A program made the translations under genes and the position numbers. A DNA stretch of 64,000 nucleotides from an uncultured Dehalococcoidales bacterium (GTDB lineage Bacteria; Chloroflexota; Dehalococcoidia; Dehalococcoidales; UBA5627). The DNA is taken from positions 26,558-90,557 of the forward strand of contig CAYNQR010000002.1 in assembly GCA_964399425.1 (NCBI GenBank). The letters are read 5' to 3'. Below are positions 1 through 64,000 of this stretch, one piece after another (the stretch's first letter is position 1; the number at the start of each line of letters is the position of its first letter). The notes below the pieces were generated by a model. The model ran no database searches. It was not told the DNA's origin and was given only the letters and a program-made list of their open reading frames with translations.

Positions 1-2
1 TA

Positions 3-977
3 CTTGACCCATTTGCAGGACGTGCAACTTCTATTTACAGTGCAACGATAAGGAAACGTGTCGGAATTGGAATTGAACTAAATCCTGTTGGATGGGTTTA
101 TGGAAAGGCAAAACTTCATCCAGCTAAGCAAGAAAGCGTCAAAAATAGATTATATGAAATCTCTAATATAGCCAATGAATATATTGAAGCTGCCAATGAT
201 CTTCCGGAATTTTTTCATCTCTGTTTTAGTCAAGATGTATTAAAGTTTTTATTGGCAGCACGTGAGCAACTTAAATGGAAACAGCGAGCATCTGATTGGA
301 CAATTATGGCTCTTTTGTTAGTATCTCTGCATGGGAATCGAGGGCAAGCTATGTCGAATCAAATGAGACAGACAAAGTCGATGGCTCCCAATTATGCTAT
401 TAATTGGTGGAAGTCTCGTAATTTGACACCTCCTAACTTAGATCCTGTTGCCTTCCTGTTAAATAAAATAAAATGGCGATATGCTAAAGGGATCCCCCCA
501 TGTAATAAAAGTAAGATTTATCTTGGTGATTGTAATCGTGTGCTTACAGATATTCGCAGGGATCAACTTAAAAAAGATCAACGACCAGTTCGGTTAGTTT
601 TTACTTCTCCTCCATATTCTGGCATTATAAATTATCATTATGATCAATGGATACGTTTGTGGATGTTAGGTTATCCACCTGAACCTAATAGTAGCATGGG
701 GAAAAATAGAGAGCGATTTCAGAGCAAGTTTGAATATAAGTGTTTATTAGAAGCCGCTTTTAATAAAATATCATGTTTAACTAATAAAGATAGTGTGATA
801 TATGTAAGAACAGATTCTCGGAAATTCACTTTTGATACCACTTATATTGTGCTAACACAAACATTCCCTAATAAGAAAATAACTGTGAAGGAACAACCTG
901 TCAGCGGTTTAACTCAAACGCATCTTTTTGGCAATAACACTACCAAAAGAAGTGAATTTGATATTATCTTAGAATAA
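3..977 (+). CDS. DNA methyltransferase (N6-adenine/N4-cytosine class), 5'-truncated by window edge
   Basis: Frame 3 is open from base 3 and continuous with the 252..977 ORF. LDPFAGRATS (AdoMet motif I) lies at the window start and FTSPPY (catalytic motif IV) lies much further downstream, which is the alpha-type motif order. The region is visibly AT-richer than the adjacent pan genes. Confidence 0.75.
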   Translation, partial: LDPFAGRATSIYSATIRKRVGIGIELNPVGWVYGKAKLHPAKQESVKNRLYEISNIANEYIEAANDLPEFFHLCFSQDVLKFLLAAREQLKWKQRASDWTIMALLLVSLHGNRGQAMSNQMRQTKSMAPNYAINWWKSRNLTPPNLDPVAFLLNKIKWRYAKGIPPCNKSKIYLGDCNRVLTDIRRDQLKKDQRPVRLVFTSPPYSGIINYHYDQWIRLWMLGYPPEPNSSMGKNRERFQSKFEYKCLLEAAFNKISCLTNKDSVIYVRTDSRKFTFDTTYIVLTQTFPNKKITVKEQPVSGLTQTHLFGNNTTKRSEFDIILE

Positions 978-988
978 TTATCTGGTTT

Positions 989-1822
989 CTACCCCAGCAC
1001 CACGTTATCGATCAATCTTGTTTTGCCGAACTTGACTGCCATAGATACCAGCGCTTTTCCGGTAATCTCATCCAGCTCGTCGAGGGTAACGGGGTCGGCA
1101 ACCGAAACATAATCTATTCTAGCCAATTCCTCGGTTTTAATCAGCCTGACCATTTCTTTGCGGATGGTCTCGGCCTTTCTTTCGCCTTGGTCATACAAGT
1201 CCTTTACAAGCATCAGCGAGCGATATAAAACGGTAGCCGCCTGCCTGTCTTCGGTATTTAAGTAGACATTGCGGCTGCTCATTGCCAGTCCGTCCTCTTC
1301 GCGGATAGTAGGGCAGGTAATTACATCGAGGTTCATGTTCAGGTCTTTTACCATCTTGTTGATAACGATAACCTGCTGGGCATCCTTCTGCCCGAAGTAG
1401 GCTCTATCAGGTCTCACTATATTGAATAGTTTATTGACAACCGTTGTCACTCCGCGGAAATGTCCCGGGCGGCAATTCCCTTCCAATTTCTGGGTTATGC
1501 CGGTAACTTCGACACGACTGCTGAAATCAGGCGGATACATCTCTATGGCTTCGGGCGCGAATACTGCATCGACTCCCTCTTCCTCCAGCATTTCTGTATC
1601 GCCTTCCATATCACGCGGATATTTTTCAAAGTCTTCATTCGGGCCGAACTGGGTCGGGTTGACGAAGATGCTGACGACGACAGAAGCGTTTTCTTCTTTT
1701 GCTTTCCTGACAAGTGAAATATGACCTTCATGTAAATATCCCATAGTGGGGACGAAGCCGACAGGCTCGCATAGCGTTTTTCTGAAATCCCGCATTTCGC
1801 TGATAGTATTGATTATTTTCAT
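989..1822 (-). CDS. panC: pantoate--beta-alanine ligase
   Basis: 277 aa. The VPTMGYLHEGHISLV HIGH-like motif and overall PanC-like sequence are present. It is the last gene of the pan operon. Confidence 0.95.
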   Translation of the reverse strand: MKIINTISEMRDFRKTLCEPVGFVPTMGYLHEGHISLVRKAKEENASVVVSIFVNPTQFGPNEDFEKYPRDMEGDTEMLEEEGVDAVFAPEAIEMYPPDFSSRVEVTGITQKLEGNCRPGHFRGVTTVVNKLFNIVRPDRAYFGQKDAQQVIVINKMVKDLNMNLDVITCPTIREEDGLAMSSRNVYLNTEDRQAATVLYRSLMLVKDLYDQGERKAETIRKEMVRLIKTEELARIDYVSVADPVTLDELDEITGKALVSMAVKFGKTRLIDNVVLG

Positions 1823-2178
1823 ATCGTCTTGTATCTATCCTTATCTGCAAAATAGTCTATTGCTCTGAATCCGGGGTGGATTCTTGCGCTGTGTATGGCT
1901 CCGGCAGTGATAAAATAGGTATCGCCCCGGCTGTATTTATTAGTTTTGCCATCGACCGTCAATTCAATTATTCCGTCGATTACTATGCCCCACTGGTCAC
2001 CGTGGCTGTGCTCGGATACAACGACTTCTACATCGGACTCATTGAATAAAATCTGCCCCGAATCGCTTTGAAGCAGCCATCCGCTTAAACCGTTGAAAGC
2101 TATATTTGCCCGTGGCAGCTTTTTTACGAAATCGGGGAATTCTGATGAATTCACAACGGCTCCTGCAAGGTTATTCAA
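1819..2178 (-). CDS. cupin domain protein embedded in the pan operon
   Basis: 119 aa. Cupin motifs SEHSHGDQWGIVIDG and GDTYFITAGAIHSARI are present. It abuts the panB stop and overlaps the panC start by 4 nt. Confidence 0.7.
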   Translation of the reverse strand: MNNLAGAVVNSSEFPDFVKKLPRANIAFNGLSGWLLQSDSGQILFNESDVEVVVSEHSHGDQWGIVIDGIIELTVDGKTNKYSRGDTYFITAGAIHSARIHPGFRAIDYFADKDRYKTI

Positions 2179-3012
2179 TCACCTGTCTTTTAGTTCGTTA
2201 AGAATGTTTTCATCCATCGGAAAACTCTGTGCTTCCGTGGGGAAAGCTCCCGATTTGACCTCTTCGTAGTATTTGCTGACGGCTCCGGACATCTCATCGG
2301 CGATTCTGGCATACTGTTTGGTATGTTTCGGCACGAAGTCGGTAAACAGCCCCAGTATATCGCTTATAACCTGCACCTGTCCGTCGCAGCCGGCTCCGGC
2401 GCCGATACCGATAGTAGGTATGCTTATGCTCTCAGAAATAAAAGCAGCCAGCGCTGCGGGAACCGTCTCCAGCACCACGGCAAAAGCGCCCGCCTGTTCT
2501 ACGGCTTTAGCATCTTCCAGCAGCTTTTTAGCTGTCTCTGAGTCTTTACCCTGTATTTTATAGCCGCCGAGCTGATTGACGGATTGCGGGGTTAAACCGA
2601 TGTGGCTCATCACCGGTATGCCGCAATCGACAATTCTTTTAATCTTGTCGGCAGCATTGACTCCGCCTTCTACCTTGACCGCCTGTGCTCCGCCTTCCTG
2701 TATAAAGCGGGCGGCATTCGACAAAGCCTGTTCCGCACTTATATGATAGCTCATGAAAGGCATATCGCCGATGACCATAGCATTGTTAGAGCCGCGTACC
2801 ACCGCTTTGGTATGGTGAATCATATCGTCCATGGTGACCGGAATGGTGGAATCATAGCCCAGTATTACCATTCCCAGGCTGTCTCCGACCAGTATAACGG
2901 GTACTTGCGCCTCATCGATAATCTTGGCTGTCATATAATCATAGGCGGTCAGCACAGCGATTTTCTCGCCTTTCTGCTTCATTGCTTTTACCCGGGTTAC
3001 AGTTGTTCTCAT
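2179..3012 (-). CDS. panB: 3-methyl-2-oxobutanoate hydroxymethyltransferase
   Basis: 277 aa with typical PanB sequence (LTAYDY..., ILVGDSLGMV..., GADA-like region). Confidence 0.95.
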   Translation of the reverse strand: MRTTVTRVKAMKQKGEKIAVLTAYDYMTAKIIDEAQVPVILVGDSLGMVILGYDSTIPVTMDDMIHHTKAVVRGSNNAMVIGDMPFMSYHISAEQALSNAARFIQEGGAQAVKVEGGVNAADKIKRIVDCGIPVMSHIGLTPQSVNQLGGYKIQGKDSETAKKLLEDAKAVEQAGAFAVVLETVPAALAAFISESISIPTIGIGAGAGCDGQVQVISDILGLFTDFVPKHTKQYARIADEMSGAVSKYYEEVKSGAFPTEAQSFPMDENILNELKDR

Positions 3013-3022
3013 ACCAGCCTCT

Positions 3023-3400
3023 TTAGAAGGAAAGCGATTCGATAGAGTGTTTTATGGTGGTAATTTCGTTATTTTTATTTACATGAACCATTGTCGGGCT
3101 GAAATCTTCCGTATCGCTTTCCGCCATTTGACAATAGGTGAGGATAATAACGATATCGCCCTTGCAGACCAGGCGGGCGGAGGCCCCATTCAGGCAGATT
3201 TGCCCGCTGCCCGGCTCGCCTTCTATAGCGTATGTTGAAAAGCGCGCTCCATTATTGATGTTCAGGATATGCACCTGTTCATACGGCAGGATATCGGCTG
3301 CCTGCATCAGGTTCCGGTCAATTGTGATACTTCCCTCATAGTCAATGTTGAGGTCGGTAACACGTGCGCGATGGATTTTGCTTTTCATCATTGTTCTCAT
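3023..3400 (-). CDS. panD: aspartate 1-decarboxylase
   Basis: 125 aa. [25 protein letters not shown] contains the G-S self-processing site typical of PanD. Confidence 0.95.
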
Positions 3401-3414
3401 TTTTTACGCTCCGG

Positions 3415-4284
3415 TTATTGTATTGAGTGTTCGAGAATCCCTGCTATTTCTTCAGCCTGTGAAACATTCAGTTTGCCTTTCTCCATGGCAATCGGGATGG
3501 TATTTAAACCAAGCTCACGATACAATTTCGTGATATCGGGGTTTATTTTATCCAGTGCCGTTAAGTGTTTTTTTATTGTGCCCGAATCCCCGCGGGCAAT
3601 CGGCCCGGTCAAGCTCTGTGTTATTCCTATCGCTTCGATATTATTAAGCGTACCTCTCATCAGCGGCAATAGTGCCCGCACTGCCTTGTCACGGGGAATA
3701 TCTATATCTTCCCAGAGTCCGGCGGCAATATCGGTTAGCGTAACCAGGTAATTACAGGCGAAAACAGCTGCTGCGTGATAGATTACGCGGTCTTTCGATT
3801 TTAATTCAATCCAGTGCCCGCCAAGCATCTGTGCCATATTTTTAAGTTGTGCCAGCAAAGGTTCTTCGGCTTCTACGGCAAAGGTTATGCCTTTTAAACT
3901 ATCCTCCAACCCGGCAGCAAATGTTTGAAGCGGATGAAAAACCCCGGTTTGGCAGCCGGCTGTTTTTGCAGGATTCAAGATATCTACCGAGTCTGCGCCG
4001 CTGCAATGAACGACCATCTGTTCTTTGCGCCAGCGTACCTGGGAAGCCACTACAGGTATGACATCATCCGGCGTCGCGATAAAGATAAAGTCTGCGTTAT
4101 CGGCAACCTGCTGGTTATCGCTTGCGGCACGGCACCCATCCAAACGGCTTGCCAACATCCTGGCTGATTCATATCCGCGGCTGGAGACGGCTGCAACTTT
4201 AAATCCACGCTTTTTGAACTCAATCGCAAGCATGGTTGCCAGCGCTCCGGCTCCGATAAACCCCAACCTGATTTTGTCAGTCAT
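3415..4284 (-). CDS. Rossmann-fold NAD(P)-binding oxidoreductase (DUF2520-type), first gene of the pan operon
   Basis: 289 aa. The N-terminal LGFIGAGALATMLA dinucleotide-binding loop is present, with a C-terminal helical domain. It sits directly upstream of panD. Confidence 0.65.
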   Translation of the reverse strand: MTDKIRLGFIGAGALATMLAIEFKKRGFKVAAVSSRGYESARMLASRLDGCRAASDNQQVADNADFIFIATPDDVIPVVASQVRWRKEQMVVHCSGADSVDILNPAKTAGCQTGVFHPLQTFAAGLEDSLKGITFAVEAEEPLLAQLKNMAQMLGGHWIELKSKDRVIYHAAAVFACNYLVTLTDIAAGLWEDIDIPRDKAVRALLPLMRGTLNNIEAIGITQSLTGPIARGDSGTIKKHLTALDKINPDITKLYRELGLNTIPIAMEKGKLNVSQAEEIAGILEHSIQ

Positions 4285-4302
4285 TATTCATCCCCGGCAT
4301 TT

Positions 4303-4339
4303 AAAAATAAAAAAACCTTCTCCGAAACAACGGGAAGGT
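4303..4339 (-). terminator. intrinsic terminator / attenuator hairpin upstream of the pan operon
   Basis: Read on the minus strand: ACCTTCCCG-ttgttt-CGGAGAAGGT followed by TTTTTTTATTTTT. It ends about 19 nt before the ATG at 4284. Confidence 0.7.
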
Positions 4340-4436
4340 CAATAAAACATCCGCGTCTCGGTCTTTTGGATCCAAGCGATTTATACCGGCTAATAACCAA
4401 AAGCTCACCGCCATAAGGTCGATGGCCTATAACTTA

Positions 4437-4465
4437 ATTGTATTAACCCCGGATGGATATGTCAA
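4437..4465 (-). promoter_or_regulatory. sigma70-like promoter (TTGACA-17-TACAAT) facing the pan operon
   Basis: Read on the minus strand: TTGACA tatccatccggggttaa TACAAT. It starts 5 nt after the stop of the 148-aa ORF. Confidence 0.55.
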
Positions 4466-4469
4466 ATAA

Positions 4470-4916
4470 TTATGAATGTTTCTTTACTGATGGTGCGATA
4501 TCATGGTCTCTATCCCACCAAAGTAATAGAAGAATACTCCCATATTTTATACACCACATTCTACACTTGCCAGTTATTCTAAATGAGTATATTTCATCGA
4601 TATCATCTAATTCTATCTGTTGAAGTCTTTCTTTTTGTTCCCTAGTCAATTCGTCAACCGGTTTTGGATGAAAACTTCCATTATCTCTTAACTGTTCTGT
4701 GTTCATGTTTTCAAATGCGCGCAGTCTTTCCCATAATTGTTGAAAATCGTTGTGGGAAAAATCATTACAAGCATATGGGCCCCCTATATCAGCCTTGCTA
4801 AATCTCCATGATATATAGTAATTTTCGATATTAGCGGGTCCCAGGTATATAGCAGTCTTTCTTGCTGTTTGCGGGTTTTGGGGGGTAGGGATATATTTCT
4901 TTTTACTGTTTTTCAA
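4470..4916 (-). CDS. hypothetical 148-aa protein, candidate toxin partner of the Panacea-domain gene
   Basis: It has a TTG start and a 14-nt overlap with the upstream Panacea gene. The coding sequence is AT-rich. I recognise no family. The C-terminal FRITGKCRMWCIKYGSILLLLWWDRDH is only reminiscent of RelE/ParE-fold strands. Confidence 0.55.
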   Translation of the reverse strand: MKNSKKKYIPTPQNPQTARKTAIYLGPANIENYYISWRFSKADIGGPYACNDFSHNDFQQLWERLRAFENMNTEQLRDNGSFHPKPVDELTREQKERLQQIELDDIDEIYSFRITGKCRMWCIKYGSILLLLWWDRDHDIAPSVKKHS

Positions 4917-5355
4917 TGTTCAAAATTAGCCCGGTATAATACTCTTCCATATCATCTAAGGTGATTTCAGAATCACCTCTTTCCCCAGGCCCTAAACCAG
5001 CACGTTTACGAGCATTAAGCCAAGGAGCTTCACTGTGAGTGAGTTCACTTAACCAGGTAGGTTCTTTATCACCATAAACACCTAGAGTTAAATCAATGAT
5101 TTCTCTTTGGTCTTTCGTGAGGTTAGAAGAATTTCCATCTATTTCAGATATACAATAAGCTCCCCGATGACGGTTATATAAATCAGGAATAACAGGTCCA
5201 TTTGCCCAAGCCTCAATTCTTGAATCAAATAAAGGTTTATTGTTCCAAACTAAAGACCAAGCTTGCGCATAAAAACAAAGTTTTTGAAGTTTCCAAGTAG
5301 TAATTTGCCCCTGTTTTTGGAGAATATAACAAGCTACATCTAATACATTAGCCAC
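4903..5355 (-). CDS. Panacea / DUF4065 (SocA-like) antitoxin-domain protein
   Basis: VLDVACYILQKQGQITTWKLQKLCFYAQAWSLVW...EAWANGPVIPDLY matches the DUF4065 signature. I prefer the GTG at 5355, which lies 8 nt after GAAGGAG, over the ORF-track start at 5364. Confidence 0.8.
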   Translation of the reverse strand: MANVLDVACYILQKQGQITTWKLQKLCFYAQAWSLVWNNKPLFDSRIEAWANGPVIPDLYNRHRGAYCISEIDGNSSNLTKDQREIIDLTLGVYGDKEPTWLSELTHSEAPWLNARKRAGLGPGERGDSEITLDDMEEYYTGLILNIEKQ

Positions 5356-5383
5356 TTTACACACTCCTTCTTAATTACACCCA

Positions 5384-5435
5384 ATAATAACATAATAGAA
5401 CAATTTGTCAATATTTTCTTGACATCCCTTGTCAA
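5384..5435 (-). promoter_or_regulatory. promoter with inverted-repeat operator for the Panacea cassette
   Basis: On the minus strand, TTGACA (5411-5406), a 16-nt spacer and TATTAT (5389-5384). Immediately upstream is the inverted repeat TTGACA-aggga-TGTCAA (5435-5419). Confidence 0.55.
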
Positions 5436-5484
5436 TCTTTGAAAATAATATGCTACTCAAATAGCTAATTTTATTGTACATTTG

Positions 5485-6267
5485 TTATTGGATAAGGCTG
5501 ATTTCCTTGAAGATATCCGAACATATTATATCGTTCAAACCGGCGGCTTTTCTCTGGAAAAGCGTTTCGTTTAGTGGGGTAATCGAAATAATTTTTTCTT
5601 TTAAGGCATAGATATCGGTATCTTTTTCCGCGTTGTTGTTAAGCTGCTGCCTGACCAGCCAGTAGTATTCGTGTTTACCGTCATGCCCTTCCTTTACGGT
5701 ATCAATATGAGTTTTATGCGCCTGGCGGGTTATTTTAATGCCTTTTATTTCTGAAACCGGGTAGTCGGGAATATTTATATTCAAAAAGAAATCCCCGGAT
5801 AAACTTTTATCCTTGAATTTTCCTGCTATCAGTCCGACCAAACGCGCCGCATTATCGATATTCTCATTCTCGTAATTTAATACTGAAATTGCGATAGCGG
5901 GAACATTTCTCAGATACCCTTGCAGTGCGGCGCCGACCGTTCCCGAAATCAATATGTCGTCGCCGGTATTAAGCCCTTGGTTGATGCCTGAAATGACCAG
6001 GTCGGGCTTCTCTTTGACGACCATTTCCAGGCCTATTATGACGCTGTCGCCGGGGCTGCCCTCGACGGCGTAGGCGTCTATGTCGGGAACTAACGGATTG
6101 ATTTTATGGACGCGCAGGGGCTGGCGCAGGGTTACCATGGTGCCTGTGGCGCTCTGTTCCCTGTCCGGGGCTACCACTGTTACGGCTGCGATTCCCTGTA
6201 ATTCCTTAACCAAAGCCCATAAACCGGGGGAAAGTATTCCGTCATCGTTTGAAAGCAGTATATTCAT
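5485..6267 (-). CDS. surE: 5'/3'-nucleotidase SurE
   Basis: 260 aa. The MNILLSNDDGILSPG N-terminus is diagnostic of SurE. Confidence 0.93.
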   Translation of the reverse strand: MNILLSNDDGILSPGLWALVKELQGIAAVTVVAPDREQSATGTMVTLRQPLRVHKINPLVPDIDAYAVEGSPGDSVIIGLEMVVKEKPDLVISGINQGLNTGDDILISGTVGAALQGYLRNVPAIAISVLNYENENIDNAARLVGLIAGKFKDKSLSGDFFLNINIPDYPVSEIKGIKITRQAHKTHIDTVKEGHDGKHEYYWLVRQQLNNNAEKDTDIYALKEKIISITPLNETLFQRKAAGLNDIICSDIFKEISLIQ

Positions 6268-6389
6268 ATCGTTAAATCAATTGATAATAAAGTTTAGCAG
6301 ATGCATATCGTAACGACAAATATAATAACGATTACCCGATATTTTCTTAAAATATGAATTATTGTTATACTAGACAACAGGAGTTTGCC

Positions 6390-7265
6390 ATGAAGAAGAT
6401 ATCCGATATTTTCAGCGAGAAAGAGAGAACTTTTTCATTCGAGTTTTTTCCTCCCAAAACGGAAGCCGGAATGGTAAAACTGTATGAGATAGCTGAAACC
6501 TTTGCCGCGCTTAAACCGGATTGGTTTTCGGTAACTTACGGCGCCGGCGGCGGCACCCGCGACCTTACCCTGGATATCGTCGATAAATTCCAAAAGCGTT
6601 TCGGGATACCCACCATGCATCATTTTTCATGCGTCGGCGACAGTAAACAGGCTCTGGCAGAGAAAATAGAAGAGATGAAAAGAAGGAATATCCGTAATAT
6701 CTTTGCCCTGCGCGGCGACCCTCCGGCCGAGGATGAAAACTGGAAACCGGCTGTCGACGGATGCGAATACTGTTATCAGCTTATTGAAATGATTCGCCAA
6801 CACGGCGATTTCTTCAGTATCGGTGTTGCCGGATTCCCCGAGGGGCATATCCATTGCCCGAACAGGGAACTGGATTCGATTTATCTGAAGAAGAAAATCG
6901 ATTCCGGCGGTGATTTCGTGATTACCCAGATATTTTTCGAAAATAAAGACTATTTCGAGTATGTCGAGAGGTTAAGGAAGGCGGGCGTAAAAGAGCGTAT
7001 TCTGCCCGGTATCATGTCGATTACCAATTATCAAAAACTACTTTCCTTCTGCAAGGGATGCGGGGCGACGGTGCCTCAAAAAATCCACGATATTTTTGTC
7101 CCACTCGACGGAGACGATGAAGCAACCTATAAAGCCGGGGTTGAATTTACTACCAGGCAATGTCAAGAACTGCTTGAAGGCGGCGCTCCCGGCATCCAGT
7201 TTTTCACTTTAAACAAACTCGACCCTGTCAGGGAAGTTGTTGAAAACATTAAACATTATTTTTAA
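6390..7265 (+). CDS. metF: methylenetetrahydrofolate reductase
   Basis: FSFEFFPPKT...SVTYGAGG...ALRGDPP motifs are present. The ATG at 6390 is preceded by AGGAG, so it is preferred over 6354. Confidence 0.92.
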   Translation: MKKISDIFSEKERTFSFEFFPPKTEAGMVKLYEIAETFAALKPDWFSVTYGAGGGTRDLTLDIVDKFQKRFGIPTMHHFSCVGDSKQALAEKIEEMKRRNIRNIFALRGDPPAEDENWKPAVDGCEYCYQLIEMIRQHGDFFSIGVAGFPEGHIHCPNRELDSIYLKKKIDSGGDFVITQIFFENKDYFEYVERLRKAGVKERILPGIMSITNYQKLLSFCKGCGATVPQKIHDIFVPLDGDDEATYKAGVEFTTRQCQELLEGGAPGIQFFTLNKLDPVREVVENIKHYF

Positions 7266-7280
7266 ACAGAAAGTATACGC

Positions 7281-8336
7281 GTGAAAACCAGCGATTTCGA
7301 TTATTATCTGCCACCGGAAATGATTGCCCAAACCCCGGTCGAACCCAGAGACAGCTCCCGTCTTCTGGTAATCAACCGCAAGGATTCCAGCATAACCCAT
7401 GTGAATGCCTTTTCCGATATCTGCCGCTATTTGAAAGAGGGGGATGTGCTGATGTTCAATAACAGCCGTGTTATGCCGGCGCGCCTGAAAGGCATCAAGC
7501 CTGAAACGGGCGGTAAAGTGGAGCTGCTGCTTTTAAAGCACATGGAAGACGGTTCATGGGAAGCGCTGGTAAAGCCGGGCAAGCGCGTCAGAACCGGCAC
7601 AAAAATCGAGCTGTACAATGATTCTCTCCCTCCGGAAGAAAAAATACCTGTCGTTTTTGCCGAAATAGTGGATATCAAGGATGAGGGAATCAAGCTGGTG
7701 CGCTTTTCCGACGAGAAATATCTGCCTGTGCTGGGGAAAATGCCGCTTCCGCCCTATATTCACACACCTTTGAAGAATCCCGAAAGGTATCAAACTATCT
7801 ATTCCGATATCGAAAAAACAGGCAGTGCCGCCGCTCCAACTGCCGGTCTGCATTTTACCCCCAAACTTATGGATGCCCTGCATAAAAACGGAATCAAGTG
7901 CCTTTTTACCACGCTGCATGTCGGATTGGATACCTTCCGTCCGGTACAGGGCGAAGACCTTAGCCAGCATAAACTGCACTTCGAATACGGCTATATCAGC
8001 AAAGAGGTTGCCGATGAGGTCTCCCGTGCCAAGAGGGATGGCAGAAGGGTAATCTGCGTAGGAACGACATCGGTCAGGCTGGTCGAATATGCGGCAGGCA
8101 TCAGTAAAAATGCTCCGTTAGACCCGTTCGAGGGTTGGGTTAATCTGTTCATACTGCCGGGCTATAAATTTCTTATCCCCGATGCCATGATTACCAATTT
8201 CCACCTGCCGAAATCGACCCTGTTGATGATGGTAAGCGCCTTCGGTGGGATGGAACTGATGAAAAAAGCTTATCAGGAAGCAATCGAGAAGAATTACCGC
8301 TTTTACAGCTTCGGCGATGCTATGCTGATTTTGTAA
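7281..8336 (+). CDS. queA: S-adenosylmethionine:tRNA ribosyltransferase-isomerase
   Basis: 351 aa. FDYYLPPEMIAQTPVEPRDSSRLLV, then TAGLHFT and HVGLDTFRP, are present. Confidence 0.95.
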   Translation: MKTSDFDYYLPPEMIAQTPVEPRDSSRLLVINRKDSSITHVNAFSDICRYLKEGDVLMFNNSRVMPARLKGIKPETGGKVELLLLKHMEDGSWEALVKPGKRVRTGTKIELYNDSLPPEEKIPVVFAEIVDIKDEGIKLVRFSDEKYLPVLGKMPLPPYIHTPLKNPERYQTIYSDIEKTGSAAAPTAGLHFTPKLMDALHKNGIKCLFTTLHVGLDTFRPVQGEDLSQHKLHFEYGYISKEVADEVSRAKRDGRRVICVGTTSVRLVEYAAGISKNAPLDPFEGWVNLFILPGYKFLIPDAMITNFHLPKSTLLMMVSAFGGMELMKKAYQEAIEKNYRFYSFGDAMLIL

Positions 8337-8456
8337 GGGGAAAGTTGCAATTATGCGGTAATATTTACTCCGTATTACAATTTTAGTCAAATTTTCCGCG
8401 TGAAAGAGTTGTCTTGAAAGGCAAAGTGTCTTATTATAAAAGTAGAGGAAAGTCTA

Positions 8457-8756
8457 ATGAAAAAAATTGATATAATCGTTAAGAAAATAGAAAGCCTAAA
8501 GCCGATACTTAAAGAACAATTTAAGGTTGAAAGTATTGGCATTTTTGGCTCCTATACGAAAGGCACTCAAAGAAAGGATAGCGATATCGATATCTTAGTT
8601 GAATTTGAGGAATCGGCTGACTTGAGCCTTCTGGATTTTATTAAATTGGAGAATTATCTAAGCGAAGTACTGAAACTAAAGGTAGATCTGGTTGAAAAAA
8701 CTGCTTTAAAACCCAGGATAGGGATGCGTATTTTGGAAGAAGTCATCAGATTATGA
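8457..8756 (+). CDS. mntA: nucleotidyltransferase-domain antitoxin (MntA-type)
   Basis: 99 aa. The GIFGSYTKGTQRKDSDIDILVEF minimal NTase motif (GS...DxD) is present. It overlaps the next gene by 4 nt. Confidence 0.85.
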   Translation: MKKIDIIVKKIESLKPILKEQFKVESIGIFGSYTKGTQRKDSDIDILVEFEESADLSLLDFIKLENYLSEVLKLKVDLVEKTALKPRIGMRILEEVIRL

Positions 8757-9097
8757 AAGGGGAGTTTCTGGATTATCTCGAAGACATTGCCGAAGCTATG
8801 GGCGATGTGATGAAATTTGTGAAGAATACACAAGAGTATGATGATTTCGCTGCGGATAAAAAGACGATCTATGCTGTTACCAGGGCGATAGAAATTATTG
8901 GCGAGGCATCTAAAAAAATACCCGATAAAGTAAAAACGGATTATTCGCAGATACCCTGGAAAGAAATGGCCGGTATGCGCGATAAGCTGATCCATGAGTA
9001 TTTCGGTGTTGATACTAAAAGAGTCTGGAATACTGTTAAAAAGGATATTCCCGGTTTAATCCCCTTGTTTGATAAGATTCTAAAGGATTTAAAATAA
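8753..9097 (+). CDS. hepT: HepT (DUF86, HEPN) toxin
   Basis: 114 aa. RDKLIHEYFGVD is the Rx4HxY HEPN motif. Confidence 0.85.
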   Translation: MKGEFLDYLEDIAEAMGDVMKFVKNTQEYDDFAADKKTIYAVTRAIEIIGEASKKIPDKVKTDYSQIPWKEMAGMRDKLIHEYFGVDTKRVWNTVKKDIPGLIPLFDKILKDLK

Positions 9098-9233
9098 GAA
9101 TTATCTGTTTATTTTGTTTAACGATTTTTCACAGTTACAATCATTTTTGAAATTAATCGTTGTTTTCAATCTTTTCAGTCGCTCGTGTTGAGTTCCGACC
9201 AGTCGGGACGAGACTGATGAGGGTTGTAAATCT

Positions 9234-11585
9234 CTACCTCAAATTGATAACCGTCACACCATCCCCGCCCTCGCCGGCAGGTACGGTTTCGAAATTCTTT
9301 ACCAGCGGGTGGTGTGATGCCAGATCGCGCACAATCGAGCGTACCGTTCCGGTACCGTAGCCATGCACGATGCGCACTCTTTTCAGGTTGGAGACGGCGG
9401 CATCGTTTAAGTAGTTATCCAGCAGTACCTCTACCTCGTCGGCGCGTTTGCCGCGCAGGTCGAGTTCCATCGACATCTGTCGTAACGGAATATTCACCTG
9501 CACGCTGTAATCCTTTTCTTTTTTATCATCAGACGACAACTTTAATAAGCCGTTGCGGTCGGTTTTGAAGCTCATCGACCCGGTTGTTACTTCCACCTGC
9601 CCGGTCCTGTCATTTATCGAGATCACTTTCGCCTTGACGCCGACTTCCTTGATCAGCACGTTATCGCCGACAGATATAACCGAATCGTCCTCAGGCAATG
9701 TTTCCTCTTCTTCAGCCAGAAGACCCTCACGTATTTGCTGGCGAACGGATTGAGATGTTTGCCGGGCTCCCCTGATAGCTTGCTGCGATTTCTCCCTGCG
9801 CAGCTCGGTAACGACGATTTTCAGTTCCTTTTCCAGCCGCGATACCTCTTCGATAATGGAGTCGCGGGCGTTCTGCTTCAATATCTGCTTTTCTTCCTTG
9901 AATTTCTTCAATTCGGTTGTCAGTTCTCTATTCTGGCGTGTGTATAATATTTTTGCGTCTTCCAGTTCCCGGTTCAACGTCTCCAACCTTTGTTTTTCCT
10001 GCTGGATATTGGTTAACAGTTCTTCCAGTTGGCGCGAGCCTTCCTGCAGAGAGCTTCTGGCCATGCTTATGACCTCTTGCGGCAACCCGAAATGAGCGGC
10101 GGTAGCGATGGCGTTGGAGCCGCCGGGGGTTCCCAGCGTCAGCTTATAAGTCGGGTTCATCGTCTCGGGGTCGAAATCGAACGAGGCATTCTGCAATCCC
10201 TCGGTTACATGCGCAAATACCTTCAAGTCTGTATAATGGGTAGTCACGGCAGCCAGAGAGTGAGAGGCGAATATATGGAGTAAAATCGCCCTGCCTAAAG
10301 CCGAGCCTTCATTGGGGTCGGTGCTGGCTCCCAGTTCGTCTAAAAGAACCAAATTATAGCCCTGTAATTTTTTCAGGATGCGGGCAATATTGCTCATATG
10401 CCAGCTGAAGGTCGAGAGCGTCTGCGCAATGCTTTGCTCATCCCCGATATCGGCATAGATGCCGTCAAGTACCGGCAGCCTGCTGGTAGGTGCGGCGGGA
10501 ATCGGCAGTCCGGACTGCGTCATCAGGCATAACAAGCCGATTGTTTTTAAGGCGACGGTCTTGCCCCCGGTATTGGGCCCGGTGATAATCAGGATCGAAA
10601 AATCGCTGCCGATTTCAATGCTGAGCGGAACGGCACTGTCTCCCAGCAGGGGATGGCGGGCGTCATCGAGCTTGATTACGGGAGGCGTAGATGAATCCGC
10701 TTTATAAACAGAGGCCTCGCTGGCCTTGAAACGCCGCGCAAAACGCGCTTTTGCCAGTGCCAGGTCGAGTACGGCAGTAGCTTCGATGCTGTCGATTATA
10801 TCATCGCTGACACCGCCGATTAGTTCGCTTATTTCGGTCAGTATGCGGGCAATTTCACGTTTTTCCTCTATTTGTTCTTCTTTTAAGGCGTTGCCAAGTT
10901 CCAGCGCCTGTAATGGTTCGATAAACAGGGTGGCTCCCGAATTGGAAACATCATGAACGATGCCGCTGATTTCCTTGCGGTATTCACTCTTAATCGGGAT
11001 GACATAACGTCCTTCACGCTCTGTGATTAAAGCTTCCTGGATGAAATGCTGCTGCGTTCCGGTGGATATAAGCCCCTGTAAAGTATTCATCAGGGCAGAC
11101 TTTTTTGCCTGCTGGTTCTGTCGTATCGATATCAGTTTTGCCGAGGCGTTGGGCAGGATTTCGCCGTCTATGGAAATCGCCCGGTCGATGGCTCTTTCAA
11201 TCGGGATAAATTCGCTGATGCGGTCGGCATATTCGAATAACACGGGGAATTTATCGGGATGGTCTGCTATTTCGCTACGCAGCAGGCGCATTGTCTGCAA
11301 AGAGGTACAAATCAACCTGAGCGTTTTCGGGTCGAGTACCTGCCCGCGGGATGCGGCAACAGCATAATCGCGAATATCCTCGACTCCGCTGGCGGACGCC
11401 GAACTGTCCGCTTCAATCAAAACGCCGGCTTCCTTCGATTCCTCAAGACGTTTATTTATTTCGTCAATGTCGGTAGAAGGGGATAGAGATATCGCCATAT
11501 CGCGGCTGATCGAAAACGAACAATAGCCGGCGATGATTTCACGGATGCGCGGGAATTCCAGCAGTTCCAGGTCTTTGTTGTCCAT
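9234..11585 (-). CDS. mutS2: endonuclease MutS2
   Basis: The Walker A motif ITGPNTGGKT, a long coiled-coil and a C-terminal Smr domain (LDLRGKRADEV...IVHGYGTG) are present. Homology begins at MDNKDLELLEF (ATG at 11585), and the upstream 122 codons of the ORF run through a repeat element. Confidence 0.92.
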   Translation of the reverse strand: MDNKDLELLEFPRIREIIAGYCSFSISRDMAISLSPSTDIDEINKRLEESKEAGVLIEADSSASASGVEDIRDYAVAASRGQVLDPKTLRLICTSLQTMRLLRSEIADHPDKFPVLFEYADRISEFIPIERAIDRAISIDGEILPNASAKLISIRQNQQAKKSALMNTLQGLISTGTQQHFIQEALITEREGRYVIPIKSEYRKEISGIVHDVSNSGATLFIEPLQALELGNALKEEQIEEKREIARILTEISELIGGVSDDIIDSIEATAVLDLALAKARFARRFKASEASVYKADSSTPPVIKLDDARHPLLGDSAVPLSIEIGSDFSILIITGPNTGGKTVALKTIGLLCLMTQSGLPIPAAPTSRLPVLDGIYADIGDEQSIAQTLSTFSWHMSNIARILKKLQGYNLVLLDELGASTDPNEGSALGRAILLHIFASHSLAAVTTHYTDLKVFAHVTEGLQNASFDFDPETMNPTYKLTLGTPGGSNAIATAAHFGLPQEVISMARSSLQEGSRQLEELLTNIQQEKQRLETLNRELEDAKILYTRQNRELTTELKKFKEEKQILKQNARDSIIEEVSRLEKELKIVVTELRREKSQQAIRGARQTSQSVRQQIREGLLAEEEETLPEDDSVISVGDNVLIKEVGVKAKVISINDRTGQVEVTTGSMSFKTDRNGLLKLSSDDKKEKDYSVQVNIPLRQMSMELDLRGKRADEVEVLLDNYLNDAAVSNLKRVRIVHGYGTGTVRSIVRDLASHHPLVKNFETVPAGEGGDGVTVINLR

Positions 11586-11739
11586 AACTATCTTTGTATT
11601 ATAAAGAGTTATATATAAAATTGAAAATTCGATAATTGATTTGATTCTCTTCGTAACGTGAATCGTCGATAATAGTACTTTTCTTGATGCTCTGTCAGGA
11701 ACATTAAATATTATGCAGGGAAGTCGTCGAATTGTCCGA

Positions 11740-11841
11740 AATGACAATTTAATCGTTAACCCTGTAGGGACGGGCATTGCCCGTCCGCCAAATACGGAAA
11801 CATAAATGCGGACGACCTTGGTCGTCACTATGTTTTTATTT
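11740..11841 (+). repeat. dispersed double-hairpin repeat, copy 1
   Basis: Palindrome GGACGGGCATTGCCCGTCC (11768-11786), an A-rich linker, GGACGACCttGGTCGTC (11810-11826), then a T-run. By eye it is near-identical to 51597-51701. Confidence 0.8.
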
Positions 11842-12245
11842 GCCATACGGTCTATTTGGGAAAGCTGCTTCGCCTTCTCCCCATAAAGGGGACTTACGCC
11901 TCCGGGAATGGACTCACAATGGCAATTGTAAAAAAAGGCAGGAAATAGCACTCCGCGATTCTCTCACTTTGGAAAAGGGAGATTAAGAGGGATTTTAATG
12001 CAATTCGATTTTAGGCGCAGTTATGGTTCGATCTCGATGAATCGCGATTTCGTTCCGAACTATGGAACTCAACATCTTTCGGCACGGCTTTGCTATTTAT
12101 CCCGTGCATCCTGAGTTTATCGAAGGACACGAGTGGCTATAGTTTTTTTTAAGTACAAAGTTAAAAAATCCGCTCGCTCTGAGCCTGTCGAAGGGTTTAA
12201 GATCGGAAGCCTCCGGGATTTATAAATAAGCCTTATCCTCATTAG

Positions 12246-12274
12246 TTGACATCACACCATCAAAAAACTATAAT
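12246..12274 (+). promoter_or_regulatory. consensus sigma70 promoter (TTGACA-17-TATAAT)
   Basis: TTGACA tcacaccatcaaaaaac TATAAT lies about 55 nt upstream of the DUF134 gene. Confidence 0.65.
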
Positions 12275-12327
12275 AACGGTCATATGGGCAAAATAACTAA
12301 CCAAATCATTCAGGAGTCATACGCTTA

Positions 12328-12723
12328 ATGGGCAGACAGCCTCTGTGTCGCAGGGTGGGTTTCATCCCCGCAGTCACCAGCTTTACGCCGTCCGGAAAGC
12401 AGCTTTCCTCGTTTCAGGAAGTAAAACTCACCGTCGAAGAACTTGAAGCCATCCGTTTGAAAGATATAGAAGAACTGGAGCTTGAGGATTGCGCCCAGGA
12501 GATGAACGTATCGCGCACCACTTTTTCACGCATACTGGATGCAGCGCGTAAAAATATTGCCGATGCTCTTTTAAACGGCAAGGCGATAGTTATTGAGGGT
12601 GGTAATTTTGAAATATCGGCCATCAGGCAGTTTACCTGTCCGCTGGGAAATAAATGGTATGCTACCGGCGAGCATGTGACAAGCCGGTTGCCGCAGGATT
12701 GCCCCAGGCGCAATAAACAGTAA
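12328..12723 (+). CDS. DUF134 / UPF0251 family DNA-binding protein
   Basis: LTVEELEAIRLKDIEELELEDCAQEMNVSRTTFSRILDAARKNIADAL is the typical DUF134 HTH region. Confidence 0.8.
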   Translation: MGRQPLCRRVGFIPAVTSFTPSGKQLSSFQEVKLTVEELEAIRLKDIEELELEDCAQEMNVSRTTFSRILDAARKNIADALLNGKAIVIEGGNFEISAIRQFTCPLGNKWYATGEHVTSRLPQDCPRRNKQ

Positions 12724-12798
12724 AAGATGACATCAGCAGTTTATAGACTGTATTATATACGGAATATATAAAAATAATTAAGTTATGGAGGGTATTTG

Positions 12799-13833
12799 AT
12801 GGTAACTGAGGAGCAAATCAGGAAGGAACTGAACGAACTGGTAGTTCCCGGCCTGACCAGAACCGTGGGCAGTATGAACCTGATCACGGATGTCAAAATC
12901 GAAGAGAAAAAGGTTTCTTTAACATTGGCGGCAGCCGGTATGACCACGCTGGTACAGGGCGTGTTAAGAGCCAAAATCACCAAAATCGTCGGGCCGCTAA
13001 GCGGCGGCAGCGAAGTGGAAGTGAATTTTGAAAATGTTAAGCCGGGTGTCCTGAATAAAATTAAAAATATAGTGGCTATCATGAGCGGCAAGGGCGGCGT
13101 CGGTAAATCGCTGGTAGCCGGGCTGACAGCCGTATCGCTTAAAAGAATGGGCTACAACGTCGGTATTCTGGATGCCGATATTACCGGTCCCAGTGTTCCC
13201 AAGATGTTCGGCGTTACCGACAGGCCTGCCGGAGACGAAACCGGTATCCTGCCTGTTTTATCCAAATCGGGTATCAGGGTAATGTCAATCAATCTGCTGC
13301 TGCCGGCAGAAGATGATGCCGTTATCTGGCGCGGGCCATTGATTGCCAGGGCAATCGAGCAGTTCTGGCAGGACGTCCACTGGGGAGACCTTGATTACCT
13401 TGTCATCGACTTGCCGCCGGGAACCTCCGATGCCGCTTTAACGGTGATGCAGTCCATACCCATAACCGGCGCTGTAGTCGTTTATACTCCCCAGGATTTG
13501 GCGATGATGATTGTCCGCAAAGCCTTCAGCATGGCGAAGAATATGGAGAAGCCGGTGCTGGGTGTCGTTGAGAATATGAGTTACATCTACATCCCCGAAT
13601 TGAAGCAGAAAGTGGAACTGTTCGGAGCCAGCCAGGCGGATATGATGGTTCAGGCTGCCGATGCCCCGCTTTTAGCCCAGATTCCGGTCGACCCGAATCT
13701 GGCAAAACTGTGCGACGAGGGCAGGGTGGAAGATTACGAAGCTGATTTCATCAAGCCGATGGGTGAAAACATCATAAAATCCATTGCCGATAAGAAAGCC
13801 GCTAAAAAAGCTGCCAAAGAATCCGAAAAATAG
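12799..13833 (+). CDS. mrp: Mrp/NBP35 (ApbC) family Fe-S cluster carrier ATPase
   Basis: An N-terminal DUF59-like domain and the deviant Walker A MSGKGGVGKS are present. The ATG at 12799 follows GGAGGG. Confidence 0.9.
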   Translation: MVTEEQIRKELNELVVPGLTRTVGSMNLITDVKIEEKKVSLTLAAAGMTTLVQGVLRAKITKIVGPLSGGSEVEVNFENVKPGVLNKIKNIVAIMSGKGGVGKSLVAGLTAVSLKRMGYNVGILDADITGPSVPKMFGVTDRPAGDETGILPVLSKSGIRVMSINLLLPAEDDAVIWRGPLIARAIEQFWQDVHWGDLDYLVIDLPPGTSDAALTVMQSIPITGAVVVYTPQDLAMMIVRKAFSMAKNMEKPVLGVVENMSYIYIPELKQKVELFGASQADMMVQAADAPLLAQIPVDPNLAKLCDEGRVEDYEADFIKPMGENIIKSIADKKAAKKAAKESEK

Positions 13834-13857
13834 TCTGATTTAAACGCGATTAATTTA

Positions 13858-13894
13858 ATACCCCGAACCTGAAAAAGGTTCGGGGTATATTTAT
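13858..13894 (+). terminator. hairpin terminator after mrp
   Basis: ATACCCCGAACC-tgaaaaa-GGTTCGGGGTAT is followed by ATTTAT. The stem is perfect at 12 bp but the U-tract is weak. Confidence 0.55.
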
Positions 13895-14099
13895 ATTAAC
13901 GAAAAGTCTGGTGAAATAATTACAAACAGCCTTGTTGCAGATAGCACTGCAAAGAAGTACTGAAAAGGTAATATAATTCCATTGTATTCTTAAAAAATAG
14001 GTTGACATTATGCCTGATTCTGTAATACTATTAGCTGTTTTGTAATTTTTACAAAAGTACCGATACTATATATTCTATCCGGATATTAGAGGAGTTTAG

Positions 14100-15584
14100 A
14101 TGAAGAGTAAAATAACCGGTATCCTTATAACACTGTCGTTACTGTTAAGTCTGTGCCTGGTGGCTTCCACTCAGGTAATGGCAGACCCGGTCGTTTATTA
14201 TGTCGATGATGATAATACAGGAAGCGAAGACGGAACTTTGGTTAATCCTTATAATACGATTACAGAAGCTGTTACCGCCGCTTCTAATGGTGATACGATT
14301 ATTGTTGCCGGCGGAACATATACAGAGACGGTAAACGTAGACAAGAGCGTGAAAATAAAAGTGCAAAGCCTTGAAACGGCAACTCTCACTCCATCCGGCG
14401 GCAATGGATTTTATATAACTGCCGATAATGTTACCATAGAAGGCTTCACCATAACGGGGGCTTATGATGCGATATATTTGGATGGTGTTTCAGGTTGTAC
14501 CATAACCGGCAACACGATTGGTGATTCTACTGATATATCAATCATGTTATCGTATGCAAATACATGTATCGTACAAGGGAATACCTGTTTGGATAATACG
14601 GTGTACGACATATATATATATTATTCAGAGGGCAATATTATACTGAACAATATATGCCAGGGTGATTATGCAATTTATCTTGAAGAATCGGCCAGAAATA
14701 ATATATCCGGCAACTCTTGTGAATATGGTGATTACGGCATCTATTTACTGGATGCCATAGATAATGTCTTCGTGGCGAATATATGCAGCAATTATGGTGA
14801 AGGTTATGGCATTTATATAACAACTGGTTCCTCAAATGTATTATATTCGCGCAATACTTTCATATTTAATACGCTGGATGATAATGACCGCGGTGTTTAT
14901 TTTAACGTTCCGGAGATAGATGCAAGCCTGATATATTTTAAAAATAATAATCTAACCAACAATTATACCGGTGTTGAATATTTTAGTGACACTTATTTTG
15001 TCGATGCCACTCAAAACTATTGGGCCGGTAATTGGAACGATGTTTTAGGTTATGTTAACATGGCCGATCGCCTGTATTCTCCCGTACTATATTCCATGAC
15101 GGAAATTGAGTCGTGGGTGACAATTATAACCACAACGTCTACCACAACAGCAACAAGCACATCGACTGAGACATCGACAATAACCAGCACGACCAGTTTG
15201 ACGGAAACGGCGACATTAACATCTACTGCTACCGAGACGTCTACAACTACTGAAACGAATACGGATACCGTTATAAGAACGATTTCCTCGATATCGACGG
15301 TTCCTGAAGGGACTGTTACCATGCTGGATCCGACGACGTTGACCGAAACGCAATCGGTAACATCTACGGATACGCAAACAAATACGTCAACTCAATTCGT
15401 AACAAGCACCGATACGCAATCCCTGACGATTACGGTTTCCGTTCCGCAAACTGTCAATCACACCACTACAACGACTTTGACTGCAACCGAAGAGACACTG
15501 GATTGGCCGCTGATAATCATTATCTCTGTAGCCGGGTTGCTTGCCGGCGGGTTGATAGTAACCATAATAATCAGAAAAATATAA
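14100..15584 (+). CDS. secreted right-handed beta-helix (NosD/PbH1-like) protein with Thr-rich stalk and C-terminal TM anchor
   Basis: It has a signal peptide. Repeated ...ITGNTI / ...GNTC / ...ISGNSC turns occur. A roughly 110-aa T/S/E-rich low-complexity region follows. A terminal hydrophobic helix ends in RKI. Confidence 0.7.
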   Translation: MKSKITGILITLSLLLSLCLVASTQVMADPVVYYVDDDNTGSEDGTLVNPYNTITEAVTAASNGDTIIVAGGTYTETVNVDKSVKIKVQSLETATLTPSGGNGFYITADNVTIEGFTITGAYDAIYLDGVSGCTITGNTIGDSTDISIMLSYANTCIVQGNTCLDNTVYDIYIYYSEGNIILNNICQGDYAIYLEESARNNISGNSCEYGDYGIYLLDAIDNVFVANICSNYGEGYGIYITTGSSNVLYSRNTFIFNTLDDNDRGVYFNVPEIDASLIYFKNNNLTNNYTGVEYFSDTYFVDATQNYWAGNWNDVLGYVNMADRLYSPVLYSMTEIESWVTIITTTSTTTATSTSTETSTITSTTSLTETATLTSTATETSTTTETNTDTVIRTISSISTVPEGTVTMLDPTTLTETQSVTSTDTQTNTSTQFVTSTDTQSLTITVSVPQTVNHTTTTTLTATEETLDWPLIIIISVAGLLAGGLIVTIIIRKI

Positions 15585-15637
15585 ACTCCTGAATCGGTTT
15601 CTTATGGTTCAGGCATTAGATATATAACAATAGCAAA

Positions 15638-15680
15638 GAGGCTGTCCCTGTACCGGGGCAGCCTCTCTCTTTTATTTTAT
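15638..15680 (+). terminator. intrinsic terminator
   Basis: GAGGCTGTCCC-tgtacc-GGGGCAGCCTC is followed by TCTCTCTTTTATTTT. Confidence 0.75.
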
Positions 15681-15727
15681 AACTGATGCCGGGGAATACT
15701 CTTTAACTATTTCTCCCAACCCACCAG

Positions 15728-15757
15728 GTTCTTCTCCCGATAAATCGGGAGAAGAAC
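15728..15757. terminator. perfect 13-bp hairpin between convergent genes (strand ambiguous)
   Basis: GTTCTTCTCCCGA-taaa-TCGGGAGAAGAAC lies 18 nt downstream of the acs stop. The only T-run (gacATTTTT) is on the plus strand. Confidence 0.4.
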
Positions 15758-15774
15758 GACATTTTTACCGGTAT

Positions 15775-18189
15775 CTACACCCTTTCGTTTACCAGTGTTT
15801 CAACGACGCTCGGATCTGCCAGTGTAGTGATGTCGCCCAGGTTGCTGATGTCGCCGTTGGCAATCTTGACCAGTATGCGGCGCATAATCTTGCCGCTGCG
15901 TGTCTTGGGCAAGCCCTCGGCAAACTGTATTTTATCAGGGCTGGCAATCGGACCGATGACCTTTCTGACGTGGTCTTTCAGTTCCTTCTCCATGGCTTTA
16001 CTCGGTTTTTCCCCATGCTTCAAGGTAACGAAAGCGTAAATGCCCTGTCCTTTAATCTCGTGGTGGATGCCGACGACCGCGGCTTCGGCTACCTTCGAAT
16101 TGGAAACCAGTGCGCTTTCCACTTCGGCAGTGCCGATGCGGTGACCGGATACGTTAAGCACATCGTCGATGCGTCCCATAATCCAGTAATAGCCGTCCTC
16201 ATCTTTCCTGGCTCCGTCTCCGGTGAAATACATACCAGGGAAGCGCGAAAAATAGGTATTTTTGAATTTTTCATGGTCTCCGTAGATGGTGCGCATCATA
16301 CCGGGCCACGGTTTCTTGATACACAGGTAGCCGCCTTCGTTGACATCGACCTCGTTTCCTTCGGCATTGACTATCATCAGTTCGACACCGGGAATGGGCA
16401 TAGTGGCGGAGCCCGGTTTGGTGGGAATGGCTCCCGGCAGGGGAGTTATCAGGTGACCGCCGGTTTCTGTCTGCCACCAGGTGTCGACAATCGGGCATTT
16501 CTCCCGTCCGATAACGCGGTGATACCACATCCATGCCTCGGGGTTGATGGGTTCACCCACAGTTCCCAAAAGTCTCAGGCTTGAGAGGTCGTGTTTCTTC
16601 GGCCATTCCTCGCCGTCTCGCATCAGGGCGCGTATAAGAGTGGGAGCGGTGTAGAAGATATTTATCTTGAATTTATTTACGATATGCCACATCCTGTCCG
16701 GTTTGGGGAAGGTCGGAGTTCCCTCGTAAATAAAGCTGGTTGCTCCTGTAGCCATCGGTCCGTAAACAACATAGCTGTGCCCGGTTACCCAGCCGATATC
16801 GGCGGTACACCAGAAGACATCATCGTCTTTGATATCGAACACCCATTTCATTGTTTGTACCGTATGCAGCAGATACCCTGCCTGCGTATGCATGACACCC
16901 TTGGGTTTGCCGGTGCTGCCGCTGGTATAAAGAATGAACAGCGGGTCTTCGGAATCCATAACCACCGGTTCGCAAATCGAGGAAATATCATCGGCTTCCA
17001 TTTCTTCGTGCCACCAGCGGTCTCTGCCTTCATATATTGTTATATGCAGCCCCAGTCTCTTGACGATAATCATATCTCTTACATTGGGGCAATCTTTCAT
17101 GGCGATATCTGCGGCATCCTTGCACCTGATAATCTGCCCGTTGCGGTGATAACCATCGGCAGTGATGACCAACTTGGAATTGCAATCCAGAATGCGGTCT
17201 CTCAAGGATTCTCCGCTGAATCCACTGAATACGATGCTGTGAATAGCCCCTATACGGGTACAGGCCAGCATGGCGAAGGCTGCTTCGGGAATCATGGGCA
17301 TATAAATGGTAACCGCATCGCCCTTTTTAACGCCGTGCTTCTTTAACACATTTGCGAACTTACATACCTCGTGATGCACCTGCTGGTAGGTAAACGTCCT
17401 GACTTCGTCTTCGCCTTCGCCCTGCCATACCAGCGCCGCTTTATTCTTGCGCCAGGTATTCAAGTGGCGGTCGAGGCAGTTATAACTGATGTTGATTTTG
17501 CCGCCGATAAAATATTTGATATTGATGTTTCCGCTGAATGAGTATTCGCGCACTTTATCCCATTTTTTATACCAGTCCAGTTGCTCGGCAAGGTGTCCCC
17601 AGAAGCCTTCGGGGTCTTTTACAGACCAGTTATATAAAGCTTTATAGTGTCGCATGCCGGAAACTGCCGCTTGATCGACAAATTCCTGAGGAGGGTTAAA
17701 TACTCTTTTTTCCTCCATCATGGAGGTTATTTCCTGGTGTTTTTCATCATGTTTAGCAGTAGCTGTTTCTGTTTCAGGGGTTTTTTTAGTGCCTAGCGCG
17801 TCGTCTATTACTTTACCCAGTTCGTCATTGGTAAAGGGAGCAGTCAGGTAATCGAAGGCTCCCGTTTTAATACATTCGGCAAGCGCATCTGCGGTGGGTT
17901 CGGCGGAGGTAATTACGATTTTAATATCCGGTTGTTTTTTAATTGCTTCGGCGAGCACTTCAAGACCGCTTTTAGCAGGGATTTCCAGGGAAATAACGGC
18001 CAAATCGAAATGTTCTGCTGCAATTGCAGATGCGGCTTTAATTCCGTCATCTACCGCTATGGTGCGATAGTTCCCTCGATTCAGGTAATCTGTAATGGAA
18101 CTGCGCAGACCTGCATCGGCATCAGCGACGAGTATAGAAAGGCTACCGACGGGGTTTTCTTTCGGGGGGGTGGATTTGTCTTGAGACAT
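15775..18189 (-). CDS. acs: acetyl-CoA synthetase with N-terminal degenerate receiver (REC) domain
   Basis: The C-terminal ~650 aa is a full AMP-forming Acs (YTSGSTGKPKG, PKTRSGKIMRR). The N-terminal ~130 aa is CheY-like (ILVADADAG, FDLAVISLEIP, KIVITSAEP, GAFDYLTAPF). The ATG at 18189 lies 6 nt after GGAGG. Confidence 0.88.
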   Translation of the reverse strand: MSQDKSTPPKENPVGSLSILVADADAGLRSSITDYLNRGNYRTIAVDDGIKAASAIAAEHFDLAVISLEIPAKSGLEVLAEAIKKQPDIKIVITSAEPTADALAECIKTGAFDYLTAPFTNDELGKVIDDALGTKKTPETETATAKHDEKHQEITSMMEEKRVFNPPQEFVDQAAVSGMRHYKALYNWSVKDPEGFWGHLAEQLDWYKKWDKVREYSFSGNINIKYFIGGKINISYNCLDRHLNTWRKNKAALVWQGEGEDEVRTFTYQQVHHEVCKFANVLKKHGVKKGDAVTIYMPMIPEAAFAMLACTRIGAIHSIVFSGFSGESLRDRILDCNSKLVITADGYHRNGQIIRCKDAADIAMKDCPNVRDMIIVKRLGLHITIYEGRDRWWHEEMEADDISSICEPVVMDSEDPLFILYTSGSTGKPKGVMHTQAGYLLHTVQTMKWVFDIKDDDVFWCTADIGWVTGHSYVVYGPMATGATSFIYEGTPTFPKPDRMWHIVNKFKINIFYTAPTLIRALMRDGEEWPKKHDLSSLRLLGTVGEPINPEAWMWYHRVIGREKCPIVDTWWQTETGGHLITPLPGAIPTKPGSATMPIPGVELMIVNAEGNEVDVNEGGYLCIKKPWPGMMRTIYGDHEKFKNTYFSRFPGMYFTGDGARKDEDGYYWIMGRIDDVLNVSGHRIGTAEVESALVSNSKVAEAAVVGIHHEIKGQGIYAFVTLKHGEKPSKAMEKELKDHVRKVIGPIASPDKIQFAEGLPKTRSGKIMRRILVKIANGDISNLGDITTLADPSVVETLVNERV

Positions 18190-18466
18190 GTTAAACCTCC
18201 TCAAATGAAAAATCTGTAATTTTTAAAATATTTAAATTTAACTAATTCAGAATCAAATAATATCAGTAAAAATATGTACTTGTCAATACTCATTTATGTG
18301 TACAAGCTATCACGAGATAGCTGGCTGTTCTTAAGAACGATAAAACACGACGGGCATCATCCCGATAAAACTTGTATTGTCTGTAAAATACTATTTGACA
18401 ACAATAATATATGTGTTAAAATAATAGTATGTATAAAACATAGTAATATTTAGATAAGGATGAAAC

Positions 18467-18961
18467 ATGGATGAAAGGGCGGTTGTAAAAGAAGAGCAGT
18501 TCAATATCCAGTTAAAGAAACTGAACGATTTCATTGCCGAATTATTGTCGGACGCGCCCGTTCTTATTGAAATGGAAGATAACCTGACGATGTCACAGTT
18601 ACGCGTGTTGTTACTTCTGAAAATAAACGGCAGGATGAAAATGACGCAGATAGCATCTTGTCTTACGATACATGTTTCGACGGCTACCGGTTTGGTGGAC
18701 AGAATGATAGCCAAAAAACTGATTCAAAGAGAAATGAACGAGGACGACAGACGCGTTATATTGTGCGCCTTATCCGATAAGGGACATAAGATTACGGATA
18801 GTATCTGGAAGATCGTTTGGGAAAATGCGCGCTCTCTTTCGGAGTATATAACATCGGAAGAATTAAATATTATCGGCAATTCTATCGATATTCTGCAAAG
18901 AGCCTGGATGAAAAGGAAAGAGAATCAGGACGGTGCAATATCGTCCGAACCTGTTAAATAA
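18467..18961 (+). CDS. MarR family transcriptional regulator
   Basis: A winged-HTH region is present (LTMSQLRVLLLLKINGRMKMTQIASCLTIHVSTATGLVDRMIAKKLIQRE..DDRRV). Confidence 0.85.
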   Translation: MDERAVVKEEQFNIQLKKLNDFIAELLSDAPVLIEMEDNLTMSQLRVLLLLKINGRMKMTQIASCLTIHVSTATGLVDRMIAKKLIQREMNEDDRRVILCALSDKGHKITDSIWKIVWENARSLSEYITSEELNIIGNSIDILQRAWMKRKENQDGAISSEPVK

Positions 18962-18995
18962 ATATTACATTGCAAATAATATTCGGGAGGGGTTT

Positions 18996-21614
18996 ATGTT
19001 TAAAGGATTGGGGCGGTTTGCCTCCAAATTCAAGTATTTGATAATTCTTTTCTGGGTGGCGCTGGCCGTTTCTATGGTGCTCTGGGCGCCGACGTTGAGT
19101 GAGACCGGTAAGCTGGATGTTTCCGGTTTTTTGCCCGAAGGCAGCGAATCGGGCAAGGCAGCTGAACTGATTGCCCAATATTTTCCGGAAGAAGCCACCG
19201 ATTCATCGGTAACTATCATTATTCACAATCCGGACGGTTTAAATGCCGGGGATATGGCTTTTACCCAGTCTTTTTCGCAGTATTTGAGCCAGCAGGGAGC
19301 GGCGGCTGGCATAGAGTCGGTAACATCCGTTTTTACCAACCCGGCTTTAGCTGCCAGCCTGGTATCTCCGGATAATACCACGATGTTGGTTAACATCGGG
19401 CTTAACATAACTACATCAGGAAAATCGTCCTCCGCTATTTTGGAATCGCTTGAAACATATATCGACGGCAACAAGGGTTCTTCATCTCTGCAGGTTTATA
19501 TCTCGGGCGAAGCCGGAATTATGAACGACCTGATGTCCACTATGGTCGAAAGCATCGATATCACGACGATTGTAACCGTAGTCCTGGTTATTGTATTATT
19601 GCTTTTAATTTACCGTTCTCCGATAGCGATGCTGGTACCCCTGTTGACCATAGGAACGGCTTATCTGATAAGCCGCGGCGTGCTGGGTTATATGGGGGAG
19701 TGGGGCATCAATCTGTGGTCTCAACTGGATGTATTTATTATCGTTCTCATATTCGGAGCCGGTACCGATTACTGCCTGTTTATGGTATCCCGCTATAAAG
19801 AGGAGTTGAAACGCCACACGACGCGACTGGATGCCCTGCGCGCTACCGTCGGTTCGGTCGGTTCCGTAATTGCGGCCAGCGCTTTCGCCGTGATTATCGG
19901 TCTGGCCGGTTTGACGGTTGCCGAATACGGCATGCTGCATACCATGGGTTTGGCGCTGGCGACGGCGGTTTTTATTACTCTTCTGGCTGCCCTGACTCTG
20001 AATCCGGCGCTTTCGGCTCTTTTCGGGAAGTTCATGTTCTGGCCCGGCAAACAGGCGGACGTATCCAGAGCCGGCAGTGGCGAGACGCGTGAGAACGGTT
20101 TCTGGCGCGGAGTAGCCAAGCTTACCACAAAACATTCTTTTGTTGTGGCTTTACTGATTATTATTGTACTGGCAGTCCCGTATATCCCGTACTTCCAGAT
20201 GGATACATCGTACGATACGCTCTCGGAGTTGGCGGACGATTCGGATTCGGTTAAAGGGTTTGCAATATTGAATGAACATTTCGATATCGGCAAAATGATG
20301 CCTTCCACCGTTATCCTGACAACCTCTTCGGGTAGCGCTACATCCAGCGCAGCCCTGGGGGAAATCGGGGAAATAACCGCTAAATTACTTTCCGTAGATG
20401 GTGTTTCCGGTGTCTTGTCCGTAGTTTCGCCTTACGGAACGGGAGAGCCGCTGGCTGAACTTACTGTGACGGGACAAATAAATATACTATTGCAGCAGCT
20501 GAACGCCGCAATCAGCGGCGCCGCAACCGACCCGACGGCGCTTTTCGCTTCCGATACGATGCAGATGTTCCAGCTTTTGGGTACCTATCTGGGCGAAGTG
20601 GGGAATGCCTTTCCCGAGGTTATTGCCGAACCGTCGTTTATTAATGCTGTAACGATTTTAAATAATATGAGCGCAACGCTGGCGACCGTCGATATCGAAA
20701 AACTGGACATGGCTTCCCTGGCGGCTCTTCAGGCGGCATTCCAGTCATATATCGGCGAATTTATCCAGGCTTTAACGGGACTGGGGGATTATTTCGTTGC
20801 AAAGGGAAATCCGTATTTTATCCCTCAAAGCTTGCTGGCTTTATATCCCGAACTCGGTCAGTTAATCAGTACCTTTATTTCGGCTGAAGGCGATGCCGCC
20901 AGGTTGATGATAACACTTGATGATTATCCTTATTCAGAGGCGGCTATGGACACGATACAGGAAATCAGGGCAGTGATTCATAACGGGGATTCTTACCAGT
21001 ATTTCGATATGAACGAATCGGCGGTAGGCGGCGCAACCTCCGCTATGTCGGATGTGCGCAGCGTACTGGAAACCGATTTTACCAGGATTATGATAGTGGT
21101 TCTGGTCGGTGTGTTTGTAGTATTGTGCCTGCTGCTGAGAAGCCTGATTGCTCCGCTGTTCATACTTGCTATCGTTACTTTCGCCTATGGTGCCACCATG
21201 GGGATATCAGCCTGGTTGTTTACTGATATACTCGGACATTCGGGAGTCAGCTTTGTCGTTCCTATTATTGTCTTTGTGTTGATGATAGCCCTCGGCGCCG
21301 ATTATAACATCTTCATGATGTCGCGTATCCGTGAGGAAGCCGAAACAAAGCCGATGAAAGAAGCGATTCGAAGCGCTATTATGAGCACCGGATATGTGAT
21401 TATGGCCTGCGGTTTGATACTGGGCGGCACTTTCCTGGCAATGATGGTATCTCCGATTCAGACGATGTTCCAACTGGGTGTCGCCGTAGCCATCGGCGTC
21501 TTTTTGGAGGCTTTCGTGGTGATTGTCTTCCTGCTGCCGGCTATAGCCAGCATCTTCGGCAGAGCAAGCTGGTGGCCTTTCGGGCATAAAAAACTTGGAA
21601 TCAAGAAAGATTAA
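18996..21614 (+). CDS. MMPL family (RND superfamily) transporter
   Basis: Two MMPL halves each carry GAGTDYCLF or GADYNIFMMSR motifs, with about 12 TM segments. The ATG at 18996 follows GGGAGGGG. Confidence 0.88.
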   Translation: MFKGLGRFASKFKYLIILFWVALAVSMVLWAPTLSETGKLDVSGFLPEGSESGKAAELIAQYFPEEATDSSVTIIIHNPDGLNAGDMAFTQSFSQYLSQQGAAAGIESVTSVFTNPALAASLVSPDNTTMLVNIGLNITTSGKSSSAILESLETYIDGNKGSSSLQVYISGEAGIMNDLMSTMVESIDITTIVTVVLVIVLLLLIYRSPIAMLVPLLTIGTAYLISRGVLGYMGEWGINLWSQLDVFIIVLIFGAGTDYCLFMVSRYKEELKRHTTRLDALRATVGSVGSVIAASAFAVIIGLAGLTVAEYGMLHTMGLALATAVFITLLAALTLNPALSALFGKFMFWPGKQADVSRAGSGETRENGFWRGVAKLTTKHSFVVALLIIIVLAVPYIPYFQMDTSYDTLSELADDSDSVKGFAILNEHFDIGKMMPSTVILTTSSGSATSSAALGEIGEITAKLLSVDGVSGVLSVVSPYGTGEPLAELTVTGQINILLQQLNAAISGAATDPTALFASDTMQMFQLLGTYLGEVGNAFPEVIAEPSFINAVTILNNMSATLATVDIEKLDMASLAALQAAFQSYIGEFIQALTGLGDYFVAKGNPYFIPQSLLALYPELGQLISTFISAEGDAARLMITLDDYPYSEAAMDTIQEIRAVIHNGDSYQYFDMNESAVGGATSAMSDVRSVLETDFTRIMIVVLVGVFVVLCLLLRSLIAPLFILAIVTFAYGATMGISAWLFTDILGHSGVSFVVPIIVFVLMIALGADYNIFMMSRIREEAETKPMKEAIRSAIMSTGYVIMACGLILGGTFLAMMVSPIQTMFQLGVAVAIGVFLEAFVVIVFLLPAIASIFGRASWWPFGHKKLGIKKD

Positions 21615-21674
21615 GCAACAGGTTTATGGATTTAAGGGGGGTTGTACTATACAGCCCCCCTCTTAATATCAATA

Positions 21675-22178
21675 CTATGTAATCTTCACCTGTTCCGTAT
21701 GAGAAAAAATGCTTCCATCCTGAAATGTCCCGCTTATTTCCAGTGGATAATAAATATCGTCTGCAAATCCTCCGTTGATTAAAATCCGCTCCGCGTAAAT
21801 GGTATTGTTCGGCAGCAACGGATTCTCACTGGAGATATTGAATTCAAAGCTGAATTCCATACTCAATTTGAGTATGGCGTTTAAAGAAACGATATTATCA
21901 TTGCTTATATTTTTAAGGGTTATGCCGACGACCGGCCCTCCCGGGTTAATGAGTTCGGATAGAGCTTCTACGGAGACAATTTCAACCGGTTGCCGGTTTT
22001 GTAATGTTAACGTTATGGTTTCAGTTTTTATAGCGGTAGCTGTATTTGTCTCAGTAATAGTAGCGGTAATCGTATTGTTAATGGTTGAAGTTATCGGGTC
22101 AGCTGTACATCCGCGCAATTGCCCTGATAAGAGAATGACGCAGGTGAAGACGATAAATTTATATGATGATGTATTCAT
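21675..22178 (-). CDS. hypothetical lipoprotein with Thr-rich N-terminal linker
   Basis: A signal peptide ends in LSGQLRGC (lipobox-like) and is followed by a T/I/N-rich stretch. No family was recognised. Confidence 0.5.
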   Translation of the reverse strand: MNTSSYKFIVFTCVILLSGQLRGCTADPITSTINNTITATITETNTATAIKTETITLTLQNRQPVEIVSVEALSELINPGGPVVGITLKNISNDNIVSLNAILKLSMEFSFEFNISSENPLLPNNTIYAERILINGGFADDIYYPLEISGTFQDGSIFSHTEQVKIT

Positions 22179-22314
22179 AACATTACTCCTTATGGTTTAT
22201 TGAGTATATAAATTTATTAACATTTTTTATCGTATCCGATTATATTATATCACTAATTAATAAACAAATTATTGCATAGATACGTTTTTTAGTATTTTTG
22301 TCGATAATTTTTAA

Positions 22315-22403
22315 GGGAGTCGTTTTTTAGATGGCGAAATAGCGGTGAGGAGCGGGGTGGGGGAGGGCAGCACTTTTACGGTCGTTCTGCCGCTGGCGGG
22401 CTG
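22315..22403 (+). pseudogene. C-terminal remnant of a sensor histidine kinase (HATPase_c G2 box only)
   Basis: The translation ...FLDGEIAVRSGVGEGSTFTVVLPLAG* matches the last ~25 aa of histidine kinases. It has no upstream coding continuation, with a stop at 22312 and AT-rich non-coding DNA before it. Confidence 0.65.
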
Positions 22404-22416
22404 AAAGTTAATATAG

Positions 22417-22490
22417 AGTCGACCAGTGGTCGTCCGCTTCCTATACAGACAGGGCGGACGGGCAATGCCCGTCCCTACGAATGACATTGA
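22417..22490 (-). repeat. dispersed double-hairpin repeat, copy 2 (inverted, degenerate)
   Basis: The reverse complement reads cgtaGGGACGGGCATTGCCCGTCCgcc...gcGGACGACCactGGTCGac. The linker differs from the other copies and there is no T-run. Confidence 0.7.
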
Positions 22491-22704
22491 GACTATTCAG
22501 TAGAAATTGCCGCACCTCGATAAATCGTGCGCGGCTTGAATGATTTGTCATGCTGGAAATCACAAGGGGTGACTGAAGAATCTGGGGATGTGGGGAGAAA
22601 TAGCATAGAGGCACCAACGGCAACAGGCGGAATACCATCCCTCATCCGTCATCCTGAACTGTCGGGATGACACCTTCCCCCAGTGGAAGGCTTTTTTACC
22701 ATAC

Positions 22705-23628
22705 TTACGCGTTATCTGCCGTAAAGGGCATTACTTCATCGATGGAAGCAGCATTACATAACAACATAACCAGCCTGTCTATGCCGAGGGCAACGCCGCC
22801 GCATTCGGGGATAAATGGCAGGGCTTCGATAAATTTATCCGGCATTTGCATCTTTTTTCCCTGCTCCTTTTCGATTTGCCCGATTGCTTCGACAAAGCGT
22901 TTCTTCTGCTCATCGGCATCCACAAGCTCACTGTAAACATTGGCAAGTTCCAGTTCACCGAAGAAAACCTCGGCTCTCTCGGTAACAGCAGGGTTATCCG
23001 GCTTGATTCTTGCCAGGGCAGCGGCAAAAGACGGGTAGTCCAGAAGCACGGTGGGGTGGTCTTTCGAAAGCCCGGGGATTACTTTTTCAGCCATATCGAT
23101 ATCGAATCTCAGCGGGTCGGGTTGCATGGTGGGGTCCCATCCGGCAAATTTTAAATAAGCATCTCTTACCGTCATTCTCGACCAGGGAGTGGAAATGTCG
23201 AAATCCGAATTGCCGTATTTAATCTTCCGCAATCCCATCTCTTTCGCAAGATATGAAACCAGGTCTTCGATATGCTGTATTATGACCATGTAACCGGCGT
23301 TGACACAGTACCATTCCAGCATGGTGAATTCCGGGTTGTGCAGGCGTCCCTGTTCGCCCTTGCGGAAACAGCGGCTGAACTGGAAGAGTTTTTTATAGCC
23401 GGCTGCCAGCATACGCTTCATATGAAGCTCCGGGGAGGTGGATAAAAACCAGCTTTCACTCTCGAAAGGCATGATATATGCTTCCGGTGCGATTACCGGA
23501 ACGCGGACAGGTGTTTCCACTTCCAGAAACCCCCTGTCCTCAAAAAACTTACGGATAAACTTGTAGATTAAAGCTCTCTTCTTTAAATTAGATTCAAGCC
23601 GCAGAAGATGCTGCCGTTCTTCACCCAT
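22705..23628 (-). CDS. epmA: EF-P--(R)-beta-lysine ligase (PoxA/GenX, truncated class II LysRS paralogue)
   Basis: 307 aa. It has a class II aaRS core (FRKGEQGRLHNPEFTMLEWY, GGVALGIDRLVML) without an anticodon-binding domain, and it is adjacent to efp. Confidence 0.88.
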   Translation of the reverse strand: MGEERQHLLRLESNLKKRALIYKFIRKFFEDRGFLEVETPVRVPVIAPEAYIMPFESESWFLSTSPELHMKRMLAAGYKKLFQFSRCFRKGEQGRLHNPEFTMLEWYCVNAGYMVIIQHIEDLVSYLAKEMGLRKIKYGNSDFDISTPWSRMTVRDAYLKFAGWDPTMQPDPLRFDIDMAEKVIPGLSKDHPTVLLDYPSFAAALARIKPDNPAVTERAEVFFGELELANVYSELVDADEQKKRFVEAIGQIEKEQGKKMQMPDKFIEALPFIPECGGVALGIDRLVMLLCNAASIDEVMPFTADNA

Positions 23629-23632
23629 TATG

Positions 23633-24196
23633 CTACTTCTTGTTTATGCGTTCTACATAAGTACCGCTGCGGGTATCCACTTTTATGATATCACCTTCGT
23701 TTATGAAAGTGGGAACGCCGATAACGGCGCCGGTTTCAATGGTGGCCGCCTTCAATTGCGGTGAAATCGTTTGCGCCTTGATAGCGATTTCGCTCTCAAG
23801 AACTTTGAACTCGATAAAATTGGGAAGGGTAATATCTATCGGCCTTTCGCCGAACATCAGCATGTCGACCAGGGTGCCTTCTTTCAGAAAATTCTTTTTA
23901 TCACCGATTTGCGCTTCGGTAACAAAAATCTGTTCGAAGTTTTCCGTGTTCATGAAGACATAGTGGTCTCCGTCCTGGTAGAGAAACTGTTCCTGCTGGT
24001 AAGTGGTTTGAGCTTCGTCCACCTTTTCTCCGGAGTGATAGGTTTTGTCTACAATACTGCCGTCAATCAAATTCCTCAATCTGACACGGTAGATTGCGCG
24101 TCCCTTGCCCGGTTTTGTAAATTCGAGGTCATCTACGGTATAGGGGATTCCGTCCTCTAATATTTTTGCGTTTTTATGTATATCTGCAACATCCAT
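23633..24196 (-). CDS. efp: elongation factor P
   Basis: 187 aa with the KPGKGRAIYRVRLRNL loop, a Lys-type tip. Confidence 0.95.
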   Translation of the reverse strand: MDVADIHKNAKILEDGIPYTVDDLEFTKPGKGRAIYRVRLRNLIDGSIVDKTYHSGEKVDEAQTTYQQEQFLYQDGDHYVFMNTENFEQIFVTEAQIGDKKNFLKEGTLVDMLMFGERPIDITLPNFIEFKVLESEIAIKAQTISPQLKAATIETGAVIGVPTFINEGDIIKVDTRSGTYVERINKK

Positions 24197-24444
24197 ATAT
24201 TTTCCTGTATACTCCTTTTATTGACAATAGATTATAGCAGTTATTCGATTGCGTGAAAATAGCACTCGCGTATCGAAATGAGACCGACGATAGTTATTCT
24301 TTAAATATTACGGAATTTATATTTTCCATAATTGTATAAGTCTACAGGGATAAATAATCATTATATCAATCGTAATTATTTATTAATAAGAGGAGTAATA
24401 ACGATATATTGACATTATTACAACGAGTATGTTATAAATGTATG

Positions 24445-24556
24445 ATTTCTCCGGAGCTGTTATGCCTAAGGAACGTTCTATGGCGGGCAGCCGGTAGATG
24501 AAATATCTAGACGGCACTACCGGAAACGGTTTTGCTTCCCGTTGGAAAAGGAGAAG
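24445..24556 (+). promoter_or_regulatory. candidate molybdenum-cofactor (Moco) riboswitch
   Basis: P1 pairs TTCTCC with GGAGAA. Internal elements are CTCCGGAGC, the GCCGgTAGAT/ATCTAgaCGGC hairpin, ACCG-GAAA-CGGT, GCTTCCCG and AAAAGGAG. A TTGACA-18-TATAAA promoter sits at 24409-24438. The element lies upstream of modABC. Confidence 0.55.
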
Positions 24557-24558
24557 AA

Positions 24559-24672
24559 ATGAATTATTGCCGTATAACGCCTTTCATATCAATTAAGAAC
24601 TCATGTCTTTTTTCTCTGTTTCCCGAACTTTGTCAGGTAGTCCTGTTTTACCGTCAGGTAAAGTGCGTCTGA
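24559..24672 (+). CDS. possible 37-codon leader ORF (MNYCRITPFISIKNSCLFSLFPELCQVVLFYRQVKCV)
   Basis: Its ATG lies 5 nt after AAGGAG, and that SD forms the 3' strand of the proposed riboswitch P1. There is no homology evidence. Confidence 0.2.
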   Translation: MNYCRITPFISIKNSCLFSLFPELCQVVLFYRQVKCV

Positions 24673-24769
24673 TTGAAGGAGGGAAAAGGTAACCAGAGAC
24701 AGTTATCAATATCTAATAGATTTATTAAAAACACGGCAACAAATACCAGTGTTAACGGAGTAAAAAATA

Positions 24770-25558
24770 ATGATAAAAAAATTCTTAAAAACAATGGCAG
24801 GCGTAATCGCTATTGTTCTGATAATGCCGATGGTTTCATGCGCGGATAAGCAGGGAGAAGACATTACCCTGAATATATCAGCTTCAGCGGTTTTAACTGA
24901 CGCTCTGGCAGAAGTAAATGACCTTTATGTACTGAAGAACTCCGATATTAAAATTGTCAACAACTTCACCAGTGCGGGTACTATACAATCACAGATAGAA
25001 AACGGGGCTGATTGCGATGTTTTCTTTTCAGCTAATGTAAAGAATATGGATAATCTTCAGAATAAAGGATTGATACTATCTGACACAAGAAAAAATATAC
25101 TTTCCAACTTGCTGGTTTTAATCGTTCCTTCCTCGAATACAAAAAATATCAACAGTTTTATAGACCTTACCGGAAGCGCAATTAATCTTGTAGCGATCGG
25201 CGACCCTTCGGCGGTATCCGCCGGGATATATGCGCAAAAGTTATTCGAACTGCTGGATATTTCGCAACCTTTATCGAATAAACTGATACTAGCCAGCACT
25301 GTAAGAGAAGTATTGACCTATGTAGAAACAGGGAATGTCGATGCCGGCTTGGTATTTCTGTCGGATGCCTTGACATCTAATCGTGTGGTGGTTATAGATA
25401 CGGCTCCGAATGAAATAAACTCACAGATTGTAATGACTGCCGCCGTTGTCAGCGCATCAGAAAATGTTGAAGCGGCTAAAAATTACCTGGCATTTCTTTC
25501 CGGCGCCGAAGCGATGGAGATATTTGAAAAATACGGTTTCAGTCCGGCAGTTGAGTAA
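24770..25558 (+). CDS. modA: molybdate ABC transporter substrate-binding lipoprotein
   Basis: 262 aa. The signal peptide ends in VSC. ModA-like motifs are present (ISASAVLTDAL, DVFFSAN, IGDPSAVSAGIYA). Confidence 0.88.
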   Translation: MIKKFLKTMAGVIAIVLIMPMVSCADKQGEDITLNISASAVLTDALAEVNDLYVLKNSDIKIVNNFTSAGTIQSQIENGADCDVFFSANVKNMDNLQNKGLILSDTRKNILSNLLVLIVPSSNTKNINSFIDLTGSAINLVAIGDPSAVSAGIYAQKLFELLDISQPLSNKLILASTVREVLTYVETGNVDAGLVFLSDALTSNRVVVIDTAPNEINSQIVMTAAVVSASENVEAAKNYLAFLSGAEAMEIFEKYGFSPAVE

Positions 25559-25611
25559 TTGAGACAATAATAATAAAATAGCAGGAAAATAAATAACAAG
25601 CAACACTAATT

Positions 25612-26295
25612 ATGACGGATTATTTGGAACCCTTGCTGGTATCGTTAAAAACAGTTACGGTAACTACCGTGATTACCTTTTTCCTGGGTATCGCGGCGGC
25701 GCGCTGGATGGCGCGCTATAACGGAAAGTTCAAGAGCCTGATCGACGGATTGTTTATCCTGCCGATGGTATTGCCGCCGACGGTAGTCGGTTACGGTCTG
25801 CTGCTCCTGTTCGGTGTTAACGGCCCCGTCGGTAAAGTATTGTTGGCTCTGGGGGAAAAAATTGTTTTTTCATGGGAAGCTACCGTTATTGCCGCGACCG
25901 TAATGGCTTTTCCGATAATGTACATGACGGCTAAAGGCGCATTCGAGCAGGTGGAGCCCAATATCGAGGCGGCGGCGCGTACTCTGGGCGCCGGTGAATG
26001 GCGTGTCTTCTGGACGGTAACGCTTCCCATGGCAAAAGCGGGAGTGATTGCCGCCACCGTGCTGGCCTTCGCCCGCTCACTGGGCGAATTCGGCGCCACC
26101 CTGATGCTGGCAGGCAATATTGCCGGAAAGACCCAGACGATTCCCATAGCCATCTATTTTGCCATACAAGCGGGGGATATGGATAAGGCAATGGTTCTGT
26201 GCATCATCGTGCTTGCCATATCCTTTGTTTCCCTGGCGGCAATCGCTTACTGGAAGGGAATGGCGGCAAAAATGAAGCCGGTCAAAGTAAGTTGA
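25612..26295 (+). CDS. modB: molybdate ABC transporter permease
   Basis: 227 aa with the EAA loop (IEAAARTLGAGEWRVFWTVTLP). Confidence 0.9.
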   Translation: MTDYLEPLLVSLKTVTVTTVITFFLGIAAARWMARYNGKFKSLIDGLFILPMVLPPTVVGYGLLLLFGVNGPVGKVLLALGEKIVFSWEATVIAATVMAFPIMYMTAKGAFEQVEPNIEAAARTLGAGEWRVFWTVTLPMAKAGVIAATVLAFARSLGEFGATLMLAGNIAGKTQTIPIAIYFAIQAGDMDKAMVLCIIVLAISFVSLAAIAYWKGMAAKMKPVKVS

Positions 26296-26328
26296 AATAT
26301 AAAACCTTAGCACATATTAAGAGTTGAG

Positions 26329-27408
26329 ATGTTAAAGATAGAAGCCAAAAAATCATTACCCGGATTTAATCTGGATGTCAGTCTGAATGCTGACAGCGGG
26401 ATACTGGCAATACTGGGTCCCTCCGGTTCGGGAAAGACGATGACGCTGCAGAGCGTTGCCGGTTTGATGAAACCCGACGAAGGCTATGTCGAGGTTAACG
26501 GCAGAGTTTTATTCGATTCCGCAAGCAAGATTAACATGCCGGTACAGAAACGCAAGGTCGGTTTTGTTTTCCAGCATTATGCCCTGTTTCCTCATCTTAA
26601 TGTGTGGGAAAATATTGCCTACGGTCTGAAAGACAGTCCTAAGGAAGATGTGAAAGCCAAAATAAAGCAGTTGTTGAAAACCATGAATATCGACGGGTTG
26701 GAAGCCCGATATCCGCGCCAGCTTTCCGCCGGGCAGCAGCAGAGAACCGCCATCGCACGTGCCCTTGCGCCGGAACCGGATGTGCTGCTTCTCGACGAGC
26801 CTTTTTCGGCGCTCGACCCGTTGCTTAAAGAACGTTTGGAGCTGGAGCTGCTGGATTTGCAGAAGGTATTCGGCGGAAGTATTCTTTTTGTAACCCACGA
26901 CCTTAACGAAGGCTACAAACTGGGTTCGATGGTGGCTGTTTACCACAGCGGTTCCATCATTCAGCACGATACGAAAGAGAATGTCTTTGCTTATCCGGTT
27001 AACCGCAATGTGGCAAAAATGACAGGTATGCGAAATATAATCGAGGGGGTTATTACGGGGATAAACGGCGAAAATGTAACCGTAGCTATCCCCTCGTGGG
27101 GAGCAGGATTGAGAGTAGTTAGCGAGAGAGCAAGCAATTTTTATATTAATCAAGATATATTGCTTGGGATACGCCCTGAATATATTACAGTTAATCAAGA
27201 GCAGGGAGAAAATGTATTACCCGCCATGACTATTCATAAAATGGAAGGAATTGCCAGCACCAACTACCGGTTTCATGTCAATTCCGACTCATCGGAAAAA
27301 AGATACCTGGAGGCTGTCATCTCAAAATCGTGTGTCAATCCTTTGCCTGAAAATAATAATTGTTATCTTTACCTGCATCCCGAATTACTGGTTATTATGG
27401 CGGAATAA
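26329..27408 (+). CDS. modC: molybdate ABC transporter ATP-binding protein with C-terminal TOBE-like domain
   Basis: Walker A GPSGSGKT, the signature LSAGQQQR and Walker B LLLDEP are present. A ~120-aa C-terminal extension follows. Confidence 0.88.
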   Translation: MLKIEAKKSLPGFNLDVSLNADSGILAILGPSGSGKTMTLQSVAGLMKPDEGYVEVNGRVLFDSASKINMPVQKRKVGFVFQHYALFPHLNVWENIAYGLKDSPKEDVKAKIKQLLKTMNIDGLEARYPRQLSAGQQQRTAIARALAPEPDVLLLDEPFSALDPLLKERLELELLDLQKVFGGSILFVTHDLNEGYKLGSMVAVYHSGSIIQHDTKENVFAYPVNRNVAKMTGMRNIIEGVITGINGENVTVAIPSWGAGLRVVSERASNFYINQDILLGIRPEYITVNQEQGENVLPAMTIHKMEGIASTNYRFHVNSDSSEKRYLEAVISKSCVNPLPENNNCYLYLHPELLVIMAE

Positions 27409-27675
27409 ACCGTATAAAATCCCACCTATTCAATCTCAAATCGTATTCAATTACAAGTGTTTTTATTCATTTGACAGCCAGTACAGTCTAAAGATATTAT
27501 TTTAGCTAGAGTTTTATTTCCTTGTGGAAAAAATGATAGAGGCGGCGCTTGTCAAAAAGCTTTGTTACGGGCAACTGCTATCTCCCGTTCCGAGTTATAT
27601 TATCCTTTAATTTATCCGATATTTTGACTTTTATACACTAATTCTTAATCAGGCATTAAAAAGGAGGCGAAACAA

Positions 27676-28893
27676 TTGTTCAGCGGGGAAATTCTGTCGA
27701 ACCCGGATTTCCAGATGGGTCTTTTGTTGTTTGTGGCTCTGGCTGGTTATTTAATTGCATATAGAATTAATCAGTCTGCCGTTGTCGGAATCATACTGGC
27801 CGGTATCCTGGTCGGTCCGAGTTTACTAGGACTGGTTACATATACCGATTTCGTATCTTCCCTGGCGCACCTGGGAGCAGTGGTTCTTTTGTTCACTATC
27901 GGTCTTGAGTTCAATATAAAGGAAATTGCCAAGGTGCGTTATCTGGTTATCGGTTTATGCGGTGTTATCATACCGGTGCTGGGCGGTTTTTTTACAGCTG
28001 AGCTTTTCGGGTTCGATTTCAAGGCAGCGGTGTTTATCGGTGTGGCTCTGTCTGCCACAAGTATTGCCATCACGGCCAATGTTCTGCGGGAAATGGGAAA
28101 GCTGCAGACCGAAGCCGCCAAGGCAATTATAGCGATTGCAGTGGTGGATGACGTTCTGGCTCTCTTATTTTTATCGATGGCGGAAGGCATAGTGTCGGGT
28201 GATATATCGGCTGTCTCTATTCTTGTAACAGCTGTTATCGCTATTGCATTTATCGGCATCGGCATCTTGGTAGGCAAATTCGTTTTTGCCAGATTTATGG
28301 TAAGGCTCGATAACACCTCGCTGTGTAATAAATATCCGGAATCCATATTTATCTTCGCGATTATGACTGCCTTCCTGTACGGTCTGGTAGCAGAACTGGT
28401 AGGTTTGTCAGCTATAGTAGGTTCGTTTTTAGCAGGTGCTTCCTTTTCTGACGTTAAATTAAAACGAGGCGTTATTTTCAGGGAGGGAGCTGAGCATCTG
28501 CAGATTATATTTGCATCGATTTTCTTTGTTTCGCTGGGCGTAATAATGGATGTCCATTATATTACGCTCGATATAATCTGGTTCGTGCTGGCATTGACTG
28601 TAATTGCCATAATTACCAAGATTATCGGATGCGGTTTACCGGCCAAGCTCTACGGAATGAGCTGGAAGAATGCCTCGGTTGTAGGCGTGGGAATGGCACC
28701 ACGCGGAGAGGTGGGCATGATTATCGGTTTAATCGGGCTTAACCAGGGGCTTATCGACATGGGTGTCTATTCGGCCATTATCCTGATGTGTCTGATAACA
28801 ACTATTATTCCGCCCTTGATGTTAAGAAACTGGATATACAAAGATAAAAGCAAAAAGGAAGTATGCGAAATTCCTCCGGCTAAATTACACTGA
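27676..28893 (+). CDS. cation:proton antiporter (CPA2 / Kef-type membrane domain)
   Basis: 405 aa and polytopic, with Na_H_exchanger-like segments (LLFTIGLEFN, ATSIAITANVL, PRGEVG). Confidence 0.82.
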   Translation: MFSGEILSNPDFQMGLLLFVALAGYLIAYRINQSAVVGIILAGILVGPSLLGLVTYTDFVSSLAHLGAVVLLFTIGLEFNIKEIAKVRYLVIGLCGVIIPVLGGFFTAELFGFDFKAAVFIGVALSATSIAITANVLREMGKLQTEAAKAIIAIAVVDDVLALLFLSMAEGIVSGDISAVSILVTAVIAIAFIGIGILVGKFVFARFMVRLDNTSLCNKYPESIFIFAIMTAFLYGLVAELVGLSAIVGSFLAGASFSDVKLKRGVIFREGAEHLQIIFASIFFVSLGVIMDVHYITLDIIWFVLALTVIAIITKIIGCGLPAKLYGMSWKNASVVGVGMAPRGEVGMIIGLIGLNQGLIDMGVYSAIILMCLITTIIPPLMLRNWIYKDKSKKEVCEIPPAKLH

Positions 28894-28917
28894 TAAAATT
28901 CAAAGTCTTGAAAAACT

Positions 28918-28956
28918 AATCCCGCGTTGCACTAACCGGGCGCGGGATTGTTTTAT
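28918..28956. terminator. bidirectional hairpin terminator between convergent genes
   Basis: AATCCCGCG...CGCGGGATT has T-runs on both strands (gTTTTa on one, agTTTTTc on the other). Confidence 0.5.
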
Positions 28957-28982
28957 GCTTCCGGTTAAATATCTGAAGTCAT

Positions 28983-29852
28983 TTAAATATCGATACCGAA
29001 TACCTGCCGCATCAGGAATCCGATACCGAATGAAACGGCGGCAATCCCGATACTGAGTAGTGCCATCTCGGAAAACCGTTTCATAAACGGCAGGTCCTGG
29101 GCAACCGAAATATAGAAATTGAATATCAGCACTACGATAATCACATTGCATATCATAACAGCCAGAGCGATTAATACATTCGAAAGCAACAGGTACGGCA
29201 GAATCAGGACTGTCACGGTAAAAATATAGGCTATTCCGGTATAAAGCCCCGATTTAACCGGCGATCTGCCGGTTTTTTCCGCTTTGCTTGCCAGGTAGCT
29301 GGTACTGCCCATCGATAGGGAGGCGGCGATGCCGGTAATCAACCCTACCATAGCTACCAGTTTGGGGTCCTGCAATGCCAGTGTAAAACCTGCCAGCGAA
29401 CCGGAGAGTTCTACCAGGGCGTCGTTCAATCCCAGTATCATGGCGCCGACATATTCGAGGCGTTCCTCTTCTATCATCCCTATCAGTTCTTCTTCGTGCT
29501 TATCTTCTTCTTCGGCAATTATAATGGCTTCGGGTATGCTTTTCGCTATCTCGCGGTAATTGATTTGAGCCTGTCCTTCTCCCTTTTCCATCAGTTTGAT
29601 GCCGAAAGTTATGCCGAAAATCCGTGATACTATATAGTAAAACCATACTTTTAACATGGCTGGTTTTACTTCTTTGCCGGTATATTTCTCCCAAATCTTA
29701 TAGTGCCTGAGTTCATCATTTGAAATAGAGAGCAGAAGCTGACGGTTATGGGAATCTTTGGTTGCCTGCGCCAGTTTTTTGTAAATATTATGCTCGGTTA
29801 TTTCCGCTTTTTGGGATATAAGCACTCTTTTTAGAATATCTTCAGATAGCAT
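28983..29852 (-). CDS. VIT1/CCC1 family iron/manganese transporter with N-terminal ferritin-like domain
   Basis: The N-terminus is rubrerythrin/ferritin-like (AEITEHNIYKKLA...ELRHYKIWE). The VIT region follows (AMILGLNDALVELSGSLAG and TM helices). Confidence 0.85.
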   Translation of the reverse strand: MLSEDILKRVLISQKAEITEHNIYKKLAQATKDSHNRQLLLSISNDELRHYKIWEKYTGKEVKPAMLKVWFYYIVSRIFGITFGIKLMEKGEGQAQINYREIAKSIPEAIIIAEEEDKHEEELIGMIEEERLEYVGAMILGLNDALVELSGSLAGFTLALQDPKLVAMVGLITGIAASLSMGSTSYLASKAEKTGRSPVKSGLYTGIAYIFTVTVLILPYLLLSNVLIALAVMICNVIIVVLIFNFYISVAQDLPFMKRFSEMALLSIGIAAVSFGIGFLMRQVFGIDI

Positions 29853-30204
29853 GTTCAGCCTCCGATAGCAGATTAGTAATTATTCTAATCTTTCAGTATA
29901 TGTCGGGGCAAGTATGGCGTGGCAATACAACTCGAGCGTGATGTCAGGATGGATTAATTTACCCGGACTATTCACTACCGGCGAATAATAAACTGGAATG
30001 TCCTTTCGGGTATCCGGTTTAATTTTTATCGTTATGATACACTTGATGCGTCAAAACCCGAAAAAAAGTATACTTACACCGGATAGAATATATTTACAAA
30101 TCCTGCTATAGCGATATAATAACTGGTAAGGCTTATTGTTCTTTTACGTTAATGTCAAGCAATAATCGGGTCGAATTAATAAATAACAGGCAGGGCTTAG
30201 TGTT

Positions 30205-31281
30205 TTGAGAATAAAATTACATTACACCTGGATACCGGTTTCCATCCTGATTACATCGATTGCAACACTGCAGTTCGCCGAAGAATATTCGTTGTTTTTA
30301 AGGATACTGCTCGGTGTTGTTGTTTCACTGCTGTTTTTTATGCTGCTGGCTTTCCGGGAATATATATTTGCTACGTTTGCATACCGTAAAGAGCCATGGA
30401 TGAAAAAGATAACCCTTTTTGCTTTCGGCGGAGTATATCAGGAAAGTTCTGACAGGTATTATTCGACTCACCCCCCGCTGCTGTATTTCTCCAGGTATCT
30501 TTTTAATTTCCTGTTGGCGGCTATATTTTACGGACTCTATGCAACCTTAGTAGATGCAGCTATTTTTACACTGGCCGGAGTTGCCGAATGGCTTTCGTAT
30601 ATATTTTTCGTGTTTTTCCTGATTCATTTTCTTCCGGTTTATCCTCTCGACGGAGGGGAAATCCTGCGCTTAATAATCTGGAGAAAAACCCGTGATTATT
30701 ACCGGGCAACCCGCATAGCCAGCATGATGGGATGGGCTGCCGGTCTGCTCATGATATTTGCCGGGGTTATGTTGCTCATTATTACGCAGCAATGGGCTAT
30801 CGACCTGTTGATAGTGTTGCTCGGATTGACAATTCAAATCGCCGCCGGGTCTATCCGCCGGCAGATGAAAATACACGAGGTATTAAAAACTATTAAAGCG
30901 GAAGATGTCATGTCCCTGGATTTCCCTGTAGTAACTGAACAGGTCAGTATCAGACGGGTGATGCGGGAATCGATATTACTATCGGGAAGCCGTTTTGTAC
31001 TGATTGCCGATGGAGGCAGGCTGCAGGGGCTGCTGACCCTGAAACAAATTCAGTCTGCCCTCAGAAAAAGAAAGGCTGAAGCTCCTGTAAGCGAGTATAT
31101 GACGCCATACCGGCAAATAAGGATTGCCTACAGGCATCAAGCGGCAAATGAATTATATGAAGACATGTATCAGCGGAATATAGAATATATACCGGTACTG
31201 GAAGACACCAATATTATCGGCGTAGTAAGCATGTCCGCCCTGAAAAAACTGGCTAAAATCCGCGCCGGATTCGGAATATAG
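30205..31281 (+). CDS. site-2 protease (M50) homologue lacking HExxH, with tandem CBS domains
   Basis: An M50-like TM core is present with FLPVYPLDGGEILR (the LDG motif). Where HELGH is expected the sequence reads FREYIF. The C-terminus has two CBS-like repeats. Confidence 0.65.
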   Translation: MRIKLHYTWIPVSILITSIATLQFAEEYSLFLRILLGVVVSLLFFMLLAFREYIFATFAYRKEPWMKKITLFAFGGVYQESSDRYYSTHPPLLYFSRYLFNFLLAAIFYGLYATLVDAAIFTLAGVAEWLSYIFFVFFLIHFLPVYPLDGGEILRLIIWRKTRDYYRATRIASMMGWAAGLLMIFAGVMLLIITQQWAIDLLIVLLGLTIQIAAGSIRRQMKIHEVLKTIKAEDVMSLDFPVVTEQVSIRRVMRESILLSGSRFVLIADGGRLQGLLTLKQIQSALRKRKAEAPVSEYMTPYRQIRIAYRHQAANELYEDMYQRNIEYIPVLEDTNIIGVVSMSALKKLAKIRAGFGI

Positions 31282-31296
31282 TCCGTTTCCAGCGGT

Positions 31297-32736
31297 TTAT
31301 TCCGATAAAGCCTTAAGCGGAAGCGAGTCGATTAATTTAACCTCACGGTTTTCCGTGTAATAGATTCTCCATTGAACCCTGAACCAGTGGAAGGGGCTTT
31401 GTGCCTGTGAAAGGATGTTCAACCTGATATCGCGCGGATTGCCGGTTTGCCAGGATATTCCGCTTATGCTGGTTACCTGGGTGCCGGTTTCTATTTCGAC
31501 TTCGTAATGATTGCGCTCGATACCTTCCGGTAGCAGCCCCTGTTGATAGACGCTCCAAGATACCTGCACGGTACTTCTCGGGGCAGCTCTGGTCTTTATA
31601 TATATCCGTCCGTCTTCGGGATTATCCGGGTCTACCCATCCTATTTCCTTGATTCCGGTAAACAGGAAAAAAGAATTCTTTTGAGTTGTTTGGAAAGTGC
31701 TGCGCATCCCATCTATATGGTATTCTCCGACTATGTCCTCCCACTCCTGCCACTTGAACCAGGATTCGTTAAAGTGCGTCAGCGTGCCGCTTTCGGCAAG
31801 AATCCCGCCGACTATATCCTGCCAGTAATCCGTTCCCGGGAAAAGGTCGGACTTATGCTCGAAAGAACCGGCTCTGCCGAGCACAGAAAAACCCATATTC
31901 CCGCCGAAGATATATCTCAGTATCTGGTCTCCTATATTATCTGCCACTTCTTTAAGTATTTTGAAATCGCTGTGAGCATATTCTCCGTAATAAATTACAT
32001 CGGCGCCGTCGGCATACTGGCATGAAATCGGCACAATCTGGTCGTCCATATCCCTCGGCAGCAGGTCGATACCGTTAGTATCGAATTGACTGCTCAGCGG
32101 ATAGGATTCGGCGGAAACGAAAGCCAGCCAGTGTTTGTTGTCGGCTACCCATAGCCCGTCCGCGGAACTGTCGTAATTGGCCAGAGAATTGAGTATTCCC
32201 TGGTCGGGCAATAAAAGCTGGGCTCCTTCATAACCCAGGTTGGTGTCTCCTCCGAGAAAGTAATAACTCGATAGTTTCTTTATGGGGCTGTTTATAGTTA
32301 CGACCATAGCCACTTTTTCGGCTATATTGCCGATATTATGCGCCACAGCGTAGAGTGCTGCCTTGCCGCCCATGCTATGTCCGATGAGCACCAGGTTGCT
32401 TTTACCGGCGAAACGCTTGTTTATATCGTTGGCAATATTATTAGCCCATGTATCGATATCTACATTATTTATGTATGACCTGTTCAGCGTATCGGTAGCG
32501 ATGTGAATATCTGGGTTGTCCCTTTCATATCCTGCGATATATTCCGGCAGTTTATCAGTAATTACATCCTCGAGCAGTTGAAGGGAACTGGCATTGCTGT
32601 TGAAACCGTGCAGGAAAACAAAATTGACTTCCTTTACGTTATTTTCCGACGCTGCCTGAACCGGTACCGCAGGCGCCATCGCAGCTGCCATATTGAAAAA
32701 TAAAATGCTTGCCAGTATTATCGCCAGTCGTTTCAT
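31297..32736 (-). CDS. secreted alpha/beta hydrolase (lipase/esterase-like) with unknown C-terminal domain
   Basis: It has a signal peptide, an HG oxyanion region (FVFLHGFNS) and a GHSMGG nucleophile elbow. The C-terminal ~230 aa are unassigned. Confidence 0.7.
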   Translation of the reverse strand: MKRLAIILASILFFNMAAAMAPAVPVQAASENNVKEVNFVFLHGFNSNASSLQLLEDVITDKLPEYIAGYERDNPDIHIATDTLNRSYINNVDIDTWANNIANDINKRFAGKSNLVLIGHSMGGKAALYAVAHNIGNIAEKVAMVVTINSPIKKLSSYYFLGGDTNLGYEGAQLLLPDQGILNSLANYDSSADGLWVADNKHWLAFVSAESYPLSSQFDTNGIDLLPRDMDDQIVPISCQYADGADVIYYGEYAHSDFKILKEVADNIGDQILRYIFGGNMGFSVLGRAGSFEHKSDLFPGTDYWQDIVGGILAESGTLTHFNESWFKWQEWEDIVGEYHIDGMRSTFQTTQKNSFFLFTGIKEIGWVDPDNPEDGRIYIKTRAAPRSTVQVSWSVYQQGLLPEGIERNHYEVEIETGTQVTSISGISWQTGNPRDIRLNILSQAQSPFHWFRVQWRIYYTENREVKLIDSLPLKALSE

Positions 32737-32938
32737 AATTATCTTCAGAAAATTATAATGGATTTTTTCATGGCTATTTTAGACTTGTTTAAACCCATAA
32801 TATCACCGGCGTATTCGAAAATTCAAGTAATTACGATAATTTCAGCTCGATAGTCTTGAACAACAGGATGGCGAATGTGCTAAAATCATTAATAAATATC
32901 AGTTGTTGCATTTTTCGATAAATAGGCAAATACGGGAT

Positions 32939-35830
32939 ATGGCGATAAAAAATAATCATAAAATAGCTGCCGGAGTAATTGCCGCTCTTGTAATGTTACT
33001 TTCGGTTGGCGCTTCGGTATCTGCCGATAGCCAGGCGTCCTGGTCTGTTATGGACAGCGGTACTACGTCCGACCTCTACGGCATCTGGGGTAGCGGCAGC
33101 GATAATATCTTTGCGGCGGGCAAATCCGGCACCATCTTGCGCTACGACGGTTCGTCCTGGTCTCCTATGTCCGGCGGCACTACAGCCGACCTTTACAGCA
33201 TCTGGGGTAGCGGCAGCGATAATATCTTTGCGGCAGGTCAGTCGGGTACTATTTTGCGCTACGACGGCACGTCCTGGTTTCCTATGTCCGGCGGCACTAC
33301 GGCTAATCTTTACGGTATCTGGGGTAGCGGCAGCGATAATATCTTTGCAGCAGGACAGTCGGGCATCATCTTGCATTATGATGGCACGTCCTGGTCTGTT
33401 ATGGACAGCGGCACTACGTCAGACCTTTATAGCATCTGGGGTAGCGGCAGCGGTAATATCTTTGCGGTGGGCAAATCGGGCGCCATCTTACGCTACGACG
33501 GTTCGTCCTGGTCTGCTATGTCCAGCGGCACTACGTCCGACCTTTACGGCATCCGCGGCAGCGGCAGCACTAATATCTTTGCGGTGGGCAAATCGGGCAT
33601 CATCTTGCGCTACGACGGTTCGTCCTGGTCTGCTATGTCCAGCGGCACTACAGCCGATCTTTACAGCATCTGGGGAGCCGATAGCACCCATATCTTTGCG
33701 GCAGGCCAGTCGGGTGTTATATTGAATTATGACGGATTCAATTTTAATGCGATGGACAGAAATACCGCCAGCGACCTGCGCTCAGTCTGGGGGGCTTCTT
33801 ATTCCGATGTTTTTACTGCCGGGGCTTCAGGGACTATACTCAGGTATTCCCCTCCGCTGATATATAACGTATTACCGAATGAAGGTTTCCAGGGAGTTAC
33901 TTTAAACGTCGCCGTTACCGGTATTAATCTAAACGGAGCAAGCGCAGTGCAGTTCGGCGCGGGTATATCCGTTAACAGCTTCACGGTAGCCGGTTCAAAC
34001 CGCATAGATGCCAACATCACTATTACTCCCGGAGCTGCAACAGGTGTCAGGAACGTTTCGGTTACCACCCCGGGCGGCAGCTATACATTGTCAAACGGCT
34101 TTACGGTAAAACAGGCTTTGCCGGTGATTACCTCTGTCGAACCGAACCAGGGGAGGCAGGGAGAAACGCTGAATATTACCATTACCGGCAATAATTTTAG
34201 CGGGGTAAACGCAATACAATTCGGCGCCGGCTTATCGGTTAACAGCTTTACGGTAGCCAGTTCTACCCGGATAGACGTCAACATTACCATAGCGCCTGAT
34301 GCCGCAACAGGCAGCAGGAATATAACTCTTGCTGCGCCGGGCGGCAGCTATACATTGTCAAACGGCTTTACGGTGAAGCAGTCCCTGCCTGTGATTACAT
34401 CGGTCGAGCCGAATCAAGGGAGGCAGGGAGAAACTCTAAACGTAATTATTACCGGCGCCGATTTTACCGATGCAAGCGCAGTGCAGTTCGGCGCCGGCGT
34501 ATCCGTTAACAGCTTTAACGTGGTCGGCACTAATCGAATTGATGCCGAAATCAACATAGCGGCTGATGCCGCGACAGGGGATAGAGATGTGTCGGTTGTC
34601 ACGCCGGGCGGCAGCTATACATTGTCACACGGCTTTACGGTGAAACAGGCACTGCCGGTGATTACATCTGTCGAACCGAACCAGGGTAGGCAGGGGGAAA
34701 GCCTGAACATAACAATTACCGGCGCCAATTTTAACGGAGCAAGCGCAGTCCTGTTCGGCGCTGGTATATCAGTTAACAGTTATAACGTGCTTAGCTCCAA
34801 CCAGGTAGCCGTCAATATCACTATCGTCTCCGATGCTGCGACAGGAGTCAGAGACGTTACGGTTACCACGCCGGGTGGCAGCTATACATTGGCGAACGGC
34901 TTTACGGTAAAACAGGCTCTGCCGGTGATTACCTCTATAAGTCCCGCTAGCGGCAATCGCGGGGCGACGCTCTCGGTCACCATAAACGGCAACCATCTAT
35001 CCGGAACAACCTCGGTAGTCTTCGGTGATGGAATCGAAGTCACCGGTTTTACCGATATCAGCCAGACGCAATTGTATGTAAATGTGATTATCAATTCGAA
35101 TGCCGTAACGGGCTCGAGAGATGTCTCGATTACCACTCCCGGAGGCGGGTTTACGCTGTCCGGCGGCTTCATTGTAAAACAGGAACTTCCGCTGATTACC
35201 TTGCTCAGTACCACTAACGGCAATCAGGGAGCAACGATGAATATAAATATCGGCGGGGAGAATTTTACCGGTACGAGTGAAGTGAATTTCGGCTCCGGAA
35301 TATCCATTAACAGCTTCACCGTGCTCAACTCTAACCAGATTGCTGTCAATATTACTATCGTGTTCGATGCTGCGGTAGGCACCAGGGATGTATCTGTTAT
35401 CACCCCGGGAGGCATTTTTATTTTGCCCGGCGGTTTTACTGTAAAACAGGCGTTGCCGGTGATTACATCGGTCAATCCCGACAGGGGAAATCCCGGATCG
35501 GCACTGGTCGTTATCATAAACGGCAATAATCTGTCAGGAACAACTTCGGTAGGCTTCGGGAACGGGATCGAAGTAACCGCTTTTACCGGCATCAGCACGA
35601 CACAGTTGCGTGTAAACATAATTATAAGTGCCGATGCCGTCATCGGTTCGAGAGATATCACAATTACGACACCGGGTGGAAGCACAATATTCGGGCAAGG
35701 GTTTAATATCGAAGTAAAATCTAAAAATACTTTAGCCTTAATATTTATCTGGACGGGAATAGCTGTCGTTTTTATCATATTAACGGTTATCCTGAATATG
35801 CTAAGGCGAAGAAGAGCGGCCAGGCTATGA
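32939..35830 (+). CDS. large anchored surface protein: 7-bladed beta-propeller plus 7 Ig-like (IPT/TIG- or Big-like) modules plus C-terminal TM
   Basis: The signal peptide begins at MAIKNNHK. Seven 39-aa blades follow (SWSxMxSGTTxDLYxIWGSGSDNIFAAGxSGTILRYDG). Seven 89-aa modules follow (LPVITSVEPNQGRQGETLNITITG...TPGGSYTLSNGFTVKQA). A TM helix and RRRRAARL end the protein. Confidence 0.8.
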   Translation: MAIKNNHKIAAGVIAALVMLLSVGASVSADSQASWSVMDSGTTSDLYGIWGSGSDNIFAAGKSGTILRYDGSSWSPMSGGTTADLYSIWGSGSDNIFAAGQSGTILRYDGTSWFPMSGGTTANLYGIWGSGSDNIFAAGQSGIILHYDGTSWSVMDSGTTSDLYSIWGSGSGNIFAVGKSGAILRYDGSSWSAMSSGTTSDLYGIRGSGSTNIFAVGKSGIILRYDGSSWSAMSSGTTADLYSIWGADSTHIFAAGQSGVILNYDGFNFNAMDRNTASDLRSVWGASYSDVFTAGASGTILRYSPPLIYNVLPNEGFQGVTLNVAVTGINLNGASAVQFGAGISVNSFTVAGSNRIDANITITPGAATGVRNVSVTTPGGSYTLSNGFTVKQALPVITSVEPNQGRQGETLNITITGNNFSGVNAIQFGAGLSVNSFTVASSTRIDVNITIAPDAATGSRNITLAAPGGSYTLSNGFTVKQSLPVITSVEPNQGRQGETLNVIITGADFTDASAVQFGAGVSVNSFNVVGTNRIDAEINIAADAATGDRDVSVVTPGGSYTLSHGFTVKQALPVITSVEPNQGRQGESLNITITGANFNGASAVLFGAGISVNSYNVLSSNQVAVNITIVSDAATGVRDVTVTTPGGSYTLANGFTVKQALPVITSISPASGNRGATLSVTINGNHLSGTTSVVFGDGIEVTGFTDISQTQLYVNVIINSNAVTGSRDVSITTPGGGFTLSGGFIVKQELPLITLLSTTNGNQGATMNINIGGENFTGTSEVNFGSGISINSFTVLNSNQIAVNITIVFDAAVGTRDVSVITPGGIFILPGGFTVKQALPVITSVNPDRGNPGSALVVIINGNNLSGTTSVGFGNGIEVTAFTGISTTQLRVNIIISADAVIGSRDITITTPGGSTIFGQGFNIEVKSKNTLALIFIWTGIAVVFIILTVILNMLRRRRAARL
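33038..33850 (+). repeat. in-frame tandem repeat, 117-bp period x7 (propeller blades)
   Basis: ATCTGGGG(T/A)... landmarks recur at 33090, 33207, 33324, 33441, about 33558 and 33675. The first six copies are highly similar at DNA level. Confidence 0.9.
33851..35720 (+). repeat. in-frame tandem repeat, 267-bp period x7 (Ig-like modules)
   Basis: CC(G/T)(G/C)TGATTA landmarks occur at 33854, 34121, 34388, 34655, 34922, 35189 and 35456. Confidence 0.9.
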
Positions 35831-35998
35831 AAATAAGGGGCAACCGGTAGCTGCTTTATTAAAAAACAGGTAGGAAAGTCATCAGGTCATTGCCGGCTTT
35901 ACAAATAATCAAGATATTATGGGAGATTAGAAAAGGAATCTTGCAGAAAGCTTGAATAAATATCGGTAAAATACAATAGCTTGCCTTAAGACAACTTT

Positions 35999-36889
35999 AT
36001 GGAAGAGATTAGAAGAAATCAGCCCTGCCCGTGCGGCAGCGGCAAGAAATACAAGTATTGTTGCAGCTCATCCGCTATCAATCTGCTGGGCGATGAAATC
36101 GCGCTTTTTCAGCGAAATCGCGATGCTGCATATAGCGGGGAGCTCGGTATCAAAAGAGAAGAATTCTGCCATAAGTACATGCTGAAGAAGTCGGAAATTT
36201 TTAATGAACTGTCCAGAAGGCAGAACGAAGTCGTCACCTCTGAATGCGGTGTTATAAGCTGTGGAAAAGGATGTACTCACTGCTGCATACTGATGGTGGG
36301 CGCGACCGTACAGGAAGTTGAATTGATAGTCCGCTATCTTTATCAGAACGAGGAACTGTTCAATTACTTCATCGATATATATCCGGAATGGATATCGAAA
36401 CTTAGAGAAGTGGATTGTTTACTGGAAAATAAATCGAAAACCGGGGCATACAGGAGCACCGTGTCGCCTACAGAAAAATCCCGTAATAATTGCCACTATT
36501 TATTGAGCGCATCGCTTGATATGAAGTGGAAGCAAAGTATCGACAATCGGTTTACAATTATAGATAAAGGACTGTATTGCCCGTTTTTACGCGATGGCGG
36601 ATGTTCCATCTATAATGTGCGCCCTTACTACTGCGCCGGTTATTTTGCGCTTACACCGCAGGACTGGTGTAATCCATTGAATCTGCTAGAGTATCAAAAA
36701 AAGAAAGCCTATCAAACTTTCGATATAAAATTGGCTGACGACCTGTCATATTATACCGGAAATCTGGAAAAGCCGGTCTGGTCGTTTATGCCTGTGATGG
36801 TATATGAAACACTGAAATACGGAAGCGAAGCTTTGCAATGGATGAAAATAATAGATGGCAGTGCGATGAAAAGCTATACTAAAAAATAA
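35999..36889 (+). CDS. SEC-C motif plus YkgJ-type (CxxCxxCC) zinc/iron-chelating domain protein
   Basis: The N-terminal NQPCPCGSGKKYKYCC is a SEC-C motif. CGKGCTHCC and the later CPFL...GGCSIY...RPYYC resemble the UPF0153/YkgJ family. Confidence 0.6.
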   Translation: MEEIRRNQPCPCGSGKKYKYCCSSSAINLLGDEIALFQRNRDAAYSGELGIKREEFCHKYMLKKSEIFNELSRRQNEVVTSECGVISCGKGCTHCCILMVGATVQEVELIVRYLYQNEELFNYFIDIYPEWISKLREVDCLLENKSKTGAYRSTVSPTEKSRNNCHYLLSASLDMKWKQSIDNRFTIIDKGLYCPFLRDGGCSIYNVRPYYCAGYFALTPQDWCNPLNLLEYQKKKAYQTFDIKLADDLSYYTGNLEKPVWSFMPVMVYETLKYGSEALQWMKIIDGSAMKSYTKK

Positions 36890-37120
36890 TCCCGCCACAT
36901 TTATAAAAATCATGAGTTGACTATTGGAAGCGTCATTGATGGCGGCACTTGCAGTTTTTTATTATTTATGCGGCGCTATAAATGCAATTGCCGGATAAAG
37001 ATTCAAATGAATTCGAGCAATCGAGCCGGAATATGCCGCTTGGGAAAAGATTGATGTTCCGATTGCAGCAACGGAGTAACTCTTCAGGATAAATTTCGAA
37101 AAACACACCGGAGACATTAA

Positions 37121-37197
37121 TGGCGACCCCGGGGGGATTTGAACCCCCGATCTCCACCGTGACAGGGTGGCATGTTAGACCGCTACACCACGGGGCC
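37121..37197 (-). tRNA. tRNA-Asp (GTC)
   Basis: The reverse complement is GGCCCCGTGGTGTAGCGGTCTAACATGCCACCCTGTCACGGTGGAGATCGGGGGTTCAAATCCCCCCGGGGTCGCCA. It folds as a cloverleaf, the anticodon loop CTGTCAC gives GTC, and CCA is encoded. Confidence 0.95.
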
Positions 37198-37394
37198 TTA
37201 TTGGGAAAAATTTCAGATGCCTATAAAGTCTATCAAGGATGTATAATTGTGTCAAATCGGGGGCAGGTTGATTCCTGTCTGGAAAATAAAAATTATTTGA
37301 AATCAGGTAAAAATTGAATAGCAAATTCGGCGCGTTGTTTACAATTCTTTATGTATGTTATAATGAACAATAAAATTTTCGAGGGGTTAAGTTA

Positions 37395-37751
37395 GTGCCG
37401 AGAGCAACGATAACAAAAGGAAAAAGAAAAGAAGCTGTAAACGTAGTCGGAGATGTTGAGCAGAAGCGAGATTATGAATTGGTGCTGGTGCTCAATCCCG
37501 GTTCCGCAGAAGACAAAATAGAAACTAAAATCGATGCGTTAAACCAGAACATAGTAGCTTTGGGTGGAGAGATATCCGGGGTAGAGCAGTGGGGAAGAAG
37601 GAAGCTGGCGTATCCGATAAAAAAATTCATGGAGGGTTATTATGTATTAACCCGCTGTACCATGAAGCCGTCCCAGACAAACAGCCTTGAAGCAAAGCTT
37701 CGCATATCCGAAGATGTTATACGACATATGCTGATAAAATTAAGTGACTGA
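37395..37751 (+). CDS. rpsF: 30S ribosomal protein S6
   Basis: The S6 core is RDYELVLVLNP...WGRRKLAYPI. The GTG start gives a ~24-aa N-terminal extension. Confidence 0.88.
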   Translation: MPRATITKGKRKEAVNVVGDVEQKRDYELVLVLNPGSAEDKIETKIDALNQNIVALGGEISGVEQWGRRKLAYPIKKFMEGYYVLTRCTMKPSQTNSLEAKLRISEDVIRHMLIKLSD

Positions 37752-37794
37752 TTACATATATATGCGTTAGACGACAAAAAGGAGAACGGGTAGG

Positions 37795-38202
37795 ATGGCG
37801 AATCTAAATAAGGTAATGATTATCGGCAATGTAGGTAGCGACCCGGAAATGCGTTTTACTCCTAATGGTAATCCCGTAACATCTTTTCGAGTTGCCACCA
37901 ACCGGGTTTACACGACTCCGGAAGGGGAGCGCAAGCAGGAAACAGACTGGTTCACAATAGTAACCTGGAATAAACTGGCTGAGCAATGCAACCAGTTTCT
38001 TTCCAAGGGCAGGCTTGTGTATGTCGAAGGAAGGTTGCATAATCGCAGTTGGGAAGGGCAGGACGGTCAAAAGCGTTTCAGGACGGAAATCATTGCCAAC
38101 AGGGTGACATTCCTGGACAGGCAGTCGTCTTCACCGCTGGGTGATGAGAAAGTCGAAGAACCTGAAACCGTCGAAATCGAGCCTGATGACATCCCGTTTT
38201 AA
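37795..38202 (+). CDS. ssb: single-stranded DNA-binding protein
   Basis: An OB fold (NKVMIIGNVGSDPEMRFTPNG) and an acidic tail ending in DDIPF are present. Confidence 0.95.
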   Translation: MANLNKVMIIGNVGSDPEMRFTPNGNPVTSFRVATNRVYTTPEGERKQETDWFTIVTWNKLAEQCNQFLSKGRLVYVEGRLHNRSWEGQDGQKRFRTEIIANRVTFLDRQSSSPLGDEKVEEPETVEIEPDDIPF

Positions 38203-38251
38203 CAGTGTAATAGATTTGAAAAAATATTATAGGGTAGAGGATAGATAACTA

Positions 38252-38656
38252 GTGGCTAAACGAATTGTTTCCAACACAAAAGGAAAAACTGGTTCATGGA
38301 GAAGCGGCGGCAAGTTTGCTCCACGGCGCAGGGTTTGCGCATTCTGCACGGGCAAGATAAAAGAAATCGATTATAAAGACAATACTATGCTGAGTAATTA
38401 TATTTCAGACCGCGGCAAGATAGACCCGCGTCGCAGAACCGGTACCTGTGCCAAACACCAGCGTTCACTGGCGGTTGCCATAAAGAGAGCGCGCCATATT
38501 GCATTGCTGCCGTTTGCACCCGAGCATATCAGCTTAATGGGCGACGTGGCTTCCGTAAGGATTGCCGCTGCCAGGGGTGAACAGGCAAAACCTGAGGTAA
38601 AAGAAGAAATAAAGTCTGAGACCAAACAGGAAGAGCCTGTTAATAAAGAACAGTAG
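38252..38656 (+). CDS. rpsR: 30S ribosomal protein S18 (extended)
   Basis: [50 protein letters not shown] is the S18 core. Extra N- and C-terminal tails are present. Confidence 0.88.
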
Positions 38657-38800
38657 AAAGAACAGGGTAACTCAGGCGTTAAAGAGCGGGTTATTCCGGG
38701 AAATATATAAAAAATTAATTCTATCCCTTTTACGATACTGCCTTTCTCCGGAGGGTGTTGCTGTAACAGAGATAGATGAACATTTATTAAGGAGTTTACA

Positions 38801-38941
38801 GTGCCGAAGAGAACCTATCAACCGAAGAAGATCCCCAGGAAAAGAGAGCACGGCTTTTTGGCCAGGATGAGCACGCGCGGCGGCAGATTGGTGTTAAAGT
38901 CGAGGCGTCTTAAGGGACGCAAACGCTTAACCGTTGTGTAA
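38801..38941 (+). CDS. rpmH: 50S ribosomal protein L34
   Basis: It is not in the ORF track because it is only 46 aa. It has a GTG start after AAGGAG, and the sequence [46 protein letters not shown] matches L34. Confidence 0.93.
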
Positions 38942-39023
38942 AAACTGCTGCTGCGGCAGCATTCGTATATCTCCCTCCGTGTATGTCAAAACAGTGTTTG
39001 TAAATAAAAAGTCTTGACCGGAA

Positions 39024-39398
39024 TTGTTTCAGGTGATGAAGAAAAAAGAATGCATTACCAGTACCGCAGACTATACGTTGATTCACAAGAAGGGTAAACC
39101 GTGGGGGAGCAGGTTATTGGTGATGAAAACCCTGGTTAACGGTATGGAATACTCCAGATATGGTTTTGTGGTAAGCAAGCGTATCGGAAATGCAGTCGTC
39201 AGAAATCGAACGAAGCGCTTGTTGCGTGAAATAATAAGACAGATTGATATAAAGCCCGGGTATGATATAATCTTCATTACCCGCGCGGGTATATCCGATT
39301 TGGGGTTTCACGAATTAAAATGTACGGTTATGAGATTATTAGCTCAAGCCGCCTTGATAACGGAGAATGATGAAGATACTGTCCTTAGCGTTAATTAG
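39024..39398 (+). CDS. rnpA: ribonuclease P protein component
   Basis: [25 protein letters not shown] is the RNR motif. The exact start is uncertain (39024 or 39033/39036). Confidence 0.88.
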
Positions 39399-39600
39399 GT
39401 TTTACCAGTTAACCATATCGAAAGTCTTGCCTTCCAACTGCCGCTATCTCCCCACATGTTCCCAGTATACCTATGAGGCTATCGTAAAATTCGGCATATT
39501 TCAGGGTATATGGTTGGGGATGAAAAGAATCGCCCGCTGCCATCCGTGGCACGAAGGCGGGTATGACCCTGTGCCTGAAATAAACGGAGGAGCGCAATAA
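39367..39600 (+). CDS. yidD: membrane protein insertion efficiency factor YidD
   Basis: [31 protein letters not shown]...[13 protein letters not shown] is the YidD signature. Confidence 0.93.
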
Positions 39601-39633
39601 TATATTTAAACGGGATTATTATTGAGAATCAAT

Positions 39634-40785
39634 ATGAAAAAAAATAAAAATATAATAATTAAGGCAATTATCCTTTTTGCAGTTATAATCACTGCGGTAT
39701 TTTCTGCCAGCTGCTCTTCCTCCGCATATACCAATTTCGGCTGGTCGGGTTCGGCGGTGGATGGCGGAACAATTTATGTCGCTTCCCAGGGGAAAATAGC
39801 GGCGCTACAGAAAAACAACGGTTCCGTAATCTGGCAGAGAGAAATCGAAAAGGATACAACTTCATCAAGTGCTCTAAGTTGCGGTGCCGGTTCTGCCGCT
39901 TCGGTAATATATGCCGACCCGGTTGTATATAACGGCGTAGTCTATGTGGCGACTTATTCCGGTAAAATATATGCCTACAATACCGCATCGGGGAATCTTT
40001 TGTGGAAGTACCCTGCCGAAGGGTATGTACAGGGGATAATCGGCGATCTTATTATCGATAACGGCGTAATGTATTTTGCGGCTGTCGGCGGAACGGTAAC
40101 CGCACTGGATATCGAGACGCAGGGGGTTATCTGGCAGTACAATACCAAAGATACGTTATGGGCGTCTCCCTGTCTGAGTGGAGACACTTTGTATATTGCA
40201 TCGTACGATAAGAGGCTTTTTGCACTTGATATAAATTCGGGTAATCTAAAATGGGAAGAGCCTTTCAAAACTAATGGCCCAATTGTGGCTTCACCTGTTT
40301 GTGAGAACGGAGTTGTTTATATCGGCTCGCTCGACCGCGGTATATACGCTATAAACTCGGAAAACGGCGAATTAATCTGGAAATTTTCTGCCGAAAGTAA
40401 TGTCGAATACACGCCCAAGAACTGGTTCTGGGCAACCCCGTTAATAGTGGACGGAGTGATTTATGCTGCCAATATGGACGGCTTTGTTTATATTATCGAT
40501 TCGACCAATGGCACATTGTTATCGGCGGTTGAGTTGGGCAATGGCATATCATCTACCCCGGTATTATTCGATGATAAGGTTATGGTATCCACTCAGGAAG
40601 GTGCTGTCTACTCCATTAATACCGGTAACTATACCAAACTCTTACTTAAATCCCTTGATTTAACGGTTCAATCATCGCTTTATGTCGATGAAGGAATTAT
40701 TTATGTTCACACTATTAAAACAGAAAACCTGTATGCAATAAACGGAAACTCCGGAGTGGTGGTCTGGTACTATGAAGTCAGTTAA
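39634..40785 (+). CDS. PQQ-like beta-propeller repeat lipoprotein (BamB-like fold)
   Basis: The signal peptide ends in FSASC. Repeats of the form G.VYV/A...G.LYA.D..TG...W occur about eight times. Confidence 0.75.
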   Translation: MKKNKNIIIKAIILFAVIITAVFSASCSSSAYTNFGWSGSAVDGGTIYVASQGKIAALQKNNGSVIWQREIEKDTTSSSALSCGAGSAASVIYADPVVYNGVVYVATYSGKIYAYNTASGNLLWKYPAEGYVQGIIGDLIIDNGVMYFAAVGGTVTALDIETQGVIWQYNTKDTLWASPCLSGDTLYIASYDKRLFALDINSGNLKWEEPFKTNGPIVASPVCENGVVYIGSLDRGIYAINSENGELIWKFSAESNVEYTPKNWFWATPLIVDGVIYAANMDGFVYIIDSTNGTLLSAVELGNGISSTPVLFDDKVMVSTQEGAVYSINTGNYTKLLLKSLDLTVQSSLYVDEGIIYVHTIKTENLYAINGNSGVVVWYYEVS

Positions 40786-40808
40786 ACTGAAGAGTAAGGC
40801 GGTTTAAA

Positions 40809-41810
40809 TTGGATATTGGAGCGATTTGGGATGTAATTGCACTCGGCCCGATGATTAATATTCTCATCGGTTTATCGGATATATTATTCGGCAGCTTCGG
40901 TTTGACTATCATAGTGCTGACTATAATTATAAGGGCTGTGATGTTCCCGCTGACACGCAAGCAGATGAATGCCACCAAGGCGATGCAGGAATTGCAGCCG
41001 AAGCTTGCGGAACTGCAAAAGAAGCATGCCAAAGACAACCAAAAACTGGCGCAGGAGCAGATGAAGCTCTACAAGGAATCTGGGGTAAGCCCTGCCGGTT
41101 GTCTGTTGCCGATGCTGCTACAGATGCCGATATGGATTGCTTTGTATCAATCCATTATGCGTGTTCTGGCGGTGGCACCCGGTAATTTCCTGAATCTATC
41201 GGAATTCCTCTATTCATGGCCGATTGTCTTTAAGGCATTGCCGGTAGACAGCCAGTTTTTGTGGTTGAATCTGGGAACTCCTGATTTCCTGCTGGCGCTG
41301 CTTGTCGGCGCTTCGATGTGGGTTACCCAGAAGATGTCCTCATCGCCTGCCACAAACCCGCAACAGAAGTCTCAGGCGCAGATGATGACGGTCATGATGC
41401 CGCTGATGTTTATTTTCTTTTCGTTAACCTTCCCCAGCGGTTTGGCATTATACTGGGTGATTTCCAACATAATCACTATAGTTATACAGTATATGATTAC
41501 GAAAAGCTGGGGTTCTCTGGATGTTCCAAGGTATTTGGCTATAATCAAAGGTCTGATACCGGGCAGAAAGCCTGATAAGAAAGACAAGAAGCTCAAGGAG
41601 CGTATTGCCTCAGTAGAAAACGGTGGCAAAAAAGAAGTAAAGGCGCTGCAGTCGGATATTTCAAGTGATGATGTTCGAGTTACAGAGGAGGGAGCCGATG
41701 CAGGTGGTAGAGAAGAGCGCCATGACGGTGGAGGAGGCCATAAAACCAGCTTTGACAGAGCTAAACAGAAACCGAGAGGAGGTAGAAATAGACGTTCTAA
41801 GCGAAGGTAG
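40809..41810 (+). CDS. yidC: membrane protein insertase YidC (short form) with long basic C-terminal tail
   Basis: The YidC/Oxa1 core is MFPLTRKQMNATKAMQELQPKLAELQKKH...GCLLPMLLQMPIWIALY...PSGLALYWVISN. The tail ends in RGGRNRRSKRR. Confidence 0.9.
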   Translation: MDIGAIWDVIALGPMINILIGLSDILFGSFGLTIIVLTIIIRAVMFPLTRKQMNATKAMQELQPKLAELQKKHAKDNQKLAQEQMKLYKESGVSPAGCLLPMLLQMPIWIALYQSIMRVLAVAPGNFLNLSEFLYSWPIVFKALPVDSQFLWLNLGTPDFLLALLVGASMWVTQKMSSSPATNPQQKSQAQMMTVMMPLMFIFFSLTFPSGLALYWVISNIITIVIQYMITKSWGSLDVPRYLAIIKGLIPGRKPDKKDKKLKERIASVENGGKKEVKALQSDISSDDVRVTEEGADAGGREERHDGGGGHKTSFDRAKQKPRGGRNRRSKRR

Positions 41811-42363
41811 CCGCGGGGTTTTTGGAATCGGAACGGAAGATGCCCGGGTAAGAGTAAAGGCCGCTAATTCTGCTAGCGTAGACGAAGATACTATGGATAT
41901 TATTAAAGATACATTAGAAAATATACTGGGGAAAATGGGGATAGAGGCGTCTGTATCCTATCAGGAAGGGGAATCCTTTACCGGTGAAGATGCTGAAGAA
42001 GCTCCTTCGGTTTATAATATCGAAGGTGATGAACTGGGTATATTAATCGGAAGGCGCGGGCAAACATTATCCTGTTTACAATATATTGTTAAAATTATCG
42101 CCGCCAACCGTATCCAGGATTCATTGCCGTCGATAGTAATCGACGTTAACGGTTATAAGCAAAAACGTCAGCAGGTTTTAAAGGAACTGGCGGAGCGCGT
42201 TGCCGAGCAGGTGGATAACAGCGGCAAGTCTTTTACGCTGGAGCCGATGCCTGCCTACGAAAGGCGCATTATTCACCTTGCTTTGGCAGACCATTCGGGA
42301 GTAAAAACCGAGAGTGTCGGCTACGGAGAAGACCGCAAGGTGATGATTATTCCCAAATATTAA
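41698..42363 (+). CDS. khpB: Jag/KhpB RNA-binding protein (Jag_N, KH, R3H)
   Basis: MQVVEKSAMTVEEAIKPALTELN is Jag_N and ERRIIHLALADHSGVKTESVGYGEDRKVMI is R3H. The ATG at 41698 follows GGAGGGAG. Confidence 0.88.
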   Translation: MQVVEKSAMTVEEAIKPALTELNRNREEVEIDVLSEGSRGVFGIGTEDARVRVKAANSASVDEDTMDIIKDTLENILGKMGIEASVSYQEGESFTGEDAEEAPSVYNIEGDELGILIGRRGQTLSCLQYIVKIIAANRIQDSLPSIVIDVNGYKQKRQQVLKELAERVAEQVDNSGKSFTLEPMPAYERRIIHLALADHSGVKTESVGYGEDRKVMIIPKY

Positions 42364-42424
42364 AGATTTAACAACGATTGAATCTTTAATCGATAATCTT
42401 GATAAAATAGAAATATAATGGTAG

Positions 42425-42701
42425 TTTATTAGAAAGGCGATGAGGGAGAAGAGTAGGTAGCAAGCTGCAGTCAGCGAGTCTGGTATGGTGGGAGCAGACC
42501 TGTAAATTCTATCGAAAATCACTCCGGAGCTGCCAACCGAAGGGCGTTGAAGCGAGTAGGCTTGGACGGATTTGTCCTCCGTTATCGATGACAGGGGCAT
42601 CATATATGCCTTATCGAGTGCCTCCGTTGTATGCGGGGGAATCCGGGTGGTACCGCGGGTTAATTTAATCCCGTCCCGAGTCAGGGGCGGGATATTTTTT
42701 T
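42425..42701 (+). promoter_or_regulatory. T-box leader (Ile specifier) with terminator
   Basis: The stem I elements are GGCGATGAGGGAGAAGAGTAGG. The specifier context is GAAAATCA, with ATC at 42518-42520. The T-box sequence AATCCGGGTGGTACCGCGGG lies at 42640-42659. The terminator is AATCCCGTCCC-gagtca-GGGGCGGGAT followed by a T7 run. Confidence 0.88.
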
Positions 42702-42715
42702 AAAGGGGAGTTTAT

Positions 42716-45700
42716 ATGTTTCAACCGGTAAACAGTAAAGCGGATTTTGCAAAACAGGAAGCGCAGATACTGGAATTCTGGCGTAAAGAGGATATCTTCA
42801 AGAAAAGCATAGAAGAGCGCAGCGCTTGTCCTCTTTTTGTCTTGTATGAAGGACCTCCCACCGCCAATGGAAATCCGGGGATTCATCATGTGCTATCGCG
42901 GGTATTCAAAGATGTGATACCCCGTTACAAGGTTATGAAGGGTTATTACGTGCCGCGCATAGCCGGTTGGGATACGCACGGTTTGCCGGTAGAACTGGGC
43001 GTGGAAAAAGAGCTTGGTTTTACCAGTAAATCCGATATCGAGAGATACGGCATAGCTAAATTCAATGCCAAATGCCGTGACAGCGTTTTCCGCTACCTGA
43101 AAGAATGGAATGCCATGACGGAGCGTATCGCTTACTGGTGCGATATGGAACATCCTTACATAACGATGGATAACAGCTATATCGAGAGCGGCTGGTGGAT
43201 AATCAAGCAATTGTGGGACAGGGGGCTGGTGTATAAAGGTTACAAGACAGCCGCACACTGCCCGCGCTGCGGCACTTCGCTCAGCTCTCACGAAGTAGCT
43301 CTCGGCTATAAGGAAGATACGGTAGACCCGTCGGTGTATATTAAATTTCGCGTTTCTGCCGATGCCGTCAAGGATATCAGTGAATGTCTTTACGGAAAAA
43401 CCGTCTATCTTATGGCTTGGACGACAACGCCCTGGACGCTGCCGGGCAATACCGGACTGGCGGTCTCCGCTGCGGCCGAGTACTCGGTGGTGGAGGTAGA
43501 GGGCGAGTATATAATAATGGCTTCCGCCTTGCTGGATTCGGTCGGGTTGGGCGGTAATCCCGTAGTGTTAAAAATCAAAGGCAGTCAACTTGAAGGAATA
43601 TCTTACCAGCCTTTATACAATCCGCACAAATATGGTGTCGACAGGTTGCGTTTTAAAAACTCCGGCAGTTCCGAACTGGAGCTGCAGCCCGCCGATGATA
43701 ACCTGACCTATCGTGTACTGGCTACCAATTTCGTATCCATGGAAGACGGTACCGGTATTGTGCATGTGGCTCCGGCGTTCGGTGAAGTGGACTTCGAGGC
43801 CGGTATGCAAAACTGCATGGACTTTGTGCAGCCGGTCGATTTGCAGGGTAAAATGACAGGCAACTACAGTTTTTCCGGCAAATTCGTCAAGAAAGCCGAC
43901 CCGATGGTCATCGAGGAATTAAGCGCCATGGGTTCGCTGTTTCGCAGTACAACCATCAGCCATACCTATCCCTTCTGCTGGCGCTGCGATACGCCGCTGC
44001 TCTACTATGTTAAACAGAGCTGGTATATCCGCACGACAGCCGTCAAAGAACGGCTTATCGAGAATAACAACATCATAAATTGGTACCCCGAGCATATAAA
44101 AGAAGGACGTTTCGGCGACTGGCTGAAGAATAATGTCGACTGGGCTTTTTCCCGCGAGAGATACTGGGGAACGCCGCTTCCGGTATGGCAGTGCGAATCC
44201 TGCGGCAGACTGGAATGCATCGGCAGCCTTGAGGAATTAACAAACAAGCAGGGAATAGAATCATCACTAGTGCTTAAGAGACTAGCCGGTGAACCTATGG
44301 ATTTACATCGCCCCTATGTCGATGATTTAGGCTTCGATTGTCCGGGGTGCAGCTGCCGGATGAAGCGTGTACCCGAGGTTATCGACTGCTGGTTCGATTC
44401 GGGAGCTATGCCGGTTGCCCAGTATCACTATCCGTTCGAGAATGAAACACTGCTGGCTGATGGCAGATTCCCTGCCGATTATATCTGCGAAGCAGTCGAC
44501 CAGACGCGCGGCTGGTTCTACAGTCTGCATGCCCTGTCGACACTGCTTTTCGATAAGCCGTGCTATGAAAACGTCATTTGCCTCGGTCATATTCTCGATG
44601 CCAAGGGCGAGAAGATGAGCAAGACCAAAAAGAACGTGGTAGAGGTGTGGCCGATTTTAAATAAATACGGAGCCGATGCGCTGCGCTGGTACCTGTTTAC
44701 CGCTACACCCCCCGGCAATGCGCGCCGTTTTTCGGAACAGCTGGTTTCGGAGGTGACGCATAAATTCATGCTGACACTCTGGAATACCTATTCCTTCTTT
44801 GTGCTGTATGCCAATATCGATAACTATAATCCGCTGACCGAAACGGGGAAAACGGTTCCTTCCACGCTTGACCTGTGGATTATTTCCGAATTGAACAAAC
44901 TGGTTGCCGATGTGGATAATGCGCTGGATAGCTACAATCCGACCGAAGCCGGCAGAAGGCTGGAAGGCTTCGTCGATGACCTCTCAAACTGGTATGTGCG
45001 CCGCAGCCGACGGCGTTTCTGGAAGAGCGAAAACGATACCGATAAACTCTCCGCGTATGCCACTCTCTACGAATGCCTGGTTACGCTTACAAAGCTGGTC
45101 GCTCCGTTTATGCCTTTTATGGCGGAGGAAATCTATCAAAATCTTGTCAGGGCTGTCGATAATAATGCTCCCTTAAGCGTTCACCTGGCTGAATTCCCTG
45201 TAGCCGACAAGAGCAAAATCGATGAGAATCTGTCTGCCGATACCAAACTGGCAATCAGATTATCCAGCCTGGGCCGCGCAGCACGCAGCAGGGCGCAGGT
45301 AAAAGTACGCCAGCCGCTGGCAAAGGTACAGGTAAAATTATTATCCGGCAGCGAAAAAGCCGGGCTTGAAAAAGTGAGAACACAGGTTATCGATGAGTTG
45401 AATGTAAAGGATATAGAGGTAATCGACGATATCAGCGGATTGGAAGAACAGGGGTGTGTCGTGGAAAGCGATGCCGGATACAGCGTCGTCGTCAATCCAG
45501 AAATTTCACCGGAACTCTTAAAAGAGGGGCTGGCACGCGAAATCGTGCACCGCCTGCAGAATATGCGAAAAGAAGCCGGTTTCGAAATCGCCGACCATAT
45601 CAAATCATATTACGAGGGTGGGGAATATGTCTGCCAGGTAATGAATGATTATAAAGATTACATAATGCATGAAACCCTGTCGGATGAAATTAAAGCGGGT

Positions 45701-45781
45701 GTTCCGGCAGAGGGAGTGCATTCGGAGAGCTATAAGATAAGCGGTTATGAGATGAAGCTGGCGGTTGTTAAAACAGTTTAA
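42716..45781 (+). CDS. ileS: isoleucine--tRNA ligase
   Basis: 1021 aa. HIGH (PTANGNPGIHH) and KMSKS (GEKMSKTKKN) are present, along with an editing domain and zinc-knuckle cysteines. Confidence 0.96.
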   Translation: MFQPVNSKADFAKQEAQILEFWRKEDIFKKSIEERSACPLFVLYEGPPTANGNPGIHHVLSRVFKDVIPRYKVMKGYYVPRIAGWDTHGLPVELGVEKELGFTSKSDIERYGIAKFNAKCRDSVFRYLKEWNAMTERIAYWCDMEHPYITMDNSYIESGWWIIKQLWDRGLVYKGYKTAAHCPRCGTSLSSHEVALGYKEDTVDPSVYIKFRVSADAVKDISECLYGKTVYLMAWTTTPWTLPGNTGLAVSAAAEYSVVEVEGEYIIMASALLDSVGLGGNPVVLKIKGSQLEGISYQPLYNPHKYGVDRLRFKNSGSSELELQPADDNLTYRVLATNFVSMEDGTGIVHVAPAFGEVDFEAGMQNCMDFVQPVDLQGKMTGNYSFSGKFVKKADPMVIEELSAMGSLFRSTTISHTYPFCWRCDTPLLYYVKQSWYIRTTAVKERLIENNNIINWYPEHIKEGRFGDWLKNNVDWAFSRERYWGTPLPVWQCESCGRLECIGSLEELTNKQGIESSLVLKRLAGEPMDLHRPYVDDLGFDCPGCSCRMKRVPEVIDCWFDSGAMPVAQYHYPFENETLLADGRFPADYICEAVDQTRGWFYSLHALSTLLFDKPCYENVICLGHILDAKGEKMSKTKKNVVEVWPILNKYGADALRWYLFTATPPGNARRFSEQLVSEVTHKFMLTLWNTYSFFVLYANIDNYNPLTETGKTVPSTLDLWIISELNKLVADVDNALDSYNPTEAGRRLEGFVDDLSNWYVRRSRRRFWKSENDTDKLSAYATLYECLVTLTKLVAPFMPFMAEEIYQNLVRAVDNNAPLSVHLAEFPVADKSKIDENLSADTKLAIRLSSLGRAARSRAQVKVRQPLAKVQVKLLSGSEKAGLEKVRTQVIDELNVKDIEVIDDISGLEEQGCVVESDAGYSVVVNPEISPELLKEGLAREIVHRLQNMRKEAGFEIADHIKSYYEGGEYVCQVMNDYKDYIMHETLSDEIKAGVPAEGVHSESYKISGYEMKLAVVKTV

Positions 45782-45801
45782 TCCTGTTAAAAACCGATAC
45801 C

Positions 45802-45834
45802 AAAAAGGGAGCGATAAAATCGCTCCCTTTTTGG
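45802..45834. terminator. bidirectional intrinsic terminator
   Basis: AAAAAGGGAGCGAT-aaa-ATCGCTCCCTTTTT lies between the convergent ileS and trpB2. Confidence 0.85.
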
Positions 45835-45848
45835 TTATGAAAGTTATA

Positions 45849-47210
45849 TTAGTTTACTTTGGGAAGATTGGCAAGCGCCTTCTTCATATCGTTATCGGAG
45901 AATGAAAAGTCCTGCAATCTGCCGCTGAGATACTCACCGTAAGCGGGGAGGTCGAAGAGCCCGTGTCCGCTGAGGCATATCAATATGTTCTTTTTCTCCC
46001 CTGATTCCTTGCATTTTACAGCCTCGTCGATGGCTACCTTGAGCGCATGAGTGGATTCGGGAGCACTTAAAATGCCTTCTGTTCTGGCAAACTGAATACC
46101 GGCTTCGAAAGTAGCCGTCTGTGGCACAGCGGTAGCTTCGATCAGTCCTAATTTATAAAGGTGTGAAATAATGGGTGCCATGCCATGGTAGCGCAAGCCG
46201 CCGGCATGAACCGGAGCGGGCATAAATTCATGCCCGAGAGTGTACATTTTCAATAACGGCGTCATTCCGGCAACATCGCCGAAGTCATAGGCATAAGGGC
46301 CTTTGGTGAGTGACGGCGAAGCCTGCGGCTCGACGGCAATAATGCGCATATCTGGTTTGGCTCCGCTGATTTTATCTCTCATCCACGGTAGAATCATGCC
46401 GCCGAAGTTTGAACCGCCGCCGACACAGCCGACTACGATATCCGGATATTCTCCGGCCATTTCCATCTGTATTCTGGACTCTTCGCCGATAACCGTCTGG
46501 TGCATCAGAACATGATTCAGAACGCTGCCGAGTGAATAATGGGTATCATCCCTCGAAACAGCATCCTCAACCGCTTCGCTGATAGCCAGTCCGAGGCTGC
46601 CGTTGCAGTTCGGGTCTTTTGCCAGCATATCCCTGCCGGCCTTGGTCTCGTTGCTGGGGCTGGCGACACAGGTGGCGCCGTAGGCTTCCATCATCATGCG
46701 GCGGTAGGGTTTGCTGTTATAGCTGACCTTGACCATGTAAACCTTGCATTCCATGTTGAAGAATTTACAGGCGATAGAAAGCGCGACGCCCCATTGGCCG
46801 GCGCCGGTCTCGGTCGAAATGCGCTTGATGCCTTCTTTTTTGTTATAGTAGGCCTGTGCGATAGCCGTGTTTAATTTATGGCTGCCCGCCGGACTGGTTC
46901 CCTCGTATTTATAATAGATTCTAGCCGGGGTATCCAGTTCTTTTTCCAGTTGATAGGCGCGGTGCAGAACGGTCGGCCGGTAGGTTTTGTAAATATCCAG
47001 AACCTCATCGGGGATTTCTATATAGCGTTCCGGGCTGAATTCCTGCATAATCAATTCCATGGGGAATAACGGGGTCAAATCGGGTGGAGTTAACGGCTGT
47101 CCCGTTCCCGGGTGTAATGCTGCAGGCAGCGGTTCGGGCAGGTCGGGCAGGATATTGTACCACTTGGTAGGCATATCTTTCTGACCGAGGAAATACATGG
47201 CTTCTTTCAT
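45849..47210 (-). CDS. trpB: tryptophan synthase beta chain, TrpB2-type (stand-alone)
   Basis: 453 aa, the long form. The PLP lysine region is GSHKLNTA, and GGGSNFGG is present. No other trp genes are nearby. Confidence 0.88.
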
Positions 47211-47258
47211 TTTTTAATCCTTCCTTTATAAATATTTTTTATATTCAATAATTACTCT

Positions 47259-47555
47259 AAAAAACAAAAAACCCTTCAACCTTATAAGGTTGAAGGGGCA
47301 TAGGCTTTACCTCTGCGGTGCCACCCTTCTTAGTCTAACTAATGTGAAAGACCATCTCTTTTCGGATACTTAATAATATCCTGGGATTCGATAACGCTTC
47401 CCCTGCGGTAAAACCTACCTGTAATTATTACTTTCGGTTTACGGCTCCCAGTCCCATTCGGTTTCTGCGCCGGCATCGGCTCACACCTTCCCCGACTCTC
47501 TGTGCTTCGCTGGAAAACTTACTATTCCTGTTCGCAGCCTTTGAATATTAAATTA
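47259..47555 (-). promoter_or_regulatory. T-box leader (probable Trp specifier) with terminator
   Basis: On the minus strand the stem I elements are GCGAACAGGAATAGTAAG and CAGAGAG. The specifier candidate is GAAACCGAATGGGA (UGG). The T-box sequence is AAGAAGGGTGGCACCGCAG. The terminator is CCCCTTCAACC-ttataa-GGTTGAAGGG followed by a T-run. A TTGACA-18-TATAGT promoter sits at about 47591-47562. Confidence 0.75.
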
Positions 47556-47735
47556 GTAACCACTATAAAACAAACTGCGCATCTTTGTCAAATCAGATGG
47601 AAAACAGGTAGAGCGAGCTTTTTTAAGTCATTTTTATGAGAATAGGGTTTGAAAGCCGGATAAGCATAAAAAAGCGGTTTATGATATAATTTTGTAAGCA
47701 TGTGCAAACGTATATATTCAGAGAGGAAACGTTAA

Positions 47736-48896
47736 TTGTACGATGCCTTAATTATCGGCGGGGGACCTGTAGGCAGTTATATCGCCAGAGGATTGGCTGC
47801 TAAGGGGCATTCGGTAGGCGTACTGGAAAAGGACGCCGGAATAAATAAAAAAATCTGCTGTACGGGGATAATCAGCAAGAACTGTTATCAGTCCTATCTT
47901 GCGGATAAGGATATTATCTTAAAGAAAGGAAAAAGCGCAAAGGTTTATTCCCCGTCCGGGAAAGTACTCAGTTTAGACCATAAAGAAGACCAGGCATATG
48001 TCATCGACCGCGCTGCTCTGGATTTCGCTATGGCGGCGGATGCCGTAGATGCCGGCGCTGAGTATCTGCATAACTGTACTGCCGGAAAACTCGAGGTCTT
48101 TAAAGACTATATATGTATGGATTATCAAAAAGGCAGCCGGTTTTACACATCTGAAGCCAAAATGTTAATCATAGCCTGCGGTTTTAATTCCGGCTTGTTT
48201 AAAGGGACGGGAAATGGAAAACCGCTAAACTATACAGTAGGTGCGCAAATCGAGGTGCATCACAGGGATATCGGAGAAATAGAGATATATACCGGAAAGC
48301 ACATCGCTCCCGGTTTTTTCGGATGGCTGGTACCGTTGGATGATAAAAAAGCCCTGGTCGGCTTAATGTCCAGACATACCCCAAATAAATATCTGAAAGG
48401 ATTTCTGTCTCTCCTTAAAGAGCAGGGGAAAATAGATGTCAACGGAGATATGCCTGCCTATCGGGGAATTACCCTGCAACCGCCGAAGAGAACATACGGC
48501 GAGCGTTTTATAGTGGTCGGGGACGCGGCCGGGCAGGTAAAACCCTTAACAGGCGGCGGCATTTATTTCGGGCTGCTTTGTGCCGATATTGCCGTCAATA
48601 ACATCGACAAAGCATTGAAAGATGGCGATTTGCGTGCCGTTAAGCTGGCAGCTTATGAAAAAGAGTGGAAAAAGAAACTGAATAAGGAACTGAGAATCTG
48701 CCGTATGGCTCGCGGTATATATTCACGCCTGAGTAACCGTCAAATCGACAGGATATTCGATATAGGCAACGGTTCCGGAATTATCGATGAAATAACCGCT
48801 TCGAATGAGCTCGATTTCGATTTTCACAGCAGGGTAATCCGCAAAGCAATCGCTTTTCCGGCGATATCGAAGTTGTTATTGAGCGGAATCTCTTAA
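47736..48896 (+). CDS. geranylgeranyl reductase family FAD-dependent oxidoreductase
   Basis: YDALIIGGGPVGSYIARGLA is the GxGxxG motif. VVGDAAGQVKPLTGGGI is also present. Confidence 0.8.
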   Translation: MYDALIIGGGPVGSYIARGLAAKGHSVGVLEKDAGINKKICCTGIISKNCYQSYLADKDIILKKGKSAKVYSPSGKVLSLDHKEDQAYVIDRAALDFAMAADAVDAGAEYLHNCTAGKLEVFKDYICMDYQKGSRFYTSEAKMLIIACGFNSGLFKGTGNGKPLNYTVGAQIEVHHRDIGEIEIYTGKHIAPGFFGWLVPLDDKKALVGLMSRHTPNKYLKGFLSLLKEQGKIDVNGDMPAYRGITLQPPKRTYGERFIVVGDAAGQVKPLTGGGIYFGLLCADIAVNNIDKALKDGDLRAVKLAAYEKEWKKKLNKELRICRMARGIYSRLSNRQIDRIFDIGNGSGIIDEITASNELDFDFHSRVIRKAIAFPAISKLLLSGIS

Positions 48897-48940
48897 TAGT
48901 ATAAAAATTATTAATAAATATTACTGGAAATGGAGAATGA

Positions 48941-49774
48941 ATGGATAACAATAACAAGGGAATTAAAATAGCTGAAGCTGCCGCCTGTTTTATTGACGGG
49001 TTATCGGCGGAAGAACGGGAAACTTATCAGCAGACAATCAGCCATTTTGCCCGCTGGTTTGGTAAAGACAGGTTTTTTGGCGAGCTTGCGCCCCCCGAAA
49101 TCGCTAATTATGCCGAAAGGCTGTCTATTTCGGATGCCGAATATACCAAAAAGCTGGAAATTGTACGGATTTTTCTTTCATACGCAAAGAAAGAGGGGTT
49201 AACAAAGTTAAATTTATCCACTCATTTAAAGTCCAGGAAGTGCAAGGCAAAAACAAGTAATAATAACGTAAAAAAAGATGCTCCGCAAAGGGTTGCTTTG
49301 ACATCCGAAGGTTATGAAAAGGTCAAAAACGAACTCGAGGAGCTCAAGAAACAGCGTCCGCAAGCCATAGAAGAAGTCAGCAAGGCTGCCGCCGATAAAG
49401 ACTTCCGCGAAAATGCCCCGCTGGATGCTGCCAGGGAAAGGCTGAGTCACCTGGAAGGGAAAATCATCGAATTGCAGGAAATCATTAAGAAAGCGGAAAT
49501 TATCGATGAATGCATAAAAGATAGCGACAGGGCAGGCATCGGCGATTGCGTAATATTGACCGATTTAAGCAACGCGGAAAAACTGGAATATACACTGGTC
49601 AGCGCCAGGGAATACGACCCTTCTAATGGTAAAATATCCGCTTCTTCCCCTCTCGGCAGGGCTATCGTCGGCAAATTCGCCGGCGACAATATCGATGTGC
49701 AGGTGCCGGCAGGAAAGCTGTGCTATAAAATCGAAAAAATAGAACATGCAAATAAATCTAAAAATAAGAAATAG
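48941..49774 (+). CDS. GreA-like transcript cleavage factor with N-terminal integrase-SAM-like (core-binding-like) domain
   Basis: The C-terminal ~160 aa is GreA-like (LTSEGYEKVKNELEELK, DFRENAPLDAARE, SSPLGRAIVGKFAGD). The N-terminal ~110 aa resembles the phage-integrase N-terminal domain (TYQQTISHFARWF, PPEIANYAERL, IFLSYAKKEGLTKLNLSTHLK). Confidence 0.7.
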   Translation: MDNNNKGIKIAEAAACFIDGLSAEERETYQQTISHFARWFGKDRFFGELAPPEIANYAERLSISDAEYTKKLEIVRIFLSYAKKEGLTKLNLSTHLKSRKCKAKTSNNNVKKDAPQRVALTSEGYEKVKNELEELKKQRPQAIEEVSKAAADKDFRENAPLDAARERLSHLEGKIIELQEIIKKAEIIDECIKDSDRAGIGDCVILTDLSNAEKLEYTLVSAREYDPSNGKISASSPLGRAIVGKFAGDNIDVQVPAGKLCYKIEKIEHANKSKNKK

Positions 49775-49855
49775 GGATAAAAAGTATTGACACTCTTTAC
49801 GCAAGAGTATAATCTAATAACCAGCCATATTAATTTTTAAGCGGAGGGTAAAACT

Positions 49856-50182
49856 ATGGGTAATACTTCTACCGGATTGCAGGAAAATATCGCAGCTTTA
49901 TTAAGTTATGTTTTGGGATGGGTTACCGGCCTGATTTTCTTTCTTATCGAGCCCAATAACAGGTTTATCAGGTTCCACGCCATGCAATCGATTATCGTTT
50001 TCGGAACATTTACTCTTCTCAGTATAATTTTCAACTGGCTTCCTTTCTGGTTTGTCCTCTGGCCGATTATTTCCATCCTTGCTTTTATACTCTGGGTTAT
50101 CCTTATAGTTAAAGCCTATCAGGGAGTTTATTTTAAACTGCCCTTAGCCGGCGACCTGGCCGAAAAGTGGGCGAATAAATAA
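49856..50182 (+). CDS. DUF4870-type small membrane protein
   Basis: LLSYVLGWVTGLIFFLIEPNNRFIRFHAMQS and three TM helices are present. Confidence 0.7.
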   Translation: MGNTSTGLQENIAALLSYVLGWVTGLIFFLIEPNNRFIRFHAMQSIIVFGTFTLLSIIFNWLPFWFVLWPIISILAFILWVILIVKAYQGVYFKLPLAGDLAEKWANK

Positions 50183-50281
50183 ACCCCGGTCAAATAACCG
50201 AATAATAAACCTGCTCCCCTCATAATCGATGAGCGGAGCAGGGTATTGTAAATCTGTGAATTCTACAGGAGCAGCGTTAAG

Positions 50282-50929
50282 ATGATACCGGTGATTTCTT
50301 TTATCGGCAGGCATAATTCAGGGAAGACCACTATCCTGGAAAAAGTGATTCGGGGATTAAAGGAAAAGGGTTATAAAGTAGCCGTAATCAAGCATCACAA
50401 AGGCGACTTCGAATTAGATATACAGGGAAAGGACACCTGGAGACTGGCGGAAGCCGGCAGCGATGTGGTGGTTATTTCCTCTCCGGGAAAAACAGCCGTT
50501 ATCCGGAAATCCGGGCAGGAATTAACGCTCGACCAGATAAAAGAGATGGTCAGTGATGGAATGGATATCGTCATCTCGGAAGGCTATAAATTCGACAATA
50601 AACCCAAGATTGAGGTATTCCGTTCCGAGGTAAGCGATAAAATCCTGACCGATAAAAAAGATTTGATTGCCCTGGTTACCGACCGCAAATTCGATATCGA
50701 TGTGCCGCAGTTTTCCTTGGATGATGCCGATGGTATCGTGGAATTTATAATCGAAAAATATCTAAAAAATAATGCATCTGCCGAAGTATCTCTGACTGTT
50801 AACGGAGTTCCTTTAGATATGAAACCCTTCATTCAGGATATGTTCATAAATACCGTCAGCGGGCTGGTAGCGGCGTTGCACGGAACCGAAAACGCCAGAG
50901 AAATTAAAGTCACCATTCGTCTTCCTTAA
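50282..50929 (+). CDS. mobB: molybdopterin-guanine dinucleotide biosynthesis adapter MobB (with ~50-aa C-terminal extension)
   Basis: The P-loop is GRHNSGKTT, and VAVIKHH and EGYK motifs are present. Confidence 0.85.
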   Translation: MIPVISFIGRHNSGKTTILEKVIRGLKEKGYKVAVIKHHKGDFELDIQGKDTWRLAEAGSDVVVISSPGKTAVIRKSGQELTLDQIKEMVSDGMDIVISEGYKFDNKPKIEVFRSEVSDKILTDKKDLIALVTDRKFDIDVPQFSLDDADGIVEFIIEKYLKNNASAEVSLTVNGVPLDMKPFIQDMFINTVSGLVAALHGTENAREIKVTIRLP

Positions 50930-50950
50930 TTATTAATCATAGGTGTTGTA

Positions 50951-51556
50951 ATGTCAGAAGCTGTAAGCGCCATTTTGCTTGCCGGAGGTAAAAGCTCGCG
51001 GCTCGGCACCGATAAAGCCAAAGTCAAACTGGACGGCGAGTCCGTTTTAATTCAGACCATTGCCGAAAAACTGTCTGCGGTAAGCGATGACATCGTGGTA
51101 TCGACGAACGGCAGGCGTTATGAGGATATAACGATACCCGTCAGGTGGGCAACCGATGTCAACCCCGGCGCCGGTTCCTTGATGGGATTATATTCGGGTC
51201 TCCTTTCAGTCAGATATGATTATGCCATCGCAGTTGCCTGCGATATGCCTTTTATAAATATCGAACTTCTAAAATATATGGTAGCGATGCCGCGCGATTA
51301 CGATGCGCTGCTTCCCATGATAGGGGATAAAACGGAACAACTGCATTCCATATATTCGAAAAGCTGTCTGCCCAAAATGGAGAAATTTCTGGGTTCGGGA
51401 CGTCTCAAGATAACGGCTTTTCTTGCTGAAATCGATGTCAAATATGTTTTCGAAGATATCATTAACAGATTCGACCCGCAGCACCTCGCGTTTTTCAATG
51501 TCAACACTGCCGAACAGTTAAAAGAGGCGCAGGATATTCTTAAAAACGAAGGGTGA
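50951..51556 (+). CDS. mobA: molybdenum cofactor guanylyltransferase
   Basis: AILLAGGKSSRLGTDKA is present, followed by a CDMPF motif. Confidence 0.9.
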   Translation: MSEAVSAILLAGGKSSRLGTDKAKVKLDGESVLIQTIAEKLSAVSDDIVVSTNGRRYEDITIPVRWATDVNPGAGSLMGLYSGLLSVRYDYAIAVACDMPFINIELLKYMVAMPRDYDALLPMIGDKTEQLHSIYSKSCLPKMEKFLGSGRLKITAFLAEIDVKYVFEDIINRFDPQHLAFFNVNTAEQLKEAQDILKNEG

Positions 51557-51596
51557 ATTAGTCTCACTAAATTCTCATTTATGAGTATTATTCACG

Positions 51597-51701
51597 AATG
51601 ATAATTTAATCGTTAATCCCGTAGGGACGGGCAATGCCCGTCCGCCAAATACGAAAACATAAATGCGGACGACCATTGGTCGTCCCTAGGTTTTTTATTT
51701 T
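51597..51701 (+). repeat. dispersed double-hairpin repeat, copy 3 (sRNA-like: two hairpins plus U-tract)
   Basis: GGACGGGCAATGCCCGTCC lies at 51625-51643. The linker is GCCAAATACGAAAACATAAAT. GGACGACCattGGTCGTCC lies at 51667-51685. A TTTTTTATTTT run lies at 51691-51701. Confidence 0.8.
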
Positions 51702-51909
51702 GTCATCCTTGCCGAGCGCAGCGAAGTATCTGAATACAATTCGATGTTCACCATAGTTATGGTTCGACAGGCTTAAGGATGAACGGAGCTTGCCGAATCC
51801 GTAGCGGCGGACATACCCCGTCAGGCATCTTAGAAGCATCTCTTTTTCATCTTCATCATTCTATAAGAGGAATTGGGGCATTGGATGCATAATAAGCAAA
51901 GATTATTTA

Positions 51910-52380
51910 CTAATCTTCGGAAGTCTGTTCATCTTCTTCTTTACCGTTATACTCGATAAGCTCCCACCTGACCATCCCGTCTTCTATCAACTGGCGAATC
52001 TTCTTTTGGGCATAGGTCAACTGGCAGTGTTTGCCGGTTTTGATTTCCATGATTACCACTTCCTGAGGGTCGCCCTGCGCCAGTCCCGGAAAGACAATCA
52101 TATCTATCGGGCTGCCGATGAACCTGGCTTCGGTGGGGTCGTATTTGAATTCGGGGAGATAAGGCGTCATCTGTTCGGTGAATTTTCCGGCAAGTACGGC
52201 GCGGCTCCGGGTAATCGCCGATTGGCGGATATTCTTTTTCTCCTGTTCCAGGGCGATGATTTCGCTTTCCTGCCAATGCCTGAAGATATTTTTATAACGC
52301 CAGTTTATTAAATAATATGAAATAACGATTATAAGGATAGAGATTATCGAGGCGATTGCGATTATCATCCATGTATCCAT
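51910..52380 (-). CDS. membrane-anchored Holliday-junction-resolvase-like endonuclease family protein
   Basis: An N-terminal TM helix is present. ARFIGSPIDMIVFPGL...VVIMEIKTGKHCQLTYAQKKIRQLIEDGMVRWE resembles the Hjc-related endonuclease family. The ATG at 52380 avoids overlap with pyrE. Confidence 0.65.
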   Translation of the reverse strand: MDTWMIIAIASIISILIIVISYYLINWRYKNIFRHWQESEIIALEQEKKNIRQSAITRSRAVLAGKFTEQMTPYLPEFKYDPTEARFIGSPIDMIVFPGLAQGDPQEVVIMEIKTGKHCQLTYAQKKIRQLIEDGMVRWELIEYNGKEEDEQTSED

Positions 52381-52403
52381 GTAAGATATCCTGCCCGTTT
52401 TAT

Positions 52404-52976
52404 TTATTTTGCGGATTGATTGCTGCTGCCGAGTTTTACCAGGGGAACGCCGGAAGCGCATAAGGGGCAATTTCCCGGCTTGTAAGTGACTGTTTCAGAG
52501 CGCAGGCAGCTGAATAGCTCCGCTTCAAAATCGTGTTCCTGCTCGGAACGGTCTACAAGTACCCCGATACCGGCGACCAGTCCGCCCTGTTCGCGCACTA
52601 AATCCAGAACTTCGCGCAGGGATTTGCCGGTAGTAAGAATATCGTCGACAACAAGCACTCTTTCTCCCGGTTTGACGCCGAATCCGCGACGGAAAGCTCT
52701 TCTGTCGCCTTCTTTTTCGGCAAAAAGACTCCTGACATTCAGTTGCCTGCCGACTTCATGCGCCAGGATAATGCCGCCGGTGGTCGGGCCGGCTACGATT
52801 TCAATATTATAAGCGGCAAAATGTTTACTGATAAGACCGCAAAGCTGTTCGGTATATCGGGGATGCTGCAAAACGTGAAACTTTTCCCAGTAAACGGGCG
52901 AATGCAGTCCGGATGTCAGCAAAAAATGCCCTTCCAGAATGGCTCCTGATTTTTTAAATATTTCCTGTGTATTCAT
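52404..52976 (-). CDS. pyrE: orotate phosphoribosyltransferase
   Basis: The PRPP-binding motif VLVVDDILTTGKS is present. The length is typical at 190 aa. Confidence 0.92.
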   Translation of the reverse strand: MNTQEIFKKSGAILEGHFLLTSGLHSPVYWEKFHVLQHPRYTEQLCGLISKHFAAYNIEIVAGPTTGGIILAHEVGRQLNVRSLFAEKEGDRRAFRRGFGVKPGERVLVVDDILTTGKSLREVLDLVREQGGLVAGIGVLVDRSEQEHDFEAELFSCLRSETVTYKPGNCPLCASGVPLVKLGSSNQSAK

Positions 52977-52980
52977 AGCA

Positions 52981-53547
52981 TCATTTAAATGAATAATTCA
53001 GTACCAAGCCGAAATCAGACAATGGTGAATATGAAAACCATGCTTTGCCGACGATATCCGCACGTGCAACAAACCAGCCGTAATGCGAATCGCCGCTGTT
53101 ATTACGGTTATCTCCCAGTACGAAGTAATGATTTTCAGGTATGACATCACTGGTATAAGTATAATCGGGATCATCCAATATATATGCCGATTCGTCCAGC
53201 GCCAGCACATTACCGTCTGTCTGATGGATGTAAACCGTGCCGTTTTTTATCTCGACGACTTCACCGGGAAGCCCGATAACACGCTTAATATAATCGTTAT
53301 CGGAATTTACGGGCGGGTCGAAAATAATGATATCGCCTCTTTGCGGCTCCGAAAACAAATATGCCACCTTGTTAACAAGTATTTTTTGTCCGTGGCTGAG
53401 ATTCGGTTCCATGCTGGAACCGTCGACGACGGCTTTACTGGCAAAAGTCTGCACCAGCAGGAAAAGTGCGATTGCCAGTGCTAAAATTCCGGCAAATTCG
53501 AGAAGCAGACTCTTTACGTTATTCGAATTAAATAAATTGTTTTCCAA
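52981..53547 (-). CDS. lepB: signal peptidase I
   Basis: SSMEPNL is the catalytic Ser box, YIKRVIGLPGE the Lys box, and GDNRNNSGDS is also present. Confidence 0.93.
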   Translation of the reverse strand: MENNLFNSNNVKSLLLEFAGILALAIALFLLVQTFASKAVVDGSSMEPNLSHGQKILVNKVAYLFSEPQRGDIIIFDPPVNSDNDYIKRVIGLPGEVVEIKNGTVYIHQTDGNVLALDESAYILDDPDYTYTSDVIPENHYFVLGDNRNNSGDSHYGWFVARADIVGKAWFSYSPLSDFGLVLNYSFK

Positions 53548-53673
53548 GATATTCAGAATTATAAACTATTTATTACCGCTTGCCAAACGGAATAAATGTT
53601 TTACAGTTACTTCTCTATAGAAGTATAATTGTACGGTTATAATAATAAATTTAGTAAGATAAAAGGAGAAAAA

Positions 53674-54420
53674 ATGAAAAAATTATCAGTATTTTTTGCC
53701 GTTTTACTTTTAATCCCTCTCATAACGATATTATCAGGTTGCGATATGTACGGAACTTCCAGCGATACTGCCGTTTCGCAGGCAATAAACAGCGACCAGG
53801 CTATTGGAATTTCAGTCACCGGTGTCGGTGAGGTGGATGTTACTCCTGATATTGCGCTGGTAAATATCGGCGTGCAGGTACAGATGAAGACACTGGCGGA
53901 AGCGCAGCAACAGGCTACGGAATCTATGGCCGCCGTTACGGATGTATTAAAAAATTACAGTATAGCCGATAAGGACATCCAAACAGCCAACTATAGCATT
54001 CAGCCGGTTTGGGCATGGGTGGATTCCGATTATGTGTTTATCGGATATAAAGTCACTAACATCGTTAATGTTAAGATAAGAGATATGAATGCCATCGGCG
54101 ATGTAATAGATGATGCCGTTTTTGCCGGCGGTGAATACGTGATTGTTAACGGTATTACTTTTACGATTGATAATCCTGCTGATTATTATGAGGATGCCCG
54201 TTCGGCAGCGATGGATGATGCCAAGGCAAAAGCTACCCAGCTGGCGAAATCAGCCGGCGTAAAGGTAGGGAAAGCAATCAGCATCTATGAAAGCGCTTAC
54301 TATTCAATCAATAAGTCGGGTGTTCAATCTGTGGAAATTGACGGCAGGGTATCGACCGGCATCAGCGCCGGGGAATTGACAGTCTCCGTTACCGTACAGG
54401 TGGTTTATACGATAGCATAA
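53674..54420 (+). CDS. SIMPL (DUF541) domain lipoprotein
   Basis: The signal peptide ends in LSGC. GVGEVDVTPDIALVNIGV...A is typical of the SIMPL family. The ATG at 53674 follows AAGGAG. Confidence 0.8.
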   Translation: MKKLSVFFAVLLLIPLITILSGCDMYGTSSDTAVSQAINSDQAIGISVTGVGEVDVTPDIALVNIGVQVQMKTLAEAQQQATESMAAVTDVLKNYSIADKDIQTANYSIQPVWAWVDSDYVFIGYKVTNIVNVKIRDMNAIGDVIDDAVFAGGEYVIVNGITFTIDNPADYYEDARSAAMDDAKAKATQLAKSAGVKVGKAISIYESAYYSINKSGVQSVEIDGRVSTGISAGELTVSVTVQVVYTIA

Positions 54421-54459
54421 ACAATAACTTTAGGAATATTAACCTGAATATGTTATGAT

Positions 54460-54496
54460 ATCAGGGGCTTAGTTATCATAAGCCCCTGATTTTATT
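54460..54496 (+). terminator. intrinsic terminator
   Basis: ATCAGGGGCTTA-gttatca-TAAGCCCCTGAT is followed by TTTATT. Confidence 0.8.
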
Positions 54497-54558
54497 CGGC
54501 TTACCAAAGCAAATATTCTATTCGGCAACTATTCAAAAACAAAGGGTATTTACTAAAA

Positions 54559-55551
54559 TTGATATGGCTTAAACTTGTTGTTTGCTGTTTGATTATACTA
54601 TTTGCCGGCACCAAGCTTGCCCGGTATGGGGATGCCATCTCCGAACGGACAGGGTTGGGTCGCATGTGGATAGGACTCATCTTAATCGGACTTGTTACCT
54701 CGATGCCGGAAATGGTTACCGGCGTCAGTTCGGCCGCTATCGTCGGGCAGCCCGACCTGGCACTCGGTAATTTCTGGGGTAGCTGCATTTTCAACCTTGT
54801 CATTTTGGCTGTTTTGGATATTTTCTATAGAAAAGAACCCCTGTTATCGGCTGCCAGTAGCAGGTATATTCTGCCGGCTTTCCTCGGTATAGTACTAATT
54901 GCCGTAGCCGTTATCAGTATTGTAATAGGCGACGGTGTTACAGGTCTCTCTCTAGGCTGGCTCGGCTTAACCAGTATTCTCATATTTGCCTTATACATAA
55001 TCGGTATCCGCCAGATGTTTATACATAACAAGAAATACCCGGAACCGGTTGTCGAAGAGGAATCGCAGTATGGGCAACTAAGCAACTTGAAGATATACGG
55101 CAACTTTGCCGTCGCTGCCATGGGAATTATAGGAGGCGGGATATGGCTGTCGTTTATCGGTGATGAAATAGCAGTTACCTATAACCTGAGCGCCAGTTTT
55201 GTAGGCAGTCTCTTCCTGGCTATCGCTACCTCGCTTCCGGAAATCGTGGTGGCTGTAACGGCGTTGCGTATAGGAGCTATCGACCTGGCCGTCGGCGATA
55301 TTCTGGGAGCGAATATGTTGAATACCGCCAATATATTCATTACCGACATATTCTATACCGGTGGTCCATTATTATCGGAGGTATCATCAAAAAACCTTTT
55401 CACTGCGCTGGCAATGGTCACAATGACTCTGATAGTTATACTGGGGCTCAAGTTCAAGAGTAAACGCAAAACATTCGGCATTATCAGCTGGCATTCCTTA
55501 TTAATATTGTGCATATACATATCTACATCTTGGCTTCTGTTTAATTATTAA
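54559..55551 (+). CDS. Ca2+/cation antiporter (CaCA, YrbG-like) family protein
   Basis: Two alpha-repeats are present (GLVTSMPEMVTGVSS and AIATSLPEIVVAVTA), with about 10 TM helices. Confidence 0.82.
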   Translation: MIWLKLVVCCLIILFAGTKLARYGDAISERTGLGRMWIGLILIGLVTSMPEMVTGVSSAAIVGQPDLALGNFWGSCIFNLVILAVLDIFYRKEPLLSAASSRYILPAFLGIVLIAVAVISIVIGDGVTGLSLGWLGLTSILIFALYIIGIRQMFIHNKKYPEPVVEEESQYGQLSNLKIYGNFAVAAMGIIGGGIWLSFIGDEIAVTYNLSASFVGSLFLAIATSLPEIVVAVTALRIGAIDLAVGDILGANMLNTANIFITDIFYTGGPLLSEVSSKNLFTALAMVTMTLIVILGLKFKSKRKTFGIISWHSLLILCIYISTSWLLFNY

Positions 55552-55629
55552 CGGAAACGTTTTCATTAAAAATCCCCGATTATTTTTTTCTGTTTGCACT
55601 TATAAAAAAGAGAGTGTTAGAATGGTATC

Positions 55630-56724
55630 ATGGACTATATGGAACAGGCGCTATCCATGGCCAAGCTGGCACTGGGGCAGGTAAGCCCGAATCCGGCTGT
55701 CGGCGCTGTGGTAGTTAAAAATGAAGAAATTATCGGCAAGGGTTATACGCAACCCCCAGGTTCCAGTCATGCCGAAATCGTAGCGCTCGAGCAGGCAGGA
55801 GATAATTCACGCGGAGCGGCAATATATGTCACACTGGAACCCTGTTGCCATTACGGACGCACACCTCCGTGCACTGAATCTATTATAGAAGCCGGTATCA
55901 GTGAAGTGCATATGGCGATTCTCGACCCGAATCCGCTGGTCAGTGGTAAAGGAAAAGCAGCGCTGGAAAATGCCGGTATAAAAACCTTTCTCGGCGAAAA
56001 AGATAAAAAAGCCAGGGAAATCAACGAAGCTTACATAAAGTTTCAATTGACAGGGTTGCCTTTTGTTACCGTGAAATATGCCATGAGTCTCGATGGTAAA
56101 ATAGCTACTTTTACCGGGGATTCCAAGTGGATAAGCGGTGAGGAATCGAGGCATTTCGTTCACAACCTGCGCTATATGAACGATGCAGTTATGGCAGGTG
56201 TAAATACGGTGCTGGCAGATGACCCGCAGCTTACCGCCAGGTGTGGAGGAGGGCGGGGTGGAACTGCCAAGAAGCAACCATTAAGGATAATAATCGACGG
56301 AATGGGAGTTACTCCTGTTACAGCCAGAGTCTTTTGTGAACCCGGGAAAACGATAGTCGTCATCGGAAGAAAAACGACAGAAAGAGAAAGAGAAGCATAT
56401 CAAAGTGTCGGCGCGGAAATACTGGAAATACCGTCGAAAGACGGCTATATCGAATTGAAAGAACTGATGGCGGAACTGGGTAAAAGGCAAATAATGAGCG
56501 TATTGGTAGAGGGAGGCAGCATCCTTTTCGGGTCTTTGTTCGACCAGAAACTGGTTCATAAGGTAGTCGCTTTTGTTGCCCCGATAATAATAGGCGGAGA
56601 GAAAGCGAAAACGGCTATCGGCGGCAGGGGAGTGGAAAAAATCATGGATGCGGTTAAACTTAAAAACATAGTCGAGGAAAGATTCGGCGACGATATCATG
56701 TTTATCGGATATGTAAAGGAATAA
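55630..56724 (+). CDS. ribD: bifunctional riboflavin biosynthesis deaminase/reductase
   Basis: The deaminase zinc motifs are HAEIVAL and PCCHYGRTPPC. A C-terminal reductase domain is present. Confidence 0.95.
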   Translation: MDYMEQALSMAKLALGQVSPNPAVGAVVVKNEEIIGKGYTQPPGSSHAEIVALEQAGDNSRGAAIYVTLEPCCHYGRTPPCTESIIEAGISEVHMAILDPNPLVSGKGKAALENAGIKTFLGEKDKKAREINEAYIKFQLTGLPFVTVKYAMSLDGKIATFTGDSKWISGEESRHFVHNLRYMNDAVMAGVNTVLADDPQLTARCGGGRGGTAKKQPLRIIIDGMGVTPVTARVFCEPGKTIVVIGRKTTEREREAYQSVGAEILEIPSKDGYIELKELMAELGKRQIMSVLVEGGSILFGSLFDQKLVHKVVAFVAPIIIGGEKAKTAIGGRGVEKIMDAVKLKNIVEERFGDDIMFIGYVKE

Positions 56725-56728
56725 CGAT

Positions 56729-57367
56729 ATGTTTACAGGGATAGTACAGGAAATCGGTATAATAAAAGATATATCCTTTAACAGGATTACCGTAATCGCA
56801 TGCAAAGTGTTGAAGAATATGCAGTTGGGCGAAAGCATTGCAGTTAACGGGGCTTGCCTTACTGTTTCAGAATATACGGAAAACACATTCACCGTAGATG
56901 TTATGCCGGAGACTTTGAAAAGAACCACATTAAAACAGCTCAGGAAGAACGATGAAGTGAATCTGGAACGGGCGCTGACATTGGACGGTTTACTGGGCGG
57001 ACATCTGGTCCAGGGTCATGTGGATGCAACCGGAATAATTCTATCCATAAAAGACGACGGCGGCGCTTCGATTTTTAAGATACAGACATCGAAAGAACTC
57101 ATGAGCTTCGTAGTGGAAAAAGGGTCTATTACCGTCGACGGCATCAGTCTTACGGTTATGGAAAGAACCGATACCACATTCGACATCTCTATTGTTGCTT
57201 TTACTATGGAGAATACGGTAATGTGCAATCGCAAGGTCGGAGATATTGTAAATCTTGAATCCGATGTTCTGGCAAAATATATAGTTCAATTCAACAAAAT
57301 GGGAGTTCCCGCCAGCAATATAACCTTCGATTTCCTTCAGGAAAACGGATTTTTATCGGCGGGGTAA
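56729..57367 (+). CDS. ribE: riboflavin synthase
   Basis: MFTGIVQEIG is present, with the internal duplicated lumazine-binding repeat (SLTV). Confidence 0.95.
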   Translation: MFTGIVQEIGIIKDISFNRITVIACKVLKNMQLGESIAVNGACLTVSEYTENTFTVDVMPETLKRTTLKQLRKNDEVNLERALTLDGLLGGHLVQGHVDATGIILSIKDDGGASIFKIQTSKELMSFVVEKGSITVDGISLTVMERTDTTFDISIVAFTMENTVMCNRKVGDIVNLESDVLAKYIVQFNKMGVPASNITFDFLQENGFLSAG

Positions 57368-57389
57368 ACTTATTCTTACCGAGGTATAA

Positions 57390-58586
57390 ATGGTAATATC
57401 GAGCATAGAAGAAGCAATCAAGGATATAAGAGAAGGCAAATTCGTTATTATTGTCGATGATGAAGACAGGGAGAACGAGGGCGACCTGGCAATAGCGGCC
57501 GAGAAGATAACCACGGAAGCCGTCAACTTCATGGTGAAGCATGCGCGTGGACTGGTATGCCTGCCGGTTAAGGGTGAACGGCTGGATGAACTGGAGATAC
57601 CGATGATGGTATCGCATAATACATCGAAGTTTACCACTGCCTTTACAGTCTCGATAGAAGCCAAGCACGGAGTCACCACGGGTATATCGGCGAAGGACAG
57701 GGCAGAGACGATAAAAGCGGTCATCAATCCGGAAACCAAACCGTCTGACATAGCCCGCCCCGGGCATATATTTCCGTTAAGGGCCAGGGAAGGCGGGGTG
57801 CTTGTCAGGGCGGGGCATACCGAAGCGATAGTGGATTTGGCGAAGATGGCGGGGTTGTATCCGGCCGGCGTCATCTGTGAAATTATGAGTGAAGACGGTT
57901 CGATGGCAAAGCTGCCGGAGTTGAAAGAGATTGCGGACAAATTCGGTATAAAAATAGTCAGCATAGCCGACCTGATAACCTACAGGCGCCGGCATGAAAA
58001 GCTGGTAAAGCGTGTAGCTGAAGCGAAGTTGCCGACCCGCTACGGTGAATTCAGGATAATCGCTTATAAGAGCGACATGGATGCCGACCAGCATGTAGCG
58101 CTGGTGATGGGAGATATAGAAAGCGATGAACCGGTACTGGTGAGGGTGCACAGCGAATGTCTTACGGGAGATGTCTTCGGCAGTATGCGTTGCGATTGCG
58201 GCGAACAGATAAATGTAGCGTTGGAGATGATTGCGAAAGAAAAGCGCGGAGTACTGTTATATATGAGACAGGAGGGGCGCGGCATCGGCATACACAACAA
58301 GATTTGCGCCTATGAGTTGCAGGATAACGGGTTGGATACCGTGGAAGCCAATCTTGCGTTAGGGTTTCCGGCAGATTTAAGGGATTACGGAATCGGGGCG
58401 CAAATACTTAACGATTTGAAATTAAACAAGATAAGATTACTCACCAATAACCCGAAGAAGGTAATCGGGCTTGAGGGGTACAGGCTTGAGGTGGTGGAAA
58501 CGGTGCCGATAATCATCGAGCCTAACCCATATAACCGGTGTTATCTGGAAACCAAGAAAGAAAAGATGGGGCATATACTGGAATAG
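57390..58586 (+). CDS. ribBA: bifunctional DHBP synthase / GTP cyclohydrolase II
   Basis: [11 protein letters not shown] marks RibB. The RibA zinc site is [18 protein letters not shown]. Confidence 0.95.
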
Positions 58587-58616
58587 AAAATAACACTATC
58601 TATAGCGGAGGGAATC

Positions 58617-59084
58617 ATGAACAAGAGTATTGAAGGAATGCTGGTCGGAAAAGGATTAAAGTTTGGAATAATCGTTTCGCGTTTTAATGAATTCATATCG
58701 AACAAGCTGCTTGAAGGGTGCAGGGATGGGCTGGTAAGACACGAGGTGGCTGAAAACGACATCTATGTCGCCTGGACGCCGGGGTCATTTGAAATCCCGC
58801 TGGTAGCCCTTAAAATGGCTAAATCGAAGAAATACGATGCGATAATATGTCTGGGAGCGATTATACGCGGCGGCACACCCCATTTCGATTATGTGGCAGC
58901 TGAATATACCAAGGGAATCGCGAAGGTATCTCTGGATACCGAGATGCCGGTAATCAATGGCGTCATCACTGCCGATAATCTGGAGCAGGCAATCGAGAGA
59001 GCCGGAGCCAAGATGGGCAACAAGGGCTTTGCGGCAGCCACCAGCGCCATCGAAATGGCTAACTTGCTTAAGGGGTTGAGTTAA
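58617..59084 (+). CDS. ribH: 6,7-dimethyl-8-ribityllumazine synthase
   Basis: [12 protein letters not shown]...VPGSFEIP...[14 protein letters not shown] are present. Confidence 0.95.
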
Positions 59085-59098
59085 TAAGGGAAACCTTG

Positions 59099-59350
59099 TT
59101 ATACAACTTTATAGACTGTATCGCCGGGTCTAACGCGTTCGGTAACCTTGATGCCGATTGCATCTCCGGCTTTGGCGGAAGTTACTGTTTTGTTATCTAC
59201 CTGCATTGAAGATACAACTAGTTCTATATCGGTTGTATGTCCCTTAATGCGAATTAAATCGCCAGTATCGAGTTCTCCCGAAAGTTCGATACCGGCAACC
59301 ACCGGATGAGCGAAGAAATCCGATACCGTACCGACTTTTATTTCAGGCAT
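59099..59350 (-). CDS. small EF-Tu domain-2-like beta-barrel protein
   Basis: 83 aa. Its pattern G.V..F......G.....G.L..GD.I.I.G....EL.V.SMQ......SA.AGD.IG resembles translation-factor domain II. Confidence 0.5.
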   Translation of the reverse strand: MPEIKVGTVSDFFAHPVVAGIELSGELDTGDLIRIKGHTTDIELVVSSMQVDNKTVTSAKAGDAIGIKVTERVRPGDTVYKVV

Positions 59351-59431
59351 TTCATTCCTCCTTCATTTAGTAGTGACTTTGTTAGTATATGCTATGAATA
59401 TTACCAAAGCAATAGATAAAGGGGAATTATT

Positions 59432-59460
59432 TTGACATATTTATTGCTGTCACGTATAAT
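59432..59460 (+). promoter_or_regulatory. consensus sigma70 promoter (TTGACA-17-TATAAT)
   Basis: TTGACA tatttattgctgtcacg TATAAT is followed by the palindrome TTTTCTCCGGAGAAAA at 59481-59496. Confidence 0.65.
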
Positions 59461-59518
59461 TAGCCTGTTTTTATCCTGATTTTTCTCCGGAGAAAATTTT
59501 TAAAAATGGGGTTGAAAA

Positions 59519-59743
59519 TTGGCAAAAGATAACCAGAGCGGCGCCAAACAGCAGACTGAAAGTATCGATAAATTAGAGCAGCGTCTGGATATGCTGGACC
59601 GTCGTCTGGACGATATAGACAGTATGGTGTCTGCCGCTATCGAAAGGGTTATGAGCCAGCCGGTAACACTACAGATAAATTGCCCCAATTGCGGGAAGAA
59701 TATAGAAATATCTCTGGTCGGTGTTAAGAAGCCCGGCATCTAG
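59519..59743 (+). CDS. hypothetical small protein (coiled-coil plus single CxxC)
   Basis: 74 aa with a TTG start. It contains LEQRLDMLDRRLDDIDSM and CPNCGKNIEI, and it lies directly upstream of bioY. No family was recognised. Confidence 0.35.
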   Translation: MAKDNQSGAKQQTESIDKLEQRLDMLDRRLDDIDSMVSAAIERVMSQPVTLQINCPNCGKNIEISLVGVKKPGI

Positions 59744-59764
59744 TCTTAATGCTGGAGGAAATTT

Positions 59765-60382
59765 ATGCAGATATTATCAGCAATCGATAGAACCAGGTAT
59801 AACATTTTCGAATGGCGATATAGTTTGAGCATTCCCTGGAAGCTGGCTATGGCTGTCGCAATGGCGGCAATGACCGGTTTGCTTGCCCAGGTGAGGATAT
59901 TTGTCGAATGGAGTCCTGTTCCTATTACCGGACAGACGCTGGCAGTGTTATTAGCCGGTGTTTTGCTCGGCAGGCGCTGGGGTGGAGCCAGTATGGCAAT
60001 TTATGCTGTGCTCGGCGTAGCCGGAATCCCCTGGTTCAACGGCTGGACGAGTGGTTTGGGTGCTACGGGCGGTTATCTTATCGGTTTTATTTTGGCTGCC
60101 CTTTTCATAGGCTATTTTACCGATAAATATATTAAATCCAGATATTTCATCAGTATGCTGGGTGTTATGCTATTTGCCAGTATGTTCCTTATTTACGTTC
60201 CGGGTGTTATCTGGCTGGGGTTATGGTTAAAAGCAGTCAGCGGCGTATCGATCGGTATTATCCCACTGATTACTATGGGAGTGGCTCCGTTTGTCATCGG
60301 CGATATCGTTAAATGCGTTGCTGCGGCGTTGATTGCTAAAACGGTGACACCTAAAAAAGACTATACCGGCAATAATCCGTAA
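59765..60382 (+). CDS. bioY: biotin transporter BioY (ECF S component)
   Basis: PITGQTLAVLLAGVLLG...GGYLIGF...PFVIGDIVKCVAAA are typical BioY motifs. Confidence 0.9.
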   Translation: MQILSAIDRTRYNIFEWRYSLSIPWKLAMAVAMAAMTGLLAQVRIFVEWSPVPITGQTLAVLLAGVLLGRRWGGASMAIYAVLGVAGIPWFNGWTSGLGATGGYLIGFILAALFIGYFTDKYIKSRYFISMLGVMLFASMFLIYVPGVIWLGLWLKAVSGVSIGIIPLITMGVAPFVIGDIVKCVAAALIAKTVTPKKDYTGNNP

Positions 60383-60435
60383 TACTTTTATTGACTATAG
60401 TAGCCATAATTAGTAAAATTATCTGTCCCCTATCA

Positions 60436-60512
60436 GGGCGGTTAGCTCAGTTGGTTAGAGCGCTGCGTTGACATCGCAGAGGTCATTGGTTCAAATCCAT
60501 TACCGCCCACCA
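60436..60512 (+). tRNA. tRNA-Val (GAC)
   Basis: The sequence is GGGCGGTTAGCTCAGTTGGTTAGAGCGCTGCGTTGACATCGCAGAGGTCATTGGTTCAAATCCATTACCGCCCACCA. The anticodon loop TTGACAT gives GAC, and CCA is encoded. Confidence 0.95.
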
Positions 60513-60664
60513 TTGTGTACAATAGGCATAACTCCGGATTTGTTTAATTCATTATAATATACCTGTCCCAATATCTGTGATTATTTGCAGTCACGACGAC
60601 AATCTCCTCTGCAACTATCCATGTACCGGCTCTATAATAAAATTAAGATATAGAGGAGGGTATT

Positions 60665-61384
60665 ATGATTAGATTGAGTAAAATGACAGCGTATGTAATT
60701 TTTTCGATAGTATTATTACTATCTCCTTCTTTTGCAGCATGTGAAAACGGCGGAAAAACAATCACTCAGCAGGCGGAACATCAAAACCTGATAAATCTTC
60801 CTGAACCGAGATTTAATAGCGATGTCTCTATTGAACAGGCTTTGCTTGAAAGACGTTCGGTCAGAGATTATTCGGGAGAGCCGTTAATTCTACAGGATGT
60901 GTCGCAATTATTATGGGCGGCACAGGGCATAACGAGTGCATATGGTTTTCGTACCGCACCGTCCGCAGGCGGCACCTATCCGATTGAAGTCTGCCTGGTA
61001 GTCAACGATGTAGCAGACCTGTCGAGCGGGGTATATCGATATCTTCCGGTTGAACATGCAGTAGTAAAGGTGCTTGATGGCGATATGAGGATGGCAATGT
61101 ATAATGCCGCACTGGGGCAGGATTGGGTCAAGGAAGCTTCCATAAATATTGTAATAGCAGCGATTTATGAACGAACTACCGACAGGTATGGAGAAAGAGG
61201 AATCAGGTATGTGCACATGGAAGCCGGGCATGTTGCACAAAACATCTATTTGCAGGCGGCGGCTCTTAATTTGGGTACCGTAGCCATCGGCGCTTTCCAC
61301 GATGACCTTATAAAGGAAGTGCTTACGCTGGGTTTGCAGGAACAACCGCTATACATAATGCCGGTCGGCAGAACACAGTATTGA
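60665..61384 (+). CDS. SagB-type / nitroreductase-family protein with lipoprotein-like signal peptide
   Basis: LERRSVRDYSGEPL...LLWAAQGIT...GGTYP...YVHMEAGHVAQNIYLQAAAL is the nitroreductase/SagB signature. The N-terminal hydrophobic segment ends in SFAAC. Confidence 0.75.
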   Translation: MIRLSKMTAYVIFSIVLLLSPSFAACENGGKTITQQAEHQNLINLPEPRFNSDVSIEQALLERRSVRDYSGEPLILQDVSQLLWAAQGITSAYGFRTAPSAGGTYPIEVCLVVNDVADLSSGVYRYLPVEHAVVKVLDGDMRMAMYNAALGQDWVKEASINIVIAAIYERTTDRYGERGIRYVHMEAGHVAQNIYLQAAALNLGTVAIGAFHDDLIKEVLTLGLQEQPLYIMPVGRTQY

Positions 61385-61417
61385 CATAGCGAATACAGGA
61401 TATTATGAGCTGAATTC

Positions 61418-62725
61418 TTATTTACCGTTTTTCCCGGTTACATGTAGTGTCAAGCCTTCGATACCGGTTATGATAACGTCTTCTCCTGCTTCAATAATTT
61501 CCCCGTTTGTTACCGCATTCCAGAGCTCGCCTCTGTAAAAAACCGTTCCTTTCGGTTGCAGGGGCGTCTTTACTACGGCTTTTTTACCAATGATTTCTTC
61601 CGAACCTGTTTTAGCCTGTTCGCGATGGGCTTTTATGGCGCGGCTAACCACAAAAATAGAGAAGCTGCTTACTAAAATGACGACTGTAGCAATAATGATG
61701 GGGTCAATCCGGAATACGGGGTGCGCTCCTGCAAATAAAATCATCGAGCCGATAATTAAAGATACGACGCCCCCGCCTGTAAAAAGTCCGAATGTAGTGG
61801 TTAACGCTTCCGCTATAAAGAGTCCGAAGGCGAGCACTATCAACAAGACTCCTGCCCAATTAACCGGCAGCATTCCCAACGCATAAAAAGACAACAATAA
61901 GCTGATTGCGCCCAGAACTCCCGGGAAAATCAGCCCCGGATTAAATATTTCTACCATTATCCCCAGCGTTGCCAGGCTTAGCAGAAGATAGGCGATATTG
62001 GGGTCGGCGATTGCATAGAGAAACTTTTCTATGACTGACATTCCCATATAATTGACTGAAACATTTTGTGTTTGCATGGTGATAATGCTGCCGTCGAGCA
62101 TTTTAACCTGCCGTCCATCGAGAGAAGCAACCAGGGAATTTACATCCGGGGAGATAAGGTCGATTACATTCAGCGATAATGCTTCCTGTTCCGTAGCGGA
62201 GACACTCTCTCTGACAGCCTGTTCCGCCCACTCTACATTACGCCCGTGGTTTTCGGCAATGCTGCGTATGTAAGCAGCTGCGTCGTTTACTACTTTTTCC
62301 ATCATTCCTTCAGGCATTTCTCCTTCGCCCATAGCTACCGGATGTGCAGCGCCTATCGCCGTGTTGGGCGCCATAACGGCTACATGGGCCGCCATTGTTA
62401 TAAAGACACCGGCAGATGCAGCGCGTGAACCCGAAGGATAAACATAGACAACCACCGGGATATTTGAACTGACGATTGACTGCACGATGTCGCGCATGGA
62501 TGTATCCAAACCGCCGGGAGTATCCAAAAGGATAATCACCGCTTCCGCTCCATCTTTTTCGGATTGTTGGATGCCGCGTTCAATATATCCAACAAGTACG
62601 GGGTTGACGGTACCCTTCACCTCGAGAACATTCACATGGGATCCGGCTGCCTGTACATTGACAGTAACTGAGATAGCCAGAAGAATAAAAACCACGATTA
62701 ATAAAATACGCCTCAGCACTTTCAT
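61418..62725 (-). CDS. nfeD: NfeD family membrane-bound ClpP-class serine protease
   Basis: It has a signal peptide and a ClpP-like domain (LLDTPGGL, GSRAASAGVFI). A multi-TM region and a C-terminal NfeD OB domain (GELWNAV) follow. Confidence 0.85.
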   Translation of the reverse strand: MKVLRRILLIVVFILLAISVTVNVQAAGSHVNVLEVKGTVNPVLVGYIERGIQQSEKDGAEAVIILLDTPGGLDTSMRDIVQSIVSSNIPVVVYVYPSGSRAASAGVFITMAAHVAVMAPNTAIGAAHPVAMGEGEMPEGMMEKVVNDAAAYIRSIAENHGRNVEWAEQAVRESVSATEQEALSLNVIDLISPDVNSLVASLDGRQVKMLDGSIITMQTQNVSVNYMGMSVIEKFLYAIADPNIAYLLLSLATLGIMVEIFNPGLIFPGVLGAISLLLSFYALGMLPVNWAGVLLIVLAFGLFIAEALTTTFGLFTGGGVVSLIIGSMILFAGAHPVFRIDPIIIATVVILVSSFSIFVVSRAIKAHREQAKTGSEEIIGKKAVVKTPLQPKGTVFYRGELWNAVTNGEIIEAGEDVIITGIEGLTLHVTGKNGK

Positions 62726-63078
62726 AATAAACCAACCTCTTCATCCTATTATAACATTTATTGAGCTATAAATGAGGCATATTACAATTATTGAAAGCTG
62801 AATATCACGATTAATGAAATAATAGCGAATCTTTTGTGTCTTATCCTCCGCTATGAATAATAGCTGCGTGCGTGGATTACTGCCGGCTACATTGTTTAAG
62901 ATTTCATGTCATAATTTCAATAGTCCTGAAAATTTCCCGCAGAACGGATACCTGTCTTGTTCAAACAGATTATATTGAATATCTGATTCATATAAACCGC
63001 ATTACAAATTTAACACAGGCATAATCTTATGTGCTATACTTGAGCAATTACCGGTGGTAAACACAGGAGTAATCCATC

Positions 63079-63930
63079 GTGCGGATAAAGCATTCCCATA
63101 TATTGTTTTTGGTAATTATCGTCTCAACCGCTTTGGCGTTGATAATCCTGTTTTTCCCCGATAACGTGTCCCGTATTATTCTGGGGCTGCCTTTCGTATT
63201 GCTTTTCCCCGGTTACGCACTTATTTCGACATTGTTCCCGGCAAGAAAAAGCTCATCCGAAATCGTGAGGTTGGCTCTGAGTTTCGGCCTCAGCCTGGCG
63301 GTGGTTTCTATTACAGGTTTGATTCTGAACTATACTTTAGGGCTTACTTTAAATACTATCCTTTATACTCTGGCCGGTTTTGTGCTGCTTTTCTCGATAA
63401 TCGCCATTTCCCGTCAGCGCAGTCTGCCGGAAGCCGAAAAATATTATTTTACACTCGGTTTTGCGTGGTTCGCCAGGCAGAGTGTTTTTGAAAGGGTGCT
63501 CTCTTTCATACTGGTATTGGTTGCCTGCGGTACGATTGGCACGCTGATTTACACCATGGTTGTACCTAAAACCGGCAGTGCCTATACCGAATTCTACGTT
63601 TTGAACTCGCAGGGGGTTGCCGCTGATTATCCATACGGTATCAGTTCTGGCGATACGGAGAGTGTGATACTGGTCGTTATCAATCATGAAAATCGAACGG
63701 TCGATTACAGAATCGAAGTACAAATCGATAATGACCCGGACGACGGTATCGACCCGATAACACTGGATACAATCGATAATATCAATCTTGAAAACGAAGA
63801 AAAGTATGAAATCCCCGCCTCATTTACCCCCCAAAGCATCGGGGAGGGGCAGAAAGTTTATTTTATCCTTTTTAAAGACGGGGAAACGCAGTCTTATCTC
63901 GAATTGAACCTGACTATAAATGTAAATTAA
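63079..63930 (+). CDS. DUF1616-like membrane protein
   Basis: The N-terminal TM helices carry LGLPFVLLFPGYALISTLFP, typical of DUF1616. A C-terminal soluble domain follows. The start is GTG. Confidence 0.55.
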   Translation: MRIKHSHILFLVIIVSTALALIILFFPDNVSRIILGLPFVLLFPGYALISTLFPARKSSSEIVRLALSFGLSLAVVSITGLILNYTLGLTLNTILYTLAGFVLLFSIIAISRQRSLPEAEKYYFTLGFAWFARQSVFERVLSFILVLVACGTIGTLIYTMVVPKTGSAYTEFYVLNSQGVAADYPYGISSGDTESVILVVINHENRTVDYRIEVQIDNDPDDGIDPITLDTIDNINLENEEKYEIPASFTPQSIGEGQKVYFILFKDGETQSYLELNLTINVN

Positions 63931-64000
63931 TATTTACCCCGTGTTCTTTTTGATATCGGGAATTATGAAACAGTTATATGAATATCAGAAATCGGCGTCT

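Follow-up and report, generated by a model that had tools for sequence, protein, structure and literature searches.

A divergent pan RNA ahead of a Dehalococcoidales pantothenate operon and its probable coupling to an intrinsic terminator

Why should a strong intrinsic terminator stand just before the first gene of a pantothenate-synthesis operon? The question is raised by a locus in a 64,000-nucleotide stretch of DNA from a Dehalococcoidales bacterium, which was analysed as a whole and is called the window here. On the minus strand, from 4465 to 4282, a promoter, a leader, a hairpin with a U-run, a GGGGA and an ATG follow one another, and the genes directly downstream make up an operon putatively under this leader (Table 1). 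Since the DUF2520 gene is the one closest to the leader, the operon starts with DUF2520 and not with panD or panB, and in relatives, too, the leader is followed by genes in this order. To our knowledge, these bacteria have no established regulator of pantothenate synthesis and no established RNA sensor of the CoA pathway. DUF2520 proteins have been described as homologues of the Francisella PanG reductase (PMC4572677). The original prediction for this DNA had placed here a promoter 5 nt past the stop codon of an upstream cassette, a strong terminator shortly before the first ATG, a leader between them of about 146 nt and a candidate pan-motif RNA, and had named conservation of the leader in relatives as a check. 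All of these were borne out by the analysis described below, the leader length with a proviso.

Table 1. Coordinates of the pan leader and of the operon downstream of it in the window.
Feature	Position	Strand	Description or basis
Sigma-70-type promoter	4437..4465	-	TTGACA 4465-4460, 17 nt, TACAAT 4442-4437
pan hairpin H1	4402..4427	-	GGCCAUCG[A]CC-UUAU-GGCGGUG[A]GCU; Rfam and model R1 alignments
Linker H1-H2	4379..4401	-	Sequence and length variable among relatives (leader alignment)
pan hairpin H2	4354..4378	-	CGCUUGG[A]UC-CAAAA-GACCGAG[A]CG; Rfam and model R1 alignments
Intrinsic terminator	4303..4340	-	Stem 4340-4331/4324-4314 (G4340-G4331 with C4324-U4314), bulged A4321, loop UUGUUU, U6-A-U5 tract down to 4303
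Shine-Dalgarno-like GGGGA 4295-4291 and ATG 4284-4282	4282..4295	-	Read from sequence and ORF list
Operon putatively under the pan leader	989..4284	-	DUF2520-panD-panB-cupin-panC directly downstream
DUF2520/Rossmann (PanG-type ketopantoate reductase candidate)	3415-4284	-	Pfam
panD	3023-3400	-	Pfam
panB	2179-3012	-	Pfam
cupin	1819-2178	-	Pfam
panC	989-1822	-	Pfam

The promoter matches the consensus at 11 of 12 positions in a promoter scan, and its -35 box begins 5 nt past base 4470, the last base of the stop codon of ORF 4470-4916 (minus strand). Promoter-like matches occur in the region at the chance rate (20 observed against 18.5 expected in the scan); this one is nevertheless set apart because it is conserved in relatives. 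Of the 76 related leaders 72 have it, the TTGACA being perfect in 62, and the distance from its end to the first hairpin, H1, is 4-35 nt, mostly 8-23 nt. We infer a transcription start near 4430 on the minus strand and, provided that it lies there, a leader of about 146 nt, in agreement with the length predicted. The terminator has a folding energy of -13.6 kcal/mol (z = -3.5; 1 of 200 shuffles was as stable) and is located between the pan hairpins and the start codon, its U tract ending 18 nt ahead of the ATG. A simple terminator scan of the region did not call the 4340-4303 terminator, probably because of the bulged A4321.

The two hairpins of the leader, H1 (4427-4402) and H2 (4378-4354), stand in tandem with 23 nt between them. 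Each has two bulged A on opposite strands, 5 bp apart (A4419 and A4405 in H1, A4371 and A4356 in H2), at the bulge positions of the Rfam consensus and of our model R1, described below. With the Rfam pan model RF01749, all 92 model positions (1-92) align to 4349-4427 of the minus strand. The score is 34.7 bits, and the E-value is 1.8e-4 when the region is searched and 0.032 when the entire window is searched against all 4227 families. This score is 1.5 bits below the Rfam gathering score of 36.2 bits, which is why the element is not listed in a gathering-threshold scan of the window. The covariance-model check proposed with the original prediction thus gave the full-length alignment and not the threshold score. 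The low score is due to an H2 loop that differs and to an H2 lower stem that lacks two of the pairs present in most relatives (GCGG against GGCA). Model R1, a covariance model of H1 and H2, was trained on 66 Dehalococcoidia leaders, a set with many members above the Rfam cut-off, and leaves out the window and its eight closest relatives (its clade). It matches 4347-4437 of the minus strand with 53.2 bits (E = 6.6e-11), its sole significant match in the 64 kb. Moreover, the Rfam pan model scored above the gathering score directly upstream of the gene in 13 of the first 20 relatives (37.1-48.2 bits). Because of the R1 match and the matches in relatives, the element was filed as a pan RNA despite its sub-threshold score, an assignment of which we are almost certain; the element adds a new and somewhat divergent copy to an orphan family already described. 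The remaining Rfam matches at this site, among them MicA and L10 leader, had E >= 0.3 and were set aside as chance likenesses to the terminator, and Rfam scans gave no sequence or model similarity at the site to other families of small or tandem hairpin riboswitches (NAD+-I, guanidine-II, HMP-PP).

The window shares with the pan motif (RF01749; Weinberg et al. 2010, Genome Biol 11:R31) the tandem hairpins, the two conserved bulged A in each stem, the GGAUC...GACCG(A/G)GAC core and the location in the 5' leader of a pantothenate-synthesis operon, but its first gene encodes a DUF2520/PanG-type reductase and is not panB, panC or panD. According to the same authors, pan hairpin stems are interrupted by two conserved bulged A, most but not all pan RNAs are tandem, and Chloroflexi are among the three phyla listed for the family; Bacillus subtilis is one of the carriers of the motif. 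Taken alone, the element of the window is one more copy of a catalogued family in a phylum already known for it.

More can be said from the relatives. Eighty loci encoding relatives of the window's DUF2520 protein (54-88% identity) were fetched, and the leaders of 76 of them were aligned with that of the window, giving 77 leaders. The order promoter (TTGACA), H1, linker, H2, spacer, terminator and start codon is found in nearly all of them, the exceptions being L061 and L051, in which H1 is not recognisable. Across the alignment the three helices (H1, H2 and terminator) have 94.6% paired cells, and the observed values were reached by 0 of 500 shuffles. The pairs of H1 and of the terminator covary, with many compensatory changes: both sides change in 8 of the 10 pairs of H1, where about 96% of cells are paired, and in 8 of the 13 pairs of the terminator. 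H2 is nearly invariant, 7 of its 12 pairs never changing. The terminator hairpin and its U tract are kept in 77/77. Given this conservation, promoter, H1, H2 and terminator appear to be one functional unit. A metagenome scan for the exact H2 core added 120 further loci from many lineages, and in several of these metagenomic leaders H2 alone follows directly after the promoter. The comparison thus makes clear that H2 can occur without a second hairpin (L061, L130, L192). Since such leaders exist, H2 would be the core sensor and H1 accessory.

The region upstream of the promoter raises the question of whether the terminator belongs to the pan leader at all. Pfam recognises a Panacea-domain antitoxin in ORF 4903-5364 and no family in the 148-aa protein of ORF 4470-4916. 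The hairpin could be the terminator of this cassette, with the pan operon read from elsewhere and the likeness to pan arising by chance: no other terminator is present between ORF 4470-4916 and the leader, and transcription that begins at the cassette promoter (5411-5384) would stop there as well. However, no counterpart of either cassette ORF was found in the 80 relatives, in which the promoter, hairpins and terminator are conserved. Close relatives have surE directly upstream of the pan promoter, and the upstream genes differ among the 76 Dehalococcoidia relatives with the conserved leader. The boundary of the insertion adjoins the -35 box, where CATAATTATTTGACATATCC of the window is common with the intergenic sequence of L007. 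The match of the independent model R1 (E = 6.6e-11) also speaks against a chance likeness. A hairpin that simply ends the cassette, the outcome that the original prediction had named against itself, is very improbable, and we judge this reading already refuted by the comparative data. Because the cassette is absent in 80/80 relatives and the terminator present in 77/77 leaders, the terminator is part of the pan leader and not of the upstream toxin-antitoxin cassette.

A leader-peptide attenuator, in which translation of a short ORF would decide whether the terminator forms, was also considered, as a frame of 37 codons begins at AUG 4414-4412 and extends across H2 and the terminator. This AUG, the sole one to initiate a frame, sits in the variable loop of H1 without a Shine-Dalgarno sequence; most relatives have other H1 loops and lack it, and the frame has no conservation at the protein level. 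We rejected this explanation, which is exceedingly improbable. Premature termination (attenuation) as such is in all likelihood the way in which the leader acts.

The genes found under the motif suggest what signal the leader might report. The first gene after the H2 core was classified in 109 metagenomic loci. It encodes a DUF2520 protein in 47 of them, and in 14 it encodes an S58 peptidase that is followed by DUF2520-panD-panB-panC; panB comes first in 15, panD in 13 and panC in 8. The exact H2 core is therefore found ahead of DUF2520-, panB-, panC-, panD- or S58-led pan operons in 97/109 loci. An ECF-type ABC ATPase gene comes first in 7 loci, a phosphonate-type binding protein gene and a molybdopterin oxidoreductase gene in 1 each, and the first gene of 3 loci was left unclassified. 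The seven ECF loci have the order ecfA-ecfA'-ecfT(CbiQ)-S component-coaX (type III pantothenate kinase)-coaBC, and the one at L146 additionally has an S58 peptidase gene. The S58 peptidase may supply beta-alanine. Because synthesis, probable uptake and the first CoA-forming steps are all found under the motif, the signal points to pantothenate/CoA sufficiency.

We propose that the tandem pan RNA is joined to the intrinsic terminator by a switch between H2 and an antiterminator, with a likely protein effector, and consider this model as a whole probable. In the Dehalococcoidia leaders, the terminator 5' arm is unusually conserved (CCUUCUC) and the 3' arm drifts via G-U pairs. The terminator 3' arm, GAGAAGGC, copies the H2 3' arm, GAGACGGC, and the latter is thereby able to base-pair with the terminator 5' arm. 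In the Dehalococcoidia alignment, this candidate antiterminator helix is 86-88% paired, against 37-57% in slid controls. Column shuffles of the 77-leader alignment detected no covariation of the antiterminator beyond column composition, a test that is uninformative because both partner strands are conserved. An extension of the helix into the H2 loop and the terminator loop (GAUACG with UGUGUC) is compatible with the main clade and had no significant covariation.

Whole-structure energies compared with shuffled terminator arms gave a weak signal (median z about -0.95), and this comparison was replaced by a targeted duplex test of the H2 3' arm against the terminator 5' arm in the 166 leaders, of 197 overall, that have a detectable terminator. 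The median duplex energy was -13.1 kcal/mol against -8.6 kcal/mol with shuffled arms, and 45% of the 166 leaders were individually at p <= 0.05 where 5% is expected, statistics that ignore relatedness. The pairing is specific, as the same 5' arms gave -7.9 kcal/mol with the H1 3' arm and -7.2 kcal/mol with the H2 5' arm. The terminators of the metagenomic leaders vary in sequence yet stay complementary to the invariant 3' arm of H2, in registers that differ. In Dehalococcoidales UGCCUUCUC pairs with GAGACGGCA; panD-first operons have UCUCGGUCG with CGACCGAGA, which in L138 and L141 makes 9 perfect pairs; and in one AT-rich contig from the gut CAUUUCG pairs with CGAGACG. Compensatory change in the antiterminator is unobservable because H2 is invariant. 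Before the terminator 3' arm is made, H2 (median -11.3 kcal/mol) and the alternative (-12.7 kcal/mol) are nearly iso-energetic, which fits a switch because a switch needs such a balance.

In the proposed mechanism, transcription would begin at the leader's own promoter, near 4430, and H1 and H2 would fold first, before the polymerase reaches the terminator at 4340-4303, 18 nt before the start codon. A factor reporting pantothenate/CoA sufficiency would bind the bulged-A hairpins; with the factor bound, H2 would be locked, the terminator would form and the operon would be off. Without it, the H2 3' arm CCGAGACGG would pair with the terminator 5' arm to make the antiterminator, allowing read-through into panG-panD-panB-panC. 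The operon would thus most likely be shut off when vitamin B5 or coenzyme A is sufficient. For the family, action through competition between H2 and the antiterminator is somewhat favoured by the pairing data. The logic is that of the PyrR-controlled pyr leaders of Bacillus, in which the 3' half of the binding hairpin pairs alternatively with the 5' half of the terminator, and the end-product-loaded protein favours the terminator, the operon being off when the product is plentiful. PyrR sites are unlike the pan motif in sequence and shape, and the comparison is meant as a working analogy with no claim of membership.

The copy in the window fits this competition less well, and for this leader we hold it only tentatively and with some doubt. 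Its duplex, at -6.7 kcal/mol where shuffles give -8.3 kcal/mol (z = +0.62), ranks as the 7th weakest in the set of 166. The terminator arm reads CCUUCCC where CCUUCUC is usual, a U-to-C change that turns UCUC into UCCC, and the flank of the H2 3' arm reads GACGCGG where GACGGCA is usual. H2 of the window is also weaker (-6.7 kcal/mol), so two weak helices may still be in balance, or termination may be more constitutive here. The terminator might indeed be a constant partial stop throughout, the hairpins controlling mRNA stability, processing or translation. The window copy without a convincing antiterminator and the absence of covariation in the antiterminator would agree with this, as would the panB-first leaders L116 and L139, which have no obvious terminator before the start codon. 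Yet a terminator follows H2 in 77/77 genome-derived leaders and in 166/197 overall, and its 5' arm keeps its complementarity to the H2 3' arm despite lineage-specific changes of sequence, which a constant stop does not need. We regard a constant stop as improbable and retain the H2/antiterminator switch as the preferred reading.

The effector of this switch may well be a protein, and a dimeric RNA-binding protein was judged likelier than a metabolite. A protein is favoured because the helical bases of H2 are invariant and do not covary, and because of the pseudo-symmetry of both hairpins, in which one bulged A on each of the two strands borders a 5-bp helix. A dimeric protein site was also the view that Weinberg et al. 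2010 took of the pan motif. No candidate gene for a binding protein or co-located regulator was seen in the operons examined. The cupin of the window was rejected as the missing regulator, at least as a general partner, being encoded in only 3/80 related operons. Literature searches returned nothing after 2010 on a solved pan ligand or protein.

On the same terminator/antiterminator platform, the pan hairpins could instead be a true riboswitch aptamer for a small molecule of the pathway, the ligand being pantothenate, 4'-phosphopantetheine, CoA or a precursor, and the two hairpins serving cooperative sensing. The regulon spans synthesis, probable uptake and CoA-forming steps, like the regulons of vitamin riboswitches; the element occurs in several phyla with no co-located regulator gene seen; and the H2-only versions (L061, L130, L192) indicate that H2 is sufficient by itself and connects straight to the terminator. 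Tandem arrays of small bulged hairpins are able to serve as aptamers, as in NAD+-I (nadA motif) and guanidine-II (mini-ykkC), and for these and the terminator-embedded HMP-PP aptamer the ligands are proven. All three resemble the pan leader in being very small, often tandem and set against an intrinsic terminator before biosynthetic or transport genes, but their conserved bases are in loops or junctions, whereas those of pan are in helices and bulges. Against an aptamer stand the helix bases, which are invariant instead of covarying, and the lack of an elaborate junction. The discoverers favoured a protein site, the 'switch?' column of their table giving '?' for pan (Weinberg et al. 2010), and reviews from the same laboratory in 2022 still listed CoA as without any riboswitch. 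Given these reviews, the obvious ligands have probably been tried without success. We therefore consider the riboswitch reading unlikely, if worth pursuing, and a metabolite effector equally so. In particular, it is a speculative possibility that H2 is a minimal aptamer for CoA, 4'-phosphopantetheine or pantothenate, linked to the terminator by way of the antiterminator. If this were true, the CoA pathway would gain in the pan motif the riboswitch class it has long lacked, one with synthesis (panG/B/C/D), uptake (ECF and S component) and activation (coaX/coaBC) under its control. A protein effector is still the one we favour.

With either effector, the comparison adds to the family a concrete switch model that can be mutated, in which H2 competes with an antiterminator that uses its own invariant 3' arm. 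It also widens the set of controlled genes to the ECF transporter, coaX, coaBC and the S58 peptidase. The main text of the 2010 pan paper describes neither the terminator and candidate antiterminator nor the ECF-coaX-coaBC and S58 gene set. These family-level observations make the question of this 2010 orphan element more testable, and the collected leaders could be used at once to search for a binding ligand or protein.

Other pairings within the leader were also inspected. Of those named in the original prediction, GCCAU...AUGGC is the upper part of H1. CUUUUGG (4403-4397) is indeed complementary to the H2 loop CCAAAAG (4369-4363), its first two bases sitting in the base of H1; the window does have the pairing of GCUUUUGG with CCAAAAG, but only part of it survives in the closest relative and the other relatives lack it. 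It was treated as lineage-specific or chance. In the minimum free energy fold, GCCGGUAU of the linker pairs over a long range with AUGCCGG of the ribosome-binding region. This pairing was set aside after comparison by eye, as L001 and L006 share only a short palindromic CCGG and distant relatives share nothing. Finally, the palindrome quoted in the original prediction as CTTGGATCCAAG was one base off: the sequence reads CTTGGATCCAAA, of which only TTGGATCCAA is palindromic.

The exact H2 core of the pan motif, the sequence by which the metagenomic loci had been retrieved, was found upstream of ecfA-ecfA'-ecfT-ECF S component-coaX-coaBC(-S58 peptidase) operons in L146, L164, L177, L130, L192, L082, and L113, and H1 is often missing where the core stands before these operons. 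Judged from this gene order, control by the pan motif would reach further and take in CoA synthesis and what is probably the uptake of pantothenate. The 2010 paper on the motif (Weinberg et al. 2010) does not mention ECF-coaX-coaBC operons as targets in its main text.

At 14 metagenomic loci (L083, L092, L096, L101, L106, L119, L127, L156, and L166 among others), a gene for a Peptidase_S58 protein, a DmpA/BapA-like aminopeptidase, heads the pan-motif-controlled operon, in the order S58-DUF2520-panD-panB-panC. The peptidase may carry out a beta-alanine-releasing step tied to pantothenate synthesis. Separately, complete pan leaders with terminators were seen upstream of two genes without evident pantothenate link: in L091 the ORF is that of a molybdopterin oxidoreductase, and in L183 the gene encodes a periplasmic binding protein of the phosphonate type.

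Four leaders in which panB is the first gene (L116, L139, L191, and L193) have in common, 3' of the H2 match, the sequence CAUCU(U/C)ACUC...GGAGA(A)GAUAGCC(A/G)UG around the ribosome-binding site, and no obvious terminator was found between H2 and the start codon in L116 and L139. These leaders may represent a translational, Shine-Dalgarno-sequestering form of the expression platform.

In the window, CUUUUGG (4397-4403, minus strand), just 3' of H1, is fully complementary to CCAAAAG (4363-4369), which belongs to the H2 loop and to the 3' side of that hairpin, and the resulting duplex would open H2. This pairing is partial in the closest relative, L001, and is not present in the other relatives. 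In the alignment of the window leader with 76 Dehalococcoidia leaders (columns 173-225), the 5' arm of the terminator (CCUUCUC) is conserved far above the 3' arm, an asymmetry that is unexpected in a plain terminator. The drift of the 3' arm is A-to-G, with U-A pairs changed to U-G in 34 cells versus C-G in 5.

The two-gene cassette upstream of the pan promoter is missing in all 80 related loci, and its insertion boundary adjoins the -35 box of that promoter. No family was assigned to its 148-aa protein in a Pfam search. The cassette looks like a recent insertion of a PanA-type toxin-antitoxin pair with a putative, uncharacterised toxin. Within the pan operon itself, the cupin gene is shared with only three of the 80 related operons (L001, L010, and L080). 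Other RNA elements of the window are included in the table.

Features of the window and of one ECF transporter locus
Feature	Position	Strand	Remark
Cupin_2 gene	1819-2178	minus	119 aa; between panB and panC
Two-gene cassette	4470-5411	minus	between surE and pan promoter
148-aa protein gene	4470-4916	minus	without Pfam family
Panacea/SocA-domain antitoxin gene	4903-5364	minus	cassette ORF
Cassette promoter	5411-5384	minus	TTGACA-16-TATTAT, extended TG; strong, the cassette's own
Moco riboswitch	24437-24569	plus	above Rfam cut-off
T-box	42431-42681	plus	above Rfam cut-off
Second T-box-like leader	47291-47544	minus	86 bits, E = 3e-17; below Rfam gathering score of 93
ECF-coaX-coaBC locus with pan H2 core	L146 4321-10714

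Follow-up and report, generated by a model that had tools for sequence, protein, structure and literature searches.

What does a receiver (REC) domain do at the N-terminus of an acetyl-CoA synthetase (Acs), and what could it still do there once it has lost the residues through which receivers are phosphorylated? A gene in a 64-kb stretch of DNA from an uncultured Dehalococcoidales bacterium (hereafter the window) raises both questions. Acs is the gatekeeper of acetate assimilation, its unchecked activity drains ATP, and the accepted form of its post-translational control is lysine acetylation. The Dehalococcoidia, which are abundant in subsurface and anaerobic-digester habitats, assimilate acetate as a carbon source. 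Were Acs itself the output of a two-component phosphorelay, with the genes for its kinase and for an acetate channel alongside, this class would have a second mode of control that works by another mechanism. We consider it probable that the window protein carries a decayed pseudo-receiver, which arose after the loss of a partner kinase and was kept as a phosphorylation-independent module on an intact Acs, and that it comes from a kinase-linked REC-Acs family.

Architecture of the REC-Acs gene and its family

The REC-Acs gene is complete and lies on the minus strand at 15775..18189 (804 codons plus stop), as defined by the list of open reading frames (ORFs), an ATG with a Shine-Dalgarno (SD) sequence and four in-frame Pfam domains. 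The open frame spans 15775..18204 on the same strand, with the stop codon ending at 15775; the ATG at 18189 is served by a strong SD, GAGGAGG, 6 nt upstream and gives an 804-aa protein. Response_reg (residues 19-128), ACAS_N (182-238), AMP-binding (243-635) and AMP-binding_C (689-767) all fall in one frame, and Response_reg (PF00072) scored 57.2 bits (cutoff 30.2; E=2e-15). The pseudo-receiver domain, delimited by Pfam PF00072, AlphaFold (AF2), Foldseek and mapping of the receiver quintet, occupies residues 18-132 (17794..18138, minus strand), and the AMP-forming Acs body with its acetylatable Lys767 occupies residues 157-804 (15778..17721, minus strand). Between them runs a disordered linker, residues 135-156 (17722..17787, minus strand), with pLDDT below 50 in both AlphaFold models and the highest dN of the protein. 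The initial annotation had described the linker as T/E/K-rich and about 35 aa long; the composition holds, and the disordered length comes down to about 22 aa because EITSMMEEKRVF, which is invariant in non-fused relatives, is already the Acs N-terminus. In keeping with this boundary, the alignment with PDB 8rpk begins at residue 155. No exact match to the window protein was on record in the public assemblies searched.

A homolog search with the full-length query recovered 85 full-length REC-Acs clusters at 90% identity among the best 120 matches, while the N-terminal 260 aa as query gave short partial proteins only. About 40 GTDB species (species-representative genomes) carry REC-Acs according to a scan seeded solely on the Acs N-terminal motif SMM[EDA]ExR[VI]F, which would miss fusions lacking that motif, and the fusion was seen only in Dehalococcoidia/Chloroflexota. 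When a profile of REC, linker and ACAS_N was run against 1.84 billion representatives, the best 150 matches were multi-REC proteins, whose repeat domains sum in score; clustering at 50% identity appears to have merged the full-length fusions with ordinary Acs in that representative set. Several loci were examined and rejected as fusions: the REC match belonged to a neighbouring NtrC-type activator gene in L045 and L047, to a neighbouring OmpR-type-looking regulator (judged by eye from the sequence) in L048, to a neighbouring REC-FNT fusion gene in L046 and to a stand-alone neighbouring REC gene in L033, and L050 had matched through the shared Acs N-terminal motif alone. The window protein has the full architecture that we propose for the family, namely a single ORF with REC, linker, ACAS_N, AMP-binding and AMP-binding_C. 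A REC-type N-terminal module on Acs had been flagged as uncharacterised, and no paper describing REC-Acs was found in the literature searched; the family is apparently undescribed so far.

The fusion might have been an artefact, in which a sequencing, assembly or frameshift error had merged acs with a small CheY-like gene beside it, or in which the true start lay downstream of the REC, and public annotations, which say plain acetyl-CoA synthetase, could mask a mis-called start; we found no support for this, and the sequence evidence effectively refutes it, since 85 independent full-length clusters, drawn from many samples and assemblers, have the same single ORF (the fusion is therefore neither chance nor an assembly artefact), the SD at the upstream ATG is strong and is conserved with the first codons across 11 loci, no in-frame ATG with an SD was found ahead of the Acs body, and every member has its linker in frame. 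REC and Acs are thus not separate genes.

The Acs body

Residues 178-801 matched TIGR02188, the NCBIfam equivalog for Acs, at 1013 bits (cutoff 724.95), and window residues 169-803 matched the S. enterica Acs structures 1pg3/2p2f at 824 bits. The body is also closely related to the solved Chloroflexota AcsA (8RPK/8RPL). Its catalytic motifs are intact, with YTSGSTGKPKG at 421, DTWWQTETGG at 569, GRIDD at 672 and PKTRSGKIMRR at 761 (Lys767); the ANL core motifs, the acetate-pocket Trp and the catalytic/acetylatable Lys (S. enterica K609 equivalent) are all present. A complete AMP-forming Acs, as first read from the translation, is confirmed by these matches, and we predict from the motifs that it is a catalytically intact, acetate-activating enzyme.

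Lysine acetylation of Acs is carried out by Pat/AcuA acetyltransferases and reversed by CobB/AcuC deacetylases at the equivalent of Lys609. The corresponding target motif, PKTRSGKIMRR, is intact in the window Acs and invariant, with Lys767, across the REC-Acs family, so classical acetylation control is still possible. [quoted passage not shown] No acetyltransferase or sirtuin was found among the window ORFs scanned, which were the larger ones up to about 50 kb.

A receiver fold without the phosphotransfer residues

The five conserved positions of receivers, the DD-D-T/S-K quintet, were mapped by alignment of the window REC with CheY, Spo0F, NtrC and 98 family members. Asp23 stands at D12, Ala24 at D13, Ser67 at D57, Ser95 at T87 and Ala117 at K109, with Tyr114 at the switch position Y106. 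Three of the five quintet residues are therefore lost (Asp23-Ala24 / Ser67 / Ser95 / Ala117), and the phospho-acceptor is not an Asp. Alignment and structure agree that Ala24 occupies the metal-binding Asp position and Ala117 that of the conserved Lys. The initial annotation had read Ser for the acceptor, Ala for the Lys and a partly retained acidic pocket from a by-eye alignment, and all three readings stand: canonical relatives hold Asp in the column of Ser67, Asp23 of the acidic pair is kept, and the family alignment leaves no misplaced Asp at the acceptor site. Asp63, within FDLAVIS, was considered as an alternative acceptor and rejected; it sits at the N-terminal start of strand b3, on the domain edge opposite the active-site loops. 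With the residues at D13, D57 and K109 replaced, phosphorylation in the usual way is not expected, as had been suspected, and Asp phosphorylation of the window REC is predicted to be impossible because these catalytic residues are gone.

The domain folds as a receiver in the AF2 model, as five strands and five helices in a (beta-alpha)5 arrangement with pLDDT ~90, which settles the question of whether a CheY-like domain really precedes Acs. Foldseek superposed it on Spo0F with a TM of 0.92 and an rmsd of 1.3 Å over 118 columns, and in the AlphaFold models the quintet residues cap strands b1, b3, b4 and b5 at their C-terminal ends, as in receivers. The PF00072 score above the gathering threshold and this fold together place the region among receiver domains. 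It also belongs to the pseudo-receivers (PsRs), defined as computationally recognised receivers (PF00072) without key residues for phosphotransfer (Bourret et al. 2025, PMC12632262). Atypical regulators and PsRs include FrzS, HP1043, ChxR and the pseudo-REC of ShkA; DD2 is non-acidic in ~80% of PsRs, the Y-T pair is kept in 47%, and most of the characterised atypical regulators are orphans (PMC12632262). The window REC shares with them the PF00072 match, an incomplete quintet, a non-acidic DD2, an orphan gene and a retained Y-T pair. It differs in being attached to an enzyme instead of a DNA-binding or scaffold output, and in having an origin that can be followed back to canonical orthologues, the kinase still being present at a sister locus. 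AMP-binding or Acs outputs receive no mention in the 2025 pseudo-receiver review, according to which bacterial pseudo-receiver mechanisms “remain a mystery” (PMC12632262).

Linkage to a membrane kinase and an acetate channel

The canonical receiver is kept in ~82 of the 98 aligned family members, and degenerate receivers are confined in this alignment to the close relatives of the window protein, with exceptions such as P0194 and P0008. One conserved membrane histidine kinase (HK) was found within 3.2 kb of REC-Acs at 26/27 informative canonical loci, versus 0/3 degenerate loci under a strict flank rule (Fisher p=0.001, nominal, kinship ignored); at the degenerate loci with sequence past the 3' end of the gene, the partner HK was absent from 7/7. 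The kinase is of the polytopic-membrane HisKA type and has a conserved R(S/N)PHFWII motif. Its position and orientation vary among the canonical loci and the linkage persists. A SatP acetate channel gene lies at most 250 bp downstream at 17/26 canonical loci versus 0/7 degenerate ones (p=0.003, kinship ignored). The window and its clade have neither the HK nor the SatP linkage of the family.

These arrangements suggest that in the ancestral family the canonical REC most likely takes its phosphoryl group from the adjoining, dedicated polytopic-membrane HisKA kinase, often in the company of a SatP-type channel, and that acetate activation, an ATP-costly step, would thereby be under direct phosphorelay control in the canonical members. 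We infer phosphotransfer in those members from gene linkage and intact residues, and any direction given to the effect of the REC on Acs has the same standing, as does the present role of the pseudo-receiver.

Response regulators with enzymatic outputs are well established and include CheB (REC-methylesterase), PleD/WspR (REC-GGDEF), RpfG (REC-HD-GYP) and PorX (REC-PglZ phosphodiesterase). In REC-Acs proteins, as in these, a single polypeptide runs from a receiver at its N-terminus through a flexible linker to a catalytic domain at its C-terminus; the canonical members also keep the full DD-D-T/S-K quintet and adjoin a HisKA kinase, and PorX chains were among the top structural matches of the window REC in Foldseek. 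The difference lies in the output, an acetyl-CoA synthetase of the ANL superfamily and of central metabolism, and no paper on a response regulator with an acetyl-CoA synthetase output was found in the literature searched. The window protein differs further in that it is predicted not to be phosphorylatable on Asp. Two-component control of acs is known from CrbS/CrbR in Vibrio and Pseudomonas, where the sensor has an SLC5 domain and the transcription factor CrbR activates acs expression (PMC5436829, PMC5715377). The parallel with REC-Acs is that a two-component system governs, or in REC-Acs would govern, the use of acetate by Acs and that its sensor is associated with a carboxylate transporter (the SLC5 domain in the one, the SatP neighbour of canonical REC-Acs in the other). 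CrbR acts on transcription, whereas the receiver of REC-Acs is fused to the enzyme, which implies post-translational control.

At the canonical sister locus, L014, the gene order is Acs-HK-Mrp-MutS2; the five degenerate loci that reach Mrp/MutS2 have Acs-Mrp-MutS2 and no HK. The Acs-Mrp slot of the window (13834..15774), which is the kinase slot in L014, holds a beta-helix surface-protein gene at 14100-15584 and no kinase, and a beta-helix gene likewise follows Acs in L009. No HK or other REC was found elsewhere in the 64-kb window, and no HK within 7 kb of the gene at 11 degenerate-clade loci, among which a weak HK-like match 7.4 kb upstream in L009 is the only one. The MAGs are incomplete, and the gene for the partner kinase may lie elsewhere in these genomes. 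We propose that in the window lineage the kinase gene was probably deleted from the slot between Acs and Mrp, that the catalytic residues of the receiver were replaced after this loss, which would have put an end to Asp phosphorylation, and that the REC was retained and remodelled, most likely locked in one conformational state. Erosion of the active site does not always go with loss of the kinase, for P0008 has lost the DD pair and keeps an adjacent kinase. P0194, which degenerated independently (D13 -> K, D57 -> G), has no nearby HK, like the window clade.

Phylogeny and selection on the degenerate receivers

The degenerate clade is monophyletic (NJ bootstrap 100%), has L014 as its sister (99.5%) and is nested within the canonical EDD group (99%). 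That the window REC has decayed within a larger family, most of whose members are canonical and kinase-linked, is of more interest than a pseudo-receiver alone. The clade is marked by the substitutions D13 -> A, D57 -> S, K109 -> A/V/I and, at D+2, Arg -> Glu. Its specific invariant residues are D25, A55, D101, K108, D113, Y114 and G133, with S67 and E69 fixed; counted over the aligned members, Ser67 is present in 11/12 and Asp25 in 12/12.

The REC of this clade might be a functionless relic that has decayed neutrally since the kinase was lost and will eventually be deleted, while Acs acts as a stand-alone enzyme. Its catalytic residues are gone, and the degenerate clade has a dN(REC)/dN(Acs) ratio of 4.5-8, versus 0.7-4.3 for the canonical clades; relative to Acs, the degenerate RECs evolve ~3x faster than canonical ones, a relaxation of constraint of about 3-fold. 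Relaxation, however, falls short of neutrality: omega(REC) is ~0.16-0.20, well under 1, a value from the two unsaturated pairs because dS was saturated for most pairs. Complete loss has occurred in at least one nested lineage, P0200, which shows that Acs can do without the REC; the REC of P0131 is badly eroded with internal deletions, and many Dehalococcoidales Acs proteins carry no REC at all. The 12 aligned degenerate RECs, on the other hand, contain no frameshift, stop or large deletion despite saturated synonymous sites, the core of the fold is kept and confidently modelled by AF2, and the fixed S67 and E69 are among invariant positions that are new to the clade. Selection on the degenerate REC is relaxed yet still purifying, and we regard a mere relic as unlikely.

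The orthologues form a graded series, from a canonical REC with kinase, through loss of the DD pair with the kinase kept (P0008) and loss of both acceptor and kinase (the window clade, P0194), to deletion of the REC (P0200). Because the readout is an easily assayed enzyme, the effect of a receiver on its output after phosphorylation is lost, and the order of the losses, become testable. For the window protein we favour a retained pseudo-receiver whose present role would most likely be that of a phosphorylation-independent intramolecular modulator or an oligomerisation module of Acs. Phosphorylation-independent action had been proposed from the residues, and the proposal gains support from the kinase missing from the syntenic slot, the lack of any HK or other REC in the window and the purifying selection on the REC.

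Possible new inputs to the degenerate receiver

The conservation of Ser67 across the clade leaves room for a new covalent input. REC-Acs might form a class of response regulators that has so far gone unrecognised, with a membrane kinase encoded beside SatP that directly switches Acs activity by phosphorylation, and the REC of the window clade might have gained a new input at its remodelled site (Ser67, Glu69, Asp25), through Ser phosphorylation, cis-acetylation by its own acetyl-AMP or binding of a metabolite (e.g. acetyl phosphate). The window protein would then be a self-sensing acetate-activating enzyme, a combination that we hold to be improbable.

A related alternative is that the REC is still covalently switched by new chemistry, either at Ser67/Ser95 by a Hanks-type Ser/Thr kinase or O-acetylation, or at Asp23/Asp25 via acetyl phosphate or an unlinked kinase. 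Phosphorylation of a Ser in the D position has, to our knowledge, no precedent among receivers. The near-constant Ser67 and constant Asp25 would suit such switching, as would the retained Y-T coupling pair (Ser95, Tyr114), but the metal-binding DD2 residue is gone, as is the phosphate-binding Lys in most members, so a phospho-Ser would not be coordinated canonically. Ser/Thr phosphorylation and Lys acetylation are documented for the atypical regulator GlnR (PMC12632262). In the account cited here, lysines of CheY can be acetylated in vitro by E. coli Acs, with an uncertain role in vivo (Barak et al. 1992, 2004, via PMC2883070); this is a documented functional interaction of a receiver with Acs, although E. 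coli makes them as separate proteins. At the 11 loci the gene has no neighbouring kinase of any type, and we think covalent switching of this kind quite unlikely.

Upstream control region

If the pseudo-receiver has indeed lost its phosphorylation input, regulation may have shifted to other layers: the acetylatable Lys767, a strongly conserved promoter that a divergent MarR gene has in common with REC-Acs, and possibly a hairpin that sequesters the SD. A Sigma-70-like promoter, TTGACA-18-TATTAT with a TG extension, lies at 18257..18286 on the minus strand and is almost invariant at 11/11 degenerate-clade loci. The candidate SD-sequestering hairpin (18150..18212, minus strand) is conserved at the nucleotide level; it would pair the SD region with codons 6-11 and leave the AUG in the loop. 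Its predicted energy is -13.4 kcal/mol (z=-2.5), and the sequences are so nearly invariant that a covariation check is impossible. The divergent MarR and MMPL gene pair (18467..21614, plus strand), which has its intergenic control region in common with REC-Acs, is present at 10/11 degenerate-clade loci; L006 shows neither gene in an upstream flank of only 607 bp. A repeat search of the intergenic region returned AT-rich palindromes only, and TGTACA boxes were spotted by eye in the intergenic alignment.

The receiver-acetyl-CoA synthetase fusion

The gene for the acetyl-CoA synthetase with an N-terminal receiver (REC-Acs) lies on the minus strand of the window as an open reading frame at 15775..18204, and translation from the ATG at 18189 gives an 804-aa protein. 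The initial annotation had described an Acs fused to a pseudo-receiver. The fusion is real, with four Pfam domains in this one frame: Response_reg (residues 19-128; 57.2 bits against a cutoff of 30.2), ACAS_N (182-238), AMP-binding (243-635) and AMP-binding_C (689-767). A start codon downstream of the REC was not supported; the ATG at 18189 has GAGGAGG 6 nt upstream and precedes the REC. The protein scored 1013 bits with the NCBIfam AcsA equivalog TIGR02188 (cutoff 725), and S. enterica Acs structures matched the Acs body, residues 169-803, at 824 bits. Four motifs are preserved in this body: YTSGSTGKPKG at 421 (P-loop), WW at 569 (acetate pocket), GRIDD at 672 (hinge) and PKTRSGKIMRR, which contains the acetylatable Lys767. 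None of the solved structures matched to the protein spans both the REC and Acs halves.

In predicted models of the full-length protein and of the REC by itself, residues 18-132 form a (beta-alpha)5 fold of five strands and five helices (pLDDT about 90), followed by a disordered linker (135-156). The REC model superposed on Spo0F with a TM score of 0.92 (rmsd 1.3 A, 118 columns), in agreement with a receiver fold, and also on the receivers of FleR, NtrC1, PmrA and PorX. We mapped the quintet and switch residues by aligning the window REC with CheY, Spo0F, NtrC and 98 family members. CheY D12, D13, D57, T87, Y106 and K109 align to Asp23, Ala24, Ser67, Ser95, Tyr114 and Ala117, respectively, and in the models these residues sit at the C-terminal ends of strands b1, b3, b4 and b5. 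Alignment and models both confirm the earlier reading of Ser at the phospho-acceptor position and Ala at the conserved Lys, and no misplaced acceptor Asp was found, Ser67 being the residue aligned to D57. The proposal that this REC is not phosphorylated in the usual way is upheld, since the acceptor Asp is replaced; judged from the sequence, Asp phosphorylation of the window REC-Acs is excluded.

A mostly canonical, kinase-linked family

The main value of the analysis lies in the family behind the window gene, which is mostly canonical and kinase-linked and in which the change from receiver to pseudo-receiver can be traced. The best 120 matches to the full-length query included 85 full-length REC-Acs clusters (about 800 aa, 59-92% identity). 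Where sources were given, these were labelled Dehalococcoidales, Dehalococcoidia or Chloroflexota, and where named, they were annotated simply as acetyl-CoA synthetase. With each GTDB species represented by one genome, a scan yielded about 40 true-fusion loci, some ending at contig edges, all in Dehalococcoidia or Chloroflexi MAGs (one record is labelled "Chloroflexia"); the scan was seeded on a single Acs N-terminal motif, making this spread a lower bound. The quintet is fully canonical in about 82 of 98 fusion sequences (DDDSGFK, 42; DDDTAYK, 29; EDDTAYK, 7; plus others), and degenerate quintets in this set belong to the window protein and sequences closely related to it, apart from a few isolated cases. 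Full-text literature searches found the REC-Acs fusion nowhere described, and AMP-binding outputs go unmentioned in a 2025 review of pseudo-receivers, according to which their mechanisms "remain a mystery" (PMC12632262).

Canonical loci share a single conserved kinase of the HisKA/HATPase_c type, about 400 aa long, full-length copies of which matched two seed kinases with phmmer E-values of 1e-116 to 1e-216. It was located no more than 3.2 kb from REC-Acs in 26 of 27 informative canonical loci (for example L001 7263-8528, L002 7350-8576, L014 2381-3649 and L031 12451-13635), in one of three arrangements: on the same strand and upstream, on the same strand and immediately downstream, or on the opposite strand and about 57 bp downstream. 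The polytopic N-terminus (about 180 aa, 4-5 TM segments, without a large loop) carries a conserved R(S/N)PHFWII motif, and this membrane region matched no Pfam family. Many canonical loci have a second kinase, of HisKA_3 plus PAS type, adjoining a REC-GerE regulator that is its expected NarL-type partner. As the HisKA_3 kinase has its own partner, the HisKA kinase is left for REC-Acs, and the two likely form a pair. In 17 of 26 canonical loci, REC-Acs is followed at 40-200 bp by a gene for the acetate channel SatP (Gpr1/Fun34/YaaH).

The R(S/N)PHFWII kinase represents an uncharacterised intramembrane sensor type, always found beside REC-Acs. At L002 (1-9792 and 12466-13398), signalling genes crowd around the canonical REC-Acs: four stand-alone REC genes, a REC-GerE regulator and two kinases. 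The locus also encodes a 775-aa fusion of a REC with a Fer4/FAD/NAD-binding subunit, next to NiFe-hydrogenase genes, and the joining of RECs to enzymes may be more widespread in these Dehalococcoidia.

Loss of the kinase and of the acceptor

The conserved kinase and SatP were both missing at the window locus and at the other ten loci of the degenerate clade, and neither a kinase nor a further REC was found anywhere in the 64-kb window. A divergent MarR-MMPL pair (window 18467-21614) lies upstream in 10 of these 11 loci, the upstream flank of L006 being too short to show it, and was found at none of the canonical loci. Mrp and MutS2 lie downstream of Acs in the six degenerate loci with sufficient flank. 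In the same chromosomal slot, the canonical locus L014 reads Acs-HK-Mrp-MutS2 (HK, histidine kinase), and five degenerate loci covering these genes read Acs-Mrp-MutS2, without the kinase. A beta-helix gene follows Acs at the kinase position of L014 in the window and in L009; the window copy (14100-15584) encodes a beta-helix/NosD-like protein. Judged by eye, its translation has hydrophobic segments at the N-terminus (signal-like) and at the C-terminus (anchor-like), as well as a long region rich in Thr and Ser.

A bootstrapped neighbor-joining tree of the Acs body recovered the degenerate clade as monophyletic (100%), with L014, whose REC is canonical, as its sister (99.5%), and both nested within the canonical EDDTAYK group (99%). 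Because L014 keeps the kinase in the slot and the degenerate loci lack it, kinase loss and acceptor loss map to one branch. Independent cases were informative but did not all point the same way. In P0194 (D13 to K, D57 to G), SatP was kept and no kinase lay within about 3.5 kb on either side; the REC of P0131 is heavily eroded, with no kinase in the 10 kb upstream, the only side sequenced; P0008 lost the DD pair alone and still has the kinase. P0200 (L054 238-2238), nested inside the canonical fusion group, is an Acs without any REC; SatP lies next to it, and the ORF upstream is unrelated. It represents a complete REC loss, a third evolutionary outcome.

Two further loci combine receivers with non-fused Acs genes. 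L033 1302-1982 encodes a stand-alone canonical REC closely like that of REC-Acs, with a sub-threshold Frankia_peptide match in its C-terminal tail (28.6 bits; cutoff 48). A non-fused Dehalococcoidia Acs is encoded 2 kb downstream of it, a proximity that may reflect a split or precursor arrangement. In a Thermodesulfobacteriota MAG, one gene (L046 4708-5979) joins a receiver to a formate/nitrite transporter (Pfam Response_reg and Form_Nir_trans), and a non-fused Acs lies 4 kb downstream of this gene.

Constraint on the degenerate receiver

At matched Acs divergence, dN(REC)/dN(Acs) was 4.5-8 in the degenerate clade compared to 0.7-4.3 in canonical clades, and constraint on the REC is relaxed about 3-fold. 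For the two pairs with unsaturated dS, omega was 0.16 and 0.20 for the REC and 0.02-0.04 for Acs. Position-by-position comparison indicated that the active-site rim was rewritten and then fixed: D13 became Ala, D57 became Ser and the D+2 Arg became Glu (each of the latter two in 11/12), and the T+2 Tyr became Asn or Glu. The clade retains the fold core and the Y-T pair, and has gained clade-specific invariant residues (D25, A55, D101, K108, D113, Y114 and G133). The substitution pattern is one of remodelling under constraint and not of free decay.

Expression control region

The region 18150-18300 of the window (minus strand) is nearly invariant in DNA sequence across 11/11 degenerate loci; it comprises the promoter, a leader of about 70 nt that is AT-rich, the SD and the first 11 or so REC-Acs codons. 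In the same loci, synonymous sites elsewhere in the gene have reached saturation. In the predicted fold, codons 6-11 base-pair with the SD and the AUG is left in the loop (-13.4 kcal/mol, z -2.5, with an equally good fold in 2 of 200 shuffles), and near-invariance of the sequences leaves no covariation signal for this candidate translational control hairpin. Such a hairpin would explain the conserved MS[QK]DKS[AT]PPKE tail as an RNA-level constraint. In the intergenic region that REC-Acs shares with MarR (18257-18466), TGTACA-type palindromes lie on both sides of the Acs -35 box and suggest a putative MarR operator.

Proposed mechanism

By analogy with the enzyme-output regulators CheB, PleD and PorX, canonical REC-Acs would follow standard logic: the membrane kinase would phosphorylate the REC, changing Acs activity or oligomeric state, and this switch would match acetate activation to supply through SatP. 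The window REC, retained and constrained, most likely serves as a fixed-state modulator or oligomerisation module of Acs, and control would pass to Lys767 acetylation and to expression. The phosphorylation-independent role suggested in the initial annotation is thus supported as the likely one, with the Asp acceptor lost and the REC retained under constraint. Acs is known to be under acetylation control, including a solved Chloroflexota AcsA, which is non-fused, unlike the window protein (PMC11255334). CrbS/R controls acs transcriptionally (PMC5436829), and acetylation of CheY by Acs in vitro is reported (PMC2883070).

Other elements in the window

Two ordinary RNA elements were also observed in the window. 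An ABC transporter operon (SBP_bac_11, permease and ATPase) is preceded by a Moco (molybdenum/tungsten cofactor) riboswitch (24437-24569), and a gene for a class I aminoacyl-tRNA synthetase by a T-box leader (42431-42681). The synthetase was taken to be IleRS by size and domains, Pfam giving the I/L/M/V class only.
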